Assembly: GCA_944384815.1 (NCBI GenBank)
Contig: CALWUW010000027.1
Location: 243 to 64,242, forward strand
Direction of reading: 5' to 3'
DNA from: an uncultured Clostridia bacterium
Lineage (GTDB): Bacteria > Bacillota > Clostridia > Oscillospirales > Acutalibacteraceae
DNA: 64,000 nucleotides
A program made the position numbers and the translations under genes. Position 1 is the stretch's first letter. Each line of letters begins with the position of its first letter. The notes below the pieces were generated by a model. It did no database searches. It was not told the DNA's origin and saw only the letters and a program-made list of their open reading frames with translations. Below, piece by piece: positions 1-64,000 of the stretch.

Positions 1-630
1 CGCCGGAGTAAAATACTGGCCGCCCTTTTTCCCCGCGTTGGCGGCGTACATACTCATCAGGTATTCATAGGCGTCGCCGAACAGGTCGGGATTGATTCCA
101 CCGATATCATACAGCGGCATCTGCGCTACGCCGTCCAGCAGTTCGGCCAGCACCTTGTTCCGCTTGGCCACCGTTTCCCCAATGGATTTGCTGTTTACGT
201 CGAAGTCGTCGAACAGCCCGGCAAAGTCGTTTTCCGCATCGCCGCTAGCGGCGCTGCTCTCAATATGGGCAAAGACGCGCTCCAGCGTTTCGTTCAGGTT
301 TTCGTCCTGATCCGCACAGGCGCGGACATTGCAGAATAGTTCGCTGGGCAGGATGAAAAAGCCCTTTTCCTGCACCAATCCCTCACGGGCAGGCTCGGCG
401 TCTTCATCCGACATCCTGGCATAATCAAAGTCTTGATTCCCGGCGGCGTGTTCTCCCTCGTTGACATAAGCGGCGAAGTTCTCCGAAATATAGCGGTAGA
501 ACATCGTCCCCAGTACATAGGACTTAAAATCCCATTCCGACACGTGACCCGCATGGACCAGATCGGTTGCAATTTTATAGATACGGCGGAACAGCTCGTC
601 CCGCTCCTGATTTGTCTTAATATCCGCCAT
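1..630 (-). CDS. hsdM: Type I restriction-modification DNA methyltransferase subunit M, N-terminal ~210 codons; the gene runs off the left edge
   Basis: My own minus-strand translation from the ATG at 630 (RBS GAAGGAG 8 nt upstream) gives [52 protein letters not shown]...[26 protein letters not shown]. This shows an HsdM_N-type N-terminus and the AGK.GG.(Y/F)FTP methylase motif. It is missing from the ORF track because no stop codon lies in the window. Confidence 0.85.
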
Positions 631-635
631 TGTGG

Positions 636-857
636 TTACTCCTTCTCTCTCAGCCATTCTGATTCGATTTCTTCAAAAGGGATCGCCTTTCCCTCGCAAA
701 ATGCTTTGATTTTCTTCATTGCTGTAATATTGGGCTTGGTTTTTCCATTTTCCCACCGGTTAATGGTGCCCACCGACACATGGAGTTCTTTTGCAAAATC
801 CTCTTGGGATAAAAGCGCTTTCTTGCGCATGGTTCGCAGTAGTTCATGCAGTGCCAT
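636..857 (-). CDS. XRE-family helix-turn-helix transcriptional regulator (73 aa)
   Basis: The track ORF contains [27 protein letters not shown], a classic HTH_3 motif. Its stop lies 6 nt from the hsdM start. Confidence 0.85.
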
Positions 858-975
858 TTCTCTATCGTTCTCCTTTCAGAAGACTACCGATATTATAACA
901 TAAACCTATCATTTTCTGCAATATCTGCTTCATTCCGTCTGCTTTTGTCTGTTGGAGAGATCCATTTTAAACTAC

Positions 976-1014
976 CCAAAAAGAAAAGCTGCCGTCGCTT
1001 GACAGCAGCTTTTC
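976..1014 (-). terminator. Intrinsic terminator downstream of tnpV
   Basis: A 10-bp stem GAAAAGCTGC/GCAGCTTTTC (983-992 and 1005-1014) is followed on the minus strand by a U-tract (A-run at 978-982 on the + strand). Confidence 0.6.
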
Positions 1015-1028
1015 CAAAAATAGAAATG

Positions 1029-1409
1029 TTATCTGTAGATCAATTTCGCATAGACAATCTCCTGTGCGGCATTTCGGATGTTATTCATCTTTTGTACCCA
1101 TGCCATTTGATCAATTGCCTTGAGAGATTCTGTAACACCGTTGCGCTGGGCCATTTGCTCTACCAGCCGAAAAAACATAGTCTCAGCCTGTTCATCAATA
1201 TTCGCAAGATAGCTTCTCAGTTTACCGCTTGTGAGCAGATTCGTATAGAGGACTTTGCGGTGCTGTTTGAGATACCGCAAATGCCGCTGTCCCCATATGC
1301 CGACAGATCTGTTTTCTTTTTCGATGGGTAGTACAAGGTTCGGCAAATAGTAATCTCCTTGCAAAGTATATCTGATGCCCGTTTTTTCATCAATGTAATG
1401 CTGTTCCAT
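1029..1409 (-). CDS. tnpV: TnpV-family transposon-associated protein
   Basis: MEQHYIDEKTGIRYTLQGDYYLPNL...GIWGQRHLRYLKQHRKVLYTNLLTSGKL.SYLANIDEQAE matches the TnpV family as I remember it. A GGAGG RBS lies 8 nt before the ATG at 1409, so the track start at 1424 (TTG) is probably too long. Confidence 0.8.
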   Translation of the reverse strand: MEQHYIDEKTGIRYTLQGDYYLPNLVLPIEKENRSVGIWGQRHLRYLKQHRKVLYTNLLTSGKLRSYLANIDEQAETMFFRLVEQMAQRNGVTESLKAIDQMAWVQKMNNIRNAAQEIVYAKLIYR

Positions 1410-1562
1410 TTTGTAATCCTCCAATATGATTGATTTTTCCTACAAATCCAATCATTCCGGCTGACTACAAAAACCAAAGGGAGAGAACTTCCTTACGAAG
1501 CCTCTCCCTCCGGAGGGGCTTTTTTCGAAAGCAGGGATCGGTTTTCAGATGCGTTTTTCAAA

Positions 1563-2570
1563 TCAGCTTTCATATAAAGAAGAAGGAAGCCGAAGGTCTT
1601 CCCGGCGAAGGCACTGAGGGGAAAATTCCCCTAAAAGCTCCCGGGCGGTAAGGGGCTGAGGCTTATCCAAAAGGCCGCAGAGAGAGGCCAGAAGGCCTAA
1701 AAGCTCCTGGGGGGAAAATCGCTGCCGCAAAGCGCCCAGATCCAGAGGCTTATCCCGTTTGGAAAGGCGGATCCCCTGAGGAGAAAGCAAAAGGGGAATG
1801 TGAATGTATTCCGGCTCCGGAAATCCCAGCAGGCGGGCAAGGAAGATCTGCCGGGGGGTGGAGGAAAGAAGATCCCGCCCCCGAACCACCTGCCGGATGC
1901 CCATAGCGCCGTCATCGCATACCACAGCCAGCTGGTACGCGAAAACGCCATCGGAACGGCGGAGGATAAAATCCCCGCAGTCTCTTTGCAGCTGCTGGGA
2001 AACCCAGCCCTGCAAACCGTCCTGAAATCCTATCTCTTCCGCCGGGACGTGGATCCGCAGGGCGGGAGAGCGATCTTTTTCCAGACGGACCCGTTCTTCC
2101 GGGGTAAGACGAAAGCACCGGCCGGTGTAAACCGGATCCCCCTGAGAAAGGTGAGGCGCCTGGGCGGCGTGGAGCTGCGCCCGGGTGCAGAAACAGGGAT
2201 AGACGATCCCCAAAGCTTCCAGCCGGGCAAGACATTGTTCATAAAAAGCCGTGCGCCGGCTCTGAAAATAGAGGGAGGGCTTTCCGTTTTGGGAGCCGCC
2301 TTCGTCCCAGTCCAGCCCCAGCCAGCGGAGATCCTCTTCCATTTGCAGGGCGTATTCCAGCCGGGAACGCTGGGGGTCCAAGTCCTCCACCCGAAGGACC
2401 ATCTCCCCTCCGGCGGAACGTGTGTACAGCCAGGCCAAAAGGGCGCAGAATACGTTTCCCAAATGCATACGCCCGGTGGGAGAAGGAGCAAACCGCCCCC
2501 GAATGGGTCCAGATGGGCCCGGCTGGGGCTGGGATTGGGACTGAGGGGAAGAAATTTGGCAGATGTCCAT
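1563..2570 (-). CDS. gluQ: Glutamyl-Q tRNA(Asp) synthetase (truncated GluRS paralogue)
   Basis: RFAPSPTGRMHLGN (HIGH region) and LSKRD (KMSKS-like) are present, the protein is ~335 aa, and there is no anticodon-binding domain. An AGGAGG RBS precedes the ATG at 2570. Confidence 0.85.
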   Translation of the reverse strand: MDICQISSPQSQSQPQPGPSGPIRGRFAPSPTGRMHLGNVFCALLAWLYTRSAGGEMVLRVEDLDPQRSRLEYALQMEEDLRWLGLDWDEGGSQNGKPSLYFQSRRTAFYEQCLARLEALGIVYPCFCTRAQLHAAQAPHLSQGDPVYTGRCFRLTPEERVRLEKDRSPALRIHVPAEEIGFQDGLQGWVSQQLQRDCGDFILRRSDGVFAYQLAVVCDDGAMGIRQVVRGRDLLSSTPRQIFLARLLGFPEPEYIHIPLLLSPQGIRLSKRDKPLDLGALRQRFSPQELLGLLASLCGLLDKPQPLTARELLGEFSPQCLRREDLRLPSSLYES

Positions 2571-2766
2571 GAGAAAACCTCCTGAAACGGACGTGGAACC
2601 CACAGCCGATAAACCGGCTGAGCCGGCGAAAAAACGGTAACGCTATGTTGCTATGACGCTATGACGCCGCGGCACGGCGGCGCTACGGCCTTATAACCCG
2701 CAATGCTCCGGCGGCGCAGATTTGCGGGTTTTATTGTACCATGTTTTTTTGAATTTGAACATACAG

Positions 2767-2876
2767 CAGAAGGCAGAAGGTACAAGGCGCAAGGCACAAG
2801 TCGTAAGGTGTAAGGCACAAGGCGCAGAGTAAGAGTATAGAGCACAGAGCACAGAACACAGAACACAAAGCAAAAG
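2767..2876. repeat. Drifting tandem heptamer array (16 units, NNNARRG type)
   Basis: The sequence reads CAGAAGG CAGAAGG TACAAGG CGCAAGG CACAAGT CGTAAGG TGTAAGG CACAAGG CGCAGAG TAAGAG TATAGAG CACAGAG CACAGAA CACAGAA CACAAAG CAAAAG. Confidence 0.9.
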
Positions 2877-3004
2877 CATTGCTCCGGATCCAGGCTGTTT
2901 TACAGAGGATTGTTTATGGGAACTGCCGGAAGAAAACGCCGGGGCCCTTTGCAGAAGAGAAAGTAAATCTTTTTCCCTAAAAAAATAAAAAATTTTTCCG
3001 GAAC

Positions 3005-3033
3005 TGCAACAAAAACGGACTTTCAAACGTGTA
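3005..3033 (+). promoter_or_regulatory. ECF-type promoter candidate TGCAAC-N17-CGTGTA, preceded by an A/T-tract (2978-2997)
   Basis: The same TGCAAC-N17-GT.TATAGAA arrangement, with the same AAAAAATTTTT-type tract, recurs upstream of the second ECF sigma gene (26760-26791). Confidence 0.45.
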
Positions 3034-3062
3034 TAGAATGAGAGGGAAAAGGAGGGGGAAAC

Positions 3063-3581
3063 ATGCGGGACTACGAAAGCAAAGAAAACGTGCACCCCGA
3101 TTGGGAAGAAGTGTATCATCGCTATGTGGAAATGGTGTATCGGACTTGCGCTTATTTTTTGAAGCACCCGGCAGACGCAGAAGACGCGGTGCAGACGGTC
3201 TTTTTGCGCTTTTTGGAAAAAGCCCCTCCTTTTCAGGAAGAAGAACACTGTAAGGCCTGGCTTTTGGTCACGGCCTCCAATGTGTGCAGGGATGTGCTGC
3301 GGCGGAAAAAGGCCATCCCTCTGGAAGCCCCGGAAAATGCCGGGCAGGCCTTTTGGCGCCGGGAGGAAGCTGCTCCCGGAGAGGAAGAGAAAATCCTGGA
3401 AATTTTACTGACGCTTCCGCTGCGGTATAAACAGGTAATGTATCTTTATTATTACGAAGGATATTCCTGTGAGGAAACAGCGGCTTTACTAAAGAAAAAT
3501 CCCTCCACCGTCCGCACTCTTCTTCGCAGGGGAAGGGAAAAGCTGAAAATTCAGTTGGCAGGAAAGGAAGGATCCAAATGA
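3063..3581 (+). CDS. ECF-family RNA polymerase sigma-70 factor
   Basis: Region 2 (DAEDAVQTVFLRFL...KAWLLVTASNVCRDVLRRKK) and region 4 (YKQVMYLYYYEGYSCEETAALLKKNPSTVRTLLRRGREKL) are both present. A GGAGGGGG RBS precedes the start. Confidence 0.9.
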   Translation: MRDYESKENVHPDWEEVYHRYVEMVYRTCAYFLKHPADAEDAVQTVFLRFLEKAPPFQEEEHCKAWLLVTASNVCRDVLRRKKAIPLEAPENAGQAFWRREEAAPGEEEKILEILLTLPLRYKQVMYLYYYEGYSCEETAALLKKNPSTVRTLLRRGREKLKIQLAGKEGSK

Positions 3582-4648
3582 AACGGGGGAAAACCAAGAT
3601 CCTGTGTTTACAGGAAGCGGCCGGAGAACGGCTGGAGATGCAGCGTGTGTTTCGGGTCTTGGAACCCATTCGACCGGACGAAGAGGCGATTCAGCGAATG
3701 AAAACCGCCATTGCGCAAAAAGTCGCTGAAAAAATCAGCGGAGAAAGCCTTCCTTTGGAAAGGAAAGGGATGGCACGGCCCCGGGCGGCAGCGGCCTGTC
3801 TGGCTGTTGTATTGGCTCTGGCGGCGGGAGGCGCCGTTTTGTGGCTGACGGAAGGCGGCGGATTTTCCCTGGGTGGGATGACGCCTCCTGTGGGAGAAGG
3901 GTCATCTTCATCGCAAAATGAGGGAGAAAACAGCGGGTCCGGCCAGCAGGAGAACACTTCCTTGGCGTATATGACATTGTTCTATCAGAACCGGCGCTAT
4001 AAATCCCAGATGGAAATCAATCCTGTCGTCCGGGAAAAATACCAGATCCAGGCTTCTTTTGGTGAGTGTTTGGGAGAAGTCAAGCCTTTGTATGACGCTA
4101 TGGGGGAGAGCTCTTTTCATTCTTCCTCTTCCGTCTCTTCCCCTTCTTCTTATCCGGACCTTACCGTGAATATCCTTCTTTCCGGAGAAATTTATACTAT
4201 GCAGGGATATGACCCTCGATTTTTACTGTGCCGGTTTCAGGAAAGTCCCTACCCGGAGACGGCCTTTACCTTCTACCTGTGTTTGGATGATTTTTCTATT
4301 TCCACCGGCAAGGATCTGTTTGGAGATCTGCTGCATCTGAAGGAATACACGTTGGGCCGTGAAAGCGGAAGCCGGGAAAACGGGGCTTGTTATCCTCTTC
4401 CGGATAATTGGGATGCTTTCTTGGAAGAATTGTATGCGGCTCCTGTGGCCACACCCCAAGAGGGAGAGGTGGATTATAAGAAAGCAACCGGCCTTTCTCT
4501 TCATCTTCAGGGTGGAATTTGCGCTTCCATTTCGCTGTTTGAAAACGGCTGGGTGGAATTCGCCGATATGTTCTTCCGGCTGGAAGGGCAGGAATACCAG
4601 CAGGTCTATGCCTACTGCAAGGGCATGGGCGCTGAGCTTTTAGGTTGA
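3578..4648 (+). CDS. Putative anti-sigma factor: short cytoplasmic N-terminus, one TM helix, Ser/Gly linker, unassigned ~220-aa extracytoplasmic domain
   Basis: Its start overlaps the sigma gene stop (ATGA). The TM segment is AAAACLAVVLALAAGGAVLWL. The C-terminal domain is paralogous to the next two genes (LFYQNR.Y, YPDLT.N, GYDP.FLLCR, DLFGDLLHL, LP.NWDAFLEELYAAP.ATP, NGW..F.D.YFR.EG.EY..VY.Y). Confidence 0.75.
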   Translation: MKRGKTKILCLQEAAGERLEMQRVFRVLEPIRPDEEAIQRMKTAIAQKVAEKISGESLPLERKGMARPRAAAACLAVVLALAAGGAVLWLTEGGGFSLGGMTPPVGEGSSSSQNEGENSGSGQQENTSLAYMTLFYQNRRYKSQMEINPVVREKYQIQASFGECLGEVKPLYDAMGESSFHSSSSVSSPSSYPDLTVNILLSGEIYTMQGYDPRFLLCRFQESPYPETAFTFYLCLDDFSISTGKDLFGDLLHLKEYTLGRESGSRENGACYPLPDNWDAFLEELYAAPVATPQEGEVDYKKATGLSLHLQGGICASISLFENGWVEFADMFFRLEGQEYQQVYAYCKGMGAELLG

Positions 4649-4784
4649 CGGAACAGCCCGGCGTCCGATGCCCGGCGTGCAAAACGAAAATATAAGTTCA
4701 GGTGTTCAGGAAGCCGGAGGCGTTCCGGCTCCCTCAGGAAAGATAGCGGGACAGGATACGGGCCGTAAGCCGCAGCCCCATAGC

Positions 4785-4856
4785 CCTACAGTCACACAGC
4801 CACACAGACCTAAATCCTACAGACTACAGACTACAGACCACAGTCACAGGCCACAG
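4785..4856. repeat. Drifting tandem 7-8-mer array (CCTACAG/ACTACAG type)
   Basis: The sequence reads CCTACAG TCACACAG CCACACAG ACCTAAAT CCTACAG ACTACAG ACTACAG ACCACAG TCACAG GCCACAG. Confidence 0.85.
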
Positions 4857-4920
4857 CGGCGGGCGTATACAGGGAAACAGGCGCCCGCAGGCGAAAATCC
4901 AAAACAAAGGAGGAATTCTT

Positions 4921-5730
4921 ATGGCAAAGCATTCTGGTTCTTGTGGTTCCTTTCTGAAAAAAGCGCCTACAGCAGCGCCGTCACTCCGGAAAATGGCGGC
5001 CGTATTTCTGGCGTTTTCCCTTTTGCTTCTTTCCGCTTGCCAGGGAAATACCTCTCAGGTTACCTATGAATTTCGTCCTTTTGCTTCTTTGTATTATCAG
5101 GACCGGCAGTATGAGGCGTATACATCGGTGAATTGTATTGCCCGGGAAAAGCAGGATATAGAAATGCTTTTGGAGGAATACCTGGGAGAAGCCAGGCCGT
5201 CCCAGGGAGAGGCGGGGGAAGAAACCGGCGCCCATCCCGATCTCACCGGAAACTTCCCTACGGAATCGAAGGTGTATACGCTGGAAGATTACGATCCCCG
5301 ATTTTTGCTGTGCCGGCTTCGTGAAGGACCGGAAGGGGAGCTTAGCCGGATTGTGTTCCACCAATGCCTGGATGATTTTACCATTGCCACCGGGGAGGAC
5401 TTGTTCGGAGATCTGCTGCATCTGCATCAAAACGCGTGGGGTTTGGAAAAAGGGATGGCTTCTCCGGAAGGGCCGTATGCCCTCCCGGAAAACTGGGATG
5501 CGTTTCTGGAAGAATTGTATGCGGCTCCCGTGGCTACCCCTGGGGATGGGGAACTCCGGCAAGGAATATATATTTTTCTCAATGTGCAAAAAGGAATGCA
5601 GGTGAGTTTGCACCTGAATCCAAACGGTTGGGTGGGATTTTCCGATACGTACTTCCGGGTGGAAGGGGAAGAATACCGGAAAGTCTATGCCTATTGCCAG
5701 GGATTTTATGCGACGCCCATCCGGGAATAA
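4921..5730 (+). CDS. Lipoprotein, paralogue 2 of the anti-sigma ectodomain family
   Basis: An AAGGAGG RBS precedes the start and the lipobox is LLLLSAC. The protein shares the conserved blocks listed for 3578-4648. Confidence 0.85.
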   Translation: MAKHSGSCGSFLKKAPTAAPSLRKMAAVFLAFSLLLLSACQGNTSQVTYEFRPFASLYYQDRQYEAYTSVNCIAREKQDIEMLLEEYLGEARPSQGEAGEETGAHPDLTGNFPTESKVYTLEDYDPRFLLCRLREGPEGELSRIVFHQCLDDFTIATGEDLFGDLLHLHQNAWGLEKGMASPEGPYALPENWDAFLEELYAAPVATPGDGELRQGIYIFLNVQKGMQVSLHLNPNGWVGFSDTYFRVEGEEYRKVYAYCQGFYATPIRE

Positions 5731-5926
5731 AGGAAAGATGACGAAAAGAAACGGTTGCCGCCGGAACACAGGAACACCGGAACACTGAAACACCGGATTG
5801 GCAGCAGACCTGTAAGAGAATAAAGAAGAGAGGAATGTGAAAAGCGAAAGAAAAAGGGAAAAAGAAAAAAGAAAAAAGAAAAATGGAAACGTGTATGGTT
5901 CAGCAATGTTGAAAGGGGGAATCTTC

Positions 5927-6742
5927 GTGACAAACTCTCGATTTTCTTTGAAAAGGTCTCTGGCCTGGCTTTTGGCCCTTTCCCTTCTGCTCCTTTCCGC
6001 CTGCCAGAAAGCACCTTCCTCCGGCGGTTCTTCCTCTTTGGGGGAGGAAAGCGGCAATTCCGCTTCCGGCCAGCAAGGAAATGCCTCCTGGGCGTATGCG
6101 TCCCTGTTTTATCAGAATCGGCACTACAAAACCAATTGGATGACGTTCACGGAGGAAGATAACGCCAAAAGAAAAGCCGTGTTGGGTGATTTTTTGGGAG
6201 AAGGGAAACCATTATATGACGGAGCGGAAAACGGTTCCTCCTATCCGGATCTCACTTTCAATGTAGGGTTGGATGGTGATGTGTATACGGTAAAGGGATA
6301 CGACCCGAAATTTTTGCTTTGCCGCTTCACTGAAGCCTCTTCAGAAGACCCAGGCGGCGTAATGTTTCATTGCTGCCTGGAAGGATTTTCCTTTTCCACC
6401 GGCAAGGATTTGTTCGGGGATTTGCTGCATCTAAAGGAAAAATCCTCGCTTTTGGGAAAAGCTTTTCTTAACCCGGAATATTCCGATCATTCTCTTCCGG
6501 AAAACTGGGACGCGTTCCTGGAAGAGCTTTACGCCGCCCCGGCCGCCACGCCTCAGGAGAATGAAATTCAAGAGGGAGTACTTCTGCGGATCGTGGCGTC
6601 GGATGGAATCCGAGCAGATGTGGCCCTGTATGAAAGCGGCTGGGCGGAATTTTCGGATGTATATTTCCGCCTGGAAGGGCAGGAATATCAAAAGGTGTAT
6701 GAGTACGCCAAAGAGGTATATGGGGACGAAGCTATGCCGTAA
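5927..6742 (+). CDS. Lipoprotein, paralogue 3 of the anti-sigma ectodomain family
   Basis: The lipobox is LLLLSAC and the conserved blocks are the same as for 3578-4648. I prefer the GTG at 5927 (RBS AAGGGGGA 6 nt upstream). The track start at 5837 would add a Lys/Glu/Arg-rich extension translated from a polypurine tract. Confidence 0.8.
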   Translation: MTNSRFSLKRSLAWLLALSLLLLSACQKAPSSGGSSSLGEESGNSASGQQGNASWAYASLFYQNRHYKTNWMTFTEEDNAKRKAVLGDFLGEGKPLYDGAENGSSYPDLTFNVGLDGDVYTVKGYDPKFLLCRFTEASSEDPGGVMFHCCLEGFSFSTGKDLFGDLLHLKEKSSLLGKAFLNPEYSDHSLPENWDAFLEELYAAPAATPQENEIQEGVLLRIVASDGIRADVALYESGWAEFSDVYFRLEGQEYQKVYEYAKEVYGDEAMP

Positions 6743-6792
6743 AGAAATCTTCTGTGATTTGCCCCTGTAAGGCACCGTGATCCATATAAGCC

Positions 6793-6845
6793 AATAAAAC
6801 GCGGCCGGCTTCTGGAATGCACCAGGAGCCGGCCGTTGTTTTTTA
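6793..6845. terminator. Bidirectional intrinsic terminator between convergent genes
   Basis: A 14-bp stem CGGCCGGCTTCTGG/CCAGGAGCCGGCCG is flanked by an A-rich run on the left and TTGTTTTTT on the right. Confidence 0.8.
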
Positions 6846-6867
6846 TGGATTCTTTTTTCACTGAAAA

Positions 6868-7722
6868 TTACCCTACGGCTTCCACAGAAGACGCGTTCTG
6901 GGCTTCTTCCGGAAGAGAGGGGAATTTAGTGCCGCCTATATCGGAGAAACCGGCGGCCAGGGTGCACTGGGAGATCTTCACCGCGTCCTCCGCACCGTCA
7001 ATGGCTTCAAATACCTGCTGCATCCGCTGGGAAGCGTCCAGCTCCAGATGAAGAAGCCGACCGTCTTCCTTGCTGATCCAGCAATATCCGTGCAGGCCCG
7101 TTCCATTTTCCAGACTGTTCAGGCTTTCAATGAGCACATCCGTCAGCTCTCCTGCGGAGGAGTCCATACCGGAAGAAACGATCAGCGTTTCCAGCAGGCT
7201 GCGTAGACATTCTCCGTCGAAGGACAGTTCCAGTTTATGGGCAGCGATGCCTTCCCACTCCTCTTCCCGCAGATAGCTTTGCCCTTTTACATGGGAAAGC
7301 AGCTGCAGCATATCCAGCTGTTTCTGAGGGTCCGTGTCCAGCTCCTCCAGAGGCGTTTTGAACCAGCCGTCCCCGGATTGACTGTATTGGACGAAACTGC
7401 CGTTTTCCTCCAGAACATAGCTTTCCAAAGTGGACGGCGCGCCGGCAGCATTGGAGACGGCCAGAGTGTACAGGCCGAAGGGGTCTTTCCGGTATGTGGT
7501 ATCGTTCCTTTGGGAAAAGGAATACGTGGGGGAATCTTCCAGCTCCTGTATGGTGAAGGTTAGTTGACTTTCATAATATAAGGTGCCGTTTTCCATGGAG
7601 CCGGCCAGGGAGTAAGCCTCCCGGAACAAAGCGCCTGCGTCCGGTGTTTCCGAAGAACAGGCGAACAGGAAGAAAATACTGGCCAGCAGGGCGGCGGCAG
7701 CGGCGAAAAGCTTTTTTTTCAT
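6868..7722 (-). CDS. Secreted lipoprotein of unknown function
   Basis: MKKKLFAAAAALLASIFFLFACSS is a signal peptide with a lipobox. An AAGGAG RBS lies upstream of the ATG at 7722, and the track start at 7734 is a GTG. I do not recognise any enzymatic motif. Confidence 0.8.
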   Translation of the reverse strand: MKKKLFAAAAALLASIFFLFACSSETPDAGALFREAYSLAGSMENGTLYYESQLTFTIQELEDSPTYSFSQRNDTTYRKDPFGLYTLAVSNAAGAPSTLESYVLEENGSFVQYSQSGDGWFKTPLEELDTDPQKQLDMLQLLSHVKGQSYLREEEWEGIAAHKLELSFDGECLRSLLETLIVSSGMDSSAGELTDVLIESLNSLENGTGLHGYCWISKEDGRLLHLELDASQRMQQVFEAIDGAEDAVKISQCTLAAGFSDIGGTKFPSLPEEAQNASSVEAVG

Positions 7723-8007
7723 TGCGGTGAGCACTCCTTTTTCAGCGGCTTGATAGGGCTGCTTCTGGTTTTATATTGAATAGGAAAAAAAGAGCTAAGG
7801 TTCTGCTCCGGCTCAACATACAGAAAAATTTAAAAGAAAATCCAAAAACGCGGCGGCCGGAAAAAGAACAGGTTTTCTGTTATCATACCAGATATTTTTT
7901 GGAGCCGCAAGGTTTCCCTGTTTTTGGATGTTGCGGAATCTTGTTTTTGCCGGTGAGGAAAGGGCGGAAGTAGGGAAAGGGAGACGGAAAGGCTTCTTCC
8001 TCCGCTC

Positions 8008-8037
8008 TTGACAGTATCAGACAAAAAAGGGTAAAAT
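8008..8037 (+). promoter_or_regulatory. Sigma-A-type promoter TTGACA-18-TAAAAT
   Basis: The hexamers TTGACA (8008-8013) and TAAAAT (8032-8037) lie ~50 nt upstream of the 8088 start codon. Confidence 0.6.
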
Positions 8038-8087
8038 ATCAGTATCTTCAGCCCGATAAACCGGGCATTTCAAGGGAGTTTCTGCAT

Positions 8088-9329
8088 ATGAACAAACGAA
8101 AAGAAGCGGCGCTGAAAATGGCTTCGCTTTCTGTATACAGAGGAATTTTAAAACGCACCGTTCCCGGCGCGCTGTACCAGTTGCTGCAGGCGGAAAAAGA
8201 GGAAGACTTTTTGCAGGCCTGGGGGCGCTTTTTTGCCGTCCTCTGCGAAAGAGGGTACAGCGAAGATCTGGCGGGCTGCATTACAGGCACGGCGCTTTAT
8301 GATGAAAATGCCTTTTCCGTGGCGGCTGCCGCCGGAGAAACGGAATTTGCCGCGCCCCTGCTGGAAGCCGTAAAGCGGGATCTGCAGGTGATTTTGGAAG
8401 TTTCCCGGTTGACGCCCGGCGATCTTTTAGAGGGCTGCCCGGTGGAAGATCCTTACGCTCTGGCTCTTCCTTTTTGGGGGACCGGCCAGCCGGTGTCGGC
8501 GCTGGAGGGAGAAATTTCCCATTGTATCCGCCGAATGGCTGCGTATTATAAAGATAACGGCTGCGGCATGTATGCCCGGTATCGGGCGTTTATCTGGCGG
8601 GATTCCGCCATTCAGCCGGTGGCTTTCCCGGATAAAACCCGCCTGAAGGATCTGAAGGGCTATGAATTGCCCCGGGAATTGGCGGTGAACAATACCCTGG
8701 CGTTTCTGCAGGGGTATCCGGCCAACAACTGCCTTTTGTATGGGGACAGGGGAACCGGAAAATCCTCCACAGTAAAGGCGATGCTTAACGAGTTCTATCC
8801 CCAGGGGCTGCGGGTGATTGAAATGCCCAAGGAATCTTTGATGGATTTCCCCAAGCTGGTGGATCAGATCGCCGCTTTGCCCATGCGGTTTATTATTTTT
8901 ATTGATGATCTTTCCTTTTCCAAGGAAACCGATACCTACGCGGCCCTGAAAGCGGTGCTGGAAGGAGGGCTGGCCGCCCGTCCGGAAAATGCCCTGATCT
9001 ATGCCACCTCCAACCGGCGGCACCTGATTCGGGAAACCTTTTCCGATCGGGAAGGCGATGAGCTTCATCGGGGAGATACTATTCAGGAGACCCTTTCCCT
9101 GGCGGACCGTTTCGGCCTTTCCATCAATTTCAGCCTGCCGGACAAGACCCATTATCTGGAGATCGTGCGGCAGCTGGCAGCTCTTCGGGGAATCGGGATC
9201 CAGGAAAAAGAATTGGAAGCGGCGGCAGAACGTTGGGCGGTGGCCCGGGGAGGGCGTTCACCTCGCTGCGCCAGGCAGTTTATCGACGACGCAGAGGCCA
9301 GATGGAAACGCGGCATGCCTCTGGAGTAA
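8088..9329 (+). CDS. DUF815-type P-loop ATPase (AAA-like), function unknown
   Basis: Walker A is GDRGTGKSS and Walker B is FIIFIDDLSF. The blocks IYATSNRRHLI, SLADRFGL and GGRSPR.ARQFID are typical of the family as I recall it. Confidence 0.8.
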   Translation: MNKRKEAALKMASLSVYRGILKRTVPGALYQLLQAEKEEDFLQAWGRFFAVLCERGYSEDLAGCITGTALYDENAFSVAAAAGETEFAAPLLEAVKRDLQVILEVSRLTPGDLLEGCPVEDPYALALPFWGTGQPVSALEGEISHCIRRMAAYYKDNGCGMYARYRAFIWRDSAIQPVAFPDKTRLKDLKGYELPRELAVNNTLAFLQGYPANNCLLYGDRGTGKSSTVKAMLNEFYPQGLRVIEMPKESLMDFPKLVDQIAALPMRFIIFIDDLSFSKETDTYAALKAVLEGGLAARPENALIYATSNRRHLIRETFSDREGDELHRGDTIQETLSLADRFGLSINFSLPDKTHYLEIVRQLAALRGIGIQEKELEAAAERWAVARGGRSPRCARQFIDDAEARWKRGMPLE

Positions 9330-9339
9330 GGAGGTTTTT

Positions 9340-10587
9340 ATGGATCGGCAAGAAACAAAAAAGACCTTTGGTTTTGCAAAAAAGAAATGGGGAAAACGCC
9401 TTTTAGCAGGAATCCTGGCAGGGGCAATGCTTCTTTTGTCCGCTGTAGGGTGCAGTTCCCCCAACGATGTAACGTCCGGAGCGGGCACCAGTGATTTCCC
9501 TGTGACCATCAACGGCGTGACCATTTCTTCCGAACCGGAAGGTGTGGCTGTGCTTTCCCCTAATCTGGCGGAAGTGGTTTTGGCCATGGGGTATGAGATC
9601 AAACTGAAAGCCAGAAGCGCCGATTGCACCAACGAAGAGCTGAGCGTTCTTCCGGCGGTTTCGCCGGAGGATCCAGAGGGAATCAAAGCCACGGGAGCTT
9701 CCCTGGTGCTGGGAGATGAAGCATTGACGGAAGAGCAGGTAAACAGCCTGACCCAGGCAGGCCTTACGGTTTTGGTGATTCCTTCCGCCAAGGACAGGCA
9801 GGATCTCTCCCGGCTTTATGCCCAGACCGGCGCCGCGCTGAAAGGCGGCTCCACCGGGTATACCAAGGGAGAAAAAACAGCTGATAATATTCTGATTACC
9901 CTGGACGATATCCAGCGAGCGGTAGGGGAACGGGAGACGGTAACCACCGCCTGCTATTTGGTGGATCTGCAAGGAGCCGCCATCACCGGGGACAGTATGC
10001 AGAGCCGCCTGTTTGAATTGGCAGGCCTCTCCAATATTGCCGCCGGTTCGGAAAACGGCCAGCTTACGGATTCCGTGCTGAATTCCTCGGATCCCAATTA
10101 TATTTTTTGTATCACCGGGCTGAAAGATGCCATTCTGACTTCGGAAAAATATGCCGGGCTGACGGCTGTCCAGCAGGGGAAGGTCTATGAAATGCCCTAC
10201 GATTATATTGCGTACCAAGGTCGGGGCATGATTCAGGCCTGCAGCTTTATGGCGGGAACGGTGTACCCGGAGCTTCTGGAAAACAATTCCGTTTCCTCCG
10301 TGCCGCCGGAAGAAGGGTCTTCCTCGGACATTCCGGTGGATCCATCCGGCTATACCACCCTGAAAAGCGGGGACAGCGGCGAAGCGGTTACCCGTCTGCA
10401 GGAACGGCTGGCGGAGCTGGGGTATTTCTATGTAAATCCTACGGGGAATTATCTGGATGTTACTGTGCAATGTGTGAAGGATTTCCAGCTTCTCAATAAT
10501 ATGGCAGCAACAGGAATTGCCGATCCGGAGACCCAGGCGCTTTTGTTCTCAGACGAGGCGATCCCCCGGCCGGAAAGCAATTCTTAA
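9340..10587 (+). CDS. Lipoprotein with a class III (BtuF/FhuD-like) substrate-binding domain fused to a C-terminal peptidoglycan-binding (PG_binding_1-like) domain
   Basis: The lipobox is LLLSAVGCSS. VAVLSPNLAEVVLAMGY is the periplasmic-binding-protein N-lobe motif. The C-terminus LKSGDSGEAVTRLQERLAELGYF...DFQLLNNMAATGIADPETQALLFS resembles a PG-binding repeat. The start lies 10 nt after the DUF815 stop. Confidence 0.75.
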   Translation: MDRQETKKTFGFAKKKWGKRLLAGILAGAMLLLSAVGCSSPNDVTSGAGTSDFPVTINGVTISSEPEGVAVLSPNLAEVVLAMGYEIKLKARSADCTNEELSVLPAVSPEDPEGIKATGASLVLGDEALTEEQVNSLTQAGLTVLVIPSAKDRQDLSRLYAQTGAALKGGSTGYTKGEKTADNILITLDDIQRAVGERETVTTACYLVDLQGAAITGDSMQSRLFELAGLSNIAAGSENGQLTDSVLNSSDPNYIFCITGLKDAILTSEKYAGLTAVQQGKVYEMPYDYIAYQGRGMIQACSFMAGTVYPELLENNSVSSVPPEEGSSSDIPVDPSGYTTLKSGDSGEAVTRLQERLAELGYFYVNPTGNYLDVTVQCVKDFQLLNNMAATGIADPETQALLFSDEAIPRPESNS

Positions 10588-10682
10588 CCTAAAGAACAGG
10601 AAAAAAGTTCTGCGCAAAAGGGAGAAATTTTGCAGAAAATTCTGTATATTTTTTCAGAATGCAAAGGGCTTCTTTTTAAGGG

Positions 10683-10723
10683 AAACAGGCCTGCTTTGTG
10701 GGACAAAGCAGGCCTGTTTTTTT
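10683..10723 (+). terminator. Intrinsic terminator
   Basis: A 16-bp stem AAACAGGCCTGCTTTG/CAAAGCAGGCCTGTTT is followed by a T-run. Confidence 0.85.
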
Positions 10724-10848
10724 CTCCATATTTAAAATCAATAGAAAAAAAGTTTTAGAATATCCCACAAAAAACACAATAACCAGTGTCAAAAGGATAG
10801 AAATCACTCTTTTTGGCAATCACTTTTTGCCTTTTCGCACCTTACGTA

Positions 10849-10877
10849 TTGACCGGATGAAAGGGAAGGATTATATT
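10849..10877 (+). promoter_or_regulatory. Sigma-A-type promoter TTGACC-17-TATATT for the first binding-protein gene
   Basis: The hexamers and the 17-nt spacer were read directly from the sequence. Confidence 0.6.
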
Positions 10878-10985
10878 GAGTGCATGATACATGGTGTCAT
10901 CAGAGAAGTATAACGTGTGCGCGCTTTCGTTATGTTCTGTATCCTGTGTCCACTGAATTTTGTCTTATGCGAGGAGGAAAATAAA

Positions 10986-12785
10986 ATGGTGTTCAGCAAA
11001 AAGAGAGCAGGAAGTCTGCTTTTGGCGCTGGCTTTGTGCCTGGGAACAGCTGCTTGCAGCCAGTCCCCCGCCAGTGAAAGCGGATCTCCTTCCGGTTCTC
11101 CTTCCGGTTCTTCTTCCGGAACGGAGGGCGGAATCCCGGAGATCGAACTGACCGGCGAGACCAATGTTTATGGTTGGGAAGTTCCTAAGGAGACGATTTC
11201 GTTTGCGTATTATTCGGCCTCGGACAGCACGGTAAACCAGGACGAGGAAAATGAAAGAATCCAGGCAGTTACCAGTCTTTATGAGGAAGAATTCAATCTG
11301 AAGATCCAGAAGATCGTTTATAAGCAGGATCCCACGGAGCGTCTGAACCTGATGCTCACGGGCAATGAGTATCCGGACGCCATCGTTGGCATGCCGGAGG
11401 CTATGGCCAGCACGTTCATCTCCCAGGAAAGAGCTGTAGAGCTGACTCCTTATCTGGACAAATATGGCCAGGGCGTGTACGATGCTTTGGGCAAATATGT
11501 AAACCTGATGAAGGAAGAGGACGGCTCTCTGTACAAGATGCCGTATACATACGGTCATACCACCGACTTCCTGGGCCAGGACTTCTCTATTCGTAATGAC
11601 CTTCTGAAGAAAGCCGGGCTGGATTATCCGGAAAGCTTTGAAGAGTACTACGAAGCTATGAAGACCATTCTGGAGCAGAACCCCACCAACGAGAATGGTG
11701 AAAAGGCTTATGCGTTTACAGCATTTTCCGCTAAGGGCGAAGAATTCTATCAGGCGCCTCTGGCTCTGCTGGGCTTCTATGGCTCCCCCACCGGCTACTA
11801 CAAGATGGACGACGAAGGCACCATTACCCACTGGGTAGACACCGAGGAAGGCCTCTGGGTAGCCAAATACATCAACCAGTTCTGGAGAGACGGCATGATC
11901 GACCCCGACTTCCAGACCAAGGACTATGACCAGTCTGTTGCCTTTATGTCCAGTGAACGTGTATACGGCAACCTCGGCACCTGGTGGTACAACCGTGTAG
12001 GCGCGGAAAACGTTTGGTCCGCTACGGAGTCGGATTGGACCGTTGAGAAGCGTATGCAGAACATGGTTTGGGAGACGGAGGGCTACACTCCCCGCACCAT
12101 CCGCGACAACTTTGTAGGCAGCACCCGCAGCATCATTACCGATAAAGCGGAGCATCCGGAATGGATCGTAAAGTACTGGGATTGGGAAACCACTCCTCTG
12201 GCCTTTGAGCTCCTGCGTCATGGCCCCATGGACACCGGTCTGTGGACTGTAAATGAAGACGGCGATATCGTAGAAGATGAGAAAATGCTCTTCGGCGATC
12301 CGGAAGATCCCAACTGGACCTATAACGACGCAGTAAGCAAGAACGGCGGCTTCAGCTATGTAATGATGGTTCCCGGCGCTACTCCTGAGCACCGCGTGGA
12401 AGATCCCAGCGAAGGCTGGGCGGATCCTGTGGAAGCTGTTAACCTGTGGGGCGGCACCTGGAAATGGGAACTGGTAGACCAGAGCAAGATGACCCCCATC
12501 ATGATGATGGAACTGCTGCCCAGAGAGACGGAAAAGCCTTATCTGTGGGATCAGACGATTTGGACGGTAAACTGGTCTTCTGACGACCCGACTTATGTAA
12601 CCTATACCGACATCAAGGAAGCCATCGTAGCGGACTGGATCAAGGTGGTTATGGCAGAATCCGAAGAGCAGTGCGAACAGTATTTTAACGAGATGAAAGA
12701 ACATCTGCATAGCCTGGGCTTGGACGATGTAACGGCTTATCAGCAGGAATGCGTAACAGCCAACAGAACCAAGCTGGAAGGCTGA
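10986..12785 (+). CDS. Large extracellular solute-binding lipoprotein (LplA/family-1 type), paralogue 1
   Basis: The lipobox is LGTAAC, followed by a Ser/Gly linker and then IPEIELTGETN.YGWE.PKETISF. It is ~70% identical by eye to the two downstream genes. A GAGGAGG RBS precedes the ATG at 10986. Confidence 0.85.
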   Translation: MVFSKKRAGSLLLALALCLGTAACSQSPASESGSPSGSPSGSSSGTEGGIPEIELTGETNVYGWEVPKETISFAYYSASDSTVNQDEENERIQAVTSLYEEEFNLKIQKIVYKQDPTERLNLMLTGNEYPDAIVGMPEAMASTFISQERAVELTPYLDKYGQGVYDALGKYVNLMKEEDGSLYKMPYTYGHTTDFLGQDFSIRNDLLKKAGLDYPESFEEYYEAMKTILEQNPTNENGEKAYAFTAFSAKGEEFYQAPLALLGFYGSPTGYYKMDDEGTITHWVDTEEGLWVAKYINQFWRDGMIDPDFQTKDYDQSVAFMSSERVYGNLGTWWYNRVGAENVWSATESDWTVEKRMQNMVWETEGYTPRTIRDNFVGSTRSIITDKAEHPEWIVKYWDWETTPLAFELLRHGPMDTGLWTVNEDGDIVEDEKMLFGDPEDPNWTYNDAVSKNGGFSYVMMVPGATPEHRVEDPSEGWADPVEAVNLWGGTWKWELVDQSKMTPIMMMELLPRETEKPYLWDQTIWTVNWSSDDPTYVTYTDIKEAIVADWIKVVMAESEEQCEQYFNEMKEHLHSLGLDDVTAYQQECVTANRTKLEG

Positions 12786-12826
12786 TTGGAGTTTCCCGGA
12801 AATTCTAAACCTTTTGTATTTTGTGA

Positions 12827-12855
12827 AGCCCGGCTCTGTAGAGCAGAGCCGGGCT
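12827..12855 (+). terminator. Stem-loop after paralogue 1 (terminator-like, weak U-tract)
   Basis: A 12-bp stem AGCCCGGCTCTG/CAGAGCCGGGCT is present. Confidence 0.5.
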
Positions 12856-13190
12856 CATAAAATGAAAACCTGACTTTGAATATGGCAGCTTTACAAAACC
12901 AGATGCTTTTAAAAGCAACGGCAATACCTTAAAGGATAAAAGCTTTTTTACCATTTTCTGTACGGGATTCTCTTTCGAAACGTCAGAAAAAATGGAGTTC
13001 ATACCAAGAGAGAAACGCAGGATGATTTATGGCAGAAAACTAAGTTGGGAGCCTGACGATTCTAAAGATGAATTTCTTGAAAGATCCTGGGTTTCAGAAA
13101 GCAGGAATTATAGATTTTAAAAATTTGAAAACAACCTAAAACAGGTATAAATAAACGTACAAGATTTTTTAATCCGTTCTTTCTTTCCAC

Positions 13191-13224
13191 AAAATTCTCC
13201 GCTTTAAAAGCGGAGAATTTTGTT
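13191..13224 (+). terminator. Second terminator-like hairpin in the AT-rich gap
   Basis: The stem AAAATTCTCCGC/GCGGAGAATTTT ends in TTTTGTT. Confidence 0.5.
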
Positions 13225-13307
13225 ATAATAAACCACGTCAAAAAGTTAGATTTTGATGTATTAATATATTGTTTCGTTCATTATTCTTTTATAATACTTG
13301 AAAAAAT

Positions 13308-13336
13308 AAAGGAAACGGTATATACTGCTCGTCAGT
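13308..13336 (+). promoter_or_regulatory. Sigma-A-type promoter TTGAAA-17-TATACT
   Basis: Read directly from the sequence, ~110 nt upstream of the 13446 start. Confidence 0.65.
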
Positions 13337-13445
13337 TTAGGTGCCTAAAAAACATACAATCGTTTTGGATAAGATTGTATAGAAAAGAGAGATTTGTTTC
13401 CTGTTTCTTTAAGATTTAAAAGAAAGGCAAGGGAGGATCTTATAA

Positions 13446-15245
13446 ATGAAAAAAAGCAAAAGATGGCTGGGTCTGTTGATGGCCGGCGCAATGCTTGTAA
13501 GCGCTGCTGCCTGTAATCAGACACCTGCCAGCGAAAGCGGATCGTCATCCGGTACATCTTCTGGAACGTCTTCCGGCAGTGAAGAAGGCGGCGTTCCGGA
13601 GATCGAGCTTACCGGTGAGACCAACAAGTATGGCTGGGAAATTCCCAAAGAGACCATTTCCTTCGAGTACTATGAAGCGTACGAAGGCGATCAGGGTGAC
13701 GAGGATGAGCGCTTGGCGCAGGTGGATTCCGTCCTGAAGGACGAGTTCAATCTGGAAATTCAGAAGATCCTGTATAAGCAGGCTCCCAACGAGCGTCTGC
13801 AGTTGATGCTCCAGAGCAACGATTATCCGGATGCTATTATCGGCATGGATGACTCCCAGGCTAACACCTTTATCGATCAGGGAAGAGCCGTGGAACTGAC
13901 CCCCTATCTGGAGAAATATGGTCAGAATATTCTGGCTGGCTTGGGCAACTACATCAACCTGATGAAGGATGACGAAGGCAACGTATACAAACTTCCTCAG
14001 AGCTATGGTGATACCACCGATACTCTGGGCCGCTCCTTCTCTGTTCGTGCCGACCTGTTGAAGAAAGCAGGTTTGGACTTCCCCACCAGCTTTGAAGAGT
14101 ATTATGAAGCCATCAAGACTATGGTAGAGCAGAATCCCACCAACGAAGCCGGTGAAAAGACCTACGGCTTTACGGCATTTACCATGAAGGGCGAGGAATT
14201 CTATCAGACGCCTCTGGCTTACCTGGGCTTCTACGGCTCTCCCACGGGCTACTACAAGATGGACGATTCCGGCAAGATCACCCACTGGGTGGACACCGAA
14301 GAAGGCCTCTGGGTAGCCAAGTACATCAACCAGTTCTGGAGAGATGGTCTGATCGATCCTGACTTCCAGACTAAGGACTATGACCAGTCCATCGCTTTCA
14401 TGTCCAACGAGCGCGTAGTGGGTAACATCGGCACTTGGTGGCACCCCTACTGCGGCGGCCATCAGATTTGGATGACCACCGATCCCGACTGGACCATTGA
14501 GAAGCACTTCCAGGAAGTAACTTGGGAAACCGATGGCGAAACTCCTCGTCTGATTTCCAACAACTTCATCCGTACCCAGAGAAACATCATCACCGATAAG
14601 GCTGAGCATCCCGAATGGCTGATCAAGTACGGCAACTGGGAGACCACTCCTATGGGCGTTGCGTTCGTTTCCATGGGGCCGGAAGGCGAAGATCGCCCCT
14701 GGAAGATCAATGAGGACGGCGAGATTCAGGTTAGCGATTATATGTACTACGGCAAACCCGGCGATGACTCCTTCCTGTGGGATACCTGGGAAGCCGATCT
14801 GGGCGCTGGCAACTATCAGATGTTCGTTCCTGCCTACACGCCTGTAAGCCGCAGAGACAATCCGGCCGAAGGCTGGGCTGCCCCCACTATCTCTGTTAAC
14901 ATCTGGGGAACCGTAAGTGACTTCTCTCAGTTGGATCAGAGCAAACTGGGCGCTGACCGTCTGGTGGATATGTACAACGCGGAAACCGCCAAGACTTATC
15001 TGTGGGATCAGACCATGTGGAGCATCTCCTTTGCGGCGGATGATCCCAGATCGATCACTTATACAGATATCTCCACTGCTATTGCGGCGGACTGGATCAA
15101 GGTGGTTATGGCAGAATCCGAAGAGCAGTGCGAGCAGCTCTTTAACGACATGAGAGATAACCTGCATGCTTTGGGTCTGGACGATATCGTTGCCTATCAG
15201 CAGGAAACGGTAACAGCCAACACCAATAAGTTTGAGGGCAAATAA
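13446..15245 (+). CDS. Large extracellular solute-binding lipoprotein, paralogue 2
   Basis: The lipobox is VSAAAC. A GGGAGG RBS is present and the conserved blocks match paralogue 1. Confidence 0.9.
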   Translation: MKKSKRWLGLLMAGAMLVSAAACNQTPASESGSSSGTSSGTSSGSEEGGVPEIELTGETNKYGWEIPKETISFEYYEAYEGDQGDEDERLAQVDSVLKDEFNLEIQKILYKQAPNERLQLMLQSNDYPDAIIGMDDSQANTFIDQGRAVELTPYLEKYGQNILAGLGNYINLMKDDEGNVYKLPQSYGDTTDTLGRSFSVRADLLKKAGLDFPTSFEEYYEAIKTMVEQNPTNEAGEKTYGFTAFTMKGEEFYQTPLAYLGFYGSPTGYYKMDDSGKITHWVDTEEGLWVAKYINQFWRDGLIDPDFQTKDYDQSIAFMSNERVVGNIGTWWHPYCGGHQIWMTTDPDWTIEKHFQEVTWETDGETPRLISNNFIRTQRNIITDKAEHPEWLIKYGNWETTPMGVAFVSMGPEGEDRPWKINEDGEIQVSDYMYYGKPGDDSFLWDTWEADLGAGNYQMFVPAYTPVSRRDNPAEGWAAPTISVNIWGTVSDFSQLDQSKLGADRLVDMYNAETAKTYLWDQTMWSISFAADDPRSITYTDISTAIAADWIKVVMAESEEQCEQLFNDMRDNLHALGLDDIVAYQQETVTANTNKFEGK

Positions 15246-15272
15246 GTCTGTGAGTAAAAACAGATAAATCTC

Positions 15273-15316
15273 AGCACTCCAAGATGGAAAACTCCATCTT
15301 GGAGTGCTTCTTATTT
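15273..15316 (+). terminator. Intrinsic terminator
   Basis: A 16-bp stem AGCACTCCAAGATGGA/TCCATCTTGGAGTGCT is followed by TCTTATTT. Confidence 0.8.
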
Positions 15317-15389
15317 AGCAATAATCAGTGGTAAAACGATAGAATTCATGTGCTTTTTATATACTTTATTATGTTTTCTAAGTTTTTAA

Positions 15390-15418
15390 TTGATTTTCTC
15401 TTTTTTCTGAATTATACT
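15390..15418 (+). promoter_or_regulatory. Sigma-A-type promoter TTGATT-17-TATACT
   Basis: Read directly from the sequence. Confidence 0.6.
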
Positions 15419-15518
15419 GTAATTACAACAAATCGGATAAAAATAAGCCACATTCTTTATATAAAATAGTTATATAGACGAAAGCTTGTTTTGTCCGAAA
15501 ATTAGGGAGGAAATTAAG

Positions 15519-17321
15519 ATGAAAAGAGGAAAACGATGGATAAGTTTGCTGCTGTCGGGCATTCTGTTAGCCAGCGCCGCGGCCTGCAGTCAGACACCCG
15601 CCAGTGAAAGCAGCTCGTCGTCCGGTTCTTCTTCCGGAACATCTTCCGGTAGTGAAGAAGGAGGCGTTCCGGAGATTGAGCTTACCGGTGAGACCAACAA
15701 GTACGGCTGGGAAATCCCCAAAGAAACCATTGCTTTTGACTATTACATGGCAGAAGAGGGAGATCAGGGCGAAGAGGACGAAAGAATCGCGGAAATTACC
15801 CAGATCTTTAAAGATGAGTTTAATTTGGAGATCAAAAAGATTCTTTACAAGCAGGCTCCTACGGAACGTTTGCAGTTAATGCTTACCGGCAACGAATATC
15901 CGGACGCTATTGTGGCAATGGATGATGCTATGGCTAATGATTTTATTTCCCAGGATCGTGCTGTGGAATTGACACCGTATCTGGAAAAATACGGTGACGA
16001 TGTTTTAGCTGCTCTGGGAAAATACGTCAACCTGATGAAGGATGACGAAGGGAATCTGTATAAACTTCCCTATAGCTACGGACATACCACCGATTATATG
16101 GGCAAGGATTTCTCCATTCGGAACGATCTTTTGAAGGAAGCCGGACTGGATTATCCGGACAGCTTTGAGTCCTATTATGAGGCCCTGAAGACCATCGTGG
16201 AGCAGAACCCCACTAACGAAGCCGGTGAAAAAACCTATGGATTTACCGCCTTCTCTCTCAAGGGCGAAGAATTCTATCAGGTTCCCCTGGCATTCCTGGG
16301 ATTCTACGGCGCGCCAACCGGTTACTATAAGATGGACGACGGCGGTAAGATCACTCACTGGGTAGACACCGAGGAAGGCCTTTGGGTAGCGAAGTACATC
16401 AACCAGTTCTGGAGAGATGGCCTTATTGATCCAGATTTCCAGACCAAGGATTATGACCAGTCTGTTGCCTTTATGTCCACCGGTCGTGTATTGGGCAACA
16501 TCGGTACTTGGTGGCACAACCGTGTAGGCGCAGAGAATATTTGGGTACAGACGGATCCCAACTGGACCAATGAAAAGCGGATGCAGAACCTGACTTGGGA
16601 AACCGGAGACGCGACTCCCAGGCTGATCACGGATAACTTTATCCGTACCCAGAGAACCATTATCACGGACAAAGCGGAACATCCGGAATGGATCGTAAAA
16701 TACTGGAACTGGGAAACCACGCCTAAGGCAGTGGCGCTTCTGCGGGATGGTCCGGAAGGCGGAGAGGACCGCTGCTGGTCTATCAATGAAGACGGACTGT
16801 GCGAAGTAAATGAAAAATGCTGGTATGGTGATCCGGACGATCCTCAGTTCCTGTGGGATAATCTCCGGGATCAGAACGGCGGATTCAACTATGTGATGAT
16901 GGCTCCCGGGTACACTCCGGAAAGCCGTGTGGAAAATCCTGCGGAAGGATGGGCGCCTCCTGTGGAAACCATCAACCTGTGGGGCGGAACAGCGTTTGCC
17001 AATCAAATTGACCAGAGCCGGTTGACGGAAATGGGCAGAATGGATGCCCTGATCCAGGAAACTTCCGATCCGTATCTGTGGGATCAGACCATGTGGAGCA
17101 TTTCCTTTGAGGCGGATGACCCCAGAGGAATTATGTATACCGATATCAAGGAAGCCATTGTGGCGGACTGGATCAAGGTGGTTATGGCGGAATCTGAGGA
17201 GCAGTGCGAGCAGCTCTTCAATGAGATGAAGGAACATCTGCATTCTTTGGGGCTGGACGAAATCGTTGCTTATCAGCAAGAAACGGTAACGACCAACACC
17301 GAGAAATTTGAAGGAAAATAA
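15519..17321 (+). CDS. Large extracellular solute-binding lipoprotein, paralogue 3
   Basis: The lipobox is LASAAAC. An AGGGAGG RBS precedes the ATG at 15519, and the track start at 15486 is probably too long. Confidence 0.9.
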   Translation: MKRGKRWISLLLSGILLASAAACSQTPASESSSSSGSSSGTSSGSEEGGVPEIELTGETNKYGWEIPKETIAFDYYMAEEGDQGEEDERIAEITQIFKDEFNLEIKKILYKQAPTERLQLMLTGNEYPDAIVAMDDAMANDFISQDRAVELTPYLEKYGDDVLAALGKYVNLMKDDEGNLYKLPYSYGHTTDYMGKDFSIRNDLLKEAGLDYPDSFESYYEALKTIVEQNPTNEAGEKTYGFTAFSLKGEEFYQVPLAFLGFYGAPTGYYKMDDGGKITHWVDTEEGLWVAKYINQFWRDGLIDPDFQTKDYDQSVAFMSTGRVLGNIGTWWHNRVGAENIWVQTDPNWTNEKRMQNLTWETGDATPRLITDNFIRTQRTIITDKAEHPEWIVKYWNWETTPKAVALLRDGPEGGEDRCWSINEDGLCEVNEKCWYGDPDDPQFLWDNLRDQNGGFNYVMMAPGYTPESRVENPAEGWAPPVETINLWGGTAFANQIDQSRLTEMGRMDALIQETSDPYLWDQTMWSISFEADDPRGIMYTDIKEAIVADWIKVVMAESEEQCEQLFNEMKEHLHSLGLDEIVAYQQETVTTNTEKFEGK

Positions 17322-17478
17322 GGAAAATAGTTCTACAAAGGTTTCTGTGGAATTTGCAGCGACTTACAAGAAAGGCGGCGCAGAAATGCGCTGCCTTTCC
17401 AGTTTAAAAAATAAGTACAGGCAAAAAGTTTGATATTCATACTTTTATACAGTTCTTTGAAAAAATCGGAATTTTATC

Positions 17479-17507
17479 TTGCTATTTTTATTAGGGGACG
17501 ATATACT
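17479..17507 (+). promoter_or_regulatory. Orphan sigma-A-type promoter TTGCTA-17-TATACT with no annotated gene downstream
   Basis: It has the same TATACTG -10 flavour as the binding-protein promoters. A strong terminator follows ~135 nt later. Confidence 0.5.
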
Positions 17508-17513
17508 GTAACC

Positions 17514-17687
17514 ATGGAAAAGCCACAAGTAAGGCAGCATATCAGAACGCAGGCAGTTGTTTTTTGGAGGCTTAATTAGGTTGATAAAGTTAATTAAGAG
17601 AACAACTTCCTGCAGCTTTTTGTATAGATCTGTTTCCTGAGACACACAAAAGCCCGGCAAAAGGCCGGGCTTTTGTGTGTCTTTTTT
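17514..17687 (+). ncRNA. Candidate small RNA or micro-ORF transcript bounded by the orphan promoter and a terminator
   Basis: The promoter at 17479-17507 is followed by an AT-rich hairpin CTTAATTA/TAATTAAG and then an 18-bp terminator stem GACACACAAAAGCCCGGC/GCCGGGCTTTTGTGTGTC with TTTTTT (17641-17687). The terminator has a U-tract on the + strand only. Confidence 0.35.
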
Positions 17688-17734
17688 CGCATTTTAATAA
17701 GGAAATAAAAAAGAGAACGGATAAAGAGAGAATG

Positions 17735-18595
17735 CTATACCGATACATCCATATCTTCTTCACTGGGAAAGAAGCTTTCCGCACCGGTGATTTTTTCACG
17801 AAGATCTTTTCGGTATAGAGGATCTTTGGGATCCAGACTGCTGATGGTGACCCCAAAGCTTTCCGGGTGAGCTGTGGAATGCAGATAACGGTTGCGCCCC
17901 AGGTATATAGCCATATGTCCGGGGAAAAACAAAAGATCCCCGGGGTGCAGAGCTGTGAGAGGAATGGAGTATAAAGGGGATTTCTCCCGGTCGCCGGAAT
18001 CTCTGGGGATTTGAATTCCGTTGAGAAAATAGGCCATAAAGCAAAGGCCGCTGCAGTCGATCCCCCCGGGAGTTTTTCCGCCCCAAAGATAGGGGGTCCC
18101 CTGATACAGCATAGCGGCGCTGACCAAGGACTTCCGAAGAGCAAGAGGAGGAAGGGAACGGGGATCTGGGGGAATTTCCATCAACGATCCCGCCGGTAAA
18201 AAGCCAACGATCTCGTTTGGAAGCAGCACCCGGCACCATCCGTTCTCCTCTTCCAGACAATTGACCCGGCTGCCTCTGGGAAGGGAAGCCAGACAAAGGC
18301 TTTTCACTCCAGGTGTTTGTACAACATGGCCCCAGGAAGCGATAACCGTTTTTTGGGCGTGGGAATCCCGGCGAGTCCGGTAATTCTCCGGAAACCACAC
18401 ATCCCGGCTTTGGATCCACCCGGAATATCCATATTCGCTTTCCACCTGCAGCCATTCTCCCTGAGCGTTTAAAACCCGAAGGGAGGTTCCGCAAAGAAGT
18501 TGGTCAGTGGCCAGTGCTTTTTGGCAGGGACCTTCCCGCATCCAGGCGGAAGGCGGAAAAATTACAGCGCTATAAGGGGATCTTTGTATGTACAT
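17735..18595 (-). CDS. NlpC/P60-family peptidoglycan endopeptidase with N-terminal SH3b-like domains (YkfC-like)
   Basis: GIDCSGLCFMAY carries the catalytic Cys and PGDLLFFPGHMAIYLG the catalytic His. A GAGGAGGA RBS is present. Confidence 0.85.
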   Translation of the reverse strand: MYIQRSPYSAVIFPPSAWMREGPCQKALATDQLLCGTSLRVLNAQGEWLQVESEYGYSGWIQSRDVWFPENYRTRRDSHAQKTVIASWGHVVQTPGVKSLCLASLPRGSRVNCLEEENGWCRVLLPNEIVGFLPAGSLMEIPPDPRSLPPLALRKSLVSAAMLYQGTPYLWGGKTPGGIDCSGLCFMAYFLNGIQIPRDSGDREKSPLYSIPLTALHPGDLLFFPGHMAIYLGRNRYLHSTAHPESFGVTISSLDPKDPLYRKDLREKITGAESFFPSEEDMDVSV

Positions 18596-18772
18596 GCTGC
18601 CATCCTCCTCTTTTTCCGATTATGCCGTACTTTTATCCTATGCTTTAAAAGAAGAGAATATGTGCAGAGTATGCGCAGAATATACGCAAAAAAGCCTCTT
18701 CGGAAAAATTTTCCGAAGAGGCAGGCTAAATGCGCGTCATCACACCCTGTGGGTATGTTCTTTCATGGGAGT

Positions 18773-19783
18773 TTACTGAGATTCCTGGGATTTTACAATG
18801 AAATTCCAAGCATCCCGGCACATGGTTTCCAAAGAAAGCTTGGCTTCCCAATTCAGTTCTTCCTTGGCCCGGGAAGCGTCCGCGTAGAAGGCGGGCAGAT
18901 CGCCGGGGCGCCGGGGATCAATGCTGTAGGGGATGGGGCGTCCGCTGGCCTTCTCAAAGGCATGGACCACTTCCAAAACGGAGATCCCTTTTCCCGTGCC
19001 CAGGTTCCAGGCCCGGGCTCCCTGAATATCGTCCAGCTTTTCCAGGGCTTTCAGGTGCCCTGCAGCCAGGTCGCAAACGTGGATGTAATCCCGCACGCCG
19101 GTTCCGTCAGGGGTGTCATAATCGCCGCCGTAAACATGCAGCTTCTCCAGGGTGCCTTCCGCTACCCGGGAAATATAAGGCATCAGGTTGTTGGGGATCC
19201 CTTTGGGGTTTTCCCCGATCAGGCCGCTGGCGTGGGCGCCCACCGGATTGAAATACCGAAGCAGCGCGATCTTCCACTCGGGCTCCGCTTTGGCCAGATC
19301 CTGCAGGATGGTTTCAATAAAGAATTTGGTGCTTCCATAGGGATTGGTAGTGCCGCCGATGGGCATATCCTCCCGGTAGGGAATGGGATTGTTCATGCCG
19401 TATACCGTGGCGGAAGAGCTGAACACCAGCTTATACACCTTGTATTTCCGCATCAGACGGAGAAGGTTCAATGTCCCTTGAATATTGTTGTGATAATACT
19501 CCAAGGGCTTCTGGACGCTTTCTCCCACAGCCTTCAGCCCCGCAAAATGGATCACGGCGTCAATGGAGTTTTCCTGAAAAATTTTTTCAAAAGCCCCTTC
19601 ATCCAGCATATCACAGTCGTAAAAAGGATATTCCTTTCCGGTGATTTTAGAAACGGCTTTTACCGCTTCCGGGGAGGAGTTGACAAAATTGTCCATTCCC
19701 ACAATCTGGATTCCGTTTTCCAAAAGCTCCACGCAGGTATGGGAACCGATAAATCCTGCGCTTCCGGTTATTAAAACACGCAT
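18773..19783 (-). CDS. galE: UDP-glucose 4-epimerase
   Basis: MRVLITGSAGFIGSH is the Rossmann motif and YGSTK is the YxxxK motif. An AGGAGG RBS precedes the ATG at 19783. Confidence 0.9.
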   Translation of the reverse strand: MRVLITGSAGFIGSHTCVELLENGIQIVGMDNFVNSSPEAVKAVSKITGKEYPFYDCDMLDEGAFEKIFQENSIDAVIHFAGLKAVGESVQKPLEYYHNNIQGTLNLLRLMRKYKVYKLVFSSSATVYGMNNPIPYREDMPIGGTTNPYGSTKFFIETILQDLAKAEPEWKIALLRYFNPVGAHASGLIGENPKGIPNNLMPYISRVAEGTLEKLHVYGGDYDTPDGTGVRDYIHVCDLAAGHLKALEKLDDIQGARAWNLGTGKGISVLEVVHAFEKASGRPIPYSIDPRRPGDLPAFYADASRAKEELNWEAKLSLETMCRDAWNFIVKSQESQ

Positions 19784-19803
19784 GAAAAAGCCTCCTTTTT
19801 GTT

Positions 19804-19844
19804 CAACCAATAAACCAACAAGCCAACAAGCCAACAAGCCAACG
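19804..19844. repeat. Tandem 8-mer array (CAAGCCAA type)
   Basis: The sequence reads CAACCAAT AAACCAA CAAGCCAA CAAGCCAA CAAGCCAA. Confidence 0.85.
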
Positions 19845-19892
19845 TCTCGAATATTCAGCGGCTCCCAAAACGAGTTCCGTCGAAACGAAGAT

Positions 19893-19959
19893 CGTATATT
19901 CCTTATACTCTGTATGCTCCTGGTGTTCCTTATGTTTCGTATGTTCCGTTCGTTCTGTC
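19893..19959. repeat. Drifting ~9-mer array (NNTATNNTC type)
   Basis: The sequence reads CGTATATTC CTTATACTC TGTATGCTC CTGGTGTTC CTTATGTTTC GTATGTTC CGTTCGTTC. Confidence 0.75.
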
Positions 19960-19974
19960 AAAGCCGGGTTTGTA

Positions 19975-21261
19975 TCAGAACAGCTGGATCCCGCCTACAG
20001 GACGGACAGAAAGCCGGTAGCAGCTTCCCTCTCCGAAAACCGCTTCCATGGCTTTGGAGAATTCCTCCGTGAATCCACAGGGCACAAATGCCTGTACAGT
20101 GCCGGCAAAGCCGCCGCCGTGAACCCGCCAGGCGCCGTTTTTGGACTCCAGCAGCTTCTGGCAAAGGGCCAGCGCCAGAGAAACCTCCTGCCTCTGGGGA
20201 TGGGAGGAAGAAAATACGTTTTGCAGATACATAGCGGAGGAGTTTCCGGAAGCGATCACCAATTTCCGGAAGGTGTCGAAGTCTCCCTGACACAGGGCTT
20301 CCACCTGAAGAGGAACCCGCTGGTTGTCCTGGAAAAAGTGAATGGCCCGCATAACAGCCCGGCCGCCGGTTTTTTCACGAACCAGGGGCAGATTCCGGTA
20401 AAATTCTTCCGGATCCACTTCCCGGAGAAATTCCTTCCCAAACACAGCCGCCACGCTTTTCATTTCCTGGGGAATAGCGGCGTAGTCCGGGGTAAGGTCG
20501 GCATGGTCGCCCCGGGTATCCACAATGCAGAGGTCATAGCCGCACTGGGCGAAATCAAAATCCACCTGCTCCACTTTGGGATTTTCCTTATCTTCAAAGT
20601 CGATGGTGATAAAGCCGCCAATGCTGCTGGCAGCCTGATCCATCAGGCCGCAGGGCTTTCCGAAATACACGTTTTCCGCCTTCTGGCCGATTTGGGCGAT
20701 TTTCAGGGGGCTGACGCTGTTTTCACAGTAAAGGCCGTTGAAGATAGTGCCGATCAGCACTTCAAAGGCGGCGGAGGAGGAGAGGCCGGAGCCGGTAAGC
20801 ACATCGGAAGTGGTGTATGCGTCAAAGCCGCCCACTTCTTTTCCCATTTCCCGGAAACAGGCGCAAATGCCCCGGATGAGAGCGTTGGAAGTGCCTTCTT
20901 CCTGGGGATGGATCTGAATGTCGCTTCCATCCACAACATTTTCCGCATGCCCCTGGCTTTTTACGCGGATCCGTTGATCCGGGTTTTTAGCCGCTACGGC
21001 GATCACGTCCAGGTTGACTCCCGCCGCCAGCACCCGGCCGTGCTGATGGTCCGTGTGATTGCCTCCCACTTCCGTGCGCCCCGGAGCGCTGAACAAGAAC
21101 AACTCTCTGTCCTTTCCGTACAGCTCTTCAAAGCGATCCACGGCCTGCAAGGCTCGCTGAACATAGTGGTGTACGTTTTCCTGCCCGCATACGTAAATGC
21201 GGCGGAAAGCCTCATCCAGCTTTCCGGTTTCCAGTGCTGTGCGCAATGAGGAAGCGCTCAT
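19975..21261 (-). CDS. galK: Galactokinase (GHMP kinase)
   Basis: The galactokinase signature APGRTEVGGNHTDHQHG and the GHMP motif GSGLSSSAA are present. A GGAGGG RBS precedes the ATG at 21261. Confidence 0.9.
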   Translation of the reverse strand: MSASSLRTALETGKLDEAFRRIYVCGQENVHHYVQRALQAVDRFEELYGKDRELFLFSAPGRTEVGGNHTDHQHGRVLAAGVNLDVIAVAAKNPDQRIRVKSQGHAENVVDGSDIQIHPQEEGTSNALIRGICACFREMGKEVGGFDAYTTSDVLTGSGLSSSAAFEVLIGTIFNGLYCENSVSPLKIAQIGQKAENVYFGKPCGLMDQAASSIGGFITIDFEDKENPKVEQVDFDFAQCGYDLCIVDTRGDHADLTPDYAAIPQEMKSVAAVFGKEFLREVDPEEFYRNLPLVREKTGGRAVMRAIHFFQDNQRVPLQVEALCQGDFDTFRKLVIASGNSSAMYLQNVFSSSHPQRQEVSLALALCQKLLESKNGAWRVHGGGFAGTVQAFVPCGFTEEFSKAMEAVFGEGSCYRLSVRPVGGIQLF

Positions 21262-21605
21262 GGGGATCCCTCCGTATTTCAAGTTCTCTCCCGGGAAGAC
21301 CGGGTGTTTTTTCTACTTGTATACTAGCAGTCCGGTTGATTTTCCGCAATGGAGAACTTTCCTAAATTTATGGATTTATGTTGCATATGTTGACAAAAAC
21401 AGCCAGGAAAGCCCTTTCCAAATAAACAGAAAGGGAAAAAGGGAGCCAGAAGTATGGTAGTTTTCCTTAAAATTTTCATGGATACGGTTGACTTTATGGG
21501 AGGAAAAGTCTATAATCCAGAATAAGGGATATGTGTGCTCGAGCACATTTTTTGCGTGTTTTTGTTGATTTTAGCGGATCCGCAGATGGAAGGAGGGAGA
21601 TCCCT

Positions 21606-22694
21606 TTGGCGGTAACCATTAAGGATATTGCCCAGGCGGCGGGGGTTTCCCGGGGAACGGTGGACCGTGTTCTGAATGGCCGGGGCAGAGTCAGCGCCCA
21701 GGTAGCTCAAAGGGTGCGGGAGCTGGCGGCGGAAATGAAGTATTCTCCCAACCGGGCAGGCCGGGAATTGGCGGCCATTAAGCGCTCCATCCGCATGGGG
21801 CTGTTTTTGCCCGGATTGGAGAACAGCTTTTTCGGCGATGTGCTCCGGGGGGCCCAGGCGGCAGCCCAAAGCCTTTCGGATTATGGGGTCTCCCTGGAGA
21901 TCCGGCAGGTGAAAGGGTATGCGGTGGAGGATCATGTCCGGGCGCTGAAGGAGCTTTTGGAGCTTTGCCCCGACGGGATCTGCGCGGCCACGGTGGATGT
22001 CCCTGAGACCCGGGATCTGGTGAACCGGGCTTACCAGGCAGGGACGCCGGTGATTGCCATCAACACGGATCTTTCCCAAACCAGCCGGCTTTCCTATGTG
22101 GGCTGTGATTACACCGCCAGCGGGCGGACGGCGGCAGGAATGCTGGCGCTGCTGAAAGGCGCCGCCCCAAAAGTGCTGACGCTGATAGGCTCCCGCTCCA
22201 TGCAGGGGCATGTGCAGCGGGTGGAAGGATTCCGTCAGGCGCTGGAAGAGAGAGGCGTTTTTTGGGAGGATTGCGGTTGCCTGGAATGCCAGGATGATGA
22301 TGAGGTTTCCTGCCGGCTGGTTTTGGAGCATTTTTCGGCGGAAAAGGAGCAAAGGCCCAACTGCCTGTTTTTGGCAGGAGCCGGCGTGGAGGGGGCCTGC
22401 AGGGCTCTTTCTCAGCTGCATTTGGAAGGGCGCGTGCAGGTGCTTCCCTTTGACGAGATCCCCTTTACCCGGGATTGGATTCGCAGGGGGCTGATTCCCG
22501 CCACGGTTTGCCAGGAGCCTTTTGAGCAAGGCTACCGGGCGGTGAAACTGCTGTTTGATTATCTGGTGCGGGATGTGCGTCCCCCGGAACGTTATTACAC
22601 CCGGACTGTTTTGAAGATCCGGGAAAACCTGGAAGAGCCGGAAAATCGGCCGCCGCTGGAATGCCAGGAGAACGCCGGGGCGTTTCCCCGGTAA
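21606..22694 (+). CDS. LacI-family transcriptional regulator
   Basis: TIKDIAQAAGVSRGTVDRVLNGRGRVS is the HTH and a periplasmic-binding-fold body follows. The probable start is the TTG at 21606, after GGAGGGAG. Confidence 0.8.
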   Translation: MAVTIKDIAQAAGVSRGTVDRVLNGRGRVSAQVAQRVRELAAEMKYSPNRAGRELAAIKRSIRMGLFLPGLENSFFGDVLRGAQAAAQSLSDYGVSLEIRQVKGYAVEDHVRALKELLELCPDGICAATVDVPETRDLVNRAYQAGTPVIAINTDLSQTSRLSYVGCDYTASGRTAAGMLALLKGAAPKVLTLIGSRSMQGHVQRVEGFRQALEERGVFWEDCGCLECQDDDEVSCRLVLEHFSAEKEQRPNCLFLAGAGVEGACRALSQLHLEGRVQVLPFDEIPFTRDWIRRGLIPATVCQEPFEQGYRAVKLLFDYLVRDVRPPERYYTRTVLKIRENLEEPENRPPLECQENAGAFPR

Positions 22695-22721
22695 ACCATA
22701 TAAAAAGGAGTGCTGAAAATC

Positions 22722-23351
22722 ATGAAGCTTTATACGGTAAATGACCCGGAATTTCGTCCCTACGGCCGGGTAATGAAAGGATATGACTGCACGGAGCTGG
22801 TTCGGGCCATGGGCGAAACACCTGTGCCGGAGGATGTGATCTATGTGCCTTCGGACGCCCGCCTGGAGGCTCTGCCGGTGTTCCGGAAAATTACGGAGGA
22901 TCTTTTCGGAGAGCTGCCGGCGCAGCTGGGATACTGCAACGGTCATAACACCAGGCTGAACGCGTTGGAGTATCATCGTTCTTCCGAGTTCAACGTGGCC
23001 TGCACGGATCTGGTGCTGCTGCTGGGCCTGGAGCAGGAGATCGACCCGGAAACCCTTACTTACGATACGGCCAAGGTAAAGGGCTTCTTTGTGCCCGCCG
23101 GCACCATGATCGAAGTGTACGGCACCACCCTGCACTATGCCCCCTGCCATACCGGGGAAGAAGGATTCCGCTGCGTGGTGCTGCTGCATAAGGATACCAA
23201 CCTGGATCTGCAGCATAAGCCCTGCTGCCCCCAGGGAGAAGAACGTCTGCTGTTTGCCCGGAACAAGTGGCTGCTGGCCCATCCGGAAGCCGGCCTGGAA
23301 GATCAGGGGGCTTACATAGGGCTTACGGGAGAAAATCTGGACATCGGCTGA
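22722..23351 (+). CDS. DUF4867-family protein (uncharacterised; accompanies isomerase and kinase genes)
   Basis: MKLYTVNDPEFRPYGRV...LEYHRSSEFNV...LHYAPC fits the family as I remember it. An AAGGAG RBS is present. Confidence 0.65.
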   Translation: MKLYTVNDPEFRPYGRVMKGYDCTELVRAMGETPVPEDVIYVPSDARLEALPVFRKITEDLFGELPAQLGYCNGHNTRLNALEYHRSSEFNVACTDLVLLLGLEQEIDPETLTYDTAKVKGFFVPAGTMIEVYGTTLHYAPCHTGEEGFRCVVLLHKDTNLDLQHKPCCPQGEERLLFARNKWLLAHPEAGLEDQGAYIGLTGENLDIG

Positions 23352-23414
23352 AAAAGCGGAATATCGGCCGGCAAGCGGCCGAAAGCCATAGAAACGGAAG
23401 AAGAGGGAGCGAGT

Positions 23415-24944
23415 ATGGAAAAAGAATATTTGTTGGGAATTGATCTGGGGACCTCCGGCACCAAAACCGTTTTGTTTGATACCCAGGGCAATGTGGTGGC
23501 TTCCGCTTTGGAAGAATACCCCCTGTATCAGCCCCAGAACGGCTGGGCGGAGCAGGATCCCCGGGATTGGTGGAACGCAGCCCGGAACACCATTGCCGCC
23601 GTCCTGCAAAAATCCGGAGCGAACCCGGCCAAAGTGCGCGGGCTGGGCATTTCCGGCCAGATGCACGGGCTGGTTCTTCTGGATGAAAAGGGAGAAGTGC
23701 TGCGCAACGCCATTATCTGGTGTGACCAGCGGACCCAGGCGGAATGCGATGAGATCACCCGTCGGGTAGGGGCCCAAAGGCTCATTGAAATCACGGCCAA
23801 CCCGGCGCTCACCGGTTTTACCGCCTCCAAGATCCTCTGGGTGCGCAATCATGAGCCGGAGCTTTATGCCCGGTGCCGGCATATTCTGCTGCCCAAGGAT
23901 TATGTGCGGTATATGCTGACGGGAGAGTTCGCCACGGAAGTCAGCGACGCTTCGGGCATGCAGCTGATGGATGTAGCCAATCGCTGCTGGAGCCAGGAAG
24001 TCCTGGAAAAGCTGGAGATCGACCCTGCCTTGCTGGCTAAGATGTATGAATCTCCGGAAGTCACCGGAACGGTAACGGCGGAAGCCGCTTCCCTTACCGG
24101 CCTGAAGGAAGGCACCCCTGTAGTGGGCGGCGCCGGAGACAATGCCGCCGCGGCGGTGGGCACCGGCGTAGTGGAAGAAGGAAAAGCCTTTACCACCATC
24201 GGTACCTCCGGAGTGGTATTTGCCCATTCGGATAAGGTCACCATCGACCCCAAGGGCCGTGTGCATACCTTCTGCTCCGCGGTTCCCGGGTGCTGGACGG
24301 TGATGAGCTGCACTCTGGCGGCAGGCCTTTCCCTGAAATGGTTCCGGGATACCTTCTGCCAGGCGGAACGGGAAACCGCTTCGGGCATGGGCGTGGATCC
24401 CTATTACCTGATGGATCAGCAGGCGGAAAAATCCCCCATCGGCGCCAACCGTCTTTTGTATCTGCCTTATTTGATGGGCGAACGGTCCCCCTTGCTGGAT
24501 CCCAATGCCAGAGGCGTATTTTTCGGCCTTTCCGCCATTCACACCAAGTATGATATGCTTCGGGCCGTGATGGAGGGCGTGATTTATTCCCAGCGGGAAT
24601 GCCTGGACATTCTCCGGGATATGGGTGTGGTGTCCAGCGAGATGCTGGCCTGCGGAGGCGGCGGAAGCAGCCCCTTCTGGCGCCAGATGATGGCCGACGT
24701 ATACGGCCTGCCGGTGAAGACCGTGGCCAGCAAGGAAGGCCCGGCTCTGGGCGTGGCCCTTCTGGCGGGCGTCGGCGCCGGGGTATACGCCAGCGTGCCG
24801 GAAGCCTGCCGTCAGGTGATTCGTACCAATCCGCCCCAGCAGCCGGTGCCGGAACACCAAACCCGGTATCAGGAATTTTACCAGGTGTATCGTTCCCTGT
24901 ACCCGGCCTTGAAAGAAAGTTTCGGGGAGCTGGCCAAGCTTTAA
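23415..24944 (+). CDS. xylB: FGGY-family carbohydrate kinase, xylulokinase-like
   Basis: The motifs GIDLGTSGTKTVLFD, NGWAEQDPRDWW and GGGGSSPFWRQMMADV are present. Confidence 0.85.
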   Translation: MEKEYLLGIDLGTSGTKTVLFDTQGNVVASALEEYPLYQPQNGWAEQDPRDWWNAARNTIAAVLQKSGANPAKVRGLGISGQMHGLVLLDEKGEVLRNAIIWCDQRTQAECDEITRRVGAQRLIEITANPALTGFTASKILWVRNHEPELYARCRHILLPKDYVRYMLTGEFATEVSDASGMQLMDVANRCWSQEVLEKLEIDPALLAKMYESPEVTGTVTAEAASLTGLKEGTPVVGGAGDNAAAAVGTGVVEEGKAFTTIGTSGVVFAHSDKVTIDPKGRVHTFCSAVPGCWTVMSCTLAAGLSLKWFRDTFCQAERETASGMGVDPYYLMDQQAEKSPIGANRLLYLPYLMGERSPLLDPNARGVFFGLSAIHTKYDMLRAVMEGVIYSQRECLDILRDMGVVSSEMLACGGGGSSPFWRQMMADVYGLPVKTVASKEGPALGVALLAGVGAGVYASVPEACRQVIRTNPPQQPVPEHQTRYQEFYQVYRSLYPALKESFGELAKL

Positions 24945-25061
24945 AAGGAACGAAGAGACAAAGGGCAGCCTGAAAAATAGGAAAATTTTATTTCAATTAA
25001 AAGGGAGCTTTCCTTATATGGAGGTTCCCTGCTGAATACAGGAAAAATGGAGGTTATCAAT

Positions 25062-26543
25062 ATGAACAATATTCCTGAGCTGAAATTGGGACTCATCGCC
25101 GTCAGCCGAGATTGCTTTGTGATTTCCCTTTCGGAGCGCCGCCGGGCGGAAGTGGCCCAGGCGTATGCCAAAAAGGGCGGAAACATTTACGAATGCAAAG
25201 TGACGGTGGAAAACGAAACCGATATGCTGAAAGCGGTGGCGGATGTGAAAGCCGCCGGCTGCAACGCGTTGGTGGTATTTTTGGGCAATTTTGGCCCGGA
25301 AACGCCGGAAACCCTTATCGCCAAAAATTTTGACGGCCCGGTGATGTTTGCCGCCGCCGCGGAAGAGCACGGAGACGACTTGATCAACGGCCGCGGAGAC
25401 GCGTACTGCGGCGTTCTCAACTGCTCTTATAACCTGGGTCTGCGGAAGATCAAGGCCTATATCCCGGAATATCCGGTAGGCACCGCGGACGACGTAGCGG
25501 AGATGATCCGGGATTTCGAACCGGTAGCCCGGACCATTCTGGGGCTTTCCGGCCTGAAGATCATCACCTTCGGCCCCCGTCCCCAGGACTTTTTCGCCTG
25601 CAATGCTCCCATTAAGCCTTTGTATGACATCGGCGTGGAAATCCAGGAAAACTCCGAGCTGGATCTTCTGGTTTCCTATAAAGAACACGCAGGCGATCCC
25701 CGGATCCAGGCCATTATCGACGATATGGCCCAGGAGCTGGGCGTAGGCAATCAGTATCCCGACCTTCTGCCCCGGATGGCTCAGTATGAACTGACGCTGC
25801 TGGACTGGGCGGAAAAGAACAAAGGCGCCCGGCAGTATGTGGCGTTTGCCAATAAGTGCTGGCCGGCATTCCCCGGGCAGTTTGGCTTTGAGCCCTGCTA
25901 TGTAAACAGCCGCCTGGTTTCCAAGGGAATCCCCGTGGCCTGCGAAGTGGATATTTACGGCGCTCTCAGCGAGTACATCGGCATGTGTGTTTCCGGCGAC
26001 GCCGTCACGCTGCTGGATATCAACAACTCCGTGCCCAGAGATATGTTTGAGCAGGAGATCCAGCCCAAGTATGCCTATACGCTGAAGGATACCTTCATGG
26101 GCTTCCATTGCGGCAACACGCCTCTGTGCAAATTGAGCCAGGGCGCTGTGAAGTATCAGCTGATCCAGAACCGCCTTTTGGAAGACGGCAATACGCCGGA
26201 CATCACCCGCGGCACTCTGGAAGGAGACATTGCTCCCGGCCAGATCACCTTCTACCGCCTCCATGGCTCCGCGGAAGGCAACCTGCAGGCGTATATCGCC
26301 CAGGGCGAGGTTCTGCCTGTGGCCACCCGTTCCTTCGGCGGCATCGGTGTATTTGCCATTCCGGAAATGGGCCGTTTCTATCGCCATGTGCTGATCTCCA
26401 AGCACTATCCTCACCATGGCGCCGTGGCTTTCGGCCATGTAGGAAAAGCCCTGTACAGCGTGTTCCAGTATCTGGGAGTTCCGGATATTGCGTACAATCA
26501 GCCTAAGGGCGTTCTGTATAAGGACGAAAATCCCTTCGCTTAA
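25062..26543 (+). CDS. L-fucose/L-arabinose isomerase-family protein
   Basis: It is ~490 aa, with an N-terminal flavodoxin-like block (LGLIAVSRDCF...NALVVFLGNFGPE) and a C-terminal isomerase domain. A GGAGG RBS lies 8 nt before the ATG at 25062. Confidence 0.75.
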   Translation: MNNIPELKLGLIAVSRDCFVISLSERRRAEVAQAYAKKGGNIYECKVTVENETDMLKAVADVKAAGCNALVVFLGNFGPETPETLIAKNFDGPVMFAAAAEEHGDDLINGRGDAYCGVLNCSYNLGLRKIKAYIPEYPVGTADDVAEMIRDFEPVARTILGLSGLKIITFGPRPQDFFACNAPIKPLYDIGVEIQENSELDLLVSYKEHAGDPRIQAIIDDMAQELGVGNQYPDLLPRMAQYELTLLDWAEKNKGARQYVAFANKCWPAFPGQFGFEPCYVNSRLVSKGIPVACEVDIYGALSEYIGMCVSGDAVTLLDINNSVPRDMFEQEIQPKYAYTLKDTFMGFHCGNTPLCKLSQGAVKYQLIQNRLLEDGNTPDITRGTLEGDIAPGQITFYRLHGSAEGNLQAYIAQGEVLPVATRSFGGIGVFAIPEMGRFYRHVLISKHYPHHGAVAFGHVGKALYSVFQYLGVPDIAYNQPKGVLYKDENPFA

Positions 26544-26611
26544 TGAGATTGCCTCTTTTTGTATAGAGATCGAACCCTTTGTTGTCTCAGGAAAATAATC
26601 CATTGGGTTCC

Positions 26612-26648
26612 GCGCCTTTCGGCATAAGCCGGAAGGCGCACTTTTTTT
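26612..26648 (+). terminator. Intrinsic terminator of the sugar operon
   Basis: A 12-bp stem GCGCCTTTCGGC/GCCGGAAGGCGC is followed by CTTTTTTT. Confidence 0.8.
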
Positions 26649-26759
26649 GCCCAAATCCCAAATTTCACCGAAAAACAGGATGACTTTTCCGAAAAATACG
26701 GTATAATAAAGGCGCCTTTGGGGTCCATAAAAAATTTTTAAAAAAATTTTTTGAAATAA

Positions 26760-26791
26760 TGCAACCGTTTGCGAAAAAACTTGTCTATAGA
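26760..26791 (+). promoter_or_regulatory. ECF-type promoter candidate TGCAAC-N17-GTCTATAGAA, preceded by an A/T-tract (26727-26759)
   Basis: See the matching element at 3005-3033. Confidence 0.45.
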
Positions 26792-26824
26792 AATAGGACG
26801 GCAAAATCCGGAAAGGAGAGGAAC

Positions 26825-27385
26825 ATGGAAGACGGCAGAATCGTCCAGCTGTACTGGCAGCGCGAAGAACAGGCCATTGAGGAAACGGCCCGGAAATACC
26901 AGTCGTACTGTATGAAGATTTCCATGAATATTCTGGGAAGCCAGCTGGATAGCGAAGAGTGCGTAGCCGATACGTATCTGCAGGCATGGAACGCCATTCC
27001 CCCTAAGCGCCCGGCGTCTCTTTCAGCATTTCTGGGAAAAATTACCCGGAATCTGGCCATTAACCGATACCAGGCCCGGCACGCGGAAAAACGCAGGGGA
27101 AATGAATTTGCCCTTTCCCTGGAAGAGCTGGATGCCTGTGTCCCTGATGCCGGTGATATGCAGGAAAGATGGGAAGAAAAAGCGGTGAGCTGGTGTATCA
27201 ACGGATTTCTTCGAACCCAGTCCAAAGATGCCAGAGGAATTTTTATCTGCCGCTATTTTTATTGCGATTCCGTTTCCGAGATTGCCCAACGCTTTGGATA
27301 CAGTGAAAGCAAGGTGAAATCTCTGCTGTTCAGGACACGGAATAAACTGAAACTTTATTTGGAAAAGGAGGGAGTGCTGTTATGA
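26825..27385 (+). CDS. ECF-type sigma-70 family RNA polymerase sigma factor
   Basis: Region 2 (DSEECVADTYLQAWNAIP...) and region 4 (IFICRYFYCDSVSEIAQRFGYSESKVKSLLFRTRNKL) are present. A GGAAAGGAGAGG RBS precedes the start. Confidence 0.9.
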   Translation: MEDGRIVQLYWQREEQAIEETARKYQSYCMKISMNILGSQLDSEECVADTYLQAWNAIPPKRPASLSAFLGKITRNLAINRYQARHAEKRRGNEFALSLEELDACVPDAGDMQERWEEKAVSWCINGFLRTQSKDARGIFICRYFYCDSVSEIAQRFGYSESKVKSLLFRTRNKLKLYLEKEGVLL

Positions 27386-27990
27386 AGGCTGTGGAAGATA
27401 GAAAAGATATGCAAAATATGAAGGATGTAAAGCAGGAAAAATTGGCCCGGATTCTTACGGATCTGGATGAAGATCTGCTGGATGAAGCGGAATTCATGCG
27501 GCAGGAAAGCGCTCCCGGAAAGAAAAGGCTGCTTCGTCAGTGGGGTGCGGCGGCAGCGTGCCTGGCCATTCTTTTGGCAGGGCTTTGGGGGCTGCTCCCG
27601 GGGAAAACGCCGGAAATCACATTATGGGGAGAGGAGATCACGTCCTCCCCTGTGGAGATCCCGCTGAATGAAAAGATTTCTCCCGCACGGTTTTCGGATT
27701 CCAAAGAAGCGGTGCCGCTGGAGCTTTCTTTGGAAGTGCAGATGGAAGCGGGGACGGAATTGGAAGCTGCCCAAGGGGAAATAAAGGTTTTGGATACACA
27801 AAAGCGTCTTCTGGGAGAAGGAACCCGGTGGACAGCCACGGAGAAACAGGATGTGCAGGTTCTTTGGAGGCTTTCCTGGGAAGCGGAGAAGAAAGCTCCT
27901 TCTCTGGAAATTCGGAAAGCGGAGGAGACCGTTTGCCTCCTGGTAGAGTGGGACTCTGAAAAAGAAGTTTTTACCCTGCGAAGGGGATAA
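27382..27990 (+). CDS. Putative anti-sigma factor (single-pass membrane protein)
   Basis: Its start overlaps the sigma gene stop (ATGA). The TM segment is WGAAAACLAILLAGLWGLL. I do not recognise the ~120-aa ectodomain. Confidence 0.7.
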   Translation: MKAVEDRKDMQNMKDVKQEKLARILTDLDEDLLDEAEFMRQESAPGKKRLLRQWGAAAACLAILLAGLWGLLPGKTPEITLWGEEITSSPVEIPLNEKISPARFSDSKEAVPLELSLEVQMEAGTELEAAQGEIKVLDTQKRLLGEGTRWTATEKQDVQVLWRLSWEAEKKAPSLEIRKAEETVCLLVEWDSEKEVFTLRRG

Positions 27991-28072
27991 TTGCTGGTCC
28001 TTTAGGAAAAATATGGATGTTTCCATATATAAACACCAATACACAAACAAAAGAACATTGGAGGTTTTACCT

Positions 28073-28741
28073 ATGAATTGGATGAGAAAAATTGGAAGTT
28101 TTGGCCTTGCCGCTCTTTTGACCCTTTCTATGGCTGCCTGCCAGAATTCGGAAAGCACTTCTTCTGCTTCTTCCGCAGGTTCTCAGGCGTCTTCTGAAAG
28201 CACCGGATCCAGCCAGGCAGAAAGCCAGACCGAAAGCCAGGCTTCTTCCGGAAGCGAATCTGTGGAAGCGGAGACCGCTTTGGATTTCCTGAATGCAGTT
28301 TGGGACTCCTTTGCGGAAGAGGAGAAATTCCCTGCAGCGGGAGGAGATTCTTCTGAGGAAAACATGACCATGAACGCTCCGGGAAAATTCTCCGTTGAAG
28401 ACGCGGCCATTTTGGATTCCACCCTGGGATTCCCGGCAGATGCAGCGGATCAGATCGACGATGCGGCTTCCCTGACCCATATGATGAATGCCAACAATTT
28501 CACTTGCGGTGTTTTCCATGTTGCCGGTGAGGGCAGCGCGGAAGATGTGGCGGAAGCCTTGAAGGAAAACATCCTGAAGCGGCAGTGGATGTGCGGATTC
28601 CCGGAGGAACTGGTGATCGTAACAGTGGGAGACTATGTGGTTTCCACCTTCGGCACCAAGGACATTCTGGATACTTTCCAGGAAAAGCTCCAGGAAGTCT
28701 ATCCGTCCGCGGAAGTGTTCTGTGAGGAGGCCATTGCCTGA
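28073..28741 (+). CDS. Small secreted lipoprotein, DUF4358-like
   Basis: The lipobox is LTLSMAAC, followed by a Ser-rich linker. The C-terminal block FTCGVFHVAGEGSAEDVAEALKENILKRQWMCGFPEELVIV resembles the family that usually sits beside MBOAT/DHHW genes. This family call is from memory only. Confidence 0.6.
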   Translation: MNWMRKIGSFGLAALLTLSMAACQNSESTSSASSAGSQASSESTGSSQAESQTESQASSGSESVEAETALDFLNAVWDSFAEEEKFPAAGGDSSEENMTMNAPGKFSVEDAAILDSTLGFPADAADQIDDAASLTHMMNANNFTCGVFHVAGEGSAEDVAEALKENILKRQWMCGFPEELVIVTVGDYVVSTFGTKDILDTFQEKLQEVYPSAEVFCEEAIA

Positions 28742-28780
28742 TCCTCCGCTTCCCGGAAGGGCTTAAGACGTATTTCAGCA

Positions 28781-28815
28781 CCCGGCGGCGTGTAAAGCTC
28801 CGCCGGGTTTTTTAC
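28781..28815 (+). terminator. Terminator or attenuator hairpin between the lipoprotein and MBOAT genes
   Basis: The stem ACCCGGCGG/CCGCCGGGT plus TTTTT lies directly before the MBOAT RBS (AGGAGGA). Confidence 0.55.
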
Positions 28816-28828
28816 AGGAGGATGCAGA

Positions 28829-30229
28829 ATGGTTTTTTCCGGAATTCCCTTTCTCTATTATTTTCTGCCCTGTGCGCTGCTGGCCTATTTTTTAGCGCCG
28901 AAAAAGCTGAAAAACACCGTGCTTTTGCTGTTCAGCCTTTTGTTCTACGCTTGGGGTGAGCCCAGATATGTCCTTCTTATGGGGATCTCCATTGTTCAGG
29001 GATATGGGTTCGGCCTTTTGGTGGAACGGTACAAAGGCAAAAAGGGCGCTAAGGTGGCTTTGGGGCTTTCTGTTTTTTTCAGCCTTGGCATGTTGGGATA
29101 CTATAAGTACGCGGATTTCTTCATTTCCGCCGTAAACGGGGTGACAGGGCTCTCCATTCCCCTTTTGCGGATTGCGTTGCCCATCGGCATCAGTTTTTAT
29201 ACCTTCCAGATTTTAAGCTATGTGGTGGATGTGTACCGGGGGCAGGTTCGGGCCCAGCGAAACTTTATTGATCTGGCAGCGTACATTTCCATGTTCCCCC
29301 AGCTGATCGCAGGGCCCATTGTCCGTTACAGCGATATTGAGTCTTCTCTGAAACAGCGGCAGCACAGTCTGGCTTCCGCTTCCCAGGGAATCCGGCGTTT
29401 TCTTACAGGACTGGGCAAAAAAGTGCTCCTGGCCAATACCTTGGGAGAACTGTGCAGCCTTTTCCGGGAATCGGAGGCGCCTTCGGTTTTGTTTTTCTGG
29501 GTGTATGCTGTAGCCTATACCCTGCATATTTACTATGATTTTTCCGGTTACAGCGATATGGCCATTGGCTTAGGAAAACTGTTTGGTTTCCATTTTTCGG
29601 AGAATTTCCGGTATCCATTTATTTCCGGGAGCATTACGGAGTTCTGGAGACGGTGGCATATTTCTCTGGGCTCCTGGTTCCGGGATTATGTGTATATTCC
29701 CCTGGGAGGGAACCGGGTCTCCACAGGCAGATGGGTGTTTAACGCCCTGGTGGTATGGATGTTCACCGGCCTTTGGCACGGGGCGGCTTGGACTTTCGTG
29801 CTTTGGGGACTTCTGTTCGCCGTTTTGCTGGTTTTGGAAAAACTGGTTCTGGCACCTTTTTTGGAAAAGCACAAAGTGCTGGCCCGGGTCTACGTGCTGC
29901 CGGTGCTTTTGTTCAGCTTTGTGCTGTTTGACGCTTCCAACGCAGGAGAGGCTTTGTACCGGATAGGCGCCATGCTGGGGCTTCAGGGGCTTCCGGCGGT
30001 GAGCACGGAGGCTTTGTATTACCTGAAAAGCTACGCTTTGCTGCTGGGAATGGCAGCTTTGGGAGCGACCCCTCTTTTGCAGAAAGGCATCGCCCGCCTT
30101 CGGGAAAAGCCTTTGGGGGAAAAGCTTTTGAACGCAGGGGAACCGCTGTTTCTGCTGGCGCTTTTGCTGCTTTCCACCGCGTATCTGGTGGACGGTTCCT
30201 TTAATCCGTTTTTATATTTTCGTTTTTAA
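28829..30229 (+). CDS. MBOAT-family membrane O-acyltransferase (AlgI/DltB/PatA-like)
   Basis: The protein is multi-pass and carries WRRWHISLGSWFRDYVYIPLGGNR and LWHGAAW, which contain the conserved His residues. Confidence 0.9.
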   Translation: MVFSGIPFLYYFLPCALLAYFLAPKKLKNTVLLLFSLLFYAWGEPRYVLLMGISIVQGYGFGLLVERYKGKKGAKVALGLSVFFSLGMLGYYKYADFFISAVNGVTGLSIPLLRIALPIGISFYTFQILSYVVDVYRGQVRAQRNFIDLAAYISMFPQLIAGPIVRYSDIESSLKQRQHSLASASQGIRRFLTGLGKKVLLANTLGELCSLFRESEAPSVLFFWVYAVAYTLHIYYDFSGYSDMAIGLGKLFGFHFSENFRYPFISGSITEFWRRWHISLGSWFRDYVYIPLGGNRVSTGRWVFNALVVWMFTGLWHGAAWTFVLWGLLFAVLLVLEKLVLAPFLEKHKVLARVYVLPVLLFSFVLFDASNAGEALYRIGAMLGLQGLPAVSTEALYYLKSYALLLGMAALGATPLLQKGIARLREKPLGEKLLNAGEPLFLLALLLLSTAYLVDGSFNPFLYFRF

Positions 30230-30240
30230 GGAGGGAGAGT

Positions 30241-31341
30241 ATGTCCGCTTCCTTACGGGACAAAATCACAGTGCTTTTAACAGCAGTGTTTCTATTTGGC
30301 TTTTCGGTTTGGGCGTTCTGCAAACCGGCGGACGCCGTTTCCCAAAGCGAAAGAAGGCCTCTTTCTTCCTTTCCCGCTGTGGAGCAGGAAGCTGTTTTCA
30401 GCGGAAAATGGATGCAGGATTTTGAAGAATATACCCTGGATCAATTTCCCCTGCGGGATACCTTTCGGGGGCTGAAGGCGTTCTCCGTATTTTCTCTGTT
30501 CGGCCAAAAGGATAATAACCAGGTATACCTGGTGGGGAATCATGCTTCCCGGCTGGAGTTTCCTTTGGATGAGGAATCCCTGGAATATGCGGTGAGCCGG
30601 TTCCGCCGGGCGTATGAGCTTTGTTTTCAGGATACGGATGCCCGGGTGTTTTTCTCCATCATCCCGGACAAAAACTATTTCATGGCGGAAGCCAATGGCT
30701 ACCCTTCCCTGGACTATTCCCGGCTGTTTTCGTATATGAAAGAGAACACGGACTTTATGGAATACATTTCCATAGAAGATCTTTTGCAGCTTTCGGATTA
30801 TTATCAGACAGACGCCCACTGGCGGCAGGAAGAAATCGTGGATGTAGCCAACCGCCTGGGAGAAGCCATGGGGATCCCGGCTTTTTCGGAATACCAACTT
30901 CGTCGGCTGGAACGCCCTTTCTTTGGCGTGTACCATGGGCAGTCCGCCCTGCCGCTGCCGGGCGAGACGCTGTATTATCTGGATAGCCCGCTGCTGGAAC
31001 AGTGCCGGGTGTATGATTATGAATCCGATTCCTATTTGCCGGTATACAATATGGACAAGGCTCAGGGGCAGGACCCCTATGAGATGTTCCTTTCCGGTTC
31101 CCGCTCCTTGCTGGTGCTGGAAAACCCCAATGCCAAAACGGATCGGGAACTGGTGATCTTCCGGGATTCCTTCGGCAGCAGCCTGGCGCCTCTCCTGGCC
31201 CATGGCTATGCTTCCGTGACCTTGGTGGATATTCGGTATCTGCCGGTGGAACGGGTGAGCCAGCTGCTGGAGTTTAAAAATCCGGACGTGCTGTTCCTTT
31301 ACAGCACTTCTGTGCTGAATAACAGCGTCACCTTGAAATAA
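30241..31341 (+). CDS. DHHW-family protein (AlgJ/AlgX/PatB-like extracytoplasmic acyl-transfer partner)
   Basis: It has an N-terminal TM anchor, YYQTDAHW (a DHHW-motif variant) and FRDSFGSSL. Confidence 0.8.
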   Translation: MSASLRDKITVLLTAVFLFGFSVWAFCKPADAVSQSERRPLSSFPAVEQEAVFSGKWMQDFEEYTLDQFPLRDTFRGLKAFSVFSLFGQKDNNQVYLVGNHASRLEFPLDEESLEYAVSRFRRAYELCFQDTDARVFFSIIPDKNYFMAEANGYPSLDYSRLFSYMKENTDFMEYISIEDLLQLSDYYQTDAHWRQEEIVDVANRLGEAMGIPAFSEYQLRRLERPFFGVYHGQSALPLPGETLYYLDSPLLEQCRVYDYESDSYLPVYNMDKAQGQDPYEMFLSGSRSLLVLENPNAKTDRELVIFRDSFGSSLAPLLAHGYASVTLVDIRYLPVERVSQLLEFKNPDVLFLYSTSVLNNSVTLK

Positions 31342-31346
31342 AATCA

Positions 31347-31430
31347 TAAACAGTAAACCGTAAACAGTAAACAGAAAGCAGGAACAAGAGGCAGGAAACC
31401 GGAAACAGGAAACCGAAGATCGGAAACCGG
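31347..31430. repeat. Drifting tandem heptamer array (12 units in perfect register)
   Basis: The sequence reads TAAACAG TAAACCG TAAACAG TAAACAG AAAGCAG GAACAAG AGGCAGG AAACCGG AAACAGG AAACCGA AGATCGG AAACCGG. Confidence 0.9.
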
Positions 31431-31448
31431 CTGCTTCTTCTGAAAATC

Positions 31449-31483
31449 AATGCCCCGCCTGGAAACAGGCGGGGCATTTTTGT
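31449..31483. terminator. Intrinsic terminator between convergent operons
   Basis: The stem AATGCCCCGCC/GGCGGGGCATT is followed by TTTTG. Confidence 0.8.
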
Positions 31484-31505
31484 GTTTAAGAAGCTTTTAA
31501 AAAGC

Positions 31506-32561
31506 TTAGGAAAAATAGGATTCCGGATCCCGGAAGGCGTTTCCTTCCAGAACGGCGAAACCTGCCGGCGATTCTCCGCAGCTTCCCACAGGTTCCCCTT
31601 GGGACACCCTGTCCCCTTCCTGGAGGGTAACGCTTTCCAGGGAATAAAACAGCGAATATTGTCCGTTTCCGTGAGAAAGGATCAGCTGTGTGCCTCGGCC
31701 GTTTCGATACAGCACGGTTCCGTCTTTGGGGGCAAGAGCCTGGGTGCCGTTTTCCACTTGATAGACGGTTCCGGTGGAAAGCAGACCGTTTTCTTCCGGC
31801 TGGCCAAAGGAAAGCAGAACCTCCCCTGGGGAAGAAAAGGGAAAGGAGAAGGTTTCCTGGGCCAAAGGTTCCCCGAAGAAAAGGGAAAGCCCGTGGGGAG
31901 CATACCCGGAAAGAAGGATCTGGCATTGCATCCGTGTTTGTTCCGAATCCATGGAAGCTTCCGGAGAGAGTGACAGCAGCTCCCCTTCCCGGAAGGAGAA
32001 CAAGGAGAATCCAGGAGAAAACATGGATTGGATCAGCTGCTGGGTTTCCGTTATAAGCGTTTGGGAAGCGGATTCCGGGAAAACAAGGGAAAGCTGTTCC
32101 TGCTCATAGGAAGTGGCAAAGAAAAAGAGCATTTGGTCGTAAGAAAAATAGGGCAGGTTTTCTTTAAAGGAAGTGAAAAGATTCCCGGAAGCATTCCAGG
32201 CGGCATACTGGGTGGCGCCCTCCGTTTCTCCGGGAAATACGCCCAATATCAGCAGAGAATTGGGATTTTCCGGGGGAAGGGGATCCCTTGCCTCTTCGGA
32301 GGAAACGGAGGAAAAAGGAGAAGAAGAGGAAGAGGAGGGGAGGGGTTGGGAACTGGCGGAAGAGGCAGGGTGAAGCTCCTGCTGCACCAGCGGGAAAATT
32401 TGCACAAAGAAAAAGGCGATACAGCCAAAAACAATGGCGGCGGCCAAAGCAGGCAGGGGGGAACGTTTTTTGCCTGCGGAAGCGGAGAGATTGTGCAGCA
32501 GCCGCTCCTTCATGGCTTCGTCGGCCTGCAGACGGTCCATTCCTTTTCGGTATCGGTTCAT
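31506..32561 (-). CDS. Anti-sigma factor with a C-terminal degenerate LytM/M23-like domain
   Basis: It overlaps the sigma gene by 4 nt. The TM segment is LPALAAAIVFGCIAFFFVQIF, followed by a Ser/Pro linker. The C-terminus LILSHGNGQYSLFYSLESVTLQEGDRVSQGEPVGSCG...GFAVLEGNAFRDP follows the M23 pattern, but the YaHL and HxH histidines appear to be replaced. Confidence 0.7.
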   Translation of the reverse strand: MNRYRKGMDRLQADEAMKERLLHNLSASAGKKRSPLPALAAAIVFGCIAFFFVQIFPLVQQELHPASSASSQPLPSSSSSSPFSSVSSEEARDPLPPENPNSLLILGVFPGETEGATQYAAWNASGNLFTSFKENLPYFSYDQMLFFFATSYEQEQLSLVFPESASQTLITETQQLIQSMFSPGFSLFSFREGELLSLSPEASMDSEQTRMQCQILLSGYAPHGLSLFFGEPLAQETFSFPFSSPGEVLLSFGQPEENGLLSTGTVYQVENGTQALAPKDGTVLYRNGRGTQLILSHGNGQYSLFYSLESVTLQEGDRVSQGEPVGSCGESPAGFAVLEGNAFRDPESYFS

Positions 32562-33034
32562 ACCAGCAGATCCTCTCCTTTCAGCAGCAGTGCCAGGCGT
32601 TTTCGGGCTCGGCTGAGCCGAGTGGTGACCGTGGAAACCGGGTATTGCAGAAGTTGAGAGATTTCATTTACGGAATATCCTTCATAATAATGTAAATGAA
32701 TGACAGAACGATAGCTCTGGGGAAGCTTTAAAACCGCTTCCAAAAGAAGGCGTTCCTCTGCTTCCAAAGCGGGGATTTCCACGGAAAGATCCGTCCGCCT
32801 GCGAAACCAGCAGGAAGTCAGGTGATTTTTGCAGAGATTGATGATGACACGAAGAAGCCAGGCTTTTTCGTGAGTAGGGGAAGCAAACTCCGGGGCTTTT
32901 CTTAAATACCGAAGCAGGGTTTCCTGCACGGCGTCTTCCGCGTCATCCCGGTTTTTCAGCAAAGCGAAAGCTGTGCGAAACAGGGTGGAGGCATACGTGT
33001 CTATAATGTGCTGAATTTCTGTTTCCTGTTTCAC
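32558..33034 (-). CDS. ECF-family RNA polymerase sigma-70 factor
   Basis: DAEDAVQETLLRYL...KAWLLRVIINLCKNHL is region 2 and YRSVIHLHYYEGYSVNEISQLLQYPVSTVTTRLSRARKRL is region 4. I prefer the GTG at 33034 after GGGGGAGGG. The track start at 33079 would overlap the likely -10 element. Confidence 0.85.
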   Translation of the reverse strand: MKQETEIQHIIDTYASTLFRTAFALLKNRDDAEDAVQETLLRYLRKAPEFASPTHEKAWLLRVIINLCKNHLTSCWFRRRTDLSVEIPALEAEERLLLEAVLKLPQSYRSVIHLHYYEGYSVNEISQLLQYPVSTVTTRLSRARKRLALLLKGEDLLV

Positions 33035-33142
33035 CGTTTTCCCTCCCCCTTTACGCTGCATACAGTATACCGTAAACAAGGGCGTTTTGTCTCACTTTTC
33101 CATTCCCTAAAAAAATTTTTTTAAAAAATTTTGCCGGTTCCC

Positions 33143-33171
33143 TTGAAACAGTCGAACATATGTTCTAAAAT
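33143..33171 (+). promoter_or_regulatory. Sigma-A promoter TTGAAA-17-TAAAAT with an embedded LexA (Cheo) box CGAACATATGTTCT at 33153-33166
   Basis: The box matches the Bacillus-type consensus CGAAC-N4-GTTCG at 13 of 14 positions and fills the promoter spacer. Confidence 0.7.
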
Positions 33172-33255
33172 AAAAGTACATTCGGTGCAAAAATCGGAAA
33201 AATGGGGTTCCGGAAAATCAACGGCGGCCCTGTGAAAAGAAAGGGGAGCGCAGGT

Positions 33256-33468
33256 ATGGAATATATGGGATGGGGAAAAGAATATTTACAGCAGGCGGAT
33301 CGCCTGCAGAAACGGATCGGGCAGCTTCGGGAAAAAGCCCGCACGGTTTCTTCCCGGGAAGAGGCGGACGAGCTGGCCCGGCGGGCAGCGCTGCTGTATG
33401 ATATGTATTTGGACTGCCTTCACGCCGGGCGCCTTCTTCAAAAGCGAGGAAGGAGGAATGCGGCGTGA
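33256..33468 (+). CDS. Small (70 aa) predicted helical protein of unknown function
   Basis: An AAGGGGAG RBS is present. The sequence MEYMGWGKEYLQQADRLQKRIGQLREKARTV... looks coiled-coil-like. Its stop overlaps the next start (GTGA). Confidence 0.6.
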   Translation: MEYMGWGKEYLQQADRLQKRIGQLREKARTVSSREEADELARRAALLYDMYLDCLHAGRLLQKRGRRNAA

Positions 33469-33785
33469 GGCACAAGCTTCTGAGCCTGGAGCGCATGGGG
33501 GACCGGGCCATTCCTTCTTTTCAGGAAGAAACCTTTGGAAAATGGGGAAGAGAAGAAGAGGAAAGCTTTTCCCAAAAAAGGCGGCGCATGGCGGCTTTGC
33601 TTCAGGAGGGCATTCAAAAAGAGCTGACCCAGCGGCAAAAGGACTGTTTCCGGAAATACTATTTCCAGAAGCAGTCCCAGGAAGAGATCGCCCGGGAACT
33701 GGGGATCACCGTGCCTACGGTTTCCCGGCATTTAAAAAAAGCCCGGAGTCGTTTGCAGCAAATCGCCCGATATGGGGATTTTTAG
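33465..33785 (+). CDS. Sigma-70 region-4-only HTH DNA-binding protein
   Basis: LTQRQKDCFRKYYFQKQSQEEIARELGITVPTVSRHLKKARSRL is a region-4 HTH and no region 2 is present. The start is a GTG after GGAGGA. Confidence 0.65.
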   Translation: MRHKLLSLERMGDRAIPSFQEETFGKWGREEEESFSQKRRRMAALLQEGIQKELTQRQKDCFRKYYFQKQSQEEIARELGITVPTVSRHLKKARSRLQQIARYGDF

Positions 33786-33878
33786 GAGAAGGTTCACGGA
33801 GAAATGCCCTTCTTCCTGCAAAGAATGCTTTCTTATGAAAAATAAGGAGAAAAATTTCAGGGAAACTGTCCCTTTGCC

Positions 33879-33907
33879 TTGCTTTTTTCGGAAATCCTTC
33901 CTATACT
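33879..33907 (+). promoter_or_regulatory. Sigma-A-type promoter TTGCTT-17-TATACT upstream of ybjQ
   Basis: Read directly from the sequence. Confidence 0.5.
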
Positions 33908-33945
33908 GAGGGCAGAAGATTTTTAAAAAACAGGGAGGATGGGCC

Positions 33946-34200
33946 ATGTATATCTTTAATACGGAAAACATGGGGCGGCCGTATACGGCGATCTCTTTGG
34001 TCAGCGGGTTTGCCTCCATGAGCAATTCCTTTGGTTCCAACGACGCCATGTTTGCGGAGTGCAAAAATCAGGCGCTGAACAGTCTTTGCGGGGAAGCGGC
34101 TCGGTACGGGGCGGATGCGGTGGTCAACGTACGTTTCCAGGTGGTGCTGACCAACCGGCTTCTGGTGTTTGTATACGGGACGGCGGTGAAGCTGAACTAA
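33946..34200 (+). CDS. ybjQ: YbjQ/UPF0145-family protein
   Basis: It is 84 aa, with ...CGEAARYGADAVVNVRF...VFVYGTAVKL, typical of the family. A GGGAGGA RBS is present. Confidence 0.75.
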   Translation: MYIFNTENMGRPYTAISLVSGFASMSNSFGSNDAMFAECKNQALNSLCGEAARYGADAVVNVRFQVVLTNRLLVFVYGTAVKLN

Positions 34201-34227
34201 CGCCTTTGGGAAGGAGGGATCAATCCT

Positions 34228-34356
34228 GTGAAAAAACCGAAATCAGGCTCGGAAAAGCAGGGATGGATCTCCAGCCGGGCGGTGAAAGCGGAGCCGGTTT
34301 GGGCGTTTTTATCCGCCGGACTGCATTTATGGCTGGGCATCTGGGCGCTGGTATGA
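34228..34356 (+). other. In-frame upstream segment of the following membrane-protein gene, ending in a single TGA
   Basis: The RBS AAGGAGGG (34211-34218) is followed by a GTG at 34228. The 42 codons VKKPKSGSEKQGWISSRAVKAEPVWAFLSAGLHLWLGIWALV end in the TGA at 34354, in the same frame as the 34369 ORF. Confidence 0.6.
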
Positions 34357-34368
34357 CCCCAAAATCTT

Positions 34369-35562
34369 TTGGGGCTGCTTTCCTGGGTGCTGCCCCTGGG
34401 CCTTGCCTGGGCAGGGCTCAGCAATTTGGGAGTGCTTTTTGGGAAAAAGCAAACGGCGGGGAAAGCGCTTTCTTTTGTGTATTTGCTTTTAGCGGCGGCG
34501 CTTCTGGCTGTTCCCCGGCTCTTTTCCGGATGGGTGGTGCTTTTGTTTGGGGTGTGGGCGCTTTTAAACGGAGGAATGCGCCTGCTTAACGGGATCACCT
34601 TGAAAAAAGACAAAGCCCCGGGATACCGCCGGGCTTTTCTGGATGCCGGCATTGCCTTGGTGTTTGGGATCCTTTTGCTCTCCCATCCCTTGGACCGGCT
34701 TCCTCTGATGGTGAAATGGTTCGGGATCTACCTGATGGTGTATAGTCTCACCCTTTTGGGAGACGCCGCGGGAGCGTTCCTGAAAACCAATTACGGAAAA
34801 ACCAAAGTGCGGAAACGGGTGCGTGTGGCTCTCCCAGTTCTGGTGGCGGCGTTTCTGCCCCGGAAGCTTCTGGACTCCGTCAATGAATCCCTGCGCAGAG
34901 AGGCGCCCCAGGCGCCGGAGGGAGAAACCTCCGCACACACACTGGAAGTGTTTATTCACTTGAAAAAAGGGCTGATGGAAGGGTTCGGCCATGTGGATCT
35001 TTGCCTGGATGATACGGTGTATTCTTATGGCTGCTACGATACCAGCGCTCATAGGCTGCTGGGGCTGGTCTCCCATGGAGTTTTGGCCATTGCGCCCCGG
35101 GAAGCCTATATCCGTCATTGCCTGCGCTTTGAAAAAAAGGTGCTGGTAGGGTATGTGATCGCGTTGAATCCGGAGCAATACCGGCAGGTGCAAAAGGAGA
35201 TCCGGAAACTTTTAGGCCGCTCGGTGCCCTGGAAATGCCCGGCGGAAACCGGGTCGGGGAAGGATTTGACGGATCCGGCCAGCCTTCTTTATTTGGATAC
35301 GGGAGCTTCCTTTGTAAAATTCCGGGAAGGCAAAGGAAAGACCTATTACGTATTCGGAACCAACTGCGTGCTTTTGGCGGATGAGATCATCGGCCGTTCC
35401 GGCATTGACTTGGTGCGGACAAACGGCATTTTGACCCCCGGCACCTACTATTCCCATTTGGATGCCCTTTGGAAAATGGGAAATACCAATGTAACGGAGC
35501 GCCGGTTCTACGGACAAGCGCCCTCCGGCAGCCAGGAAAAACAGGCAGAGGCGGAAACATAA
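34369..35562 (+). CDS. Multi-pass membrane protein (DUF308/HdeD-like repeats) with a C-terminal soluble domain carrying a His...Cys pair
   Basis: This is the track ORF with a TTG start. Hydrophobic G-rich repeats are followed by GFGHVDLCLDDTVYSYGCYD...YVFGTNCVLLADEIIG. The true start may be the GTG at 34228 if the UGA is read through. Confidence 0.65.
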   Translation: MGLLSWVLPLGLAWAGLSNLGVLFGKKQTAGKALSFVYLLLAAALLAVPRLFSGWVVLLFGVWALLNGGMRLLNGITLKKDKAPGYRRAFLDAGIALVFGILLLSHPLDRLPLMVKWFGIYLMVYSLTLLGDAAGAFLKTNYGKTKVRKRVRVALPVLVAAFLPRKLLDSVNESLRREAPQAPEGETSAHTLEVFIHLKKGLMEGFGHVDLCLDDTVYSYGCYDTSAHRLLGLVSHGVLAIAPREAYIRHCLRFEKKVLVGYVIALNPEQYRQVQKEIRKLLGRSVPWKCPAETGSGKDLTDPASLLYLDTGASFVKFREGKGKTYYVFGTNCVLLADEIIGRSGIDLVRTNGILTPGTYYSHLDALWKMGNTNVTERRFYGQAPSGSQEKQAEAET

Positions 35563-35582
35563 AGAAAACAGCGAAGAATAGC

Positions 35583-35623
35583 AAAAAGACAGAGGAAAGG
35601 CTTAGCCTTTCCTCTGTCTTTTT
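35583..35623. terminator. Bidirectional intrinsic terminator
   Basis: A 17-bp stem AAAGACAGAGGAAAGGC/GCCTTTCCTCTGTCTTT has A- and T-runs on either side. Confidence 0.85.
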
Positions 35624-35630
35624 AAAAGAT

Positions 35631-36446
35631 CTATTCTTCCCAGGCCACGGCGATAGTCTCCGTGCCGATATGAATGCCTAAAACAGGCCCCAATTCCCGA
35701 ATCACCAGAGGAACCCGGGGGAATTTTTGCCGCAGCCCTGCCAGCAGGCCGTCTACGGCGGAAACATCTCCCGAGTGATGAACAGTAAGAGCCTTGACGC
35801 CGGCGGGAACGGAATCCAAAAGCCGATGAATCAGGTCCCGTCCGCCCCGAGCGGTGCCCAGACTGTTTACGGCGCCGTTTTTCAGATACAGAACCGGGCG
35901 AAGGTTCAAAATCGTACTTACCGAACGGCGCACCAGGCTCAGCCTTCCGCTGCGCCGGAGAGGATCCAGGCTTTTTACGGAGAAAGTCACCCCTACCCGG
36001 CAGCGGGCCTCTTTGCAGGCATTGGCTACTTCCTGCAGGGAAAGCCCCGAAAAGCTCAGCTCCCGGGCCTTTTTCAAAAGAAAACGGAGGGCGCCGGCTG
36101 TGGTCTCAGAATCCACCACCTGGATCTTGCCGCTGCTTAAAGACTGCGCTGCTTTCTGGGCGCTGGAAGACGCGCCGGAAAGCTTGGAAGAAAGCACCAG
36201 GCAAAGAACGTCAAAGCCTTTTTCCGAAAGCTCCCGGAAGGCGGCGGAAAACGCCGCAACACTGCATTGCTCCGTGGAGATGGAGCGGTTTGTAAGGAAG
36301 GAAGCGTAAGGGCCGTTTTCACCGGAAAATTGCTCCGGAAAGCTTTTTCCGTTTACGGTGTAGGTTTGGGGAATTACCCGAACCCCCAGGGCCTGGGCGT
36401 CTTCCCGGGTGAGATAGGCCGTGCTGTCGGTTACCAATGCGATCAT
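35631..36446 (-). CDS. degV: DegV-family fatty-acid-binding protein (FakB-like)
   Basis: MIALVTDSTAYL...VLCLVLSSKLSGASSSA is a DegV signature. It overlaps the accA stop by 4 nt. Confidence 0.85.
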   Translation of the reverse strand: MIALVTDSTAYLTREDAQALGVRVIPQTYTVNGKSFPEQFSGENGPYASFLTNRSISTEQCSVAAFSAAFRELSEKGFDVLCLVLSSKLSGASSSAQKAAQSLSSGKIQVVDSETTAGALRFLLKKARELSFSGLSLQEVANACKEARCRVGVTFSVKSLDPLRRSGRLSLVRRSVSTILNLRPVLYLKNGAVNSLGTARGGRDLIHRLLDSVPAGVKALTVHHSGDVSAVDGLLAGLRQKFPRVPLVIRELGPVLGIHIGTETIAVAWEE

Positions 36447-37267
36447 TCAGAAAACACCCCCATTTTTCGGAACCGCCCGTAGCGGTTTTGGCAAAGCTCC
36501 GGAGAAGGCAGGGAAAGCAGCCGGTGGAAGGTCTCGGAAAGTTCCTGCCGGAGCATGGCGTAAAATCCTTCCAGATCCGAAGATTCGGGGATCACCCGTT
36601 CCACAGCTCCCAGACGCAGAAGATCCTCCGGGGTCATCCGCAGGCAGGCGCAGGCATCCCGAACTTTTCCCGCGTCCTTCCAGAGAATGCTGGCGCAGCC
36701 TTCCGGGCTGATGACGGAATACACGGAGTTTTCCAGCATCCAGACCTGGTCCGCCACCGCCAGAGCCAAAGCGCCGCCGCTGCCTCCTTCCCCGATAAAC
36801 AGAGCAAGAACAGGGGTGGAAAGGGTCATCATTTCCATGAGATTTTCCGCGATGGCCAGCCCCTGGCCCCGGGCTTCTGCGCCGATGCCGCAGAAGGCGC
36901 CGGCGGTGTCCACAATGGTAAGGACCGGCCGGTGAAATTTTTCCGCCTGCTTCATCAGCCGCAGGGCCTTGCGGTACCCTTCCGGGTGGGCGGAACCAAA
37001 ATTTCGCCGGGCCTTCTCGGAAAGATCATGGCCTTTTTCATGGGCGATCACCGTGATGGGAAGCCCCAGAAGCCTTCCCACGCCGCCTACAATGGCGGGA
37101 TCGTCCGCAAAGCGGCGGTCTCCGTGAAGCTCCATGAAATCCGTAGTCAGGTTCCGGATCAGATCCAGACCGGTAAAACGGCCGGAAGCCCGGGCGTTTT
37201 GCAGCACGGTGTAAGGATCCCGAGGCTTAGCGCCCAGAGAAGAAAAAGAAGAAAAGGTTTGTTCCAT
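36443..37267 (-). CDS. accA: Acetyl-CoA carboxylase carboxyltransferase alpha subunit
   Basis: The blocks GRLLGLPITVIAHEKG and IGEGGSGGALALAVAD are present. Confidence 0.9.
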   Translation of the reverse strand: MEQTFSSFSSLGAKPRDPYTVLQNARASGRFTGLDLIRNLTTDFMELHGDRRFADDPAIVGGVGRLLGLPITVIAHEKGHDLSEKARRNFGSAHPEGYRKALRLMKQAEKFHRPVLTIVDTAGAFCGIGAEARGQGLAIAENLMEMMTLSTPVLALFIGEGGSGGALALAVADQVWMLENSVYSVISPEGCASILWKDAGKVRDACACLRMTPEDLLRLGAVERVIPESSDLEGFYAMLRQELSETFHRLLSLPSPELCQNRYGRFRKMGVFSE

Positions 37268-37271
37268 GGAA

Positions 37272-38135
37272 TTACACCTCCTGGGTATGCAGCCGGAGCA
37301 GCCGGCCTAGGGTGTCCTTCAGCTGATCTCTGGGAACCACCGCGTCCACAAATCCTTTTTCCAGAAGGAATTCCGCCGTCTGGAAACCCTTGGGAAGCTT
37401 TTGCCGCAGGGTCTGCTCAATGACCCGAGGCCCTGCGAAAGCAATCAAAGCCCCCGGCTCCGCCAGGATAATATCCCCTTCCATAGCGAAGCTGGCGGTG
37501 ACGCCGCCGGTGGTGGGATCGGTCAGGACGGTGATGTATAAAAGCCCGGCGTCGCTGTGAAGCTTTACGGCGCCGCTGGTTTTGGCCATTTGCATCAGGG
37601 AGTAGATGCCTTCCTGCATACGGGCGCCGCCGGAAACCGTGCATCCTACTACAGGGAGGCGCTCCCGGGTGGCTCTTTCAAACAGCCGGGTAATTTTTTC
37701 GCCCACTACGCTGCCCATGCTGCCCATCATAAAGCCGGCGTCCATGGCGAACACCGCACAGGGGGAGCCGTGGATCAACGCTTTTCCCGTAAGGACGCCC
37801 TCGTTTTCCCGGCTGCGCAGGCGGCTGGTTTTCAGCTTGGCCCCGTACCCCGGAAATTCCAGAGGATCCTTGGGCGTCAGGGTTTCGTCCCAGGGCTCAT
37901 AGGAGTCTTCATCGCAGATCAGCTCCAGCCGCTGTCGGGCGGAGAGCCGAAAATGACGGCCGCATTTGGGGCAGATCCCCTGATTTTCCTCCAGATCGTG
38001 GGAAAACAGCATGGTTTTGCAGCCGGGGCAAACGGTGCACAGCTCCTGGGGAATGCAGGGCTTATCCGTTTGCAGATCCGGCGCGAGCCCTTCCAGGCGA
38101 TTCCGGCTTTTCTTAAAATTGGATTTCTTCAGCAT
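37272..38135 (-). CDS. accD: Acetyl-CoA carboxylase carboxyltransferase beta subunit
   Basis: It has the N-terminal zinc ribbon CPGCKTMLFSHDLEENQGICPKCGRHF and the block SGGARMQEG. Confidence 0.9.
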   Translation of the reverse strand: MLKKSNFKKSRNRLEGLAPDLQTDKPCIPQELCTVCPGCKTMLFSHDLEENQGICPKCGRHFRLSARQRLELICDEDSYEPWDETLTPKDPLEFPGYGAKLKTSRLRSRENEGVLTGKALIHGSPCAVFAMDAGFMMGSMGSVVGEKITRLFERATRERLPVVGCTVSGGARMQEGIYSLMQMAKTSGAVKLHSDAGLLYITVLTDPTTGGVTASFAMEGDIILAEPGALIAFAGPRVIEQTLRQKLPKGFQTAEFLLEKGFVDAVVPRDQLKDTLGRLLRLHTQEV

Positions 38136-39472
38136 GATACCCCTCGTTTGCTCAAAAAGTCAGTGGTGTAAGTGCCCTGCAAAAAAGCTTCTTCGGAAAG
38201 AAGGTCCATCTGCAGCTCCGCCGTGTGGTGAACGCCTTCGATCACCAGTTCGCAAAGGGCGGCCTGCATTTTCCGGATGGCTTCTTCCCGGGTTTTGGCC
38301 CGAACGATCAGCTTTCCCAGCATGGAATCGTAGAAGGGAGGCACCGAATACTCCTGATACAGGGCGGTGTCAAACCGGACCCAAGGGCCGCCGGGAATGT
38401 GCAGAAGGGAGATCTTTCCGCAGCTGGGAGTGAAATTGTGCTCCGGATCTTCCGCGTTGATCCGGCACTCAATGGCGTGGCTGGAAATGGAAATATCCTT
38501 TTGGGAGAAGTCCAAAGGCAAGCCTGCAGCAATGCGGATCTGCCATTTCACCAGGTCTATGTCCGTTACCATTTCCGTCACCGGGTGCTCCACCTGCAGC
38601 CGGGTGTTCATTTCCATAAAGTAGAAATTTCCTTCCCGGTCCACCAGGTATTCGATGGTTCCGGCGTTTTGATACCCCACAGCTTTGGCCGCCCGGACGG
38701 AAGCCTCCATCATTTTCTCCCGCAGCTGGGGAGAAACCGCCGGGGAAGGGCTTTCTTCCAGAAGTTTCTGATTTTTCCGCTGCATGGAGCATTCCCGCTC
38801 TCCCAAACAAACCACATTGCCGTGCTGGTCACACAGGATCTGCATTTCAATGTGCTTTACCGGGGAGAGAAATTTTTCCATGTAGCAGGCGCCGTCTCCG
38901 AAAGCGCTTTGAGCCTCCGCGTATGCCGCGGAAAAGGCGGGAAGAACTTCCTCCATGGAGCGCACCAGGCGAATGCCTCTGCCGCCTCCGCCGGCCCGGG
39001 CCTTAATGAGAAGGGGGAATCCAATGGCTTCCGCTTCTTTTTGTGCCGTCTCTCCGTCCGGAACCAGTCCGGCTCCGGGGACCACCGGCACGCCGGCTTT
39101 CTGCATGGTGTCCCGGGCCCGTTCCTTGTCTCCCAAAAGGGAGATCAGGCGGCTGTCCGGGCCGATAAAGGCAATGCGGCATTCTTTGCAAAGCTCCGCA
39201 AACCGGGCGTTTTCGCTTAAAAGGCCGTAACCCGGGTGGATGGCCTGGGCGCCTGTGGCCGCAGCGGCGGAAAGAATGGCCGCCATATTCAGGTAACTGT
39301 CCTGCACCCGGGCGGGGCCGATGCATACGCTTTCATCCGCCAGGCTTACGTGCAAGGCGTCCCGATCCGCTTCGCTGTATACCGCCACGGTGGAGATGCC
39401 CATTTCTTTGCAGGCGCGGATGATCCGCACGGCGATCTCGCCGCGGTTCGCAATCAATAGCTTGGAAAACAA
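38129..39472 (-). CDS. accC: Biotin carboxylase
   Basis: LLIANRGEIAVRIIRACKEMGI and the ATP-grasp motifs are present. The TTG at 39472 after GGAAAGGAAGAG gives ~447 aa. The track start at 39517 adds 15 atypical residues. Confidence 0.9.
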   Translation of the reverse strand: MFSKLLIANRGEIAVRIIRACKEMGISTVAVYSEADRDALHVSLADESVCIGPARVQDSYLNMAAILSAAAATGAQAIHPGYGLLSENARFAELCKECRIAFIGPDSRLISLLGDKERARDTMQKAGVPVVPGAGLVPDGETAQKEAEAIGFPLLIKARAGGGGRGIRLVRSMEEVLPAFSAAYAEAQSAFGDGACYMEKFLSPVKHIEMQILCDQHGNVVCLGERECSMQRKNQKLLEESPSPAVSPQLREKMMEASVRAAKAVGYQNAGTIEYLVDREGNFYFMEMNTRLQVEHPVTEMVTDIDLVKWQIRIAAGLPLDFSQKDISISSHAIECRINAEDPEHNFTPSCGKISLLHIPGGPWVRFDTALYQEYSVPPFYDSMLGKLIVRAKTREEAIRKMQAALCELVIEGVHHTAELQMDLLSEEAFLQGTYTTDFLSKRGVSC

Positions 39473-39535
39473 ACTGATCTCTTCCTTTCCGCTGCCAATC
39501 CCTTTTCCGTGCTGCACGGGGGATGTGGCCGCGCC

Positions 39536-39961
39536 TTAGGGGGTTACCAGCGCGAAGCTGAATTCTCCCGTGACGCATAGATTTCCGTTGACTTCCCCTT
39601 TGCCTTCCGCGAAGAAAAACAAGTTTTTCTGCCGCAGCAACTTACAGGTGAAGGTCACCAGATCTCCCGGACGGACCGGGTGTTTGAATTTTACTTTATT
39701 CAGGCCTGTGAAATAGGGCATGGAGCCGGGATGGGCGTCCATGACGGATTTCAGCAGAACGCTGCAGGTCTGGGCCATCATTTCGCAAAGGATCACTCCC
39801 GGCACCACCGGATTTCCGGGAAAATGCCCCTGCAGGAAAAATTCGGTTCCTTCAATGGTCTTTTTTCCCACAGCGGTGGAAGCGTCCAGGATCTCCGCTT
39901 CGTCGATAAGAAGCATGGGCTCCCGATGGGGAATAATGGCTTTGATTTGTTCTTTGTTCAT
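39536..39961 (-). CDS. fabZ: 3-hydroxyacyl-ACP dehydratase
   Basis: The active-site block HFPGNPVVPGVILCEMMAQ is present. Confidence 0.9.
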   Translation of the reverse strand: MNKEQIKAIIPHREPMLLIDEAEILDASTAVGKKTIEGTEFFLQGHFPGNPVVPGVILCEMMAQTCSVLLKSVMDAHPGSMPYFTGLNKVKFKHPVRPGDLVTFTCKLLRQKNLFFFAEGKGEVNGNLCVTGEFSFALVTP

Positions 39962-40041
39962 GATCTGTCCTCTGCAATTCGTTGGTATTTGAGAAAATCG
40001 CGGCAGCCGGCGCCTTTGGGAAAAGGACCGGCCCGCCGGGA

Positions 40042-40611
40042 TCAGTAAATCTTAAACAGCACTTGTCCGTATTCCACCAGCTGCTGGTTCTCAATGCAAA
40101 TATCCACAATCTCTCCGTCTTCCGGAGCGGTGTATTCGTTCATCAGCTTCATGGCTTCCAGGATGCAGAGAGTCTGCCCTTTCTTTACCTTGCTTCCAAT
40201 GTGCACAAAAGGTTCCGCACCCGGTTCCGGCGCGGTGTAAACCACGCCCACCATGGGGGATTTCAGCTCCCGCATACCGTTAAAGTCCACCACCTGGGAG
40301 GGGCCTTTCGCAGGCGCCTCTTCCGGCTGTTCCGCAACCGGGGCCGCAGAGCCAGCAGAGCCAGCGGAAACAGCGGGGCCCGCAGCACCCGCAACGCCTG
40401 CAACACCGGCAACAGTTTCCATCCCCGGGAAAGCGGCGGGAATCTCCGCCGGCTTTGCAGGTTCCCGTTTCAGGGAGAGGCTTTCTTCTCCCCGGCGGAT
40501 CTCCAGGGAGGTCAGCCCGGTATCTGCCATGATTTGGGCCAGTTCCCGGATCACAGCAGGGTCTTCTCCGCAGCTTTTTTTATTGGCATCTAAATTGCTC
40601 ATATCGTCCAT
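40042..40611 (-). CDS. accB: Biotin carboxyl carrier protein
   Basis: It has the biotinylation motif EAMKLMN and an Ala/Pro/Gly linker. A GGAGGAGAGG RBS precedes the ATG at 40611. Confidence 0.9.
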   Translation of the reverse strand: MDDMSNLDANKKSCGEDPAVIRELAQIMADTGLTSLEIRRGEESLSLKREPAKPAEIPAAFPGMETVAGVAGVAGAAGPAVSAGSAGSAAPVAEQPEEAPAKGPSQVVDFNGMRELKSPMVGVVYTAPEPGAEPFVHIGSKVKKGQTLCILEAMKLMNEYTAPEDGEIVDICIENQQLVEYGQVLFKIY

Positions 40612-40621
40612 CCTCTCCTCC

Positions 40622-41845
40622 TTACAGTTTCCGGAACACCAGGCAGGCGTTATGGCCGCCAAAACCCAGGGAAGTGGAAATGGCCAGGCGCAGATCCCGG
40701 TGGATGGCCTTTTCCGGTGTGTAGAACAGGTCGCATTCCGGGTCCGGCTCCTGGTACCCTACAGTGGGGGGCACCCATCCGGTTTCCAGCGCTTTCACGC
40801 AGGCAATAGCCTCCACGGCGCCGGCGGCTCCCAGCATATGGCCCGTCATGCTTTTGGTGCTGCTGACGGCCACCTGGTATGCCGCTTCTCCCAGAGCCTT
40901 TTTCAGCGCCAGGGTCTCGGTTTTGTCGTTCAGCGCCGTGCTGGTGCCGTGAGCGTTTACATAGGTGTCCGCTCCGGCGGTTTCTCCGGCTTCCTCCAGC
41001 GCCAGGCGGATGGCCCGGGTGATGCCTTCGGCTTCCGGATGGGGAGCGGTAACGTGATACGCGTCCGCCGTGTTTCCGTATCCGCAGATCTCCCCATAGA
41101 TCCGGGCGCCTCTGGCTTTGGCGTGCTGGTATTCCTCCAGAACCAGGATCCCTGCGCCTTCGCCGATAACAAAGCCGCTGCGGCGCTTATCAAAGGGAAC
41201 GCAGGCGGTTTCCGGATCGGGATTGGTGGTCAGAGCCATGCAGCTGGTAAAGCCGGCCACGGTAAGGGGACAAATAGCGGCCTCCGAGCCGCCGGCCAGG
41301 ATGGCGTCGGCATAACCGTGCTTGATGGCCCGGTAAGCTTCTCCCAAAGTGTGGCTGGAAGTGGCGCAGGCGGTGACCACCGGAAGGGTGGGGCCCTGGG
41401 CGTTGCAGCGGATGGAGATGGTCCCGGCGGCCATATTGCCGATCATCATGGGGACCATAAAGGGGGAGACCCGCTTGGCTCCGTCATGGAGCTTGTTGCT
41501 TTCCGTTATGGTGGTCTGAATGCCGCCGATGCCGCTGCCTACATAGACGCCCAGCCGTTCCGGCGCGATTTTTCCCGCAAGGCCACTGTCCGCCATAGCC
41601 TGCTCCGCGGCCGCCACGGCGTACTGGGTGAAAAGATCGTTTTTCCGGGGTTCCCCTTTTTCGAAATATTCCAGCGGGTCAAAGTCCTTGACTTCCGCCG
41701 CTACCTTTACCTTGAAATTTTCCGTATCAAATTTGGATAACAGCCCGATGCCCCGGCGGCCTTCCTGCATTCCCTGCCAAGTCTCCTGCAGATGATTTCC
41801 CAAAGGCGTTACAGCGCCCAGGCCGGTGATCACAACTCGATTCAT
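40622..41845 (-). CDS. fabF: Beta-ketoacyl-ACP synthase II
   Basis: VTACATSSH carries the Cys, and NAHGTST and GHMLGAAG carry the His residues. Confidence 0.9.
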   Translation of the reverse strand: MNRVVITGLGAVTPLGNHLQETWQGMQEGRRGIGLLSKFDTENFKVKVAAEVKDFDPLEYFEKGEPRKNDLFTQYAVAAAEQAMADSGLAGKIAPERLGVYVGSGIGGIQTTITESNKLHDGAKRVSPFMVPMMIGNMAAGTISIRCNAQGPTLPVVTACATSSHTLGEAYRAIKHGYADAILAGGSEAAICPLTVAGFTSCMALTTNPDPETACVPFDKRRSGFVIGEGAGILVLEEYQHAKARGARIYGEICGYGNTADAYHVTAPHPEAEGITRAIRLALEEAGETAGADTYVNAHGTSTALNDKTETLALKKALGEAAYQVAVSSTKSMTGHMLGAAGAVEAIACVKALETGWVPPTVGYQEPDPECDLFYTPEKAIHRDLRLAISTSLGFGGHNACLVFRKL

Positions 41846-41862
41846 GGTTTCGCCTCCTGTAC

Positions 41863-41909
41863 GGTTACACAGTTACACGATTACACAGTTACATGGTTAC
41901 ACAGTTACA
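41863..41909. repeat. Drifting tandem repeat (GTTACAC/GTTACATG type) filling the fabG-fabF spacer
   Basis: The sequence reads GGTTACACA GTTACACGA TTACACA GTTACATG GTTACACA GTTACATG GTTACATG. Confidence 0.85.
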
Positions 41910-41912
41910 TGG

Positions 41913-42656
41913 TTACATGCTCATGCCGCCGTCCACCCGGAGCACTTCTCCCGTAATATAGGAAGCGGCGTCTCCGGCCAGAAAAGCGGCAGCTTCCGCC
42001 ACATCCTCCGGCGTTCCGGCCCGCTTGGCGGGAATGGAAGAGAGGATGGCCTCCCGGGCTTTTTCCGGCAGGGCGGCGGTCATATCCGATGCGATATATC
42101 CCGGAGCGATGGCATTGCAAGTGACATTCCGCCCGGCCAGCTCCTTGGCCACGCTTTTGGTCAGGCCGATGAGCCCGGCTTTGGCGGCGGAATAGTTGGC
42201 CTGACCGGCATTTCCGTTTAAACCCACCACGGAGGAAATGTTGATGATCCTTCCGGAACGCTTCCGCATAAAGTGGGAATACAAATGCCGGATCATATGG
42301 AAAGCTCCGGTGAGATTGATGGAAAGCACCCGGGCAAAGTCTTCTTCTTTCATGGAAAGCACCAGGCCGTCCCGAACGATCCCCGCGTTGTTGACCAAAA
42401 TGTCCACGCCGCCGAAATCTTCCAGAACGGACTGGACCACGGCCTTTGTGGCCTCAAAGTCCGAAACATCGCAGGAATAGGTTTTCACCCGGACTCCCAG
42501 CGCTTCCACCTGTGCCTTGGTTTCTTCCGCAGCCTGATGGTTCCCGGCGTAAACCAGGGCGATGTTCGCCCCTTCCTGAGCCAGACGCAGCGCGATGGCT
42601 TTTCCGATGCCGCGGGAGCCTCCGGTGATTAAAGCTGTTTTCTGATTCAGTTTCAT
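41913..42656 (-). CDS. fabG: 3-oxoacyl-ACP reductase
   Basis: TGGSRGIGKA and YSAAKAG are present. The ATG at 42656 gives MKLNQKTALITGG. Confidence 0.9.
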   Translation of the reverse strand: MKLNQKTALITGGSRGIGKAIALRLAQEGANIALVYAGNHQAAEETKAQVEALGVRVKTYSCDVSDFEATKAVVQSVLEDFGGVDILVNNAGIVRDGLVLSMKEEDFARVLSINLTGAFHMIRHLYSHFMRKRSGRIINISSVVGLNGNAGQANYSAAKAGLIGLTKSVAKELAGRNVTCNAIAPGYIASDMTAALPEKAREAILSSIPAKRAGTPEDVAEAAAFLAGDAASYITGEVLRVDGGMSM

Positions 42657-42667
42657 TCCTAAACCTC

Positions 42668-43612
42668 CTACAGGACATTTCCGGCTTTCAGCTCTTCCAG
42701 CGTGTGGCAAAGGGATTCCCAGTCTTCCACATGCAGGCTCAAAGCTTCCGGCAAAGTCCGTTTTACAAATCCGGAAAGGGTTTTTCCGGGGCCCACTTCA
42801 ATGAAGCAGGTAAAGCCGTCCCGGCTCATTTGCTCCAAAGTTTCCTGCCAGCGTACCGGCCGGGCGATTTGCGCGGCAGCGGCCTCCGCGGGTGCTCCTT
42901 CGTAGGGGCGGGCGGTTTCGTTGGCGTATACCGGGATGGAAGGAAGCTTCAGGGAAGAGTTCTGCAGAACAGCCAGAAATTCCCGGGAAGCCTCCGCCAT
43001 GTACGGGGAGTGAAAACCGCCCCCCACAGCCAGCTGCTTGGCCCGGCCGCCCTGTTCACCAGCGGCGGCGCAGAAGGCGTCCATTTCTTCCGGATTTCCG
43101 GAAACGACGATCTGCCCGGGGCAGTTATAATTCACCGGCCAGATCTCCCGGAAATTTCCGCAAATGCCTTCCACCTGTTCCGGGGAAAGCTTCAAAACCG
43201 CGGCCATGGCTCCGGGATGCTTTTGGGCGGCTTCCTGCATCCGTTCACCCCGGGCGCAAACCAGCCGGAACCCTTCTTCCGAAGAAACCGCGCCGGAAAA
43301 GGTCAAAGCGCAAAGCTCTCCCAAGGAGAAGCCTGCGGCGCCATCGGGATGTACGCCGGCTTCTTCCAGAGCTTTGGCTGCCGCCAGATCCACCGTGAAC
43401 ACGCAGGGCTGGGTGTTTACCGTGCTTTGCAGCTCCTGAGGGGTGCCGGAAAAGCACTGCCGGGAAGTTTCCGGGCGCAGGGAGTCCGCCATTTCAAAAA
43501 CGGCGGCAGCGGCTTTGCTGTGTTCCGCCAGCGAGCGGCCCATGCCCGGATACTGCGCCCCCTGCCCGGCGAACAGAAAGGCGATCTTTCCCTGTTTTAT
43601 CCGTTCACCCAT
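42668..43612 (-). CDS. fabD: Malonyl-CoA:ACP transacylase
   Basis: FLFAGQGAQYPGMG and the active-site serine block GFSLGE are present. Confidence 0.9.
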   Translation of the reverse strand: MGERIKQGKIAFLFAGQGAQYPGMGRSLAEHSKAAAAVFEMADSLRPETSRQCFSGTPQELQSTVNTQPCVFTVDLAAAKALEEAGVHPDGAAGFSLGELCALTFSGAVSSEEGFRLVCARGERMQEAAQKHPGAMAAVLKLSPEQVEGICGNFREIWPVNYNCPGQIVVSGNPEEMDAFCAAAGEQGGRAKQLAVGGGFHSPYMAEASREFLAVLQNSSLKLPSIPVYANETARPYEGAPAEAAAAQIARPVRWQETLEQMSRDGFTCFIEVGPGKTLSGFVKRTLPEALSLHVEDWESLCHTLEELKAGNVL

Positions 43613-44553
43613 TGGGACGCTCCTTTCAGAAGCGCTTCCGCTTCTTCACATACTTGCTGCAGAATTTCGGCGGCCGGCTGCTCCCGGGTCACCAATCCGG
43701 CAATTTGTCCGCACAGGAAGGAGCCTTCCTTTTCGTTGCCTTCCACGGCAGCCTTCCGCAAAGAGCCCACACCGAAAGCTTCCAGCTCTTCCATGCTGGT
43801 TTCCGGCAGCCATTCTTTTTTGGCGTATTCCCGGCTGAAGGCGTTTTTCAGCCCACGGCAGGCATGCCCCAAACGGCGGCCGGTGACAATGGTGTCAATA
43901 TCCTTGGCTTTCAGCACTTTTTCCTTGTAAACCGGGTGCACGCCGCACTCTTTGGCCACCAGGAACCGGGTGCCCATCTGCACGCCGCAGGCGCCCAGCA
44001 TCAGCGCGGCGGCCAGCCCCCGGCCGTCTCCGATCCCGCCGGCGGCGATCACCGGAATATGGACAGCGTCCGCCACCTGGGGCACCAAAGGCATGGTGGC
44101 CGCTTCTCCGATGTGTCCGCCGCTTTCACCGCCCTCGGCGATCACGGCGTCCGCCCCGTGCTTTTCCATCATCCGGGCCAGCGCCACACTGGCTACCACC
44201 GGGATCACCCGGATACCGGCGGATTTCCACATGGACATATATTTGGAAGGGTTTCCGGCGCCGGTGGTGACAACGGGGACCTGTTCCTCCACCACAACCT
44301 GGGCCACATCGTCGGCAAAGGGGCTCATCAGCATAATGTTTACGCCGAAAGGCTTGGAAGTGCGGCTTTTGGCTTCCCGGATCTGTTCCCGAAGCCAGGA
44401 AGCGTTGGCGTTCATAGCGGAGATAATGCCTAGCCCGCCGCCTTCGCTGACAGCGGCTGCCAGCTTGCCGTCGGCGATCCAGGCCATGCCGCCCTGAAGC
44501 ACAGGGTAGCGGATTTCCAGAAGTTCACAGATAGGAGATTGCAGCATATTCAT
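43597..44553 (-). CDS. fabK: Enoyl-ACP reductase II (FMN-dependent, nitronate monooxygenase fold)
   Basis: YPVLQGGMAWI and AAGGIGDGRG are present, and the gene sits between acpP and fabD as in streptococcal-type clusters. Confidence 0.85.
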   Translation of the reverse strand: MNMLQSPICELLEIRYPVLQGGMAWIADGKLAAAVSEGGGLGIISAMNANASWLREQIREAKSRTSKPFGVNIMLMSPFADDVAQVVVEEQVPVVTTGAGNPSKYMSMWKSAGIRVIPVVASVALARMMEKHGADAVIAEGGESGGHIGEAATMPLVPQVADAVHIPVIAAGGIGDGRGLAAALMLGACGVQMGTRFLVAKECGVHPVYKEKVLKAKDIDTIVTGRRLGHACRGLKNAFSREYAKKEWLPETSMEELEAFGVGSLRKAAVEGNEKEGSFLCGQIAGLVTREQPAAEILQQVCEEAEALLKGASQWVNG

Positions 44554-44594
44554 TCCTCTTTCCTGTATTTCCAATCAAAGTTCCTTTCCTATAG

Positions 44595-44650
44595 GTCTGC
44601 CGTCTGCCGTCTGCCATATGCCGTCTGCCGCATGTGGTCGGTCGTGGCTG
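44595..44650. repeat. Drifting tandem heptamer array (GTCTGCC type, 8 units)
   Basis: The sequence reads GTCTGCC GTCTGCC GTCTGCC ATATGCC GTCTGCC GCATGTG GTCGGTC GTGGCTG. Confidence 0.9.
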
Positions 44651-44733
44651 TGCCGGCAGGAACCTGCCGGGGAAAGGAACGGAATCGTTTTTTCTGAAAA
44701 TAGGGGAAAGGCCGGAATCATCCGGCCTTCGCG

Positions 44734-44952
44734 TCAGTCCTTCCGGATCAGATCCAGCAGGTCGGCAATGGTTTTCAGGTTGTCATCCAGCTCAATGGAA
44801 ACGCCGAATTCGTCCTCGCAAGCCATGGTCATATCCACCAGGTCCAGGGAGTCCAGCTCCAGCTCCTGAAAAGTGGTTTCCGGCGTCAAGGTGCCGGGCT
44901 CCAGCTCTTTATACTCGCAGATGATTTTTTCCAGTCTTTCAAGATCGGTCAT
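44734..44952 (-). CDS. acpP: Acyl carrier protein
   Basis: It is 72 aa, with the phosphopantetheine site LDSLD. Confidence 0.9.
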   Translation of the reverse strand: MTDLERLEKIICEYKELEPGTLTPETTFQELELDSLDLVDMTMACEDEFGVSIELDDNLKTIADLLDLIRKD

Positions 44953-45084
44953 ACTTCATTCTCCTTACTTTTCATTGGGTGATCGTCCATATATAGTCAA
45001 TTCGCAGGCGAAACGCAGGGGATCAAAGCCCCGGCGTTTTCATGTGCGGAAAAGGACGCAAAATAAATGGTTTCCAAAGGGTGT

Positions 45085-45232
45085 TTTCTGGTTTCTCGGT
45101 TTCCCAGGTTCCTGGGTTCCCGAATTTCGGGGATGCCGGAAACTTGGGGATAGCGGAAAGCCTGTGGAAAGCTTGATCCGGCCCGAGAATCAGGGGTCAG
45201 GGCTCAGGACGCAGGGCTCAGGAATCAGGGCT
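45085..45232. repeat. Long composite drifting repeat (GGTTTCY ... GGAAAGC ... TCAGGGC units) in the fabH-acpP spacer
   Basis: It runs from GGTTTCT CGGTTTCC CAGGTTCC TGGGTTCC ... to TCAGGGG TCAGGGC TCAGGAC GCAGGGC TCAGGAA TCAGGGC, and the last unit abuts the fabH stop codon. Confidence 0.8.
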
Positions 45233-46184
45233 CCCAGCGCACAAGGGCCGTGCCGGATGTGAACCCGGCGCCGAACCCGCAGAGGATCATCAGATCCCCC
45301 GGCTTCAGCAGTTGGTCTCTGCGGCAGAAGTCCAGAAGCACCGGAATGCTGGCGGCGGAAAGGTTTCCTGTTTCCTGAATGCACAGGCGGTAACGATCCC
45401 CGGGGATGGGAAGTTTTTTCCGGGCGGCGTCGATGATCCGCAGATTGGCCTGGTGTAGGATTACATGGCGAATTTCCTCCGGGGAAACCCCGGTCTCCTG
45501 CAGAATGGTCTCGATGCCGGAGCAAATGGTGCTCACCGCAAATTTATATACTTCCTGCCCGTCCATATGGACAAAATGGTTTTCCGGTTTTACCGAAAGC
45601 CAGGGACTGTTTCCTCCCGGAAAACAACCGTGCAGCGGCTCCGGGCAGCCTTTGGTCTCCAGATGCAGGGAAAGCAGGCTTTCCCCTTCTCCCAACACCA
45701 CCGCGCCGGCGCCGTCTCCAAAAAGAACGCAGGTGGAGCGGTCCTCCCAGTCCATAATGCGGCTCAGGCCTTCCGCGGCGGCGATCAGCACATACCGGGC
45801 TTTTTTCCGGGCGAAAATGCCCTCCGCCGCGTCCAGGGCAAAAAGGAAACCGCTGCAGGCGGCGTTGATGTCCATAGCCGGGCAGTGGGCGCCTAAAGCG
45901 GCTTGCAGCGTGGCGCTGAGCCCGGGGGTGATATAATCGCCCCCTACAGTGGGGCAGAGGATCCAGCCCAGCTCTTCCGGGACAATCCCCGCCTGCTCCA
46001 GCGCCTTTCGGGACGCTTCTGCCGCCAGATCCGTAACGGTTTCCGTGGTCATCACATGCCGGCGGCAGATCCCGGTGCGGGTGCGGATCCATTGATCGCT
46101 GGTGTCCAGGATCTGGGCCAAGTCGTCATTGGTTTTTACACATTGCGGCAGAGCACTGCCGGTTCCTAAAATTCGAAAGCTCAT
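45225..46184 (-). CDS. fabH: Beta-ketoacyl-ACP synthase III
   Basis: INAACSGFLFAL carries the Cys. HQAN and GFGAGFT are also present. Confidence 0.9.
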   Translation of the reverse strand: MSFRILGTGSALPQCVKTNDDLAQILDTSDQWIRTRTGICRRHVMTTETVTDLAAEASRKALEQAGIVPEELGWILCPTVGGDYITPGLSATLQAALGAHCPAMDINAACSGFLFALDAAEGIFARKKARYVLIAAAEGLSRIMDWEDRSTCVLFGDGAGAVVLGEGESLLSLHLETKGCPEPLHGCFPGGNSPWLSVKPENHFVHMDGQEVYKFAVSTICSGIETILQETGVSPEEIRHVILHQANLRIIDAARKKLPIPGDRYRLCIQETGNLSAASIPVLLDFCRRDQLLKPGDLMILCGFGAGFTSGTALVRWEP

Positions 46185-46284
46185 ATACAGCCCGCCGCTT
46201 TCGCCTGGCGAAAGCTTCCTTTCATTGGAATATTCTCCGGAATGTTCAAAGCCGGAAGGGGGAAACCACAGGGCAGGATCTTTG

Positions 46285-46770
46285 TCAGGAAGGATCCTCC
46301 GAGGGTTTCTCCTGTTTGTGAAGATTCCGGTCCAGAAAAGCGTTCAGCTTGCCCATTCCCCGAAGCAGAGCGGCTTTTTCCTCCTCTTCCATGTCTCCGG
46401 CGATGGAGGCCGCCATTTTTCGGTGAAAATATTCATGGGCCCGGTTGACTTTATTGCCCAGAGCCGTAAGCCGCACATGGACCATCCGGCCGTCCCGCTG
46501 GCTTTTCTGTTTCTCCACAAACCCTTTTTTCACCAGCTTGTTGATGGCCAGGGTAACGGAGGGGAGGCTGATGCCCAGGCAGTCTGAAATTTCGCTGATG
46601 GTCTTTCCCTCCGGATATTCCCGGGGAGCGCCCACGGCTTCCAGAAGATGGATCTCGCCGATGGTCAGGTTCATGCGCCGCAGACTGCTGAGCTGCTGCT
46701 CCTCGATTTGCTCAATGGACCGATAGGCCCGGACAAGCAGGGAATTCAGTTGGGATTCAAAACTGGCCAT
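46285..46770 (-). CDS. fabT: MarR-family regulator at the head of the fab operon (FabT-like)
   Basis: It has a winged HTH (ISEISDCLGISLPSVTLAINKLVKKGFVEKQKSQRDGR) and sits directly upstream of fabH. Confidence 0.75.
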   Translation of the reverse strand: MASFESQLNSLLVRAYRSIEQIEEQQLSSLRRMNLTIGEIHLLEAVGAPREYPEGKTISEISDCLGISLPSVTLAINKLVKKGFVEKQKSQRDGRMVHVRLTALGNKVNRAHEYFHRKMAASIAGDMEEEEKAALLRGMGKLNAFLDRNLHKQEKPSEDPS

Positions 46771-46790
46771 GGCGCACCACCTTAAAAAAT

Positions 46791-46837
46791 AATTAGTTAG
46801 GCAAACAAATTATATTCTTTGAAAAACCGCTTGTCAA
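46791..46837 (-). promoter_or_regulatory. Consensus sigma-A promoter (TTGACA-17-TATAAT on the minus strand) with an overlapping inverted repeat AATTAGTT-N4-AAACAAATT (candidate FabT operator)
   Basis: The -35 is at 46832-46837, the -10 at 46809-46814 and the inverted repeat at 46791-46811, spanning the -10 edge and the likely start site. Confidence 0.6.
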
Positions 46838-46864
46838 GCCAAAAATTAAAATTATTTGAAAATC

Positions 46865-46906
46865 AAAATAAAAAGCGGTATACCGAATTTTTTCGGTATA
46901 CCGCTT
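46865..46906 (-). terminator. Intrinsic terminator of secA
   Basis: A 15-bp stem AAGCGGTATACCGAA/TTCGGTATACCGCTT is followed by a U-run on the minus strand. Confidence 0.85.
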
Positions 46907-46932
46907 GCAGGCATCCGCCGCTTACGGGCATA

Positions 46933-49692
<2,760 letters not shown>

Positions 49693-49904
49693 TGCGTTCA
49701 CCTCAAAAATTCCGGGGCGCCGTTTGAAAAGGAACCCCTGTAGTTTCTATGTGGATACACCGCGGAAAAAAAGCGGTGAAAAAATCCGTACGATCTTTTG
49801 TAGTATAGCATAATCCGGGAAAAAAAGGAAGGGATTTCTGGGAGAGACGGGGGAAGATCCGGAAAAAACTTTGTGAAATTTTTCATGAGCTCCAATTTGA
49901 ACTA

Positions 49905-49933
49905 TTGCGAAAAAAGTGGAAATAGCCTATAAT
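49905..49933 (+). promoter_or_regulatory. Sigma-A-type promoter TTGCGA-17-TATAAT
   Basis: Read directly from the sequence. It is followed by a ~110-nt leader with hairpins TTCCAG/CTGGAA and GCACC/GGTGC before the 50051 start. Confidence 0.6.
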
Positions 49934-50050
49934 AGAATCGTTGTGAAATCTATTCCAGAAAGAACTGGAAAATCCGGCACCTGTGGGTGCAAGATGGAGT
50001 TCAGTGGCCGAAATGGCCTGGAAGATTAAAACCGAAAGGAGTACTGCATT

Positions 50051-50743
50051 ATGAATTATTCCCACGAAGTGGAAAGAATGTGTACTGTAGCCAAGGGCCC
50101 TCATCATGGTCCCGCCCCCATTCCGGAAGAAGGAAAATGGGTCAAAGCGTATGATATTAAGGACATTTCCGGCCTTTCCCACGGTGTGGGCTGGTGTGCT
50201 CCCCAGCAGGGCGCCTGCAAGCTTACGCTGAATGTGAAGGACGGCATTGTTCAGGAAGCCCTGGTGGAAACGCTGGGCTGCTCCGGCATGACCCATTCCG
50301 CCGCTATGGCTGCGGAGATTCTCCCTGGCAAAACGCTGCTGGAATGCCTGAATACGGACCTGGTGTGTGACGCTATCAACGTTGCCATGCGGGAAATCTT
50401 CAAGCAGCTGGCTTACGGCCGCAGCCAGACGGCTTTCTCCGAGGACGGTCTGCCCATTGGCGCCGGATTGGAAGATCTGGGCAAGGGCCTGCGCTCTCAG
50501 GTAGGCACCATGTTCAGCACCAAGGCCAAGGGCGTTCGCTACATGGAAATGGCGGAAGGCTATGTCATCAAGATGGCTCTGGATGAAAACGATGAAGTGA
50601 TCGGATACCAGTTTGTCCGCCTGGGCAAAATGCTGGAAGATATTCGTCACGGCGTAAATCCCGAAGAGGCGTACAAAAAGAACATTGGCCAGTATGGCCG
50701 GTTCGACGGCGCCGCCAAGTACATTGACCCCCGTGAAGAATAA
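50051..50743 (+). CDS. NifU/IscU-N-terminal-like Fe-S scaffold-type protein
   Basis: Three Cys residues sit in IscU-like contexts (GWCAPQQGAC, ETLGCSGMTHSAAMA, DLVCDAINVA). An AAAGGAG RBS is present. Confidence 0.65.
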   Translation: MNYSHEVERMCTVAKGPHHGPAPIPEEGKWVKAYDIKDISGLSHGVGWCAPQQGACKLTLNVKDGIVQEALVETLGCSGMTHSAAMAAEILPGKTLLECLNTDLVCDAINVAMREIFKQLAYGRSQTAFSEDGLPIGAGLEDLGKGLRSQVGTMFSTKAKGVRYMEMAEGYVIKMALDENDEVIGYQFVRLGKMLEDIRHGVNPEEAYKKNIGQYGRFDGAAKYIDPREE

Positions 50744-50776
50744 GCTGACAAAGCAGAAAAAGGAGGACGAAACTCT

Positions 50777-51781
50777 ATGGCTAACGATGTAAAGTTTGAA
50801 GGCAAAGAGAGAAGAATGGCCAAAATAGAAAAATGTCTTGCCGAGTATGGCCTTGCCAGCTTGGAAGACGCCCGGGATCTGTGCCTCTCCAAAGGCATTG
50901 ATGTGGACAAGATCGTAAAGGGTGTGCAGCCCATCGCGTTTGAGAACGCTTCCTGGGCATATACGCTGGGCTGTGCTGTTGCTCTGAAGAAGGGCGTGGC
51001 CACAGCGGCGGAAGCGGCGGAAGCCATCGGCATTGGCCTGCAGGCGTTCTGCATCCCCGGCTCCGTTGCGGAGAACCGCAGGGTAGGCCTGGGCCACGGC
51101 AACCTGGGCGCCATGCTGCTCCGGGACGAGACCAAGTGCTTCGCGTTCCTGGCAGGGCATGAGTCCTTTGCCGCGGCGGAAGGCGCCATCGGCATTGCCA
51201 AGACGGCTAACCGTGCCCGGAAAGAGCCCCTGCGGATCATCCTCAACGGCCTGGGCAAGGACGCTGCGTATATTATTTCCAGAATCAACGGCTTTACCTA
51301 TGTAAAGACGGAATATGATTTTTATACCGATGAGCTTTCCATTGTGGAGACCCGTTCCTTCTCCGAAGGCGAGCGGGCAGCCGTAAAGTGCTACGGCGCC
51401 AACGATGTTCTGGAAGGCGTAGCGATTATGAAGCATGAGGGCGTGGATGTTTCCATCACCGGCAACTCTACCAACCCCACCCGCTTCCAGCATCTGGTAG
51501 CAGGCACCTATAAGAAATGGGCGCTGGAGAACGGCAGAAAGTACTTCTCCGTAGCTTCCGGCGGCGGCACCGGCCGTACCCTGCATCCGGACAACATGGC
51601 CGCAGGCCCTGCTTCTTACGGCTTGACGGACTCCATGGGCCGTATGCATGGCGACGCGCAGTTTGCCGGATCTTCCTCCGTGCCGGCGCACGTAGAAATG
51701 ATGGGCCTGATCGGCATGGGCAACAACCCCATGGTTGGTGCTACCGTGGCCTGCGCTGTGGCGGTATCCGAAGCGAAATAA
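50777..51781 (+). CDS. GGGtGRT-family protein (uncharacterised)
   Basis: The eponymous motif is visible as SVASGGGTGRTLHPDN. An AAAGGAGGA RBS is present. Confidence 0.8.
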   Translation: MANDVKFEGKERRMAKIEKCLAEYGLASLEDARDLCLSKGIDVDKIVKGVQPIAFENASWAYTLGCAVALKKGVATAAEAAEAIGIGLQAFCIPGSVAENRRVGLGHGNLGAMLLRDETKCFAFLAGHESFAAAEGAIGIAKTANRARKEPLRIILNGLGKDAAYIISRINGFTYVKTEYDFYTDELSIVETRSFSEGERAAVKCYGANDVLEGVAIMKHEGVDVSITGNSTNPTRFQHLVAGTYKKWALENGRKYFSVASGGGTGRTLHPDNMAAGPASYGLTDSMGRMHGDAQFAGSSSVPAHVEMMGLIGMGNNPMVGATVACAVAVSEAK

Positions 51782-52003
51782 ATTTTCACACCTGCAAAGG
51801 TTGAAACTGCCAAATTTGGCAGGCATAAAAGAGATCCAAAGAGGGAACGTTCTCTGTAGAGGGAGCGTTCCCTTTTCTTTATACATGATACATAAAAGGA
51901 ACCGAAGGGAAAGGGGAAAACTGGACTTTTACGGGAAATCGTGGTATTCTTTTTGTAGAATTTAGGGGAAATAGCGGAATTGGGTTTGAAGGGTTTGAGG
52001 AAA

Positions 52004-54268
52004 ATGAAAAAAACTGCCGTGGGAGAACAAAAAAATTTGCATAAAGTTTCACGGCCTGCATGGGGCTCCCGAGCAATTTTAATTACGCTTACGGTGACCA
52101 TTGTGGGAATTTGCGTGTGGATGCTGTCCAATACCGATGGGCTGCGTCAGGCGGTGGATGAAAAAACTAAGGCGTATGTGGAAGAGGTTTCTGTGCAGTT
52201 GGCCAGTGATATTGACTATCGCCTTTCCAAGATCCAGATGGATCTGGAGATGCTGAAAGACAGCATTAAGCAGTTTGACCGTCATTCGCAAAAGGATGCG
52301 CTGGAAAACTTTCTCCAACGGAAGGCGGATATCTTGGATTTTACCAATTTGATCCTTCTTTATAAAGATGGAGAAGTGTTCTCCTCCGAAGGTGTTCAGG
52401 AGGAAGTTTTGCAGGCCCAGGGAATACAGGATGCGCGTTTGGGAAAATACGGGGTCTCCTTTTTGGGAAATCAGGAAATCCTGTATTCCATTCCTGTTTA
52501 TGAAAACGGAACGATCACCGGCGTCCTGGCCGGGCTTCGAAGCAAGGAAAATATGCAGGACCTGATCCAGCCTCGGAGTTTTTCCGGGCAGGGTCTCAGC
52601 TGCATTGTGGACCAAAAGGGTGAGGTGATTGTTTCGCCTACGGAGTTAGATCCTTTTTTGCATCTGGAAGATATTTTCCGGCAGGGAGATACCGAGGCTG
52701 CTTCGGCGATTCTGGAGATGCAAAGCAATATGCAAGAAAACAAGGGAGGAACTTTTTTTCTGACGGCGGCGGACAGCAGCAATTTAGTGCTTTCCTATAA
52801 TCCGCTGCCCAGTTATGACTGGGTTTTGCTGACTCTGGTCCCTTCCAATCTGATTTCCCACGATACGGATCATTTTGTGGCGCAAATGTATATAATTGTT
52901 TTCGGAATCATTTGTCTGTTTGCGCTGATTTTGTGGCTTTCTTTCCATTTGCACAAACGATATTACCGCCGTTTGGAAAAGGTTGCGTTTACGGATCCTG
53001 TAACCGGAGGGATGAACAACGCGGCCTTTCAGCTGAAATGCCGGGAGCTGATTTCCCAGGCAAAGCCGGGGTCCTATACCGTGCTTCTTCTGAATCTGCG
53101 GAATTTTAAGCTGATCAACGAAACCTTCGGAAGCCGGGAAGGAGACCGAACCCTTCGGCATGTTATGGGAATTTTGAAAGAAGAAGTGGGAGAAAAGGAG
53201 GCGGCAGCCCGAGGGGATGCCGATGTGTTTTACCTTTGTCTCCAGGAAAACAGACAGGAAGTTCTTCAAAACCGGTTGGATGCTATTCGGGAGAAAATCA
53301 ATGCGTTTAATCAAGGAAGAAAAGACCCCTACTATCTTACGGTAAATGCCGGCGCGTATGTTGTGGAGGATCCGGAACTGGAGATCACTCTGGCCCAGGA
53401 TCGGGCCCAAACCGCCTACCAAAGCCGCACGTCCCGGCAGGAAAATGTCTGTGTATTTTACGATGCGGCCTTTACGCAAAAATTGAAAGAAGAGAGAAAC
53501 CTTAATAATCTTTTCCGGGAATCCTTGGCCAAGCGTTTCTTCAAAGTGTATCTACAGCCCAAGGTTTATCCGGGAAGCGGAAAAACAGCGGGCGCGGAGG
53601 CGTTGATTCGTTGGGAGCACCCGGAACGGGGCACCATCTACCCTTCGGAATTTATTCCTTTATTTGAGCGCAACGGAAAAATCTGCGCGCTGGACCTGTT
53701 TGTGTTTGAGGAAGTGTGCCGGATGCTCCACAGACGGAAAGAAAGAGGAATGCCTTGCTGCCCGGTATCGGTGAATCTTTCCAGGGCGCATTTTGCCGCA
53801 AAAGATTTTTTGGAGCCCTTTGGAAAGCTGGCCAAAGCCTATGAAATTCCCGAGGGTTGGATCGAGCTGGAGTTTACTGAGTCGGTTTTCTTTGAAGAAG
53901 AGGATATTGAACGGGCAAAGGAACAAATTCGGGAAATGCATCGGATGGGATTTCGCTGTTCTTTGGATGATTTCGGAGCGGGATTTTCTTCTTTGGGGCT
54001 TTTAATGGAGTTTGATGTGGACGCCATTAAGCTGGACCGCCGGTTTTTCCGGAACATCCAAAGCCGGAAATCCAGGATCGTTGTGGAAAGCGTCGTGGGG
54101 TTGGCCAGGAGGATCGGCGCGGACGTTGTGGCGGAAGGTGTTGAAACGGAGGAACAGCTTCAGTTTGCCCGGGATACGGGATGCCCTATGGTTCAGGGCT
54201 ATGTATACGCCAAGCCCATGCCTATGCAGACCTTTGAAGAGCAATGGCTGGCGGAGAACAAACTGTGA
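52004..54268 (+). CDS. Membrane sensor protein: extracytoplasmic Cache-like domain, degenerate GGDEF domain, EAL phosphodiesterase domain
   Basis: Two TM helices flank a ~250-aa ectodomain. The GG(D/E)EF position reads RGDADVF. The EAL blocks EALIRWEHP, DDFGAGFSSL and EGVETEEQ are intact. Confidence 0.85.
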   Translation: MKKTAVGEQKNLHKVSRPAWGSRAILITLTVTIVGICVWMLSNTDGLRQAVDEKTKAYVEEVSVQLASDIDYRLSKIQMDLEMLKDSIKQFDRHSQKDALENFLQRKADILDFTNLILLYKDGEVFSSEGVQEEVLQAQGIQDARLGKYGVSFLGNQEILYSIPVYENGTITGVLAGLRSKENMQDLIQPRSFSGQGLSCIVDQKGEVIVSPTELDPFLHLEDIFRQGDTEAASAILEMQSNMQENKGGTFFLTAADSSNLVLSYNPLPSYDWVLLTLVPSNLISHDTDHFVAQMYIIVFGIICLFALILWLSFHLHKRYYRRLEKVAFTDPVTGGMNNAAFQLKCRELISQAKPGSYTVLLLNLRNFKLINETFGSREGDRTLRHVMGILKEEVGEKEAAARGDADVFYLCLQENRQEVLQNRLDAIREKINAFNQGRKDPYYLTVNAGAYVVEDPELEITLAQDRAQTAYQSRTSRQENVCVFYDAAFTQKLKEERNLNNLFRESLAKRFFKVYLQPKVYPGSGKTAGAEALIRWEHPERGTIYPSEFIPLFERNGKICALDLFVFEEVCRMLHRRKERGMPCCPVSVNLSRAHFAAKDFLEPFGKLAKAYEIPEGWIELEFTESVFFEEEDIERAKEQIREMHRMGFRCSLDDFGAGFSSLGLLMEFDVDAIKLDRRFFRNIQSRKSRIVVESVVGLARRIGADVVAEGVETEEQLQFARDTGCPMVQGYVYAKPMPMQTFEEQWLAENKL

Positions 54269-54304
54269 TATGGAAACGTTTCCTGAAGGAAGCGGCAAGA
54301 ATAG

Positions 54305-54336
54305 AAATTCCCGGCTGCAGCAGCCGGGAATTTTTG
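54305..54336 (+). terminator. Intrinsic terminator
   Basis: The stem AAATTCCCGGCTG/CAGCCGGGAATTT is followed by TTTTG. Confidence 0.8.
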
Positions 54337-54579
54337 TAAAAAAAGAAAGAATAAACGAAAAGAAAGATAAATTTTACATAAAAAATATAGAATCAAGAAT
54401 AAAAAATTGTCGGTTTCAGCAGAGAGTTTGTATTGCCTTCCTTACGAACTCATGGTATAGTTATACTATACTTTGTGAATAGAGTTTGAATGGAATGTAA
54501 AGAAATATGATTGCCCGGCATCGGACCTGGATACAGCCCATGGTTGATTTTCGTTTTTCAAGGTTCGGGCGTCCCTTAT

Positions 54580-54606
54580 AAAAACAATCCCCTGAGGATT
54601 GTTTTT
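54580..54606 (+). terminator. Terminator-like hairpin inside the permease leader (possible attenuator)
   Basis: An 11-bp stem AAAAACAATCC/GGATTGTTTTT ends in a T-run, 115 nt before the permease start. Confidence 0.5.
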
Positions 54607-54721
54607 CACGTTTAAGGCGTATTCCTTTTTGCAGTCTCTGCAGAAAAAGCAGATGAGAGGGTATAGTACGGAAGGCTTTGCTTTCCGCAGTATAAATTTA
54701 TTATGAAAAAGGAGATCGGAC

Positions 54722-56107
54722 ATGGAAAAGTTTTTCAAACTTAAGGAACATGGCACTACCGTCCGCACTGAAGTTGTAGCCGGTATTACTACGTTCTTGG
54801 CAATGGCGTACATCCTGGCCGTGAACCCCCCCATGCTGGCAGCCGCCGGAATGGATTCGGGTGCTGTATTTACGGCTACGGCGGTATCCGCTGCCTTTGC
54901 TACCCTGATTATGGGCGTATTCGCCAACTACCCTGTAGCCCTGGCCTCCGGCATGGGTCTCAACGCTTATTTTGCGTACACCGTTTGCCCTGAGCTGGTA
55001 AAAATGGGAATCACGGATCCCTGGAAAATCGCTTTGACGGCGATTCTGGTAGAAGGCGTGATCTTCATTCTGCTTTCTCTGGTAAAATTCCGTGAGTCTT
55101 TGGTAAATAGTGTTCCGGCCAACGTAAAATACGGCATAACTGCCGGTATCGGCCTGTTCATTACGTTTGTAGGCCTTAAGGGTGCCGGAATGGTAAAAGA
55201 TGATCCTTCCAATCTGGTAGGCTTGGGCGACGTAGGCAGCCCGCAGGTGGCTCTGGCTTTTGTTGGCCTACTTCTCATCGGCGTTCTGTGGCATTTCCGG
55301 GTGAAGGGTGCTATCCTCATTGGCATTCTGGGCACTTGGGTGCTGGGCATAATTGCCCAGGGAATCGGCTGGTATCAGGTAAATCCTGAGGCCGGTGTGT
55401 ATTCTTTGTTCCCGGATTTCTCCCAGGGAGCAGCCGCGTTCCTGCCTCCCTCTCTTTCTTCCACGTTTTTCCAGTTCGATTTTGGATTTGTAGCCGGTCA
55501 TGCGCTGCAGTTTGCCATCATTGTGTTTGCGTTCCTGTTTGTGGATCTGTTTGACACGGTAGGAACCCTTATCGGTGTGGCGGATCAGGGCAACCTGCTG
55601 GATAAAGACGGAAAGCTGCCCAAAGCCGGAAAGGCTTTGCTTTCAGACGCTATCGGCACAGTTGCCGGTGCTTGCCTGGGTACCTCCACGGTAACCAGCT
55701 ATATCGAGTCCTGCACAGGTGTTGCGGAAGGCGGCAGAACCGGTCTCACAGCGGTTTCCACGGCTGTGATGTTCCTGCTGGCTCTGTTCCTTTCTCCCAT
55801 CTTCCTGGCGATTCCGGGCTTTGCCACTACGCCGGCCCTGATTTTTGTAGGCCTGATGATGATGAAGTCCGTTCTGAAGATGTCCTTTGACGGTGATATT
55901 GCCGATTCCATCGGCGGCTTTGTAGCCATCATCTTCATGCCCTTCACGGCTTCCATTGCCAACGGCATTATGTTTGCCATGCTGGTTTGGGTTATCCTGA
56001 AGATCTTCACCGGAAAGATTCGGGATATTCATCCGGTTATGTGGGTTTCCGCGGCGCTGTTTGTTCTGCGTATCCTCACGCTGGTGGTGCCTCAGCTTTC
56101 TATCTGA
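54722..56107 (+). CDS. NCS2/AzgA-family purine (adenine/guanine/hypoxanthine) permease
   Basis: MEKFFKLKEHGTTVRTEVVAGITTFLAMAYILAVNP is a hallmark N-terminus. The protein has ~13 hydrophobic segments. An AAAGGAG RBS is present. Confidence 0.9.
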   Translation: MEKFFKLKEHGTTVRTEVVAGITTFLAMAYILAVNPPMLAAAGMDSGAVFTATAVSAAFATLIMGVFANYPVALASGMGLNAYFAYTVCPELVKMGITDPWKIALTAILVEGVIFILLSLVKFRESLVNSVPANVKYGITAGIGLFITFVGLKGAGMVKDDPSNLVGLGDVGSPQVALAFVGLLLIGVLWHFRVKGAILIGILGTWVLGIIAQGIGWYQVNPEAGVYSLFPDFSQGAAAFLPPSLSSTFFQFDFGFVAGHALQFAIIVFAFLFVDLFDTVGTLIGVADQGNLLDKDGKLPKAGKALLSDAIGTVAGACLGTSTVTSYIESCTGVAEGGRTGLTAVSTAVMFLLALFLSPIFLAIPGFATTPALIFVGLMMMKSVLKMSFDGDIADSIGGFVAIIFMPFTASIANGIMFAMLVWVILKIFTGKIRDIHPVMWVSAALFVLRILTLVVPQLSI

Positions 56108-56131
56108 GACCCTTCCCTTCTATAAGATCTG

Positions 56132-56162
56132 CGGGCTTCCTGTAAAGGAGGCCCGTTTTTCT
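56132..56162 (+). terminator. Intrinsic terminator
   Basis: The stem CGGGCTTCC/GGAGGCCCG is followed by TTTTT. Confidence 0.7.
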
Positions 56163-56215
56163 TTGGGGGAAAGCTTGAGAGCGCAATTCTTCCCTATCCC
56201 TTTGGCCGGTGCGGA

Positions 56216-56244
56216 TTGCGAAGGGGAAAATTTTTTGCTATACT
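56216..56244 (+). promoter_or_regulatory. Sigma-A-type promoter TTGCGA-17-TATACT (with TGC extended -10)
   Basis: Read directly from the sequence. Confidence 0.55.
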
Positions 56245-56291
56245 TACAGGCAGAAAGAATCAACAGGGAAGAAAGGAAAAGGTTTACCTCT

Positions 56292-57014
56292 ATGCCCAGA
56301 TTTTTTATAGATTATGAGCCGGGAAAAATGGCGGAGATCTCCGGAGAAGACGGGCGGCACATTGCCCGCTCTTTGCGGATGCAGCCCGGGGAAGAGCTGA
56401 CCCTTTGCGACGGCCGGGGAAAGGACTACCAGTGCCGCATCCTTCGGATTCAGGGAGATACGGTTGAGGCTGAGGTGCTCAGCGTACAGCCCACGTTGGC
56501 GGAACCTACCGTGCAGGTGACGTTATATCAGGGGCTGCCCAAGTCCGACAAATTTGAATGGGTGGTGCAGAAAGCGGTGGAGCTGGGAGTGACCCGGATC
56601 GTCCCTGTGCTTACCGCCCGGTGTGTCTCCCGTCCGGACGATCGCTCCATGGCCAAAAAGCAGGAACGCTGGCAGAAAATTGCCCAGGAAGCCGCCAAGC
56701 AAAGCGGACGGGGCATTCTTCCTGTGGTGGGCGAAAAGCAGACGTTTTCCCAGGCGTTGGAAGAAGGGTGCTGCCGGCAAAAGGCGCTTTTGTTTTATGA
56801 AGGCGGCGGAGAACGAATCGTCCATCTGGTGGAGGAAGGGATCCAAAGCCTTTCCTTGTTTATTGGCCCGGAGGGAGGGTTTGCGCCGGAAGAAGTGCAG
56901 TTGGCCAAAGAGATGGGCGTTTTCATCGCCACGTTAGGGCCTCGGATCCTGCGGACGGAAACGGCCCCCCTGGCGGCCTTGGCCGGGATCATGCAGGCCA
57001 CAGGGAATCTTTAA
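56292..57014 (+). CDS. rsmE: 16S rRNA (uracil1498-N3)-methyltransferase
   Basis: MPRFFI..., the PUA-like N-terminus and the C-terminal block LFIGPEGGFAPEEV...LGPRILRTETA are present. Confidence 0.85.
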   Translation: MPRFFIDYEPGKMAEISGEDGRHIARSLRMQPGEELTLCDGRGKDYQCRILRIQGDTVEAEVLSVQPTLAEPTVQVTLYQGLPKSDKFEWVVQKAVELGVTRIVPVLTARCVSRPDDRSMAKKQERWQKIAQEAAKQSGRGILPVVGEKQTFSQALEEGCCRQKALLFYEGGGERIVHLVEEGIQSLSLFIGPEGGFAPEEVQLAKEMGVFIATLGPRILRTETAPLAALAGIMQATGNL

Positions 57015-57029
57015 AATGGAGGAATGAAC

Positions 57030-57752
57030 ATGAAAACCGCCTTAGTCACAGGAGGAAGCCGGGGAATCGGCAGAGCCGTCTGCCGGCAGCTGGCTCAGGA
57101 CGGATACCGTGTGATCATTGGCTGCTGTTCCCATTTGGAGCAAGGGCTGGAGCTGCAGCGGGAGCTGGAGGAAAAAACCGGGCTGGAGCATCGAGCTATC
57201 CAGGCGGATCTTCGCCGGGAGGAAGAAATTGCCCGTTTGTTCCAGGAGGCGGGGCCGGTGGACCTGCTGGTGAATAACGCAGGCATTGCCCGGCAAACGT
57301 TGTTTACCGATGTTTCCGCGGAAGAATGGGATGATCTGTTTGCGGTGAACGTTCGAGGGGCTTTTCTGTGCACCCGTTACGCCCTGCCGGAGATGATCCG
57401 GAAAAAAGAAGGGTGCGTGATTTTTATTTCCTCCATGTGGGGGCAGGTGGGCGCTTCCTGCGAGGCGGTGTACTCGGCATCCAAGGCGGCGCTGATCGGC
57501 CTGACCAAGGCTCTGGCCAAGGAAGAAGGGCCTTCCGGCATTCGGGTCAACTGCATTGCCCCGGGGGTGATCCATACAGAGATGAACGCTGGGCTTTCTT
57601 CGGAAGACCTGGAAGCCTTGCGACAGGAAACGCCCCTGGAACGGATCGGGACCCCGGAGGATATTGCCCGGGCGGTGAGTTTCCTGGCCGGGGAAAAGGC
57701 CTCTTTTATCACCGGGCAGGTGTTGGGGGTCAATGGGGGCTTTGTGATCTAA
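57030..57752 (+). CDS. SDR-family oxidoreductase (FabG-like)
   Basis: TGGSRGIGRA and YSASKAA are present. A GGAGGA RBS lies 6 nt before the ATG at 57030. Confidence 0.85.
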   Translation: MKTALVTGGSRGIGRAVCRQLAQDGYRVIIGCCSHLEQGLELQRELEEKTGLEHRAIQADLRREEEIARLFQEAGPVDLLVNNAGIARQTLFTDVSAEEWDDLFAVNVRGAFLCTRYALPEMIRKKEGCVIFISSMWGQVGASCEAVYSASKAALIGLTKALAKEEGPSGIRVNCIAPGVIHTEMNAGLSSEDLEALRQETPLERIGTPEDIARAVSFLAGEKASFITGQVLGVNGGFVI

Positions 57753-57791
57753 AACGGAAACAGCGGAAACGTTCAGAAGCGAGAGCAAAAG

Positions 57792-57823
57792 AAAAAGGCA
57801 GGCTGCGTGCAGCCTGCCTTTTT
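57792..57823. terminator. Bidirectional intrinsic terminator
   Basis: The stem AAAAAGGCAGGCTGC/GCAGCCTGCCTTTTT is present. Confidence 0.85.
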
Positions 57824-57832
57824 GGATGAAAT

Positions 57833-58723
57833 TTACTGCCTTTGGTGGGAAAGGGGGAGGAGAAACTGCTGCCGGTATTGAAAAGGGGTCACATGGTAAG
57901 CTTCTTTGAATTTACGGATAAAGTAGCTGGTGTTTTCCATGCCTACGGCCAGAGCAATATCCACCACCTTTTCCCGGGTGGTGCGAAGCAGCAGGGCGGC
58001 TTTTTCCAGGCGAAGATCGTTTAAATACCGGGTAAAAGGTTTCCCCAGATTCTCCCGGAACCAAAAGCAAAAATATTTGGGGGACATATGAAATTCCCCG
58101 GCGATCTGAGAAAGGGAGACTGATGCGCTGTAATGGGTTTCCAGGTAAGAAAGCACCTGGCGGATCAGCCGGCTTTTTTCCTCCGGCGCCTGGGCGGCAG
58201 TGCCTCCCGGCAAAAGTTTTTTCTCCAAAAGCAGGGAGGAAAGAATTTCCAAAAGAGAAACCCGAACCGCCAGCTCATACCCGTAGGGCCGCAGGGCGTC
58301 CAGACGGCAGATCCGGGAGAAAAGCTCCGGCAGCGGCTGGCGCTGCTCCCCTGCAGGAAGGGATTGGGGAAGAAGCAGCCCGCCTTGCAGCAGCGGCTCC
58401 AGGTACTGTTGCCAGGCGGCGTCGTGAAGGGCAAATGCCAGGCTTTCCAAGGGGAAAATCAGGGCGCAGTAATCGGTTTCCTCCCTGGAAACGGACATGG
58501 CGTGAAGCTGCTCCGGAGCAATGAAAAAAAGATCTCCGGCAGTGCCGGTGTAAGACTGATCCCCGATGGTAATGGAGAGGCGCCCCTGGCGGACATGGAT
58601 CCACTCCGCTTCTTCATGCCAATGGTAGGAGACGTAGCTTAATCGGGTGTGGGGAGGGGTCTCGTAAATCTCCAGGGGATATAGCGGGGTTCCGTGCTGT
58701 TTTGGCTCCCGAAGGGAAGGCAT
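57833..58723 (-). CDS. AraC-family transcriptional regulator (cupin sensor plus HTH)
   Basis: The C-terminus carries a double HTH (SLSQIAGEFHMSPKYFCFWFR...VVDIALAVGMENTSYFIRKFK). Confidence 0.85.
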   Translation of the reverse strand: MPSLREPKQHGTPLYPLEIYETPPHTRLSYVSYHWHEEAEWIHVRQGRLSITIGDQSYTGTAGDLFFIAPEQLHAMSVSREETDYCALIFPLESLAFALHDAAWQQYLEPLLQGGLLLPQSLPAGEQRQPLPELFSRICRLDALRPYGYELAVRVSLLEILSSLLLEKKLLPGGTAAQAPEEKSRLIRQVLSYLETHYSASVSLSQIAGEFHMSPKYFCFWFRENLGKPFTRYLNDLRLEKAALLLRTTREKVVDIALAVGMENTSYFIRKFKEAYHVTPFQYRQQFLLPLSHQRQ

Positions 58724-58879
58724 AGGCGCTCCTTTCTATTTTCGGAAAAAGGTTCCCTTTCCGGAAATCTATGGAAATTGTGTTATTTTTATCTGGATTT
58801 TTTGCAAGAAAAGGGAGAAATCCATTGATATACTGTTATTATAGACCACGGAAAAATTTTTTGCAACGGAGGGATTTTT

Positions 58880-60433
58880 ATGCCTGCATGGCTGGACAAC
58901 GCTATTTTTTATGAAATCTACCCCCAAAGCTTTCTGGACACTAACTCCGACGGGATCGGTGATTTCCAGGGGATCATCCGTAAGCTGGATTACATCCGGG
59001 AATTGGGCTGCAATGCCCTTTGGCTGAACCCTTGCTACGAATCCCCGTTTTTTGACGCCGGCTACGACGTTTCCGACTACCGGAAAGCGGCGCCCCGCTA
59101 CGGAACCAACGACGATCTCCGGCAGCTGTTTGACGAAGCCCATAAACGGGGAATGCACGTGCTTCTGGACTTGGTCCCCGGGCACACTTCCATCCGCCAC
59201 CCCTGGTTTCTGGAATCCATGAAGAAGGAAAAAAATCCCTATACGGACCGGTATATCTGGACGGACAGCGTGTGGAACCATTTTGAAGGGATCCAAAATA
59301 TTACCGGAAGCATCGGCGGCTTTTGCGATCGGGACGCCTCCTGCGCCGTGAACTATTACTCCACCCAGCCGGCGCTGAATTACGGCTTTGCGTCCCCCAG
59401 CCAGCCCTGGCAAAGCGGACCGGAAGATCCCGGCCCTATGGCCACCCGGGAAGCTATGAAGGACATTATGCGCTTCTGGCTTTCCATGGGCTGCGACGGA
59501 TTCCGGGTGGATATGGCGGGATCCTTGGTGAAGAACGATGAGGATGGCCGGGAGACGGTGCGCCTCTGGCAGGATTTCCGGGCATTTTTGGACAAAGAGT
59601 TCCCGGAAGCGGCGATGATCTCCGAGTGGGGCCAGCCGGATAAATCCCTGGCAGGCGGTTTCCACATGGATTTCCTTCTCCATTTCGGCCCTTCCCATTA
59701 CATGGATCTGTTCCGGGGAGAGCACCCGTATTTTTCCCGGGAAGGGAAAGGAAACGCCGGGGAATTTGTCCGCCGGTATGTGGAAAACTACGAAAAGACC
59801 AACGGCAAAGGGCTGATCTGCATTCCTTCCAGCAACCATGATATGCCTCGCCTTCAGGCAAAGCTGGATGAAGAAGAGCGGAAACTGGCGTTTGCGTTCC
59901 TGCTTTCCGTTCCCGGCGCTCCGTTCCTGTATTACGGAGACGAGATCGGCATGCGATATCTGGAAGGGATCCCCTCGGTGGAAGGCGGGCTGGAGAGAAC
60001 CGGTTCCCGCACGCCCATGCAGTGGGATAGCTCCCTGAACGCCGGGTTCTCCTGCGCCTGCCCGGAGCAGCTGTATATTGGCCTGGATCCGGATCCGGAC
60101 CGCCCCACGGTAGAAAACCAAATGGCTCGCCCGGATTCCTTGTATCAGGAGATCCGGAAGCTGACGGCCCTTCGGCAAAGCCATGAGGCGCTGCAGAGCA
60201 AAGCGCCTATTACGTTCCTGTATGTGCAGGAAAACGCGTATCCTTTGGTGTACCAGCGGCAGGGAAAAGAGGAGACCATCGTAGTGGCTTTGAATCCTTC
60301 CGGTGAGGCGGTTTCCTGCCCGGTGAATGCCCCGGACGGAAAACAGATCCTCTATTCCTGCAACGGAGAAGCCACACTGAAAGACGGGCGCCTGGAAATG
60401 CCCCCCGCCAGCGTCAGCTTTATTCTGGTGTGA
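58880..60433 (+). CDS. GH13 alpha-amylase-family glycosidase (alpha-glucosidase/oligo-1,6-glucosidase-like)
   Basis: The blocks DGIGDFQGI, GYDVSDY, DGFRVDMA, ISEWG and SNHDMPR are present. Confidence 0.9.
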   Translation: MPAWLDNAIFYEIYPQSFLDTNSDGIGDFQGIIRKLDYIRELGCNALWLNPCYESPFFDAGYDVSDYRKAAPRYGTNDDLRQLFDEAHKRGMHVLLDLVPGHTSIRHPWFLESMKKEKNPYTDRYIWTDSVWNHFEGIQNITGSIGGFCDRDASCAVNYYSTQPALNYGFASPSQPWQSGPEDPGPMATREAMKDIMRFWLSMGCDGFRVDMAGSLVKNDEDGRETVRLWQDFRAFLDKEFPEAAMISEWGQPDKSLAGGFHMDFLLHFGPSHYMDLFRGEHPYFSREGKGNAGEFVRRYVENYEKTNGKGLICIPSSNHDMPRLQAKLDEEERKLAFAFLLSVPGAPFLYYGDEIGMRYLEGIPSVEGGLERTGSRTPMQWDSSLNAGFSCACPEQLYIGLDPDPDRPTVENQMARPDSLYQEIRKLTALRQSHEALQSKAPITFLYVQENAYPLVYQRQGKEETIVVALNPSGEAVSCPVNAPDGKQILYSCNGEATLKDGRLEMPPASVSFILV

Positions 60434-60437
60434 TAAA

Positions 60438-60530
60438 CTTTTGCCTTTGCCTTTGCTTTTGGCTGAAATACCTTCGCCTGAAATGGCTTCGACGAAAATC
60501 TCTCAGCTCAAAATAATTTCGCCGAAAAGC
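60438..60530. repeat. Drifting tandem repeats (TTTGCC 6-mers, then TGAAAT..CTTCGCC ~15-mers)
   Basis: The sequence reads CTTTTGCC TTTGCC TTTGCT TTTGGC TGAAATACC TTCGCC TGAAATGGC TTCGAC GAAAATCTC .... Confidence 0.75.
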
Positions 60531-60566
60531 AAAACCCGCCTGCGTGCTTCGCTCAGGCGGGTTTTT
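60531..60566. terminator. Bidirectional intrinsic terminator
   Basis: The stem AAAACCCGCCTG/CAGGCGGGTTTT is present. Confidence 0.8.
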
Positions 60567-60589
60567 ATGTATTATAGGATGTATGAGGC

Positions 60590-61969
60590 TTATTGGAATT
60601 TGTTTTCGTCGCACGCTTCGGCCACTTTCATCATAATGGCGCATTCAATGCGTTTTTTGTGCAGCTGGCAGCCCATTTCATACACGCCGGTGACTTTCCC
60701 CGTGGTATGATAGGCGTTGGCGGCGCAGCCGCCGCTGCAATACAGCCGGGCGAAGCAATCCTTGCATTCTTCGTGGGCGTATACATTGCACAGCTTGAAT
60801 TCGTCGCAGGCGCTTTGGTTGGTGATACCCTGGAACACGTTGCCCAAGAGGAATTCCGGTTCCCCTACAAACTGATGGCAGGGGTAGAGATCTCCGCAGG
60901 GGGTCACCGCCATGTATTCCGTGCCTACGCCGCAGCCGGAAATCCGCTTAACGATGCAGGGGCCTCCGGTAAGGTCAATGGAATAGTGGTAGAAATGGAA
61001 GCCGTTGCCGTTTCTGCGGCGGCGGATCATTTCCACAGCCAGCTTCTCGTATTCCTCCAGAAGCTTGGGAAGATCTTCCGGTTTCAGCGCATAAGGCGCG
61101 TTGGGCTCCGCCACCACCGGCTCCATGGAAAGCTCCTTAAAGCCCAGGTCCGCCAGGTGGAGAATGTCATTGGAAAAGTCCGTATTGTAATGGGTATAGG
61201 TGCCCCGGATGTAATAATCCTTCTGCTCCCGGCGTTTGGCCATTTCCAGGAATTTGGGGACGATCAGATCGTAGGAACCTTTTCCGTTGCGGAAGGGGCG
61301 CATACGGTCGTTGACCTCTTTTCGCCCGTCGATGCTCAGCACCACGTTGGACATTTCCCGGTTGGCAAAATCCATCACTTCTTCATCCAGCAGCACGCCA
61401 TTGGTTGTGAGGGTGAAACGGAAATTCTTGCCGTGCTTCTTTTCCAGCTCCCGGCCATAGGCCACAAGATCTTTTACCACCTGGAAATTCAGCAAGGGCT
61501 CTCCGCCAAAAAAATCCACTTCCAGATTTTTCCGGGTCCCGGAATTTTCCACCAGGAAATCCAGCGCTCGTTTTCCCACTTCCAGGGACATCAGGGAGCG
61601 TTCCCCCTTGTATTCTCCTTCTTCCGCGAAGCAGTATTTGCAGGCCATATTGCAGTCGTGAGCCACATGGAGACACAGCGCCTTAACCACGGACTGCCGC
61701 TTTTTGAAATCAAAGGCCATATCCCGGAAGGGATCCTCCGCAAACAGCTTTCCCTGCTCTTTCAGCTCCTGAATATCGCTGAAAATATCCTCCACGTCCT
61801 GAACGGTGACATCCGGATAGGTCTCCAGGATCTGAGCTGTAATCGCGTCCTTTTCCATGGTTTCATACAGGCGGATCACGTCAAAGGCCACATCGTCCAC
61901 GGAATGGATGCTTCCGCTATTTACATCCAGTATAATATTATATCCATTTAACTTATAGGCATGAATCAT
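60590..61969 (-). CDS. Radical SAM/SPASM thioether-forming SCIFF peptide maturase
   Basis: The radical SAM motif CNMACKYCF and a Cys-rich SPASM C-terminus are present, and the gene lies directly downstream of a SCIFF precursor gene. Confidence 0.85.
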   Translation of the reverse strand: MIHAYKLNGYNIILDVNSGSIHSVDDVAFDVIRLYETMEKDAITAQILETYPDVTVQDVEDIFSDIQELKEQGKLFAEDPFRDMAFDFKKRQSVVKALCLHVAHDCNMACKYCFAEEGEYKGERSLMSLEVGKRALDFLVENSGTRKNLEVDFFGGEPLLNFQVVKDLVAYGRELEKKHGKNFRFTLTTNGVLLDEEVMDFANREMSNVVLSIDGRKEVNDRMRPFRNGKGSYDLIVPKFLEMAKRREQKDYYIRGTYTHYNTDFSNDILHLADLGFKELSMEPVVAEPNAPYALKPEDLPKLLEEYEKLAVEMIRRRRNGNGFHFYHYSIDLTGGPCIVKRISGCGVGTEYMAVTPCGDLYPCHQFVGEPEFLLGNVFQGITNQSACDEFKLCNVYAHEECKDCFARLYCSGGCAANAYHTTGKVTGVYEMGCQLHKKRIECAIMMKVAEACDENKFQ

Positions 61970-62050
61970 GGCTTGTTTCCTTTCTGAATCCGGAAGTTTT
62001 CAGCAAATCGGCTGCGCAGAAAGAGACTTCCGGAAAATGGCTCCACGCAG

Positions 62051-62106
62051 AAAAAAGCTGTATGCTGTTCTCCGGCCACGGGCACAGGAGGCACACAGCA
62101 TACAGC
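62051..62106 (-). terminator. Hairpin plus U-tract between the precursor and maturase genes (partial terminator or attenuator)
   Basis: On the minus strand, GCTGTATGCT ... AGCATACAGC forms a 10-bp stem followed by TTTTTT. Confidence 0.55.
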
Positions 62107-62123
62107 CTACAGCACTTCGTTTC

Positions 62124-62276
62124 TTACTTCTGCTTCTTGCACTGTTCGCACTGCTGATTGGCTACGCTGCAGGAAGTTTTGCTGGCAGACTGGCAAGAAG
62201 TCTGGCATTCGCCGCAGCCGCCTTTCTTCGCGGACTCCACAAGATTTCTGGTTTCCAAAGTTTGGATTCTTTTCAT
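62124..62276 (-). CDS. SCIFF (six-cysteines-in-forty-five) ribosomal peptide precursor, 50 aa
   Basis: The sequence is MKRIQTLETRNLVESAKKGGCGECQTSCQSASKTSCSVANQQCEQCKKQK. An AGAGGG RBS is present. The track ORF (81 aa) starts too early. Confidence 0.85.
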   Translation of the reverse strand: MKRIQTLETRNLVESAKKGGCGECQTSCQSASKTSCSVANQQCEQCKKQK

Positions 62277-62340
62277 GGGGACACCCTCTTTCCATCGTAT
62301 TCCATTCTGCCCGCAGGCAGAGATTTCAAGACACACACTT

Positions 62341-62369
62341 ATTTTAGTGTATTTTCTCTTTTCTGTCAA
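62341..62369 (-). promoter_or_regulatory. Consensus-like sigma-A promoter (TTGACA-17-TAAAAT on the minus strand) for the SCIFF gene
   Basis: Read directly on the minus strand. Confidence 0.65.
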
Positions 62370-62411
62370 CTGTTTGCGGTCATCCGGCGGGAAAAGAAAA
62401 CAAAGCCGGAG

Positions 62412-63851
62412 TTAGGAGCAAACCAGAATGCGGCCGTCCCACAGGCCGCCGGGGCTTTGCACTTCCAGCCCCGCTCTTTGGAAGGCGAAAAGAGTTTCCA
62501 CCGCTTCCCTGGAAACAATCTCTCCGGGCAGCAGAAGAGGAATTCCCGGCGGGTAGGGGCTGATGGCTTCCAAAGAGCGAAGCCCCACCGCCGCTTCCGC
62601 CTGCACCCGTTCTCCCGAAACCCGCTCCGGCAGGGAAAAATCACAGGGGGTGCTTCCCAGCCCGCAGGGGAAGGGAGGCAGGCGTTTTTGGCAGGGAGAA
62701 AAGGAAGGAGCCTTAGCGTCCATGGACAAAAGGGCCGTTTCCAAACGGGAAAATCCTTCCGGCGTATCGCAGAAGCTGGTCATAGCCAAAGCGTAGATCA
62801 GGGAGGCCATCTCCAGCTGAATGGAAAATTCCCGGCGCATTTTCTGGGCGATGTCCTGGCCGGTGAGAGAAGAGCTTCCTGTAAGCATCACGATCTTATC
62901 CGGATCCATGGCAAAAAATGAGGGGTGGTTTTCAAGGGAATCCTTCCCCTTGCAGAGAATGGAAAGCCGGGAAAGAGCGTTCATTTTCCGGGAAAACGCC
63001 AGCAGACGCTGCCGGTGCTGCAGAAAACGCTCTTTGGATGCTTCCAGATGATGGCAGCAACGGTCAATACTTTCCATCAGCACGTAGGAGGGGCTACTGG
63101 TTTGCAGAGAGGCCCAGTATTTTTTCACCCGCTGCCAAGGGATGCGGCTGCCTTGCCCGTGAAGCAGGGTGGTTTGGGTCAGCGCCGGGAGAGTCTTGTG
63201 GAGACTTTGCACCACCAGGTCCGCCCCGGCGTCCACAGCGCTGAAGGAGGGTTCCCCAGCCCAAAGGGCAAAGTGCAGATGGGCTCCATGGGCTTCGTCC
63301 ACCAAAACCGGCACGCCCCGGGCGTGGGCTGTTTTCGCAATAGCCGCCACAGGGCTGATAACGCCTTCATAGGTGGGGGAAGTCAGGATCACCAGCCGGA
63401 TCTCCGGGTGCAGCTCCAAGGCCTCTTCCACGTCTTTTGGGGAAATGGATCCGGGAATGCCGGTTCCTTCGTCCAGAGGGGGAGAAAGAAGAAAGGCCTT
63501 TGCTCCCCGGAGAGAAAGGGCGTTGTATACGGATTTGTGGCAATTTCGGGCCACCAAAGCGGTTTCCCCCGGAGAAAGCGCGGCAAAAACAGCGGTGAAA
63601 ATTCCGCCAGTGCTTCCATTTACCCCAAAAAGGCAGTGAGAGCTTCCCCAAAGGGCCGCCGCGTGGTCCATGCTTTCTTTCAGTATACCGGAAGCGGTAT
63701 AAAGATTATCCAGCCCCTCCACTTCGGTGTAATCCTGAAGATAGGGGTTGCAGGGGGCGCCGGTCTCCTGGGAATTCCGCTTATGCCCGGGCATATGAAA
63801 AGGGTAGATCCCTTCTTGATTGTATTGGTTAAAAACATCCTGCAGGGTCAT
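62412..63851 (-). CDS. PLP-dependent Orn/Lys/Arg decarboxylase-family enzyme
   Basis: FHMPGHK and SLHKTLPALTQ (the PLP lysine) are present, and the protein is ~480 aa. Confidence 0.8.
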   Translation of the reverse strand: MTLQDVFNQYNQEGIYPFHMPGHKRNSQETGAPCNPYLQDYTEVEGLDNLYTASGILKESMDHAAALWGSSHCLFGVNGSTGGIFTAVFAALSPGETALVARNCHKSVYNALSLRGAKAFLLSPPLDEGTGIPGSISPKDVEEALELHPEIRLVILTSPTYEGVISPVAAIAKTAHARGVPVLVDEAHGAHLHFALWAGEPSFSAVDAGADLVVQSLHKTLPALTQTTLLHGQGSRIPWQRVKKYWASLQTSSPSYVLMESIDRCCHHLEASKERFLQHRQRLLAFSRKMNALSRLSILCKGKDSLENHPSFFAMDPDKIVMLTGSSSLTGQDIAQKMRREFSIQLEMASLIYALAMTSFCDTPEGFSRLETALLSMDAKAPSFSPCQKRLPPFPCGLGSTPCDFSLPERVSGERVQAEAAVGLRSLEAISPYPPGIPLLLPGEIVSREAVETLFAFQRAGLEVQSPGGLWDGRILVCS

Positions 63852-64000
63852 AAAAAACTCCTATCGACTGTGGTTTATGGTTTATGGGTTATGGCCATGG
63901 GGTTTCGGGAAAAGGGAACCCAAACCAGCATTTTTCTGAGCAGCTGGTGCAGCCATTGGTTTTTGGGAAAGGTTAAAAAGAAACCAGAGGAAGAAATTCT

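Follow-up and report, generated by a model that had tools for sequence, protein, structure and literature searches.

Drifting 7-8-nt tandem arrays in the intergenic DNA of a gut Clostridia lineage, probably built in place by replication slippage

The window analysed here, a 64,000-nt stretch of one contig of an uncultured Clostridia bacterium, carries short tandem arrays in its intergenic spacers, mostly with units of 7 or 8 nt. These arrays are probably microsatellites of the long-SSR type, which would have grown by replication slippage, be kept out of genes by the reading frame and be mostly neutral. They were made by tandem duplication in place from local sequence, are additions specific to this lineage and differ between strains by one to three units, in one case through the amplification of a mutated unit. 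No motif or fold is common to them. This class of repeats is already described in other bacteria, and the arrays are a new member of it, in Clostridia.

Intergenic DNA was defined by a self-trained gene map of 52 genes, which covers 84 % of the window and was checked against Pfam and the gene calls on public contigs. Counting arrays with at least three copies, TRF detected 15 arrays of period 7 or 8 in the 10.1 kb of intergenic DNA, compared with 0.09 ± 0.30 (maximum 2) expected from 200 dinucleotide-preserving shuffles of this DNA, a control that had been proposed in an earlier reading of the window from its sequence only. The same search found no period-7/8 array in the 53.8 kb of coding DNA, which agrees with the description of the arrays as not coding, and the only three short-period arrays in genes have a period of 6 or 9. 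Units whose length is not a multiple of three are thus confined to non-coding DNA, while in-frame periods are tolerated in genes. The further description as strictly intergenic is nearly true, except that the arrays at 41861-41917 and 45190-45233 start within the last codons or stop codon of fabG and fabH. In the window, TRF reported no arrays of period 4 or 5, and the hits of period 10 to 14 are mostly doubled 7-mers.

The arrays are listed in Table 1. TRF confirmed nearly all of the coordinates given by the sequence-only reading, but three regions are weaker than it had stated (45085-45175, 57752-57790 and 60438-60530), and two arrays missing from it, at 5847-5889 and 62091-62114, were added. 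The TRF hits comprise three to eight copies each, with 0 % indels in most of them, and the match percentage of most tracts lies between 68 and 93 %. For four arrays, a doubled period (14 or 16) gives a better fit than the simple one of 7 or 8, a mark of block duplications. The identity between units, taken over 15 arrays, is 0.78 at lag 1 and has dropped to 0.64 at lag 6, and the mismatches between units are biased towards transitions (Ts:Tv 71:37).

Table 1. Tandem arrays in the 64-kb window, with TRF extents where called.
Position	Strand	Units	Location	TRF call and remarks
2640-2690		8-mers of the ACGCTATG type decaying into GC-rich ones	flanked by the start codon of the gltX-like gene (2570, - strand) and hairpin 2692-2733	2640-2667, period 8, 3.5 copies; same in 8 other contigs
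2767-2876		main array: 16 drifting heptamers, CAGAAGG ... CACAGAA ... CAAAAG	between divergent promoter-like blocks of the gltX-like and ECF sigma genes	2766-2823 and 2839-2872, period 7-8
4773-4856	+	8-mers CAGCCACA, then 7-mers CTACAGA/CCACAGA	upstream of gene 4921-5730; abuts hairpin 4857-4890	4773-4856, period 7-8; period 14 better for the 7-mers
5761-5797	+	8-mers CCGGAACA/CAGAAACA		5761-5797, period 7-8; period 16 outscores period 8
5847-5889	+	A-rich 7-mers AAAGAAA		called by TRF; newly listed
19804-19844	-	8-mers (CCAACAAG on +)	galK-galE spacer, directly 5' of the galE ribosome-binding site	19807-19843, period 7-8; no length change across 10 contigs
19893-19959	-	degenerate period-9 units (TATGTTCCT on +)	right after the galK stop codon	19895-19947, period 9, 68 % matches; one SNP between strains
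31347-31430	+	7-mers TAAACAG, then GGAAACC	between the stop codon of a DHHW-family gene and terminator hairpin 31449-31478	31347-31430, period 7-8
41861-41917	-	8-mers, unit ATGTAACC x7	whole fabG-fabF spacer	41861-41917, period 7-8; period 16 matched 92 %; invariant in 5 contigs
44595-44650	-	7-mers, GGCAGAC on the sense strand	acpP-fabK spacer	44595-44630, period 7-8; polymorphic
45085-45175	-	irregular GGTTTCC-type units, then an inverted counterpart (GGAAAC-type)	potential hairpin	arms 45103-45124/45126-45147, 73 % complementary, folding z = -2.1; polymorphic
45190-45233	-	7-mers NCCCTGA	fabH-acpP spacer, from the fabH stop codon	45190-45233, period 7-8; polymorphic
57752-57790	+	weak, AAACGG/AAACAG, ~2.5 units	between a stop codon and terminator hairpin 57792-57823	by eye; TRF score <30
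60438-60530	+	6-7-mers CTTTTGC/CTTTGC, then degenerate units partly complementary to them	between the stop codon of an alpha-amylase-family gene and terminator hairpin 60531-60565	only 60440-60461, period 6
62091-62114		short run of 7-mers GCATACA		called by TRF; newly listed
63869-63910	-	7-mers (TGGTTTA on +)	directly 5' of the ribosome-binding site of decarboxylase gene 62412-63851	63871-63894, period 7-8

The main array had been read as 16 head-to-tail units, and this reading is exact, with 14 units of 7 nt and two of 6 nt. The drift of the unit sequence along it, claimed at the same time, is significant. Neighbouring units are more alike than under random order, with a sum of 26 for their distances compared with 42.5 after permutation (P = 5e-5), and the mean distance between units is 1.7 at lag 1 and about 3.5 from lag 6 on. 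The 8-mer array reported next to it at 2638-2690 was likewise called by TRF. Both lie in the divergent spacer between the gltX-like and the sigma gene, which measures 492 nt in the window versus 187 nt in a sister lineage represented by an 8.3-kb contig (L091). In the alignment of the two spacers, two blocks are kept: a minus-strand TGnTACAAT, which looks like an extended -10 element, and TGCAACAAAA upstream of the sigma gene. The distance between these blocks is about 258 nt in the window and about 135 nt in the sister, and the main array makes up about 110 of the roughly 123 extra nucleotides. Given its placement between two divergent promoter-like blocks, the main array is probably untranscribed. 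The possibility that the 2640-2690 array had broken a longer ancestral N-terminus of the gltX-like protein was rejected, since the two proteins align only from GRFAPSP onward and an internal Met in the sister gives a protein of equal length.

The origin of the arrays from local sequence is most evident in the minus-strand fatty-acid synthesis operon, which contains three of them. The unit of the fabG-fabF spacer, ATGTAACC, consists of the last codon of fabG, its stop codon and 2 nt, and its seven copies differ by transitions. The ATG-TAA or ATG-TGA in it is the conserved C-terminal codon and stop of fabG in four relatives (L011, L013, L015 and L017). The fabH-acpP array correspondingly begins at the TGA of fabH itself and repeats NCCCTGA. 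A duplication that takes in the stop codon leaves the protein unchanged. No 10-mer is shared between arrays, and only chance 10-mer matches to them occur elsewhere in the window; complementarity between arrays is limited to the regions 45103-45147 and 60452-60533. Since the units are distinct and share neither a 10-mer nor a 4-mer beyond chance, a dispersed element and a common binding site are excluded. The sequence-only reading was also correct in separating the arrays from two other repeat types. CRISPRs have direct repeats of about 24-48 nt parted by unique spacers of similar length; the units here are contiguous, 6-9 nt long and without spacers. REP/BIME elements consist of an imperfect palindromic unit with a conserved sequence over many intergenic sites; most of the arrays lack an inverted partner and no sequence is common to the sites.

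The comparison with relatives shows that the arrays were added in this lineage. The species of the window is rare. Among species-representative genomes, its best FabF matches are uncultured Clostridia and Oscillospirales, with E10__bin288 at 81 % identity, followed by Anaeromassilibacillus and Ca. Caccousia at about 75 %. For the sigma factor, one near-identical cluster was found, followed by the 69 %-identical sister L091, which retains the synteny of the gltX-like, sigma and anti-sigma genes. The search of relatives, which had been proposed before, found no arrays in the 8.3 kb of this sister and no period-7/8 arrays in 177 kb of the nearest relatives (twelve loci, L011-L022). The fab-operon spacers of five of these (L011, L012, L013, L015 and L017) are ordinary non-repetitive sequence. 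In general, the orthologous spacers of the sister lineage and the nearest relatives are shorter and free of repeats.

The sequence of the window appears to have been assembled from a metagenome, and errors at tandem repeats are a known problem of assembly. Nevertheless, the probability that the arrays are artefacts of assembly or polishing is negligible. Starting from the adjoining ECF sigma factor gene, the main array was recovered in contigs that stem from several samples and from no fewer than three projects or pipelines. It is identical base for base in 9 contigs, and the whole 492-nt intergenic region is identical in 8. The remaining loci were likewise recovered in independent contigs. 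The same arrays thus occur across samples, projects and assemblers (SPAdes-style NODE, k87, ONAT22 scaffolds and Logan contigs), and each variant haplotype is common to several independent contigs or samples. The artefact explanation, which the sequence-only reading had allowed for, is thereby refuted.

At least three haplotypes, about 0.5 % apart in SNPs, can be distinguished among the same-species contigs, and the strain comparison of array lengths that had been suggested revealed changes by whole units. A 21-nt insertion of three 7-nt units is present in the GGCAGAC array of three contigs (L095, L096 and L103), a 14-nt indel of two units in the NCCCTGA array is common to five contigs, and an 8-nt deletion in the GGAAACC-type tract at 45085-45175 was found in one contig (L094) that is present in three samples. 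These are the only indels of at least 7 nt between strains, and all of them fall inside arrays. Counted only in HSPs with at least 97 % identity, which keeps out paralogous SBP genes, and over 12 covered array tracts, there are three indels in 682 nt of array, while the other intergenic DNA, 3449 nt in all, has two, both of 2 nt. The evidence from polymorphism consists of a small number of events. Arrays have 14.7 SNP sites per kb, coding DNA has 5.1, and the rest of the intergenic DNA lies between them at 9.0. The 21-nt insertion consists of CATATGG, which is a single mutated unit in the window and has been amplified to a run in the three contigs. Such local copying of a mutated unit explains the drift of the unit sequence. 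The degenerate main, galK-galE and fabG-fabF arrays are invariant in length in 5-10 contigs and the purer tracts vary, as slippage predicts. The event behind the drift was observed between strains, and together with the sister comparison it documents how spacers of a gut Clostridia species are lengthened by short tandem duplications of native sequence, including stop codons. As strain markers the tracts are of practical use. For short-read assembly, and when motifs or sRNAs are predicted in metagenome-assembled genomes, they pose a risk.

These observations are best explained by the following series of events. A native stretch of 7-8 nt would be duplicated in tandem by strand slippage at DNA replication, and as soon as two or three copies exist, further slips could change their number, by whole units or by a block of units at a time. 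Point mutations, mostly transitions, would then erode the identity of the units, and a mutated unit that is amplified locally would become a run of the new variant, which would appear as drift along the array. Inside a gene, a step of 7 or 8 nt would shift the reading frame and be removed by selection. Because 7 and 8 are not multiples of three, arrays would accumulate only in spacers, including outward from a stop codon. Most arrays would be selectively neutral padding that lengthens intergenic DNA. Of the roles that the sequence-only reading had considered, slippage-driven length variation and a lineage-specific mutational process are those supported by the relatives, the origin in place and the indels between strains. 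Slippage alone does not explain the absence of periods 4-5 and 10-11. Since close relatives with similar spacers are free of arrays, some lineage-specific factor is needed in addition to it.

Several observations bear on whether the arrays have a function. The best 4-mer occurs in 9 of the 16 arrays, compared with a null maximum averaging 14.3, so that a common binding motif was rejected. Folding of the sense-strand RNA gave z-scores between -2.4 and +2.5 relative to shuffles, scattered around zero, which speaks against arrays as structured or deliberately unstructured RNA. Known RNA families and tRNA remnants were discarded as a source of the arrays, since the whole window has no Rfam match at the gathering thresholds and no tRNA or tmRNA. 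GC-rich hairpins directly adjoin six arrays, each of which lies on the low-coordinate side of its hairpin. A hairpin or terminator is no requirement, however, since about 12 equally strong terminator-like hairpins are without an array and most arrays have no inverted partner. A link of replication direction with stalling at hairpins was considered, for which these six arrays are too small a sample. The arrays are located in 5' leaders, upstream of ribosome-binding sites, in the 3' UTRs between stop codon and terminator, in intercistronic spacers and between promoters. The flanking genes are housekeeping genes (the fab operon, galK/galE, the SecA region and the ECF sigma factor); an amylase-family gene is also among the neighbours. 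On the sense strand, A is abundant and T scarce in 10 of the 16 arrays; this could point to selection acting on the RNA or may reflect a background strand bias. A local effect on expression is possible where arrays abut GC-rich hairpins or ribosome-binding sites. Overall, there is no evidence of a shared function, of a fixed position relative to genes or of a common motif or fold.

Two functional explanations have to be weighed against slippage. The arrays could be cis-regulatory platforms, in which periodic sites in mRNA or DNA are bound by an oligomerising protein (Csp, S1, a CsrA- or Hfq-like protein or a nucleoid protein), and translation, termination or the stability of transcripts would be adjusted in this way, as proposed for the TAACTGA repeats of Beggiatoaceae. 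The positions of some arrays fit this explanation, with those starting at 19804, 41861, 44595 and 63869 directly 5' of ribosome-binding sites and those starting at 31347, 57752 and 60438 between a stop codon and a terminator, as do the A-rich, T-poor sense strands and the argument of MacGregor 2015 (PMC4679880) for such a role of one conserved heptamer. However, each array has a different unit and no k-mer is common to them beyond chance, the structures are inconsistent, the unit number varies between strains, and the conserved and likely essential fab operon works without arrays in close relatives. The main array, lying between divergent promoter-like blocks, is also probably untranscribed. 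We consider a regulatory platform unlikely, and the protein or RNA binding platform of the sequence-only reading was dropped, also in view of the heterogeneous positions. Even less probable are contingency loci, that is, hypermutable tracts selected for phase variation, where the unit number would switch or tune the neighbouring genes via promoter or RBS spacing. The strain indels of one to three units and the location of some arrays in promoter or leader regions are in line with this. Yet no array is placed to switch a surface or host-interaction gene, as the neighbours are fab, galK/galE, ECF sigma and amylase-family genes. Most tracts are probably too degenerate to slip often, many follow stop codons, where spacing should not matter, and the instability is modest, with the main array invariant in 9 contigs and three events over 12 covered tracts at about 0.5 % SNP divergence.

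The narrow period leads to explanations that would add to slippage rather than replace it. In the window, 14 of 21 arrays have a period of 7 or 8. The same holds for 40 of 41 arrays in 110 kb of six Bacteroidales and Lentimicrobiaceae loci and for all four arrays of a Ruminococcus locus, whereas the remaining 959 kb of loci contain only 12 period-7/8 arrays among many in-frame ones of period 6, 9 and 12. When array positions in the other array-rich metagenome-assembled genomes were compared with genes, the crude ORF mask used for this covered more than 90 % of each locus. Adjacent arrays in the array-rich Bacteroidales loci are often inverted complements. One explanation is that a specific activity makes the 7-8-nt tandem duplications and that slippage only extends them. 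This activity might be acquired horizontally or driven by a repair defect, and candidates are a transposase with 7-8-bp target duplications, faulty processing of Okazaki flaps or templated end-joining. It would account for the fixed period and the patchy phylogeny, that is, a sharp 7-8 period in unrelated lineages which is absent from the nearest relatives. The copying of local sequence resembles target duplications, and the pairs of inverted arrays in some genomes are reminiscent of snap-back synthesis. On the other hand, no candidate gene was found within the 64 kb of the window, no remnants of elements flank the arrays, and the differences between strains are multi-unit changes in existing arrays that slippage alone can explain. 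In addition, the heptamer preference in many genomes attributed to Mrazek 2007 in PMC4679880 argues for a general property of polymerases. Such an activity is accordingly given a low probability. Somewhat less improbable, but still speculative, is that the burst of arrays reflects a discrete, switchable mutational state. This state could result from a change in a replication or repair component, such as a flap endonuclease, single-strand exonucleases or the polymerase or primase hand-off, or from mobile-element activity. It would act genome-wide, be hidden in genes by selection and have arisen independently in scattered gut lineages, namely the Oscillospirales-like species of the window, several Bacteroidales, Lentimicrobiaceae and one Ruminococcus. 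If this is true, the determinant, to be sought by comparing array-rich with array-free sister genomes, would explain the long-noted excess of heptanucleotides in bacteria. In any case, a 7-8-nt period that is found in unrelated array-rich lineages and not in close relatives provides a comparative design for studying how the rate of short duplications is controlled.

Microsatellites formed by slippage, as preferred here for the window, have been described before, and the claim of an apparently undescribed repeat class does not stand. As summarised in PMC4679880 and PMC4692102, Mrazek, Guo & Shah 2007 (PNAS 104:8472) reported heptanucleotides as the most abundant class of long SSRs in most prokaryotic genomes, over-represented in the intergenic DNA of phylogenetically scattered bacteria. 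According to the same summaries, genomes rich in 5-11-nt repeats are phylogenetically scattered, repeats within genes have in-frame periods, and a stretch of about 7 nt contacting the polymerase was proposed to favour slippage. The window shares these features, including head-to-tail units without spacers, an excess over composition, confinement of non-3n units to non-coding DNA, sporadic lineages and length changes by whole units. Unlike the long SSRs as summarised there, its arrays are strongly degenerate, and 8-mers are as numerous as a 7-8-nt range would give. The ten genomes richest in 5-11-nt repeats, as given in PMC4679880, belong to Burkholderia, cyanobacteria, actinobacteria and Xanthomonas, with no Clostridia among them, and one targeted literature search found no description of heptanucleotide repeats in Clostridia or Firmicutes, so that the narrower statement of the sequence-only reading, that no description for clostridial genomes was known to it, was not contradicted by this search.

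Other described systems match the arrays in part. The cyanobacterial STRR repeats, named as the closest analogue by the sequence-only reading, share the 7-nt intergenic period, but they have one or a few conserved units over many loci, whereas each array of the window has its own local unit and no 10-mer in common with the others. The same applies to the conserved G-rich, quadruplex-forming heptamers GGGAATC and GGGGA(T/C)T of Xanthomonas and Nostoc (Rehm et al. 2015, PMC4692102), which form inverted pairs and vary between strains; occasional inverted pairs and strain variation are found in the window as well. One of the array-rich Bacteroidales loci (L074) carries the same units at five or more sites, and its genome is in this respect more STRR-like than the window. 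Eukaryotic micro- and minisatellites resemble the arrays in slippage combined with point mutation, amplification of variants, higher-order periods and instability that depends on purity, and differ in that the window is bacterial, with a narrow period of 7-8 nt and short arrays of 3-16 units. The pattern of the window is also known from some Bacteroidetes (Gramella forsetii, Aequorivita sublithincola and Elizabethkingia), in which several different heptamers occur per spacer, and the spacers of close relatives, at an unchanged gene neighbourhood, are shorter and free of repeats (MacGregor 2015, PMC4679880), as is the case for the window versus L091 and L011-L017. These Bacteroidetes belong to another phylum, and the study centres on one conserved unit, TAACTGA, with a proposed translational role, whereas the loci of the window have no unit in common. 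The pattern of several heptamers per spacer was also found here in the metagenome-assembled genomes of gut Bacteroidales and Lentimicrobiaceae.

In three Bacteroidales/Lentimicrobiaceae MAGs (loci L074, L076 and L082), a gene whose start reads ATGAGATTATTA has an array immediately upstream, with a different repeat unit in each MAG. At these putatively orthologous genes, the position of the array would be kept while its unit sequence turns over.

In the Lentimicrobiaceae MAG (L074), AATTAAC and GTTGACTT units occur together and on the same strand at at least five separate intergenic sites. This dispersed family resembles the cyanobacterial STRR heptanucleotide repeats, whereas in the window each array has its own unit. 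By eye, partial RNA pairing between the AATTAAC and GTTGACTT arrays is possible if G-U pairs are allowed. Reverse-complement array pairs lie side by side at four of the comparison loci, with examples such as (AAAAxCTG)n/(TTCTCAGA)n, GGAATTA/TAATTCC and GAGAGTG/CACTCTC. Judged by their sequences, these pairs could form long hairpins built of tandem units. One identical inverted pair is common to L073 and L074, which are two different MAGs.

Short-period arrays inside the genes of the window are restricted to in-frame periods. Only three were found, among them a CCCGCAACA repeat carried by the small gene that separates fabF from the acc-like genes. Since the dinucleotide-preserving shuffles yielded 0.38 such coding arrays, this count hints that the same duplication process is also active in coding DNA, where the reading frame is kept.

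Three paralogous genes, each encoding about 600 amino acids and cross-matching the others in BLAST, follow one another in tandem. The long spacers between them, of 660 and 300 nt, contain no array. The third paralogue is annotated as SBP_bac_1 family on a public contig. The gene map of the window also leaves two stretches, each longer than 900 nt, without a gene; they have several weak hairpins, and neither arrays nor Rfam matches were found in them. These gaps may contain unrecognised small genes, with three open reading frames as candidates.

Two deletions lie within fab genes of same-species contigs, one of 2 nt in fabK in a single low-coverage contig (L096) and one of 14 nt in fabG in a single contig of 2.5x coverage (L102). 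Both are probably assembly errors and not true frameshifts.

Location of the described features (window positions unless a locus is named)
Feature	Detail	Position
Array before ATGAGATTATTA gene	GTTGACTT	L074:15786-15809
Array before ATGAGATTATTA gene	AACTCCT	L076:10432-10463
Array before ATGAGATTATTA gene	AAATTCT	L082:12603-12635
AATTAAC/GTTGACTT sites		L074:3345-3474, 11215-11282, 13942-13976, 15771-15809, 16838-16869
Inverted array pairs		L074:20864-20954; L073:4769-4848; L076:10396-10463; L070:9833-9974
Coding array	CCCGCAACA, period 9	40379-40414
Coding array	period 9/6	32308-32338
Coding array	period 6	57146-57170
Tandem paralogues		10986-12785, 13446-15245, 15546-17321
Gaps		631-1562, 33035-33945
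Open reading frames		433-903, 846-1331, 33398-33838
Deletions	fabK; fabG	44130; 42082
Conserved block	TGnTACAAT, minus strand	2734-2742
Conserved block	TGCAACAAAA	3007-3016
Hairpin	AACCCGCA...TGCGGGTT	2692-2733

In the gltX-like/sigma spacer, only two blocks are conserved with the sister lineage (contig L091). TGnTACAAT resembles an extended -10 element of the gltX-like gene. TGCAACAAAA precedes the start codon of the ECF sigma gene by about 50 nt and may be part of that gene's own promoter. The same spacer contains a hairpin with a T-rich run after it on the plus strand, which together have the appearance of an intrinsic terminator; the window has no plus-strand gene upstream of it. For the gltX-like gene, which is on the minus strand, the hairpin is placed in the would-be 5' leader.

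Follow-up and report, generated by a model that had tools for sequence, protein, structure and literature searches.

Why an extracytoplasmic domain would be encoded three times in succession behind a sigma factor gene, once anchored in the membrane and twice as a lipoprotein, is the question raised by a four-gene cluster of an uncultured Clostridia bacterium. The cluster lies within a 64-kb stretch of DNA (64,000 nucleotides; the window). We infer, with moderate confidence, that it encodes a sigma/anti-sigma switch built around an uncurated sensor domain, whose two lipoprotein copies would form an inducible decoy or negative-feedback arm.

The first gene (3063–3581, + strand) encodes a 172-aa sigma factor that matches Sigma70_r2 (3e-14), Sigma70_r4_2 (4.8e-14) and the TIGR02937 sigma70-ECF model (5.3e-25), whereas neither region 3 nor region 1 is matched in the Pfam/NCBIfam scan. 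Judged by this domain content (sigma2 and sigma4 alone) and its small size (the ~170–200-aa class), the product fits the ECF (group 4) family. It shares 36–45% identity with the sigmas of loci L045, L081 and L086, and 37% with a second sigma encoded within the window (32561–33079). Other sigma/partner pairs in the window combine related sigmas with different ectodomains, either Peptidase_M23 or a small unknown domain. The expected signature of an ECF autoregulatory promoter is AAC at −35 and CGT at −10, 5' of the sigma factor's own gene. A candidate of this type, TGCAAC-N17-CGT, was located by pattern match at 3005–3030 (+ strand), 33 nt 5' of the sigma start codon. This is the single match in the 64-kb window, where 0.9 are expected by chance for a pattern that was chosen after reading the site.

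The TGA stop of the sigma gene overlaps the ATG at 3578 as ATGA (ggatccaaATGAaac), and a ribosome-binding site (GGAAAGGAAGGA) serves the directly downstream gene (3578–4648), which encodes a 356-aa single-pass protein. Translational coupling of a sigma gene to a single-pass protein, as described in an earlier note on this DNA, is thus borne out by the domain matches, the overlap and the one helix. The 3578 gene could alternatively start at M21 (3638). On the + strand, the protein comprises a presumed sigma-binding (anti-sigma) cytoplasmic segment (aa 1–69; 3578–3784), a single transmembrane helix (aa 70–88; 3785–3841; hydropathy window score 2.41), a Gly/Ser/Asn/Glu-rich linker read directly from the translation (aa 89–128; 3842–3961) and the membrane-anchored ectodomain copy 1 (aa 129–356; 3962–4648), a member of an uncurated ~215-aa family. 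Basic residues (KGMARPR; K/R) lie N-terminal of the helix and an acidic/Gly-Ser linker follows it; the basic residues point to an N-in, C-out topology, as read from the hydropathy window and the translation itself.

The cytoplasmic segment, assigned from the gene overlap and an N-terminal motif, has no Pfam anti-sigma domain match. A search of Pfam for recognizable cytoplasmic anti-sigma domains (zf-HC2, RskA, DUF4179-associated, RsgI_N) gave no match in the window protein or in 88 family members, and the NCBIfam 'antisigma' model NF052375 reaches only E = 0.12 against the 356-aa protein. The motif in aa 1–69 (LEPIRPDEEAIQRM) is similar to the xEPSxxAxxRML N-termini encoded at L045, L081 and L086, the loci whose sigmas are nearest to that of 3063–3581. 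The 356-aa protein is best read as the cognate single-pass anti-sigma factor of this sigma, which it would bind through its N-terminus.

Two lipoprotein genes follow on the same strand. Spacer 1 (4649–4920, + strand; 272 nt) contains degenerate period-7/8 arrays at 4773–4856 detected by TRF, has no Rfam match and has a folding z-score of +0.45. A ribosome-binding site (AAAGGAGG) precedes 4921, where the gene for lipoprotein paralogue 1 begins (4921–5730, + strand; 269 aa, lipobox LLLLSAC with Cys40, ectodomain copy 2). Spacer 2 (5731–5926, + strand; 196 nt; folding z-score −0.43) contains further degenerate period-7/8 arrays (TRF) of CCGGAACA (5761–5797) and AAAGAAA (5847–5889). Lipoprotein paralogue 2 (5927–6742, + strand; 271 aa from GTG 5927) has the same LLLLSAC lipobox, followed by ectodomain copy 3 and a linker that the alignment identifies as homologous to that of the membrane protein (SGQQENTS vs SGQQGNAS). 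The start of this third gene is ambiguous: 5927 GTG (ribosome-binding site AAAGGGGG), 5906 ATG and 5837 GTG are candidates, and gene callers differ among 271-, 278- and 301-aa versions. Both lipoprotein genes have ribosome-binding sites, and in both products LLLLSAC, continued by Q, lies after a basic n-region (SLRK / SLKR) and fits [LVI][ASTVI][GAS]C, a call made by regular expression and by reading the translations.

On the + strand, both spacers lack a terminator-like site and a sigma-70-type promoter-like site, in a promoter scan that covered sigma-70-type sites only and that other promoter types could escape. The AAC-N15-18-CGT-like motif is also absent from both (4649–4920, 5731–5926). 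Their lengths of 272 and 196 nt are large for an operon, leaving room for promoters of such other types. The drifting repeats previously described in them are present but not specific to this operon: TRF also reports tandem arrays of this kind upstream of the sigma gene (2640–2667 and 2766–2872), and similar arrays recur in other intergenic gaps of the window, suggesting a feature of the genome rather than of the operon. The cluster ends at an intrinsic terminator (6801–6836, assigned to neither strand), a 15-bp stem with 11 GC pairs followed by TGTTTTTTAT. This stem-loop with its T-run is the sole strong + strand terminator within 2500–8200. An AATAAAA tract on the 5' side of the stem suggests that the terminator could also serve the convergent gene (6868–7734), making the proposed bidirectional sharing plausible.

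The paralogy of the three ectodomains is extensive. The C-terminal ~228 aa of the 356-aa product align with both lipoproteins, with 75 invariant columns, and identities are 48% (copy 1 vs 2), 51% (copy 1 vs 3) and 42% (copy 2 vs 3). All conserved blocks listed in the earlier note are recovered: LFYQ.R.Y, PDLT.N, VYT..GYDP.FLLCR, CL..F...TG.DLFGDLLHL, LP.NWDAFLEELYAAP.ATP and GW..F.D.YFR.EG.EY..VY.Y. Third-position identity is 41–47%, and 49 of the 73 invariant residues show synonymous differences, indicating old duplications that have been maintained by selection. All three copies are under purifying selection, and their same-strand gene order has persisted while third codon positions diverged to saturation. 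The nearest outgroup of the trio, P0004, is a free (secreted/lipoprotein) form.

That the ectodomain belongs to no recognized family, as first supposed, is upheld by searches of Pfam, NCBIfam, PHROGs and PDB sequences, none of which returned a match, and by a Pfam and NCBIfam scan of 88 family members that found no ectodomain match. A PDB profile search recovers only a Kelch-like strand motif of 15–37 residues (best whole-sequence E 9e-06), and no top match has a stretch that passes alone. For the confident AlphaFold2 model of ectodomain copy 1 (pLDDT 86.5, pTM 0.83), Foldseek gives no significant match: the lowest E is 0.24 against PDB and 0.14 against BFVD, at a TM of about 0.1. An exhaustive search with the family profile A4 collects 360 clusters (50% identity) at E<=1e-3 and 58 at E<=1e-10, and the window copies match it full-length (profile positions 4–221) at 2e-62, 3.7e-61 and 2e-60 for copies 1, 2 and 3. 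Judged from these profile matches, the domain is not an orphan and represents a large uncurated family with many unannotated relatives, common in gut Clostridia. Its consensus blocks are G.VYTVKGYD..FRLC, LNGITL.TG.DLF..RLHL, W..FL..LY and GGYV.Y. Tyr, Gly, Phe and Leu occupy the near-invariant positions, and the family has no invariant catalytic-type residues, which favors a binding module over an enzyme. Most members have 300–360 aa and consist of a short N-terminal segment, a single TM helix and the ectodomain. The cytoplasmic segment is 30–40 aa in most members, a length that classical class I anti-sigma domains exceed.

Association with ECF sigma genes is widespread in this family. Across gut and rumen Clostridia, 80 species have the gene as a single copy behind an ECF sigma gene. 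Sufficient upstream sequence was present at 72 loci, which comprise 70 of the 80 genome loci together with L011 and L014, two distant homologues that were looked up first and are both sigma-coupled. At 69 of the 72, an ECF-sigma-like ORF either stops at the start of the gene or runs into it. In most loci the gene start overlaps the sigma stop, mostly by 4 nt, and Pfam Sigma70_r2 matches 65 of the 76 sequences scanned. The predicted linkage to ECF sigma factors in other genomes is supported by both counts, but co-occurrence is not constant. A minority of about 10% consists of free forms, either secreted proteins or lipoproteins; the loci examined (those of P0004, P0067 and P0132) have no neighboring sigma gene, indicating that the domain can function independently of a sigma switch. 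Three classes of cytoplasmic N-terminus can be distinguished, and they follow three sigma clades although the ectodomain does not change, as expected if the N-terminus is a sigma-specific binder and the ectodomain a portable sensor. Neighboring genes are not conserved across 71 loci and the fold has no detected relative, so no ligand or stimulus can be inferred. Three copies occur in this species only, all other loci having one copy and no accessory paralogue, and the generality of the three-copy arrangement is accordingly nil.

These observations can be assembled into a model in which the four genes form one ECF sigma operon, transcribed from TGCAAC-N17-CGT to the terminator at 6801–6836, with the lipoprotein genes presumably co-transcribed. 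The short cytoplasmic N-terminus of the 356-aa protein would hold the sigma factor at the membrane, while its ~215-aa outer domain would detect an extracytoplasmic cue. Other single-pass anti-sigma factors suggest by analogy that this cue would trigger proteolytic removal of the anti-sigma factor and release of the sigma, which would then transcribe its own operon. Induction would also yield two lipoproteins displaying copies of the sensor domain on the external side of the membrane. Most likely these copies would bind the same ligand or the anti-sigma ectodomain, thereby sequestering the cue and dampening or resetting signaling.

Several other readings of the lipoproteins deserve consideration. 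One possible, if unlikely, reading treats them as putative co-sensors or modulators rather than decoys, which would bind the anti-sigma ectodomain as hetero-oligomers and set its sensitivity. In variants of this proposal they would, like RseB, protect the anti-sigma factor from site-1 protease until displaced by a cue, or would capture ligand and pass it on to the anti-sigma factor. The LP.NWDAFLEELYAAP.ATP and TG.DLFGDLLHL blocks, which are surface candidates, are identical in the three copies under selection and fit a shared interface. Tandem multi-domain relatives with two (P0005, P0020) or three (P0015) copies further suggest that the domain tolerates close packing with itself, and accessory extracytoplasmic proteins are known in ECF operons such as rpoE-rseA-rseB-rseC (PMC4336711). 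However, 80 other species manage with one copy, which argues that a partner paralogue is not intrinsic to signaling.

It is unlikely that the domain is mainly an effector, for example a surface-binding or protective protein, with the lipoproteins representing regulon output that has no feedback on signaling. The anti-sigma factor would then share its module with the effector, and what the cell senses would be precisely what the effector deals with. A related arrangement is known from clostridial RsgI sensors, which are carbohydrate-binding domains like those of the regulated enzymes (PMC6852018, PMC4711584), and this reading accommodates the free members found away from sigma genes, including the trio's nearest outgroup. 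Yet in ~90% of the family the domain is joined to a TM helix and an anti-sigma-type N-terminus, no effector copy lies nearby, and the Pfam scan and Foldseek detect no enzymatic or known binding signature.

Still less probable is that the lipoprotein genes are transcriptionally independent tandem-duplication paralogues with no functional tie to the sigma switch. The length and repeat content of the spacers would suit such independence, as would the lack of an ECF-type motif before either gene, but the only strong + strand terminator lies after the last gene, with no terminator-like site between genes, and the same-strand order has outlasted third-position saturation. Finally, that the 356-aa protein is a co-expressed membrane protein rather than an anti-sigma factor, with the sigma controlled otherwise, would fit its lack of a recognized anti-sigma domain and the short cytoplasmic segment of most members, but is highly improbable given overlapping gene pairs conserved in ~70 species, N-terminal classes that co-vary with sigma clade, and the fact that single-TM partners are the commonest ECF regulators, known from 82 ECF groups (PMC7826278).

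Returning to the decoy reading, a bolder and only tentative extension is that the domain is a ligand-binding fold without a solved counterpart, that three or more ECF sigma/anti-sigma lineages of gut and rumen Clostridia share it as their extracytoplasmic sensor, and that it has been duplicated here into sigma-induced lipoprotein decoys. If true, the operon would encode a self-limiting 'sensor-equals-sponge' feedback circuit, of which a limited literature search found no description for ECF signaling.

Among known systems, RsiV of B. subtilis is a single-pass ECF anti-sigma factor and lysozyme receptor that is released by regulated proteolysis (PMC4183432). In the operon described here, the sigma gene is likewise overlapped by the next gene, whose product is a single-TM, N-in, C-out protein with an ectodomain of the ligand-binding type, and ligand-triggered release as in RsiV is the model adopted for it. 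It differs from RsiV in that neither the ectodomain nor the cytoplasmic N-terminus matches a curated anti-sigma domain or an RsiV-type domain, and Foldseek finds no RsiV-like structure. To our knowledge, RsiV operons carry no free sensor-domain paralogues.

Clostridial sigma-I/RsgI systems, with modular extracellular sensors such as CBM3 and PA14 (PMC6852018, PMC4711584, PMC10328401), also attach interchangeable sensors to a single TM helix and a conserved N-terminus that binds the sigma factor, and the same type of sensor module also occurs in secreted proteins. The sigma factor here, in contrast, is a canonical sigma2+sigma4 ECF protein with Sigma70_r4_2, not sigma-I. Membership in RsgI was rejected, as the profile scans gave no RsgI_N or carbohydrate-binding-module match, and Foldseek returned neither the RsgI periplasmic domain nor any other PDB entry as a structural match.

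RseB of rpoE-rseA-rseB-rseC (PMC4336711) and the lipoprotein CseA of the Streptomyces sigE operon (PMC6767563) resemble the present lipoproteins in being secreted or lipid-anchored, co-encoded with a sigma factor and, as proposed here, modulating signaling from outside the membrane. They are not paralogues of the sensor they modulate, whereas the accessory proteins here are sensor duplicates. DUF4179-type anti-sigma factors (PMC7826278) are similarly Firmicutes-restricted single-TM ECF partners with a lineage-specific ectodomain, but DUF4179 matches none of the 88 members scanned.

The extracytoplasmic domain encoded three times between 3578 and 6742 represents an uncurated sensor module whose members make up hundreds of protein clusters and come from 80 or more species. 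The operon opens with a gene for a 172-amino-acid ECF sigma factor (3063-3581, + strand), which matches Sigma70_r2 (3e-14), Sigma70_r4_2 (4.8e-14), and TIGR02937 (5.3e-25) and lacks region 3 in profile scans. Its stop codon, TGA, overlaps the start codon, ATG, of the following reading frame (ggatccaaATGAaac), an ATGA-coupled gene (3578-4648, + strand) for a 356-amino-acid single-pass partner. The lone hydrophobic helix of this partner (residues 70-88), with basic residues on its N-terminal side, is followed by a Gly/Ser/Asn/Glu-rich linker and a ~228-amino-acid C-terminal domain. Two paralogues encoded at 4921-5730 and 5927-6742 (both + strand; the latter may instead start at 5906 or 5837) are lipoproteins with signal peptides ending LLLLSAC. 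Pairwise identity among the three C-terminal domains is 42-51%, and their alignment contains 75 invariant columns, which include all the conserved blocks listed in the earlier note. A profile of the ectodomain family run on the 64-kb window matches exactly these three copies.

The ectodomain of the window proteins finds nothing in Pfam, NCBIfam, PHROGs, or a PDB sequence search. Word-indexed homology searches return only the three window proteins for the ectodomain alone and only 8 proteins for a 25-sequence profile, so the family becomes visible only by exhaustive HMMER: a three-ectodomain profile run against 1.84 billion cluster representatives retrieves 360 at E<=1e-3 and 58 at E<=1e-10. 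The earlier note described a domain of no recognised family. This holds in the sense that the domain is uncurated, as profile searches assign it to no characterised family and a scan of 88 full-length members gives no Pfam or NCBIfam match across the domain, but with 360 cluster representatives it is not an orphan.

Most of the 150 members retrieved from these 360 are 300-360 amino acids long, with a 30-40-amino-acid N-terminus, one transmembrane helix, and a linker leading to the C-terminal domain. About a dozen carry only a signal peptide or lipobox, and a few contain two or three tandem domain copies in one polypeptide (P0005, P0015, and P0020), mirroring within one molecule what the window encodes as three genes; P0005 (positions 220-1857 of contig L096) is a two-copy lipoprotein. 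Family-wide blocks are G.VYTVKGYD..FRLC, LNGITL.TG.DLF..RLHL, W..FL..LY, and GGYV.Y, and the positions that hardly vary are occupied by Tyr, Gly, Phe, and Leu, which are not of catalytic type. CotH-family genes lie 1-2 kb or less from two family members on unrelated contigs (L011, 3002-4378; L095, 1449-2918), a proximity that is probably coincidental given only two cases.

AlphaFold2 modeling from a 25-sequence alignment predicts a beta-rich N-lobe and an alpha/beta C-lobe with a pLDDT of 86.5 and a pTM of 0.83; a model built from a 3-sequence alignment (pLDDT 50.5) was discarded. Foldseek searches with the former return no significant match (best E 0.24 with TM about 0.1 in the PDB; best E 0.14 in BFVD), and the weak matches, among them DynU16, PAS domains, and PsbP, are noise, with a probability of <=0.06 and TM about 0.1. 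Homology to designed Kelch (SAKe) proteins is likewise rejected: PDB profile matches span just a 15-37-residue strand motif, G.VYTVKGYD, and no top PDB match has a stretch that passes alone. The ectodomain is thus a confidently modelled domain with no solved relative by searches of the PDB and BFVD, a description that stops short of a new fold.

Linkage to sigma factors extends well beyond the window. With each GTDB species represented by a single genome, a scan that used a tight sub-alignment of the family as the query returned 80 loci, mostly of gut and rumen origin, in Oscillospiraceae, Lachnospiraceae, Acutalibacteraceae, Ruminococcus flavefaciens, Hathewaya proteolytica DSM 3090, Anaerolentibacter hominis CSJ-1, an Erysipelotrichaceae MAG, and others. 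The earlier note named a lack of sigma linkage among homologues in other genomes as grounds for refutation, and its reading passes this check: of the 72 loci whose upstream sequence is long enough, 69 have an ORF that is a homologue of the window sigma and ends where the family gene begins, usually with a 4-nt overlap between the family-gene start codon and the sigma stop. Pfam analysis of 76 sequences identifies Sigma70_r2 in 65 and Sigma70_r4_2 in 54, and the same coupling is found in two distant homologues looked up independently. No conserved neighbour that could hint at regulon or signal emerges from 71 loci: of 104 neighbouring families, none is present in more than 4, and these neighbourhoods offer no clue to the ligand.

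The cytoplasmic N-termini of the family fall into three classes, each paired with its own sigma clade. The window type (..EPS..A..RML..) is found in the window and at loci L045, L081, and L086, with sigmas that share 36-45% identity with the window sigma; a short basic type (MKN..E...LLERRD.Y...RKKRK) occurs at about 16 loci with sigmas scoring 40-72 bits against the window's; and the mainstream type (LLDAIG.ID.KYI.EA) occurs at about 50 loci with distant sigmas. Such co-variation would follow from an N-terminus that acts as the anti-sigma determinant specific to each sigma, and it constitutes the best indirect evidence for the presumed sigma binding.

Two further ECF sigma genes in the window have partners with other ectodomains. 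The sigma encoded at 33079-32558 (- strand) is 37% identical to that of the operon, and its 351-amino-acid single-pass partner (32561-31506, - strand) combines a window-type N-terminus (LQADEAMKERLL) with a Peptidase_M23 ectodomain. The sigma encoded at 26759-27385 (+ strand) belongs to the mainstream clade, matching a profile of family-linked sigmas at 1e-70; its ATGA-coupled 202-amino-acid partner (27382-27990, + strand) has the N-terminus L..DLDEDLLDEAE and a small ectodomain with no Pfam match. The lipoprotein gene that follows it (28013-28741) is not paralogous to that ectodomain. The occurrence of related sigmas with different partner ectodomains indicates that ectodomains are exchanged among anti-sigma scaffolds, and the family domain is one such portable module.

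On present data, the combination of a membrane sensor with two lipoproteins is confined to one species. Within about 4 kb, the 80 other loci each contain a single copy of the domain, and searching metagenomes for the trio's close relatives yields only three distant matches and no second multi-copy species. Free secreted or lipoprotein members that were examined do not lie beside ECF sigma genes: the gene for P0004, the nearest outgroup to the trio, is preceded by a terminator and promoter region of its own, that for P0067 comes after an amino-acid ABC transporter, and that for P0132 is isolated in a 7.26-Mb genome. Their position away from sigma genes indicates that the domain can work alone outside the cell.

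The identical four-gene locus is present on ten contigs of the same species, whose identity to the window is 99.8% or higher; strain-level dN/dS is therefore without power, and the paralogues were compared by codon instead. At 49 of 73 invariant residues (Met and Trp excluded), at least one copy shows a synonymous codon difference, and third-position identity among the paralogues is only 41-47%. These synonymous differences rule out recent gene conversion as the source of the identical blocks and show that the amino-acid blocks are held by purifying selection in each copy. All three copies are thus functional and the duplications old. A low-complexity linker common to the third gene and the anti-sigma gene (SGQQENTS versus SGQQGNAS) shows that the duplicated unit took in linker and ectodomain, with a lipoprotein signal peptide replacing the transmembrane helix.

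At 6801-6836, a GC-rich hairpin with a 15-bp stem and a T-run forms the sole strong + strand terminator between 2500 and 8200. An A-rich tract 5' of the hairpin makes it usable also by the convergent gene at 6868-7734 (- strand), which would share this terminator with the operon and encodes a lipoprotein of 284-288 amino acids (MKKKLFAAAAALLASIFFLFAC) with no match in Pfam, NCBIfam, or PHROG and no kinship with the triplicated domain. On the opposite flank, HTH_3/HTH_31 regulator and TnpV-family genes (636-857 and 1029-1424, - strand; 870-1643 in the same-species contig L001) sit just upstream of a glutamyl-Q tRNA synthetase-like gene (1563-2603), which hints at a mobile-element remnant nearby.

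The drifting-repeat spacers reported earlier are present in the operon as degenerate period-7/8 tandem arrays but are not specific to it. Arrays of period 7-9 with 3-8 copies occur at 2640-2667, 2766-2872, 4773-4856, 5761-5797, and 5847-5889, and in other intergenic gaps at 19807-19947, 31347-31430, 41861-41917, 44595-44630, and 45190-45233; the unit drifts within an array and changes between sites. GGAACA-type repeats in the second spacer are rejected as ECF -35 elements, as no AAC-N15-18-CGT motif is found there and arrays with unrelated units recur across the window. The only ECF-type motif found is TGCAAC-N17-CGT, 33 nt upstream of the sigma start, a pattern defined after reading the site and hence weak evidence. 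The spacers at 4649-4920 and 5731-5926 match nothing in Rfam and fold unremarkably. Because both lack + strand terminator-like sites, sigma-70-like promoters, and AAC..CGT motifs, co-transcription of all four genes would be the simplest reading.

The general scheme for single-pass anti-sigmas fits the anatomy of the 3063-4648 pair: the 356-amino-acid partner would sequester the sigma until an extracytoplasmic cue triggers regulated proteolysis and release. Provided that the four genes are co-transcribed, sigma activation would then raise the amount of both lipoproteins, which display the sensor domain tethered at the cell surface. The most likely role of the lipoproteins is judged to be that of inducible decoys providing negative feedback. 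Alternatively, they may act as co-sensors or shields of the membrane copy, or as pure effectors.

ECF sigmas are a major bacterial signalling route, and the signal of most is obscure, especially in uncultured gut Clostridia. A species that has the same module both as a membrane sensor and as two free lipoproteins provides a natural experiment. The soluble copies should express readily, which would help both ligand screens and the solving of a structure, and a ligand found with them would probably hold for the whole family. If the lipoproteins are indeed sigma-induced decoys, they would represent a new feedback design in ECF signalling. For specialists, the interest lies in a widespread uncurated module with a confident model and no solved relative, to which the triplication offers a convenient experimental entry.

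The system is an ECF sigma/single-pass anti-sigma module, a kind already known. Partners with one transmembrane helix are the commonest ECF regulators (PMC7826278); single-pass anti-sigmas sequester a sigma that is freed by regulated proteolysis after an extracytoplasmic cue, as with RsiV, which binds lysozyme directly (PMC4183432). Comparison with every curated anti-sigma N-terminal domain and curated ectodomain family places the system in none of them, and identity with sigma-I/RsgI is rejected. Clostridial RsgI systems are nevertheless alike in their modularity, with ectodomains exchanged among scaffolds (PMC6852018, PMC4711584). RseB and CseA operons similarly encode extracytoplasmic accessory proteins (PMC4336711, PMC6767563); however, RseB and CseA are not sensor duplicates, whereas the accessory lipoproteins in the window are copies of the sensor.
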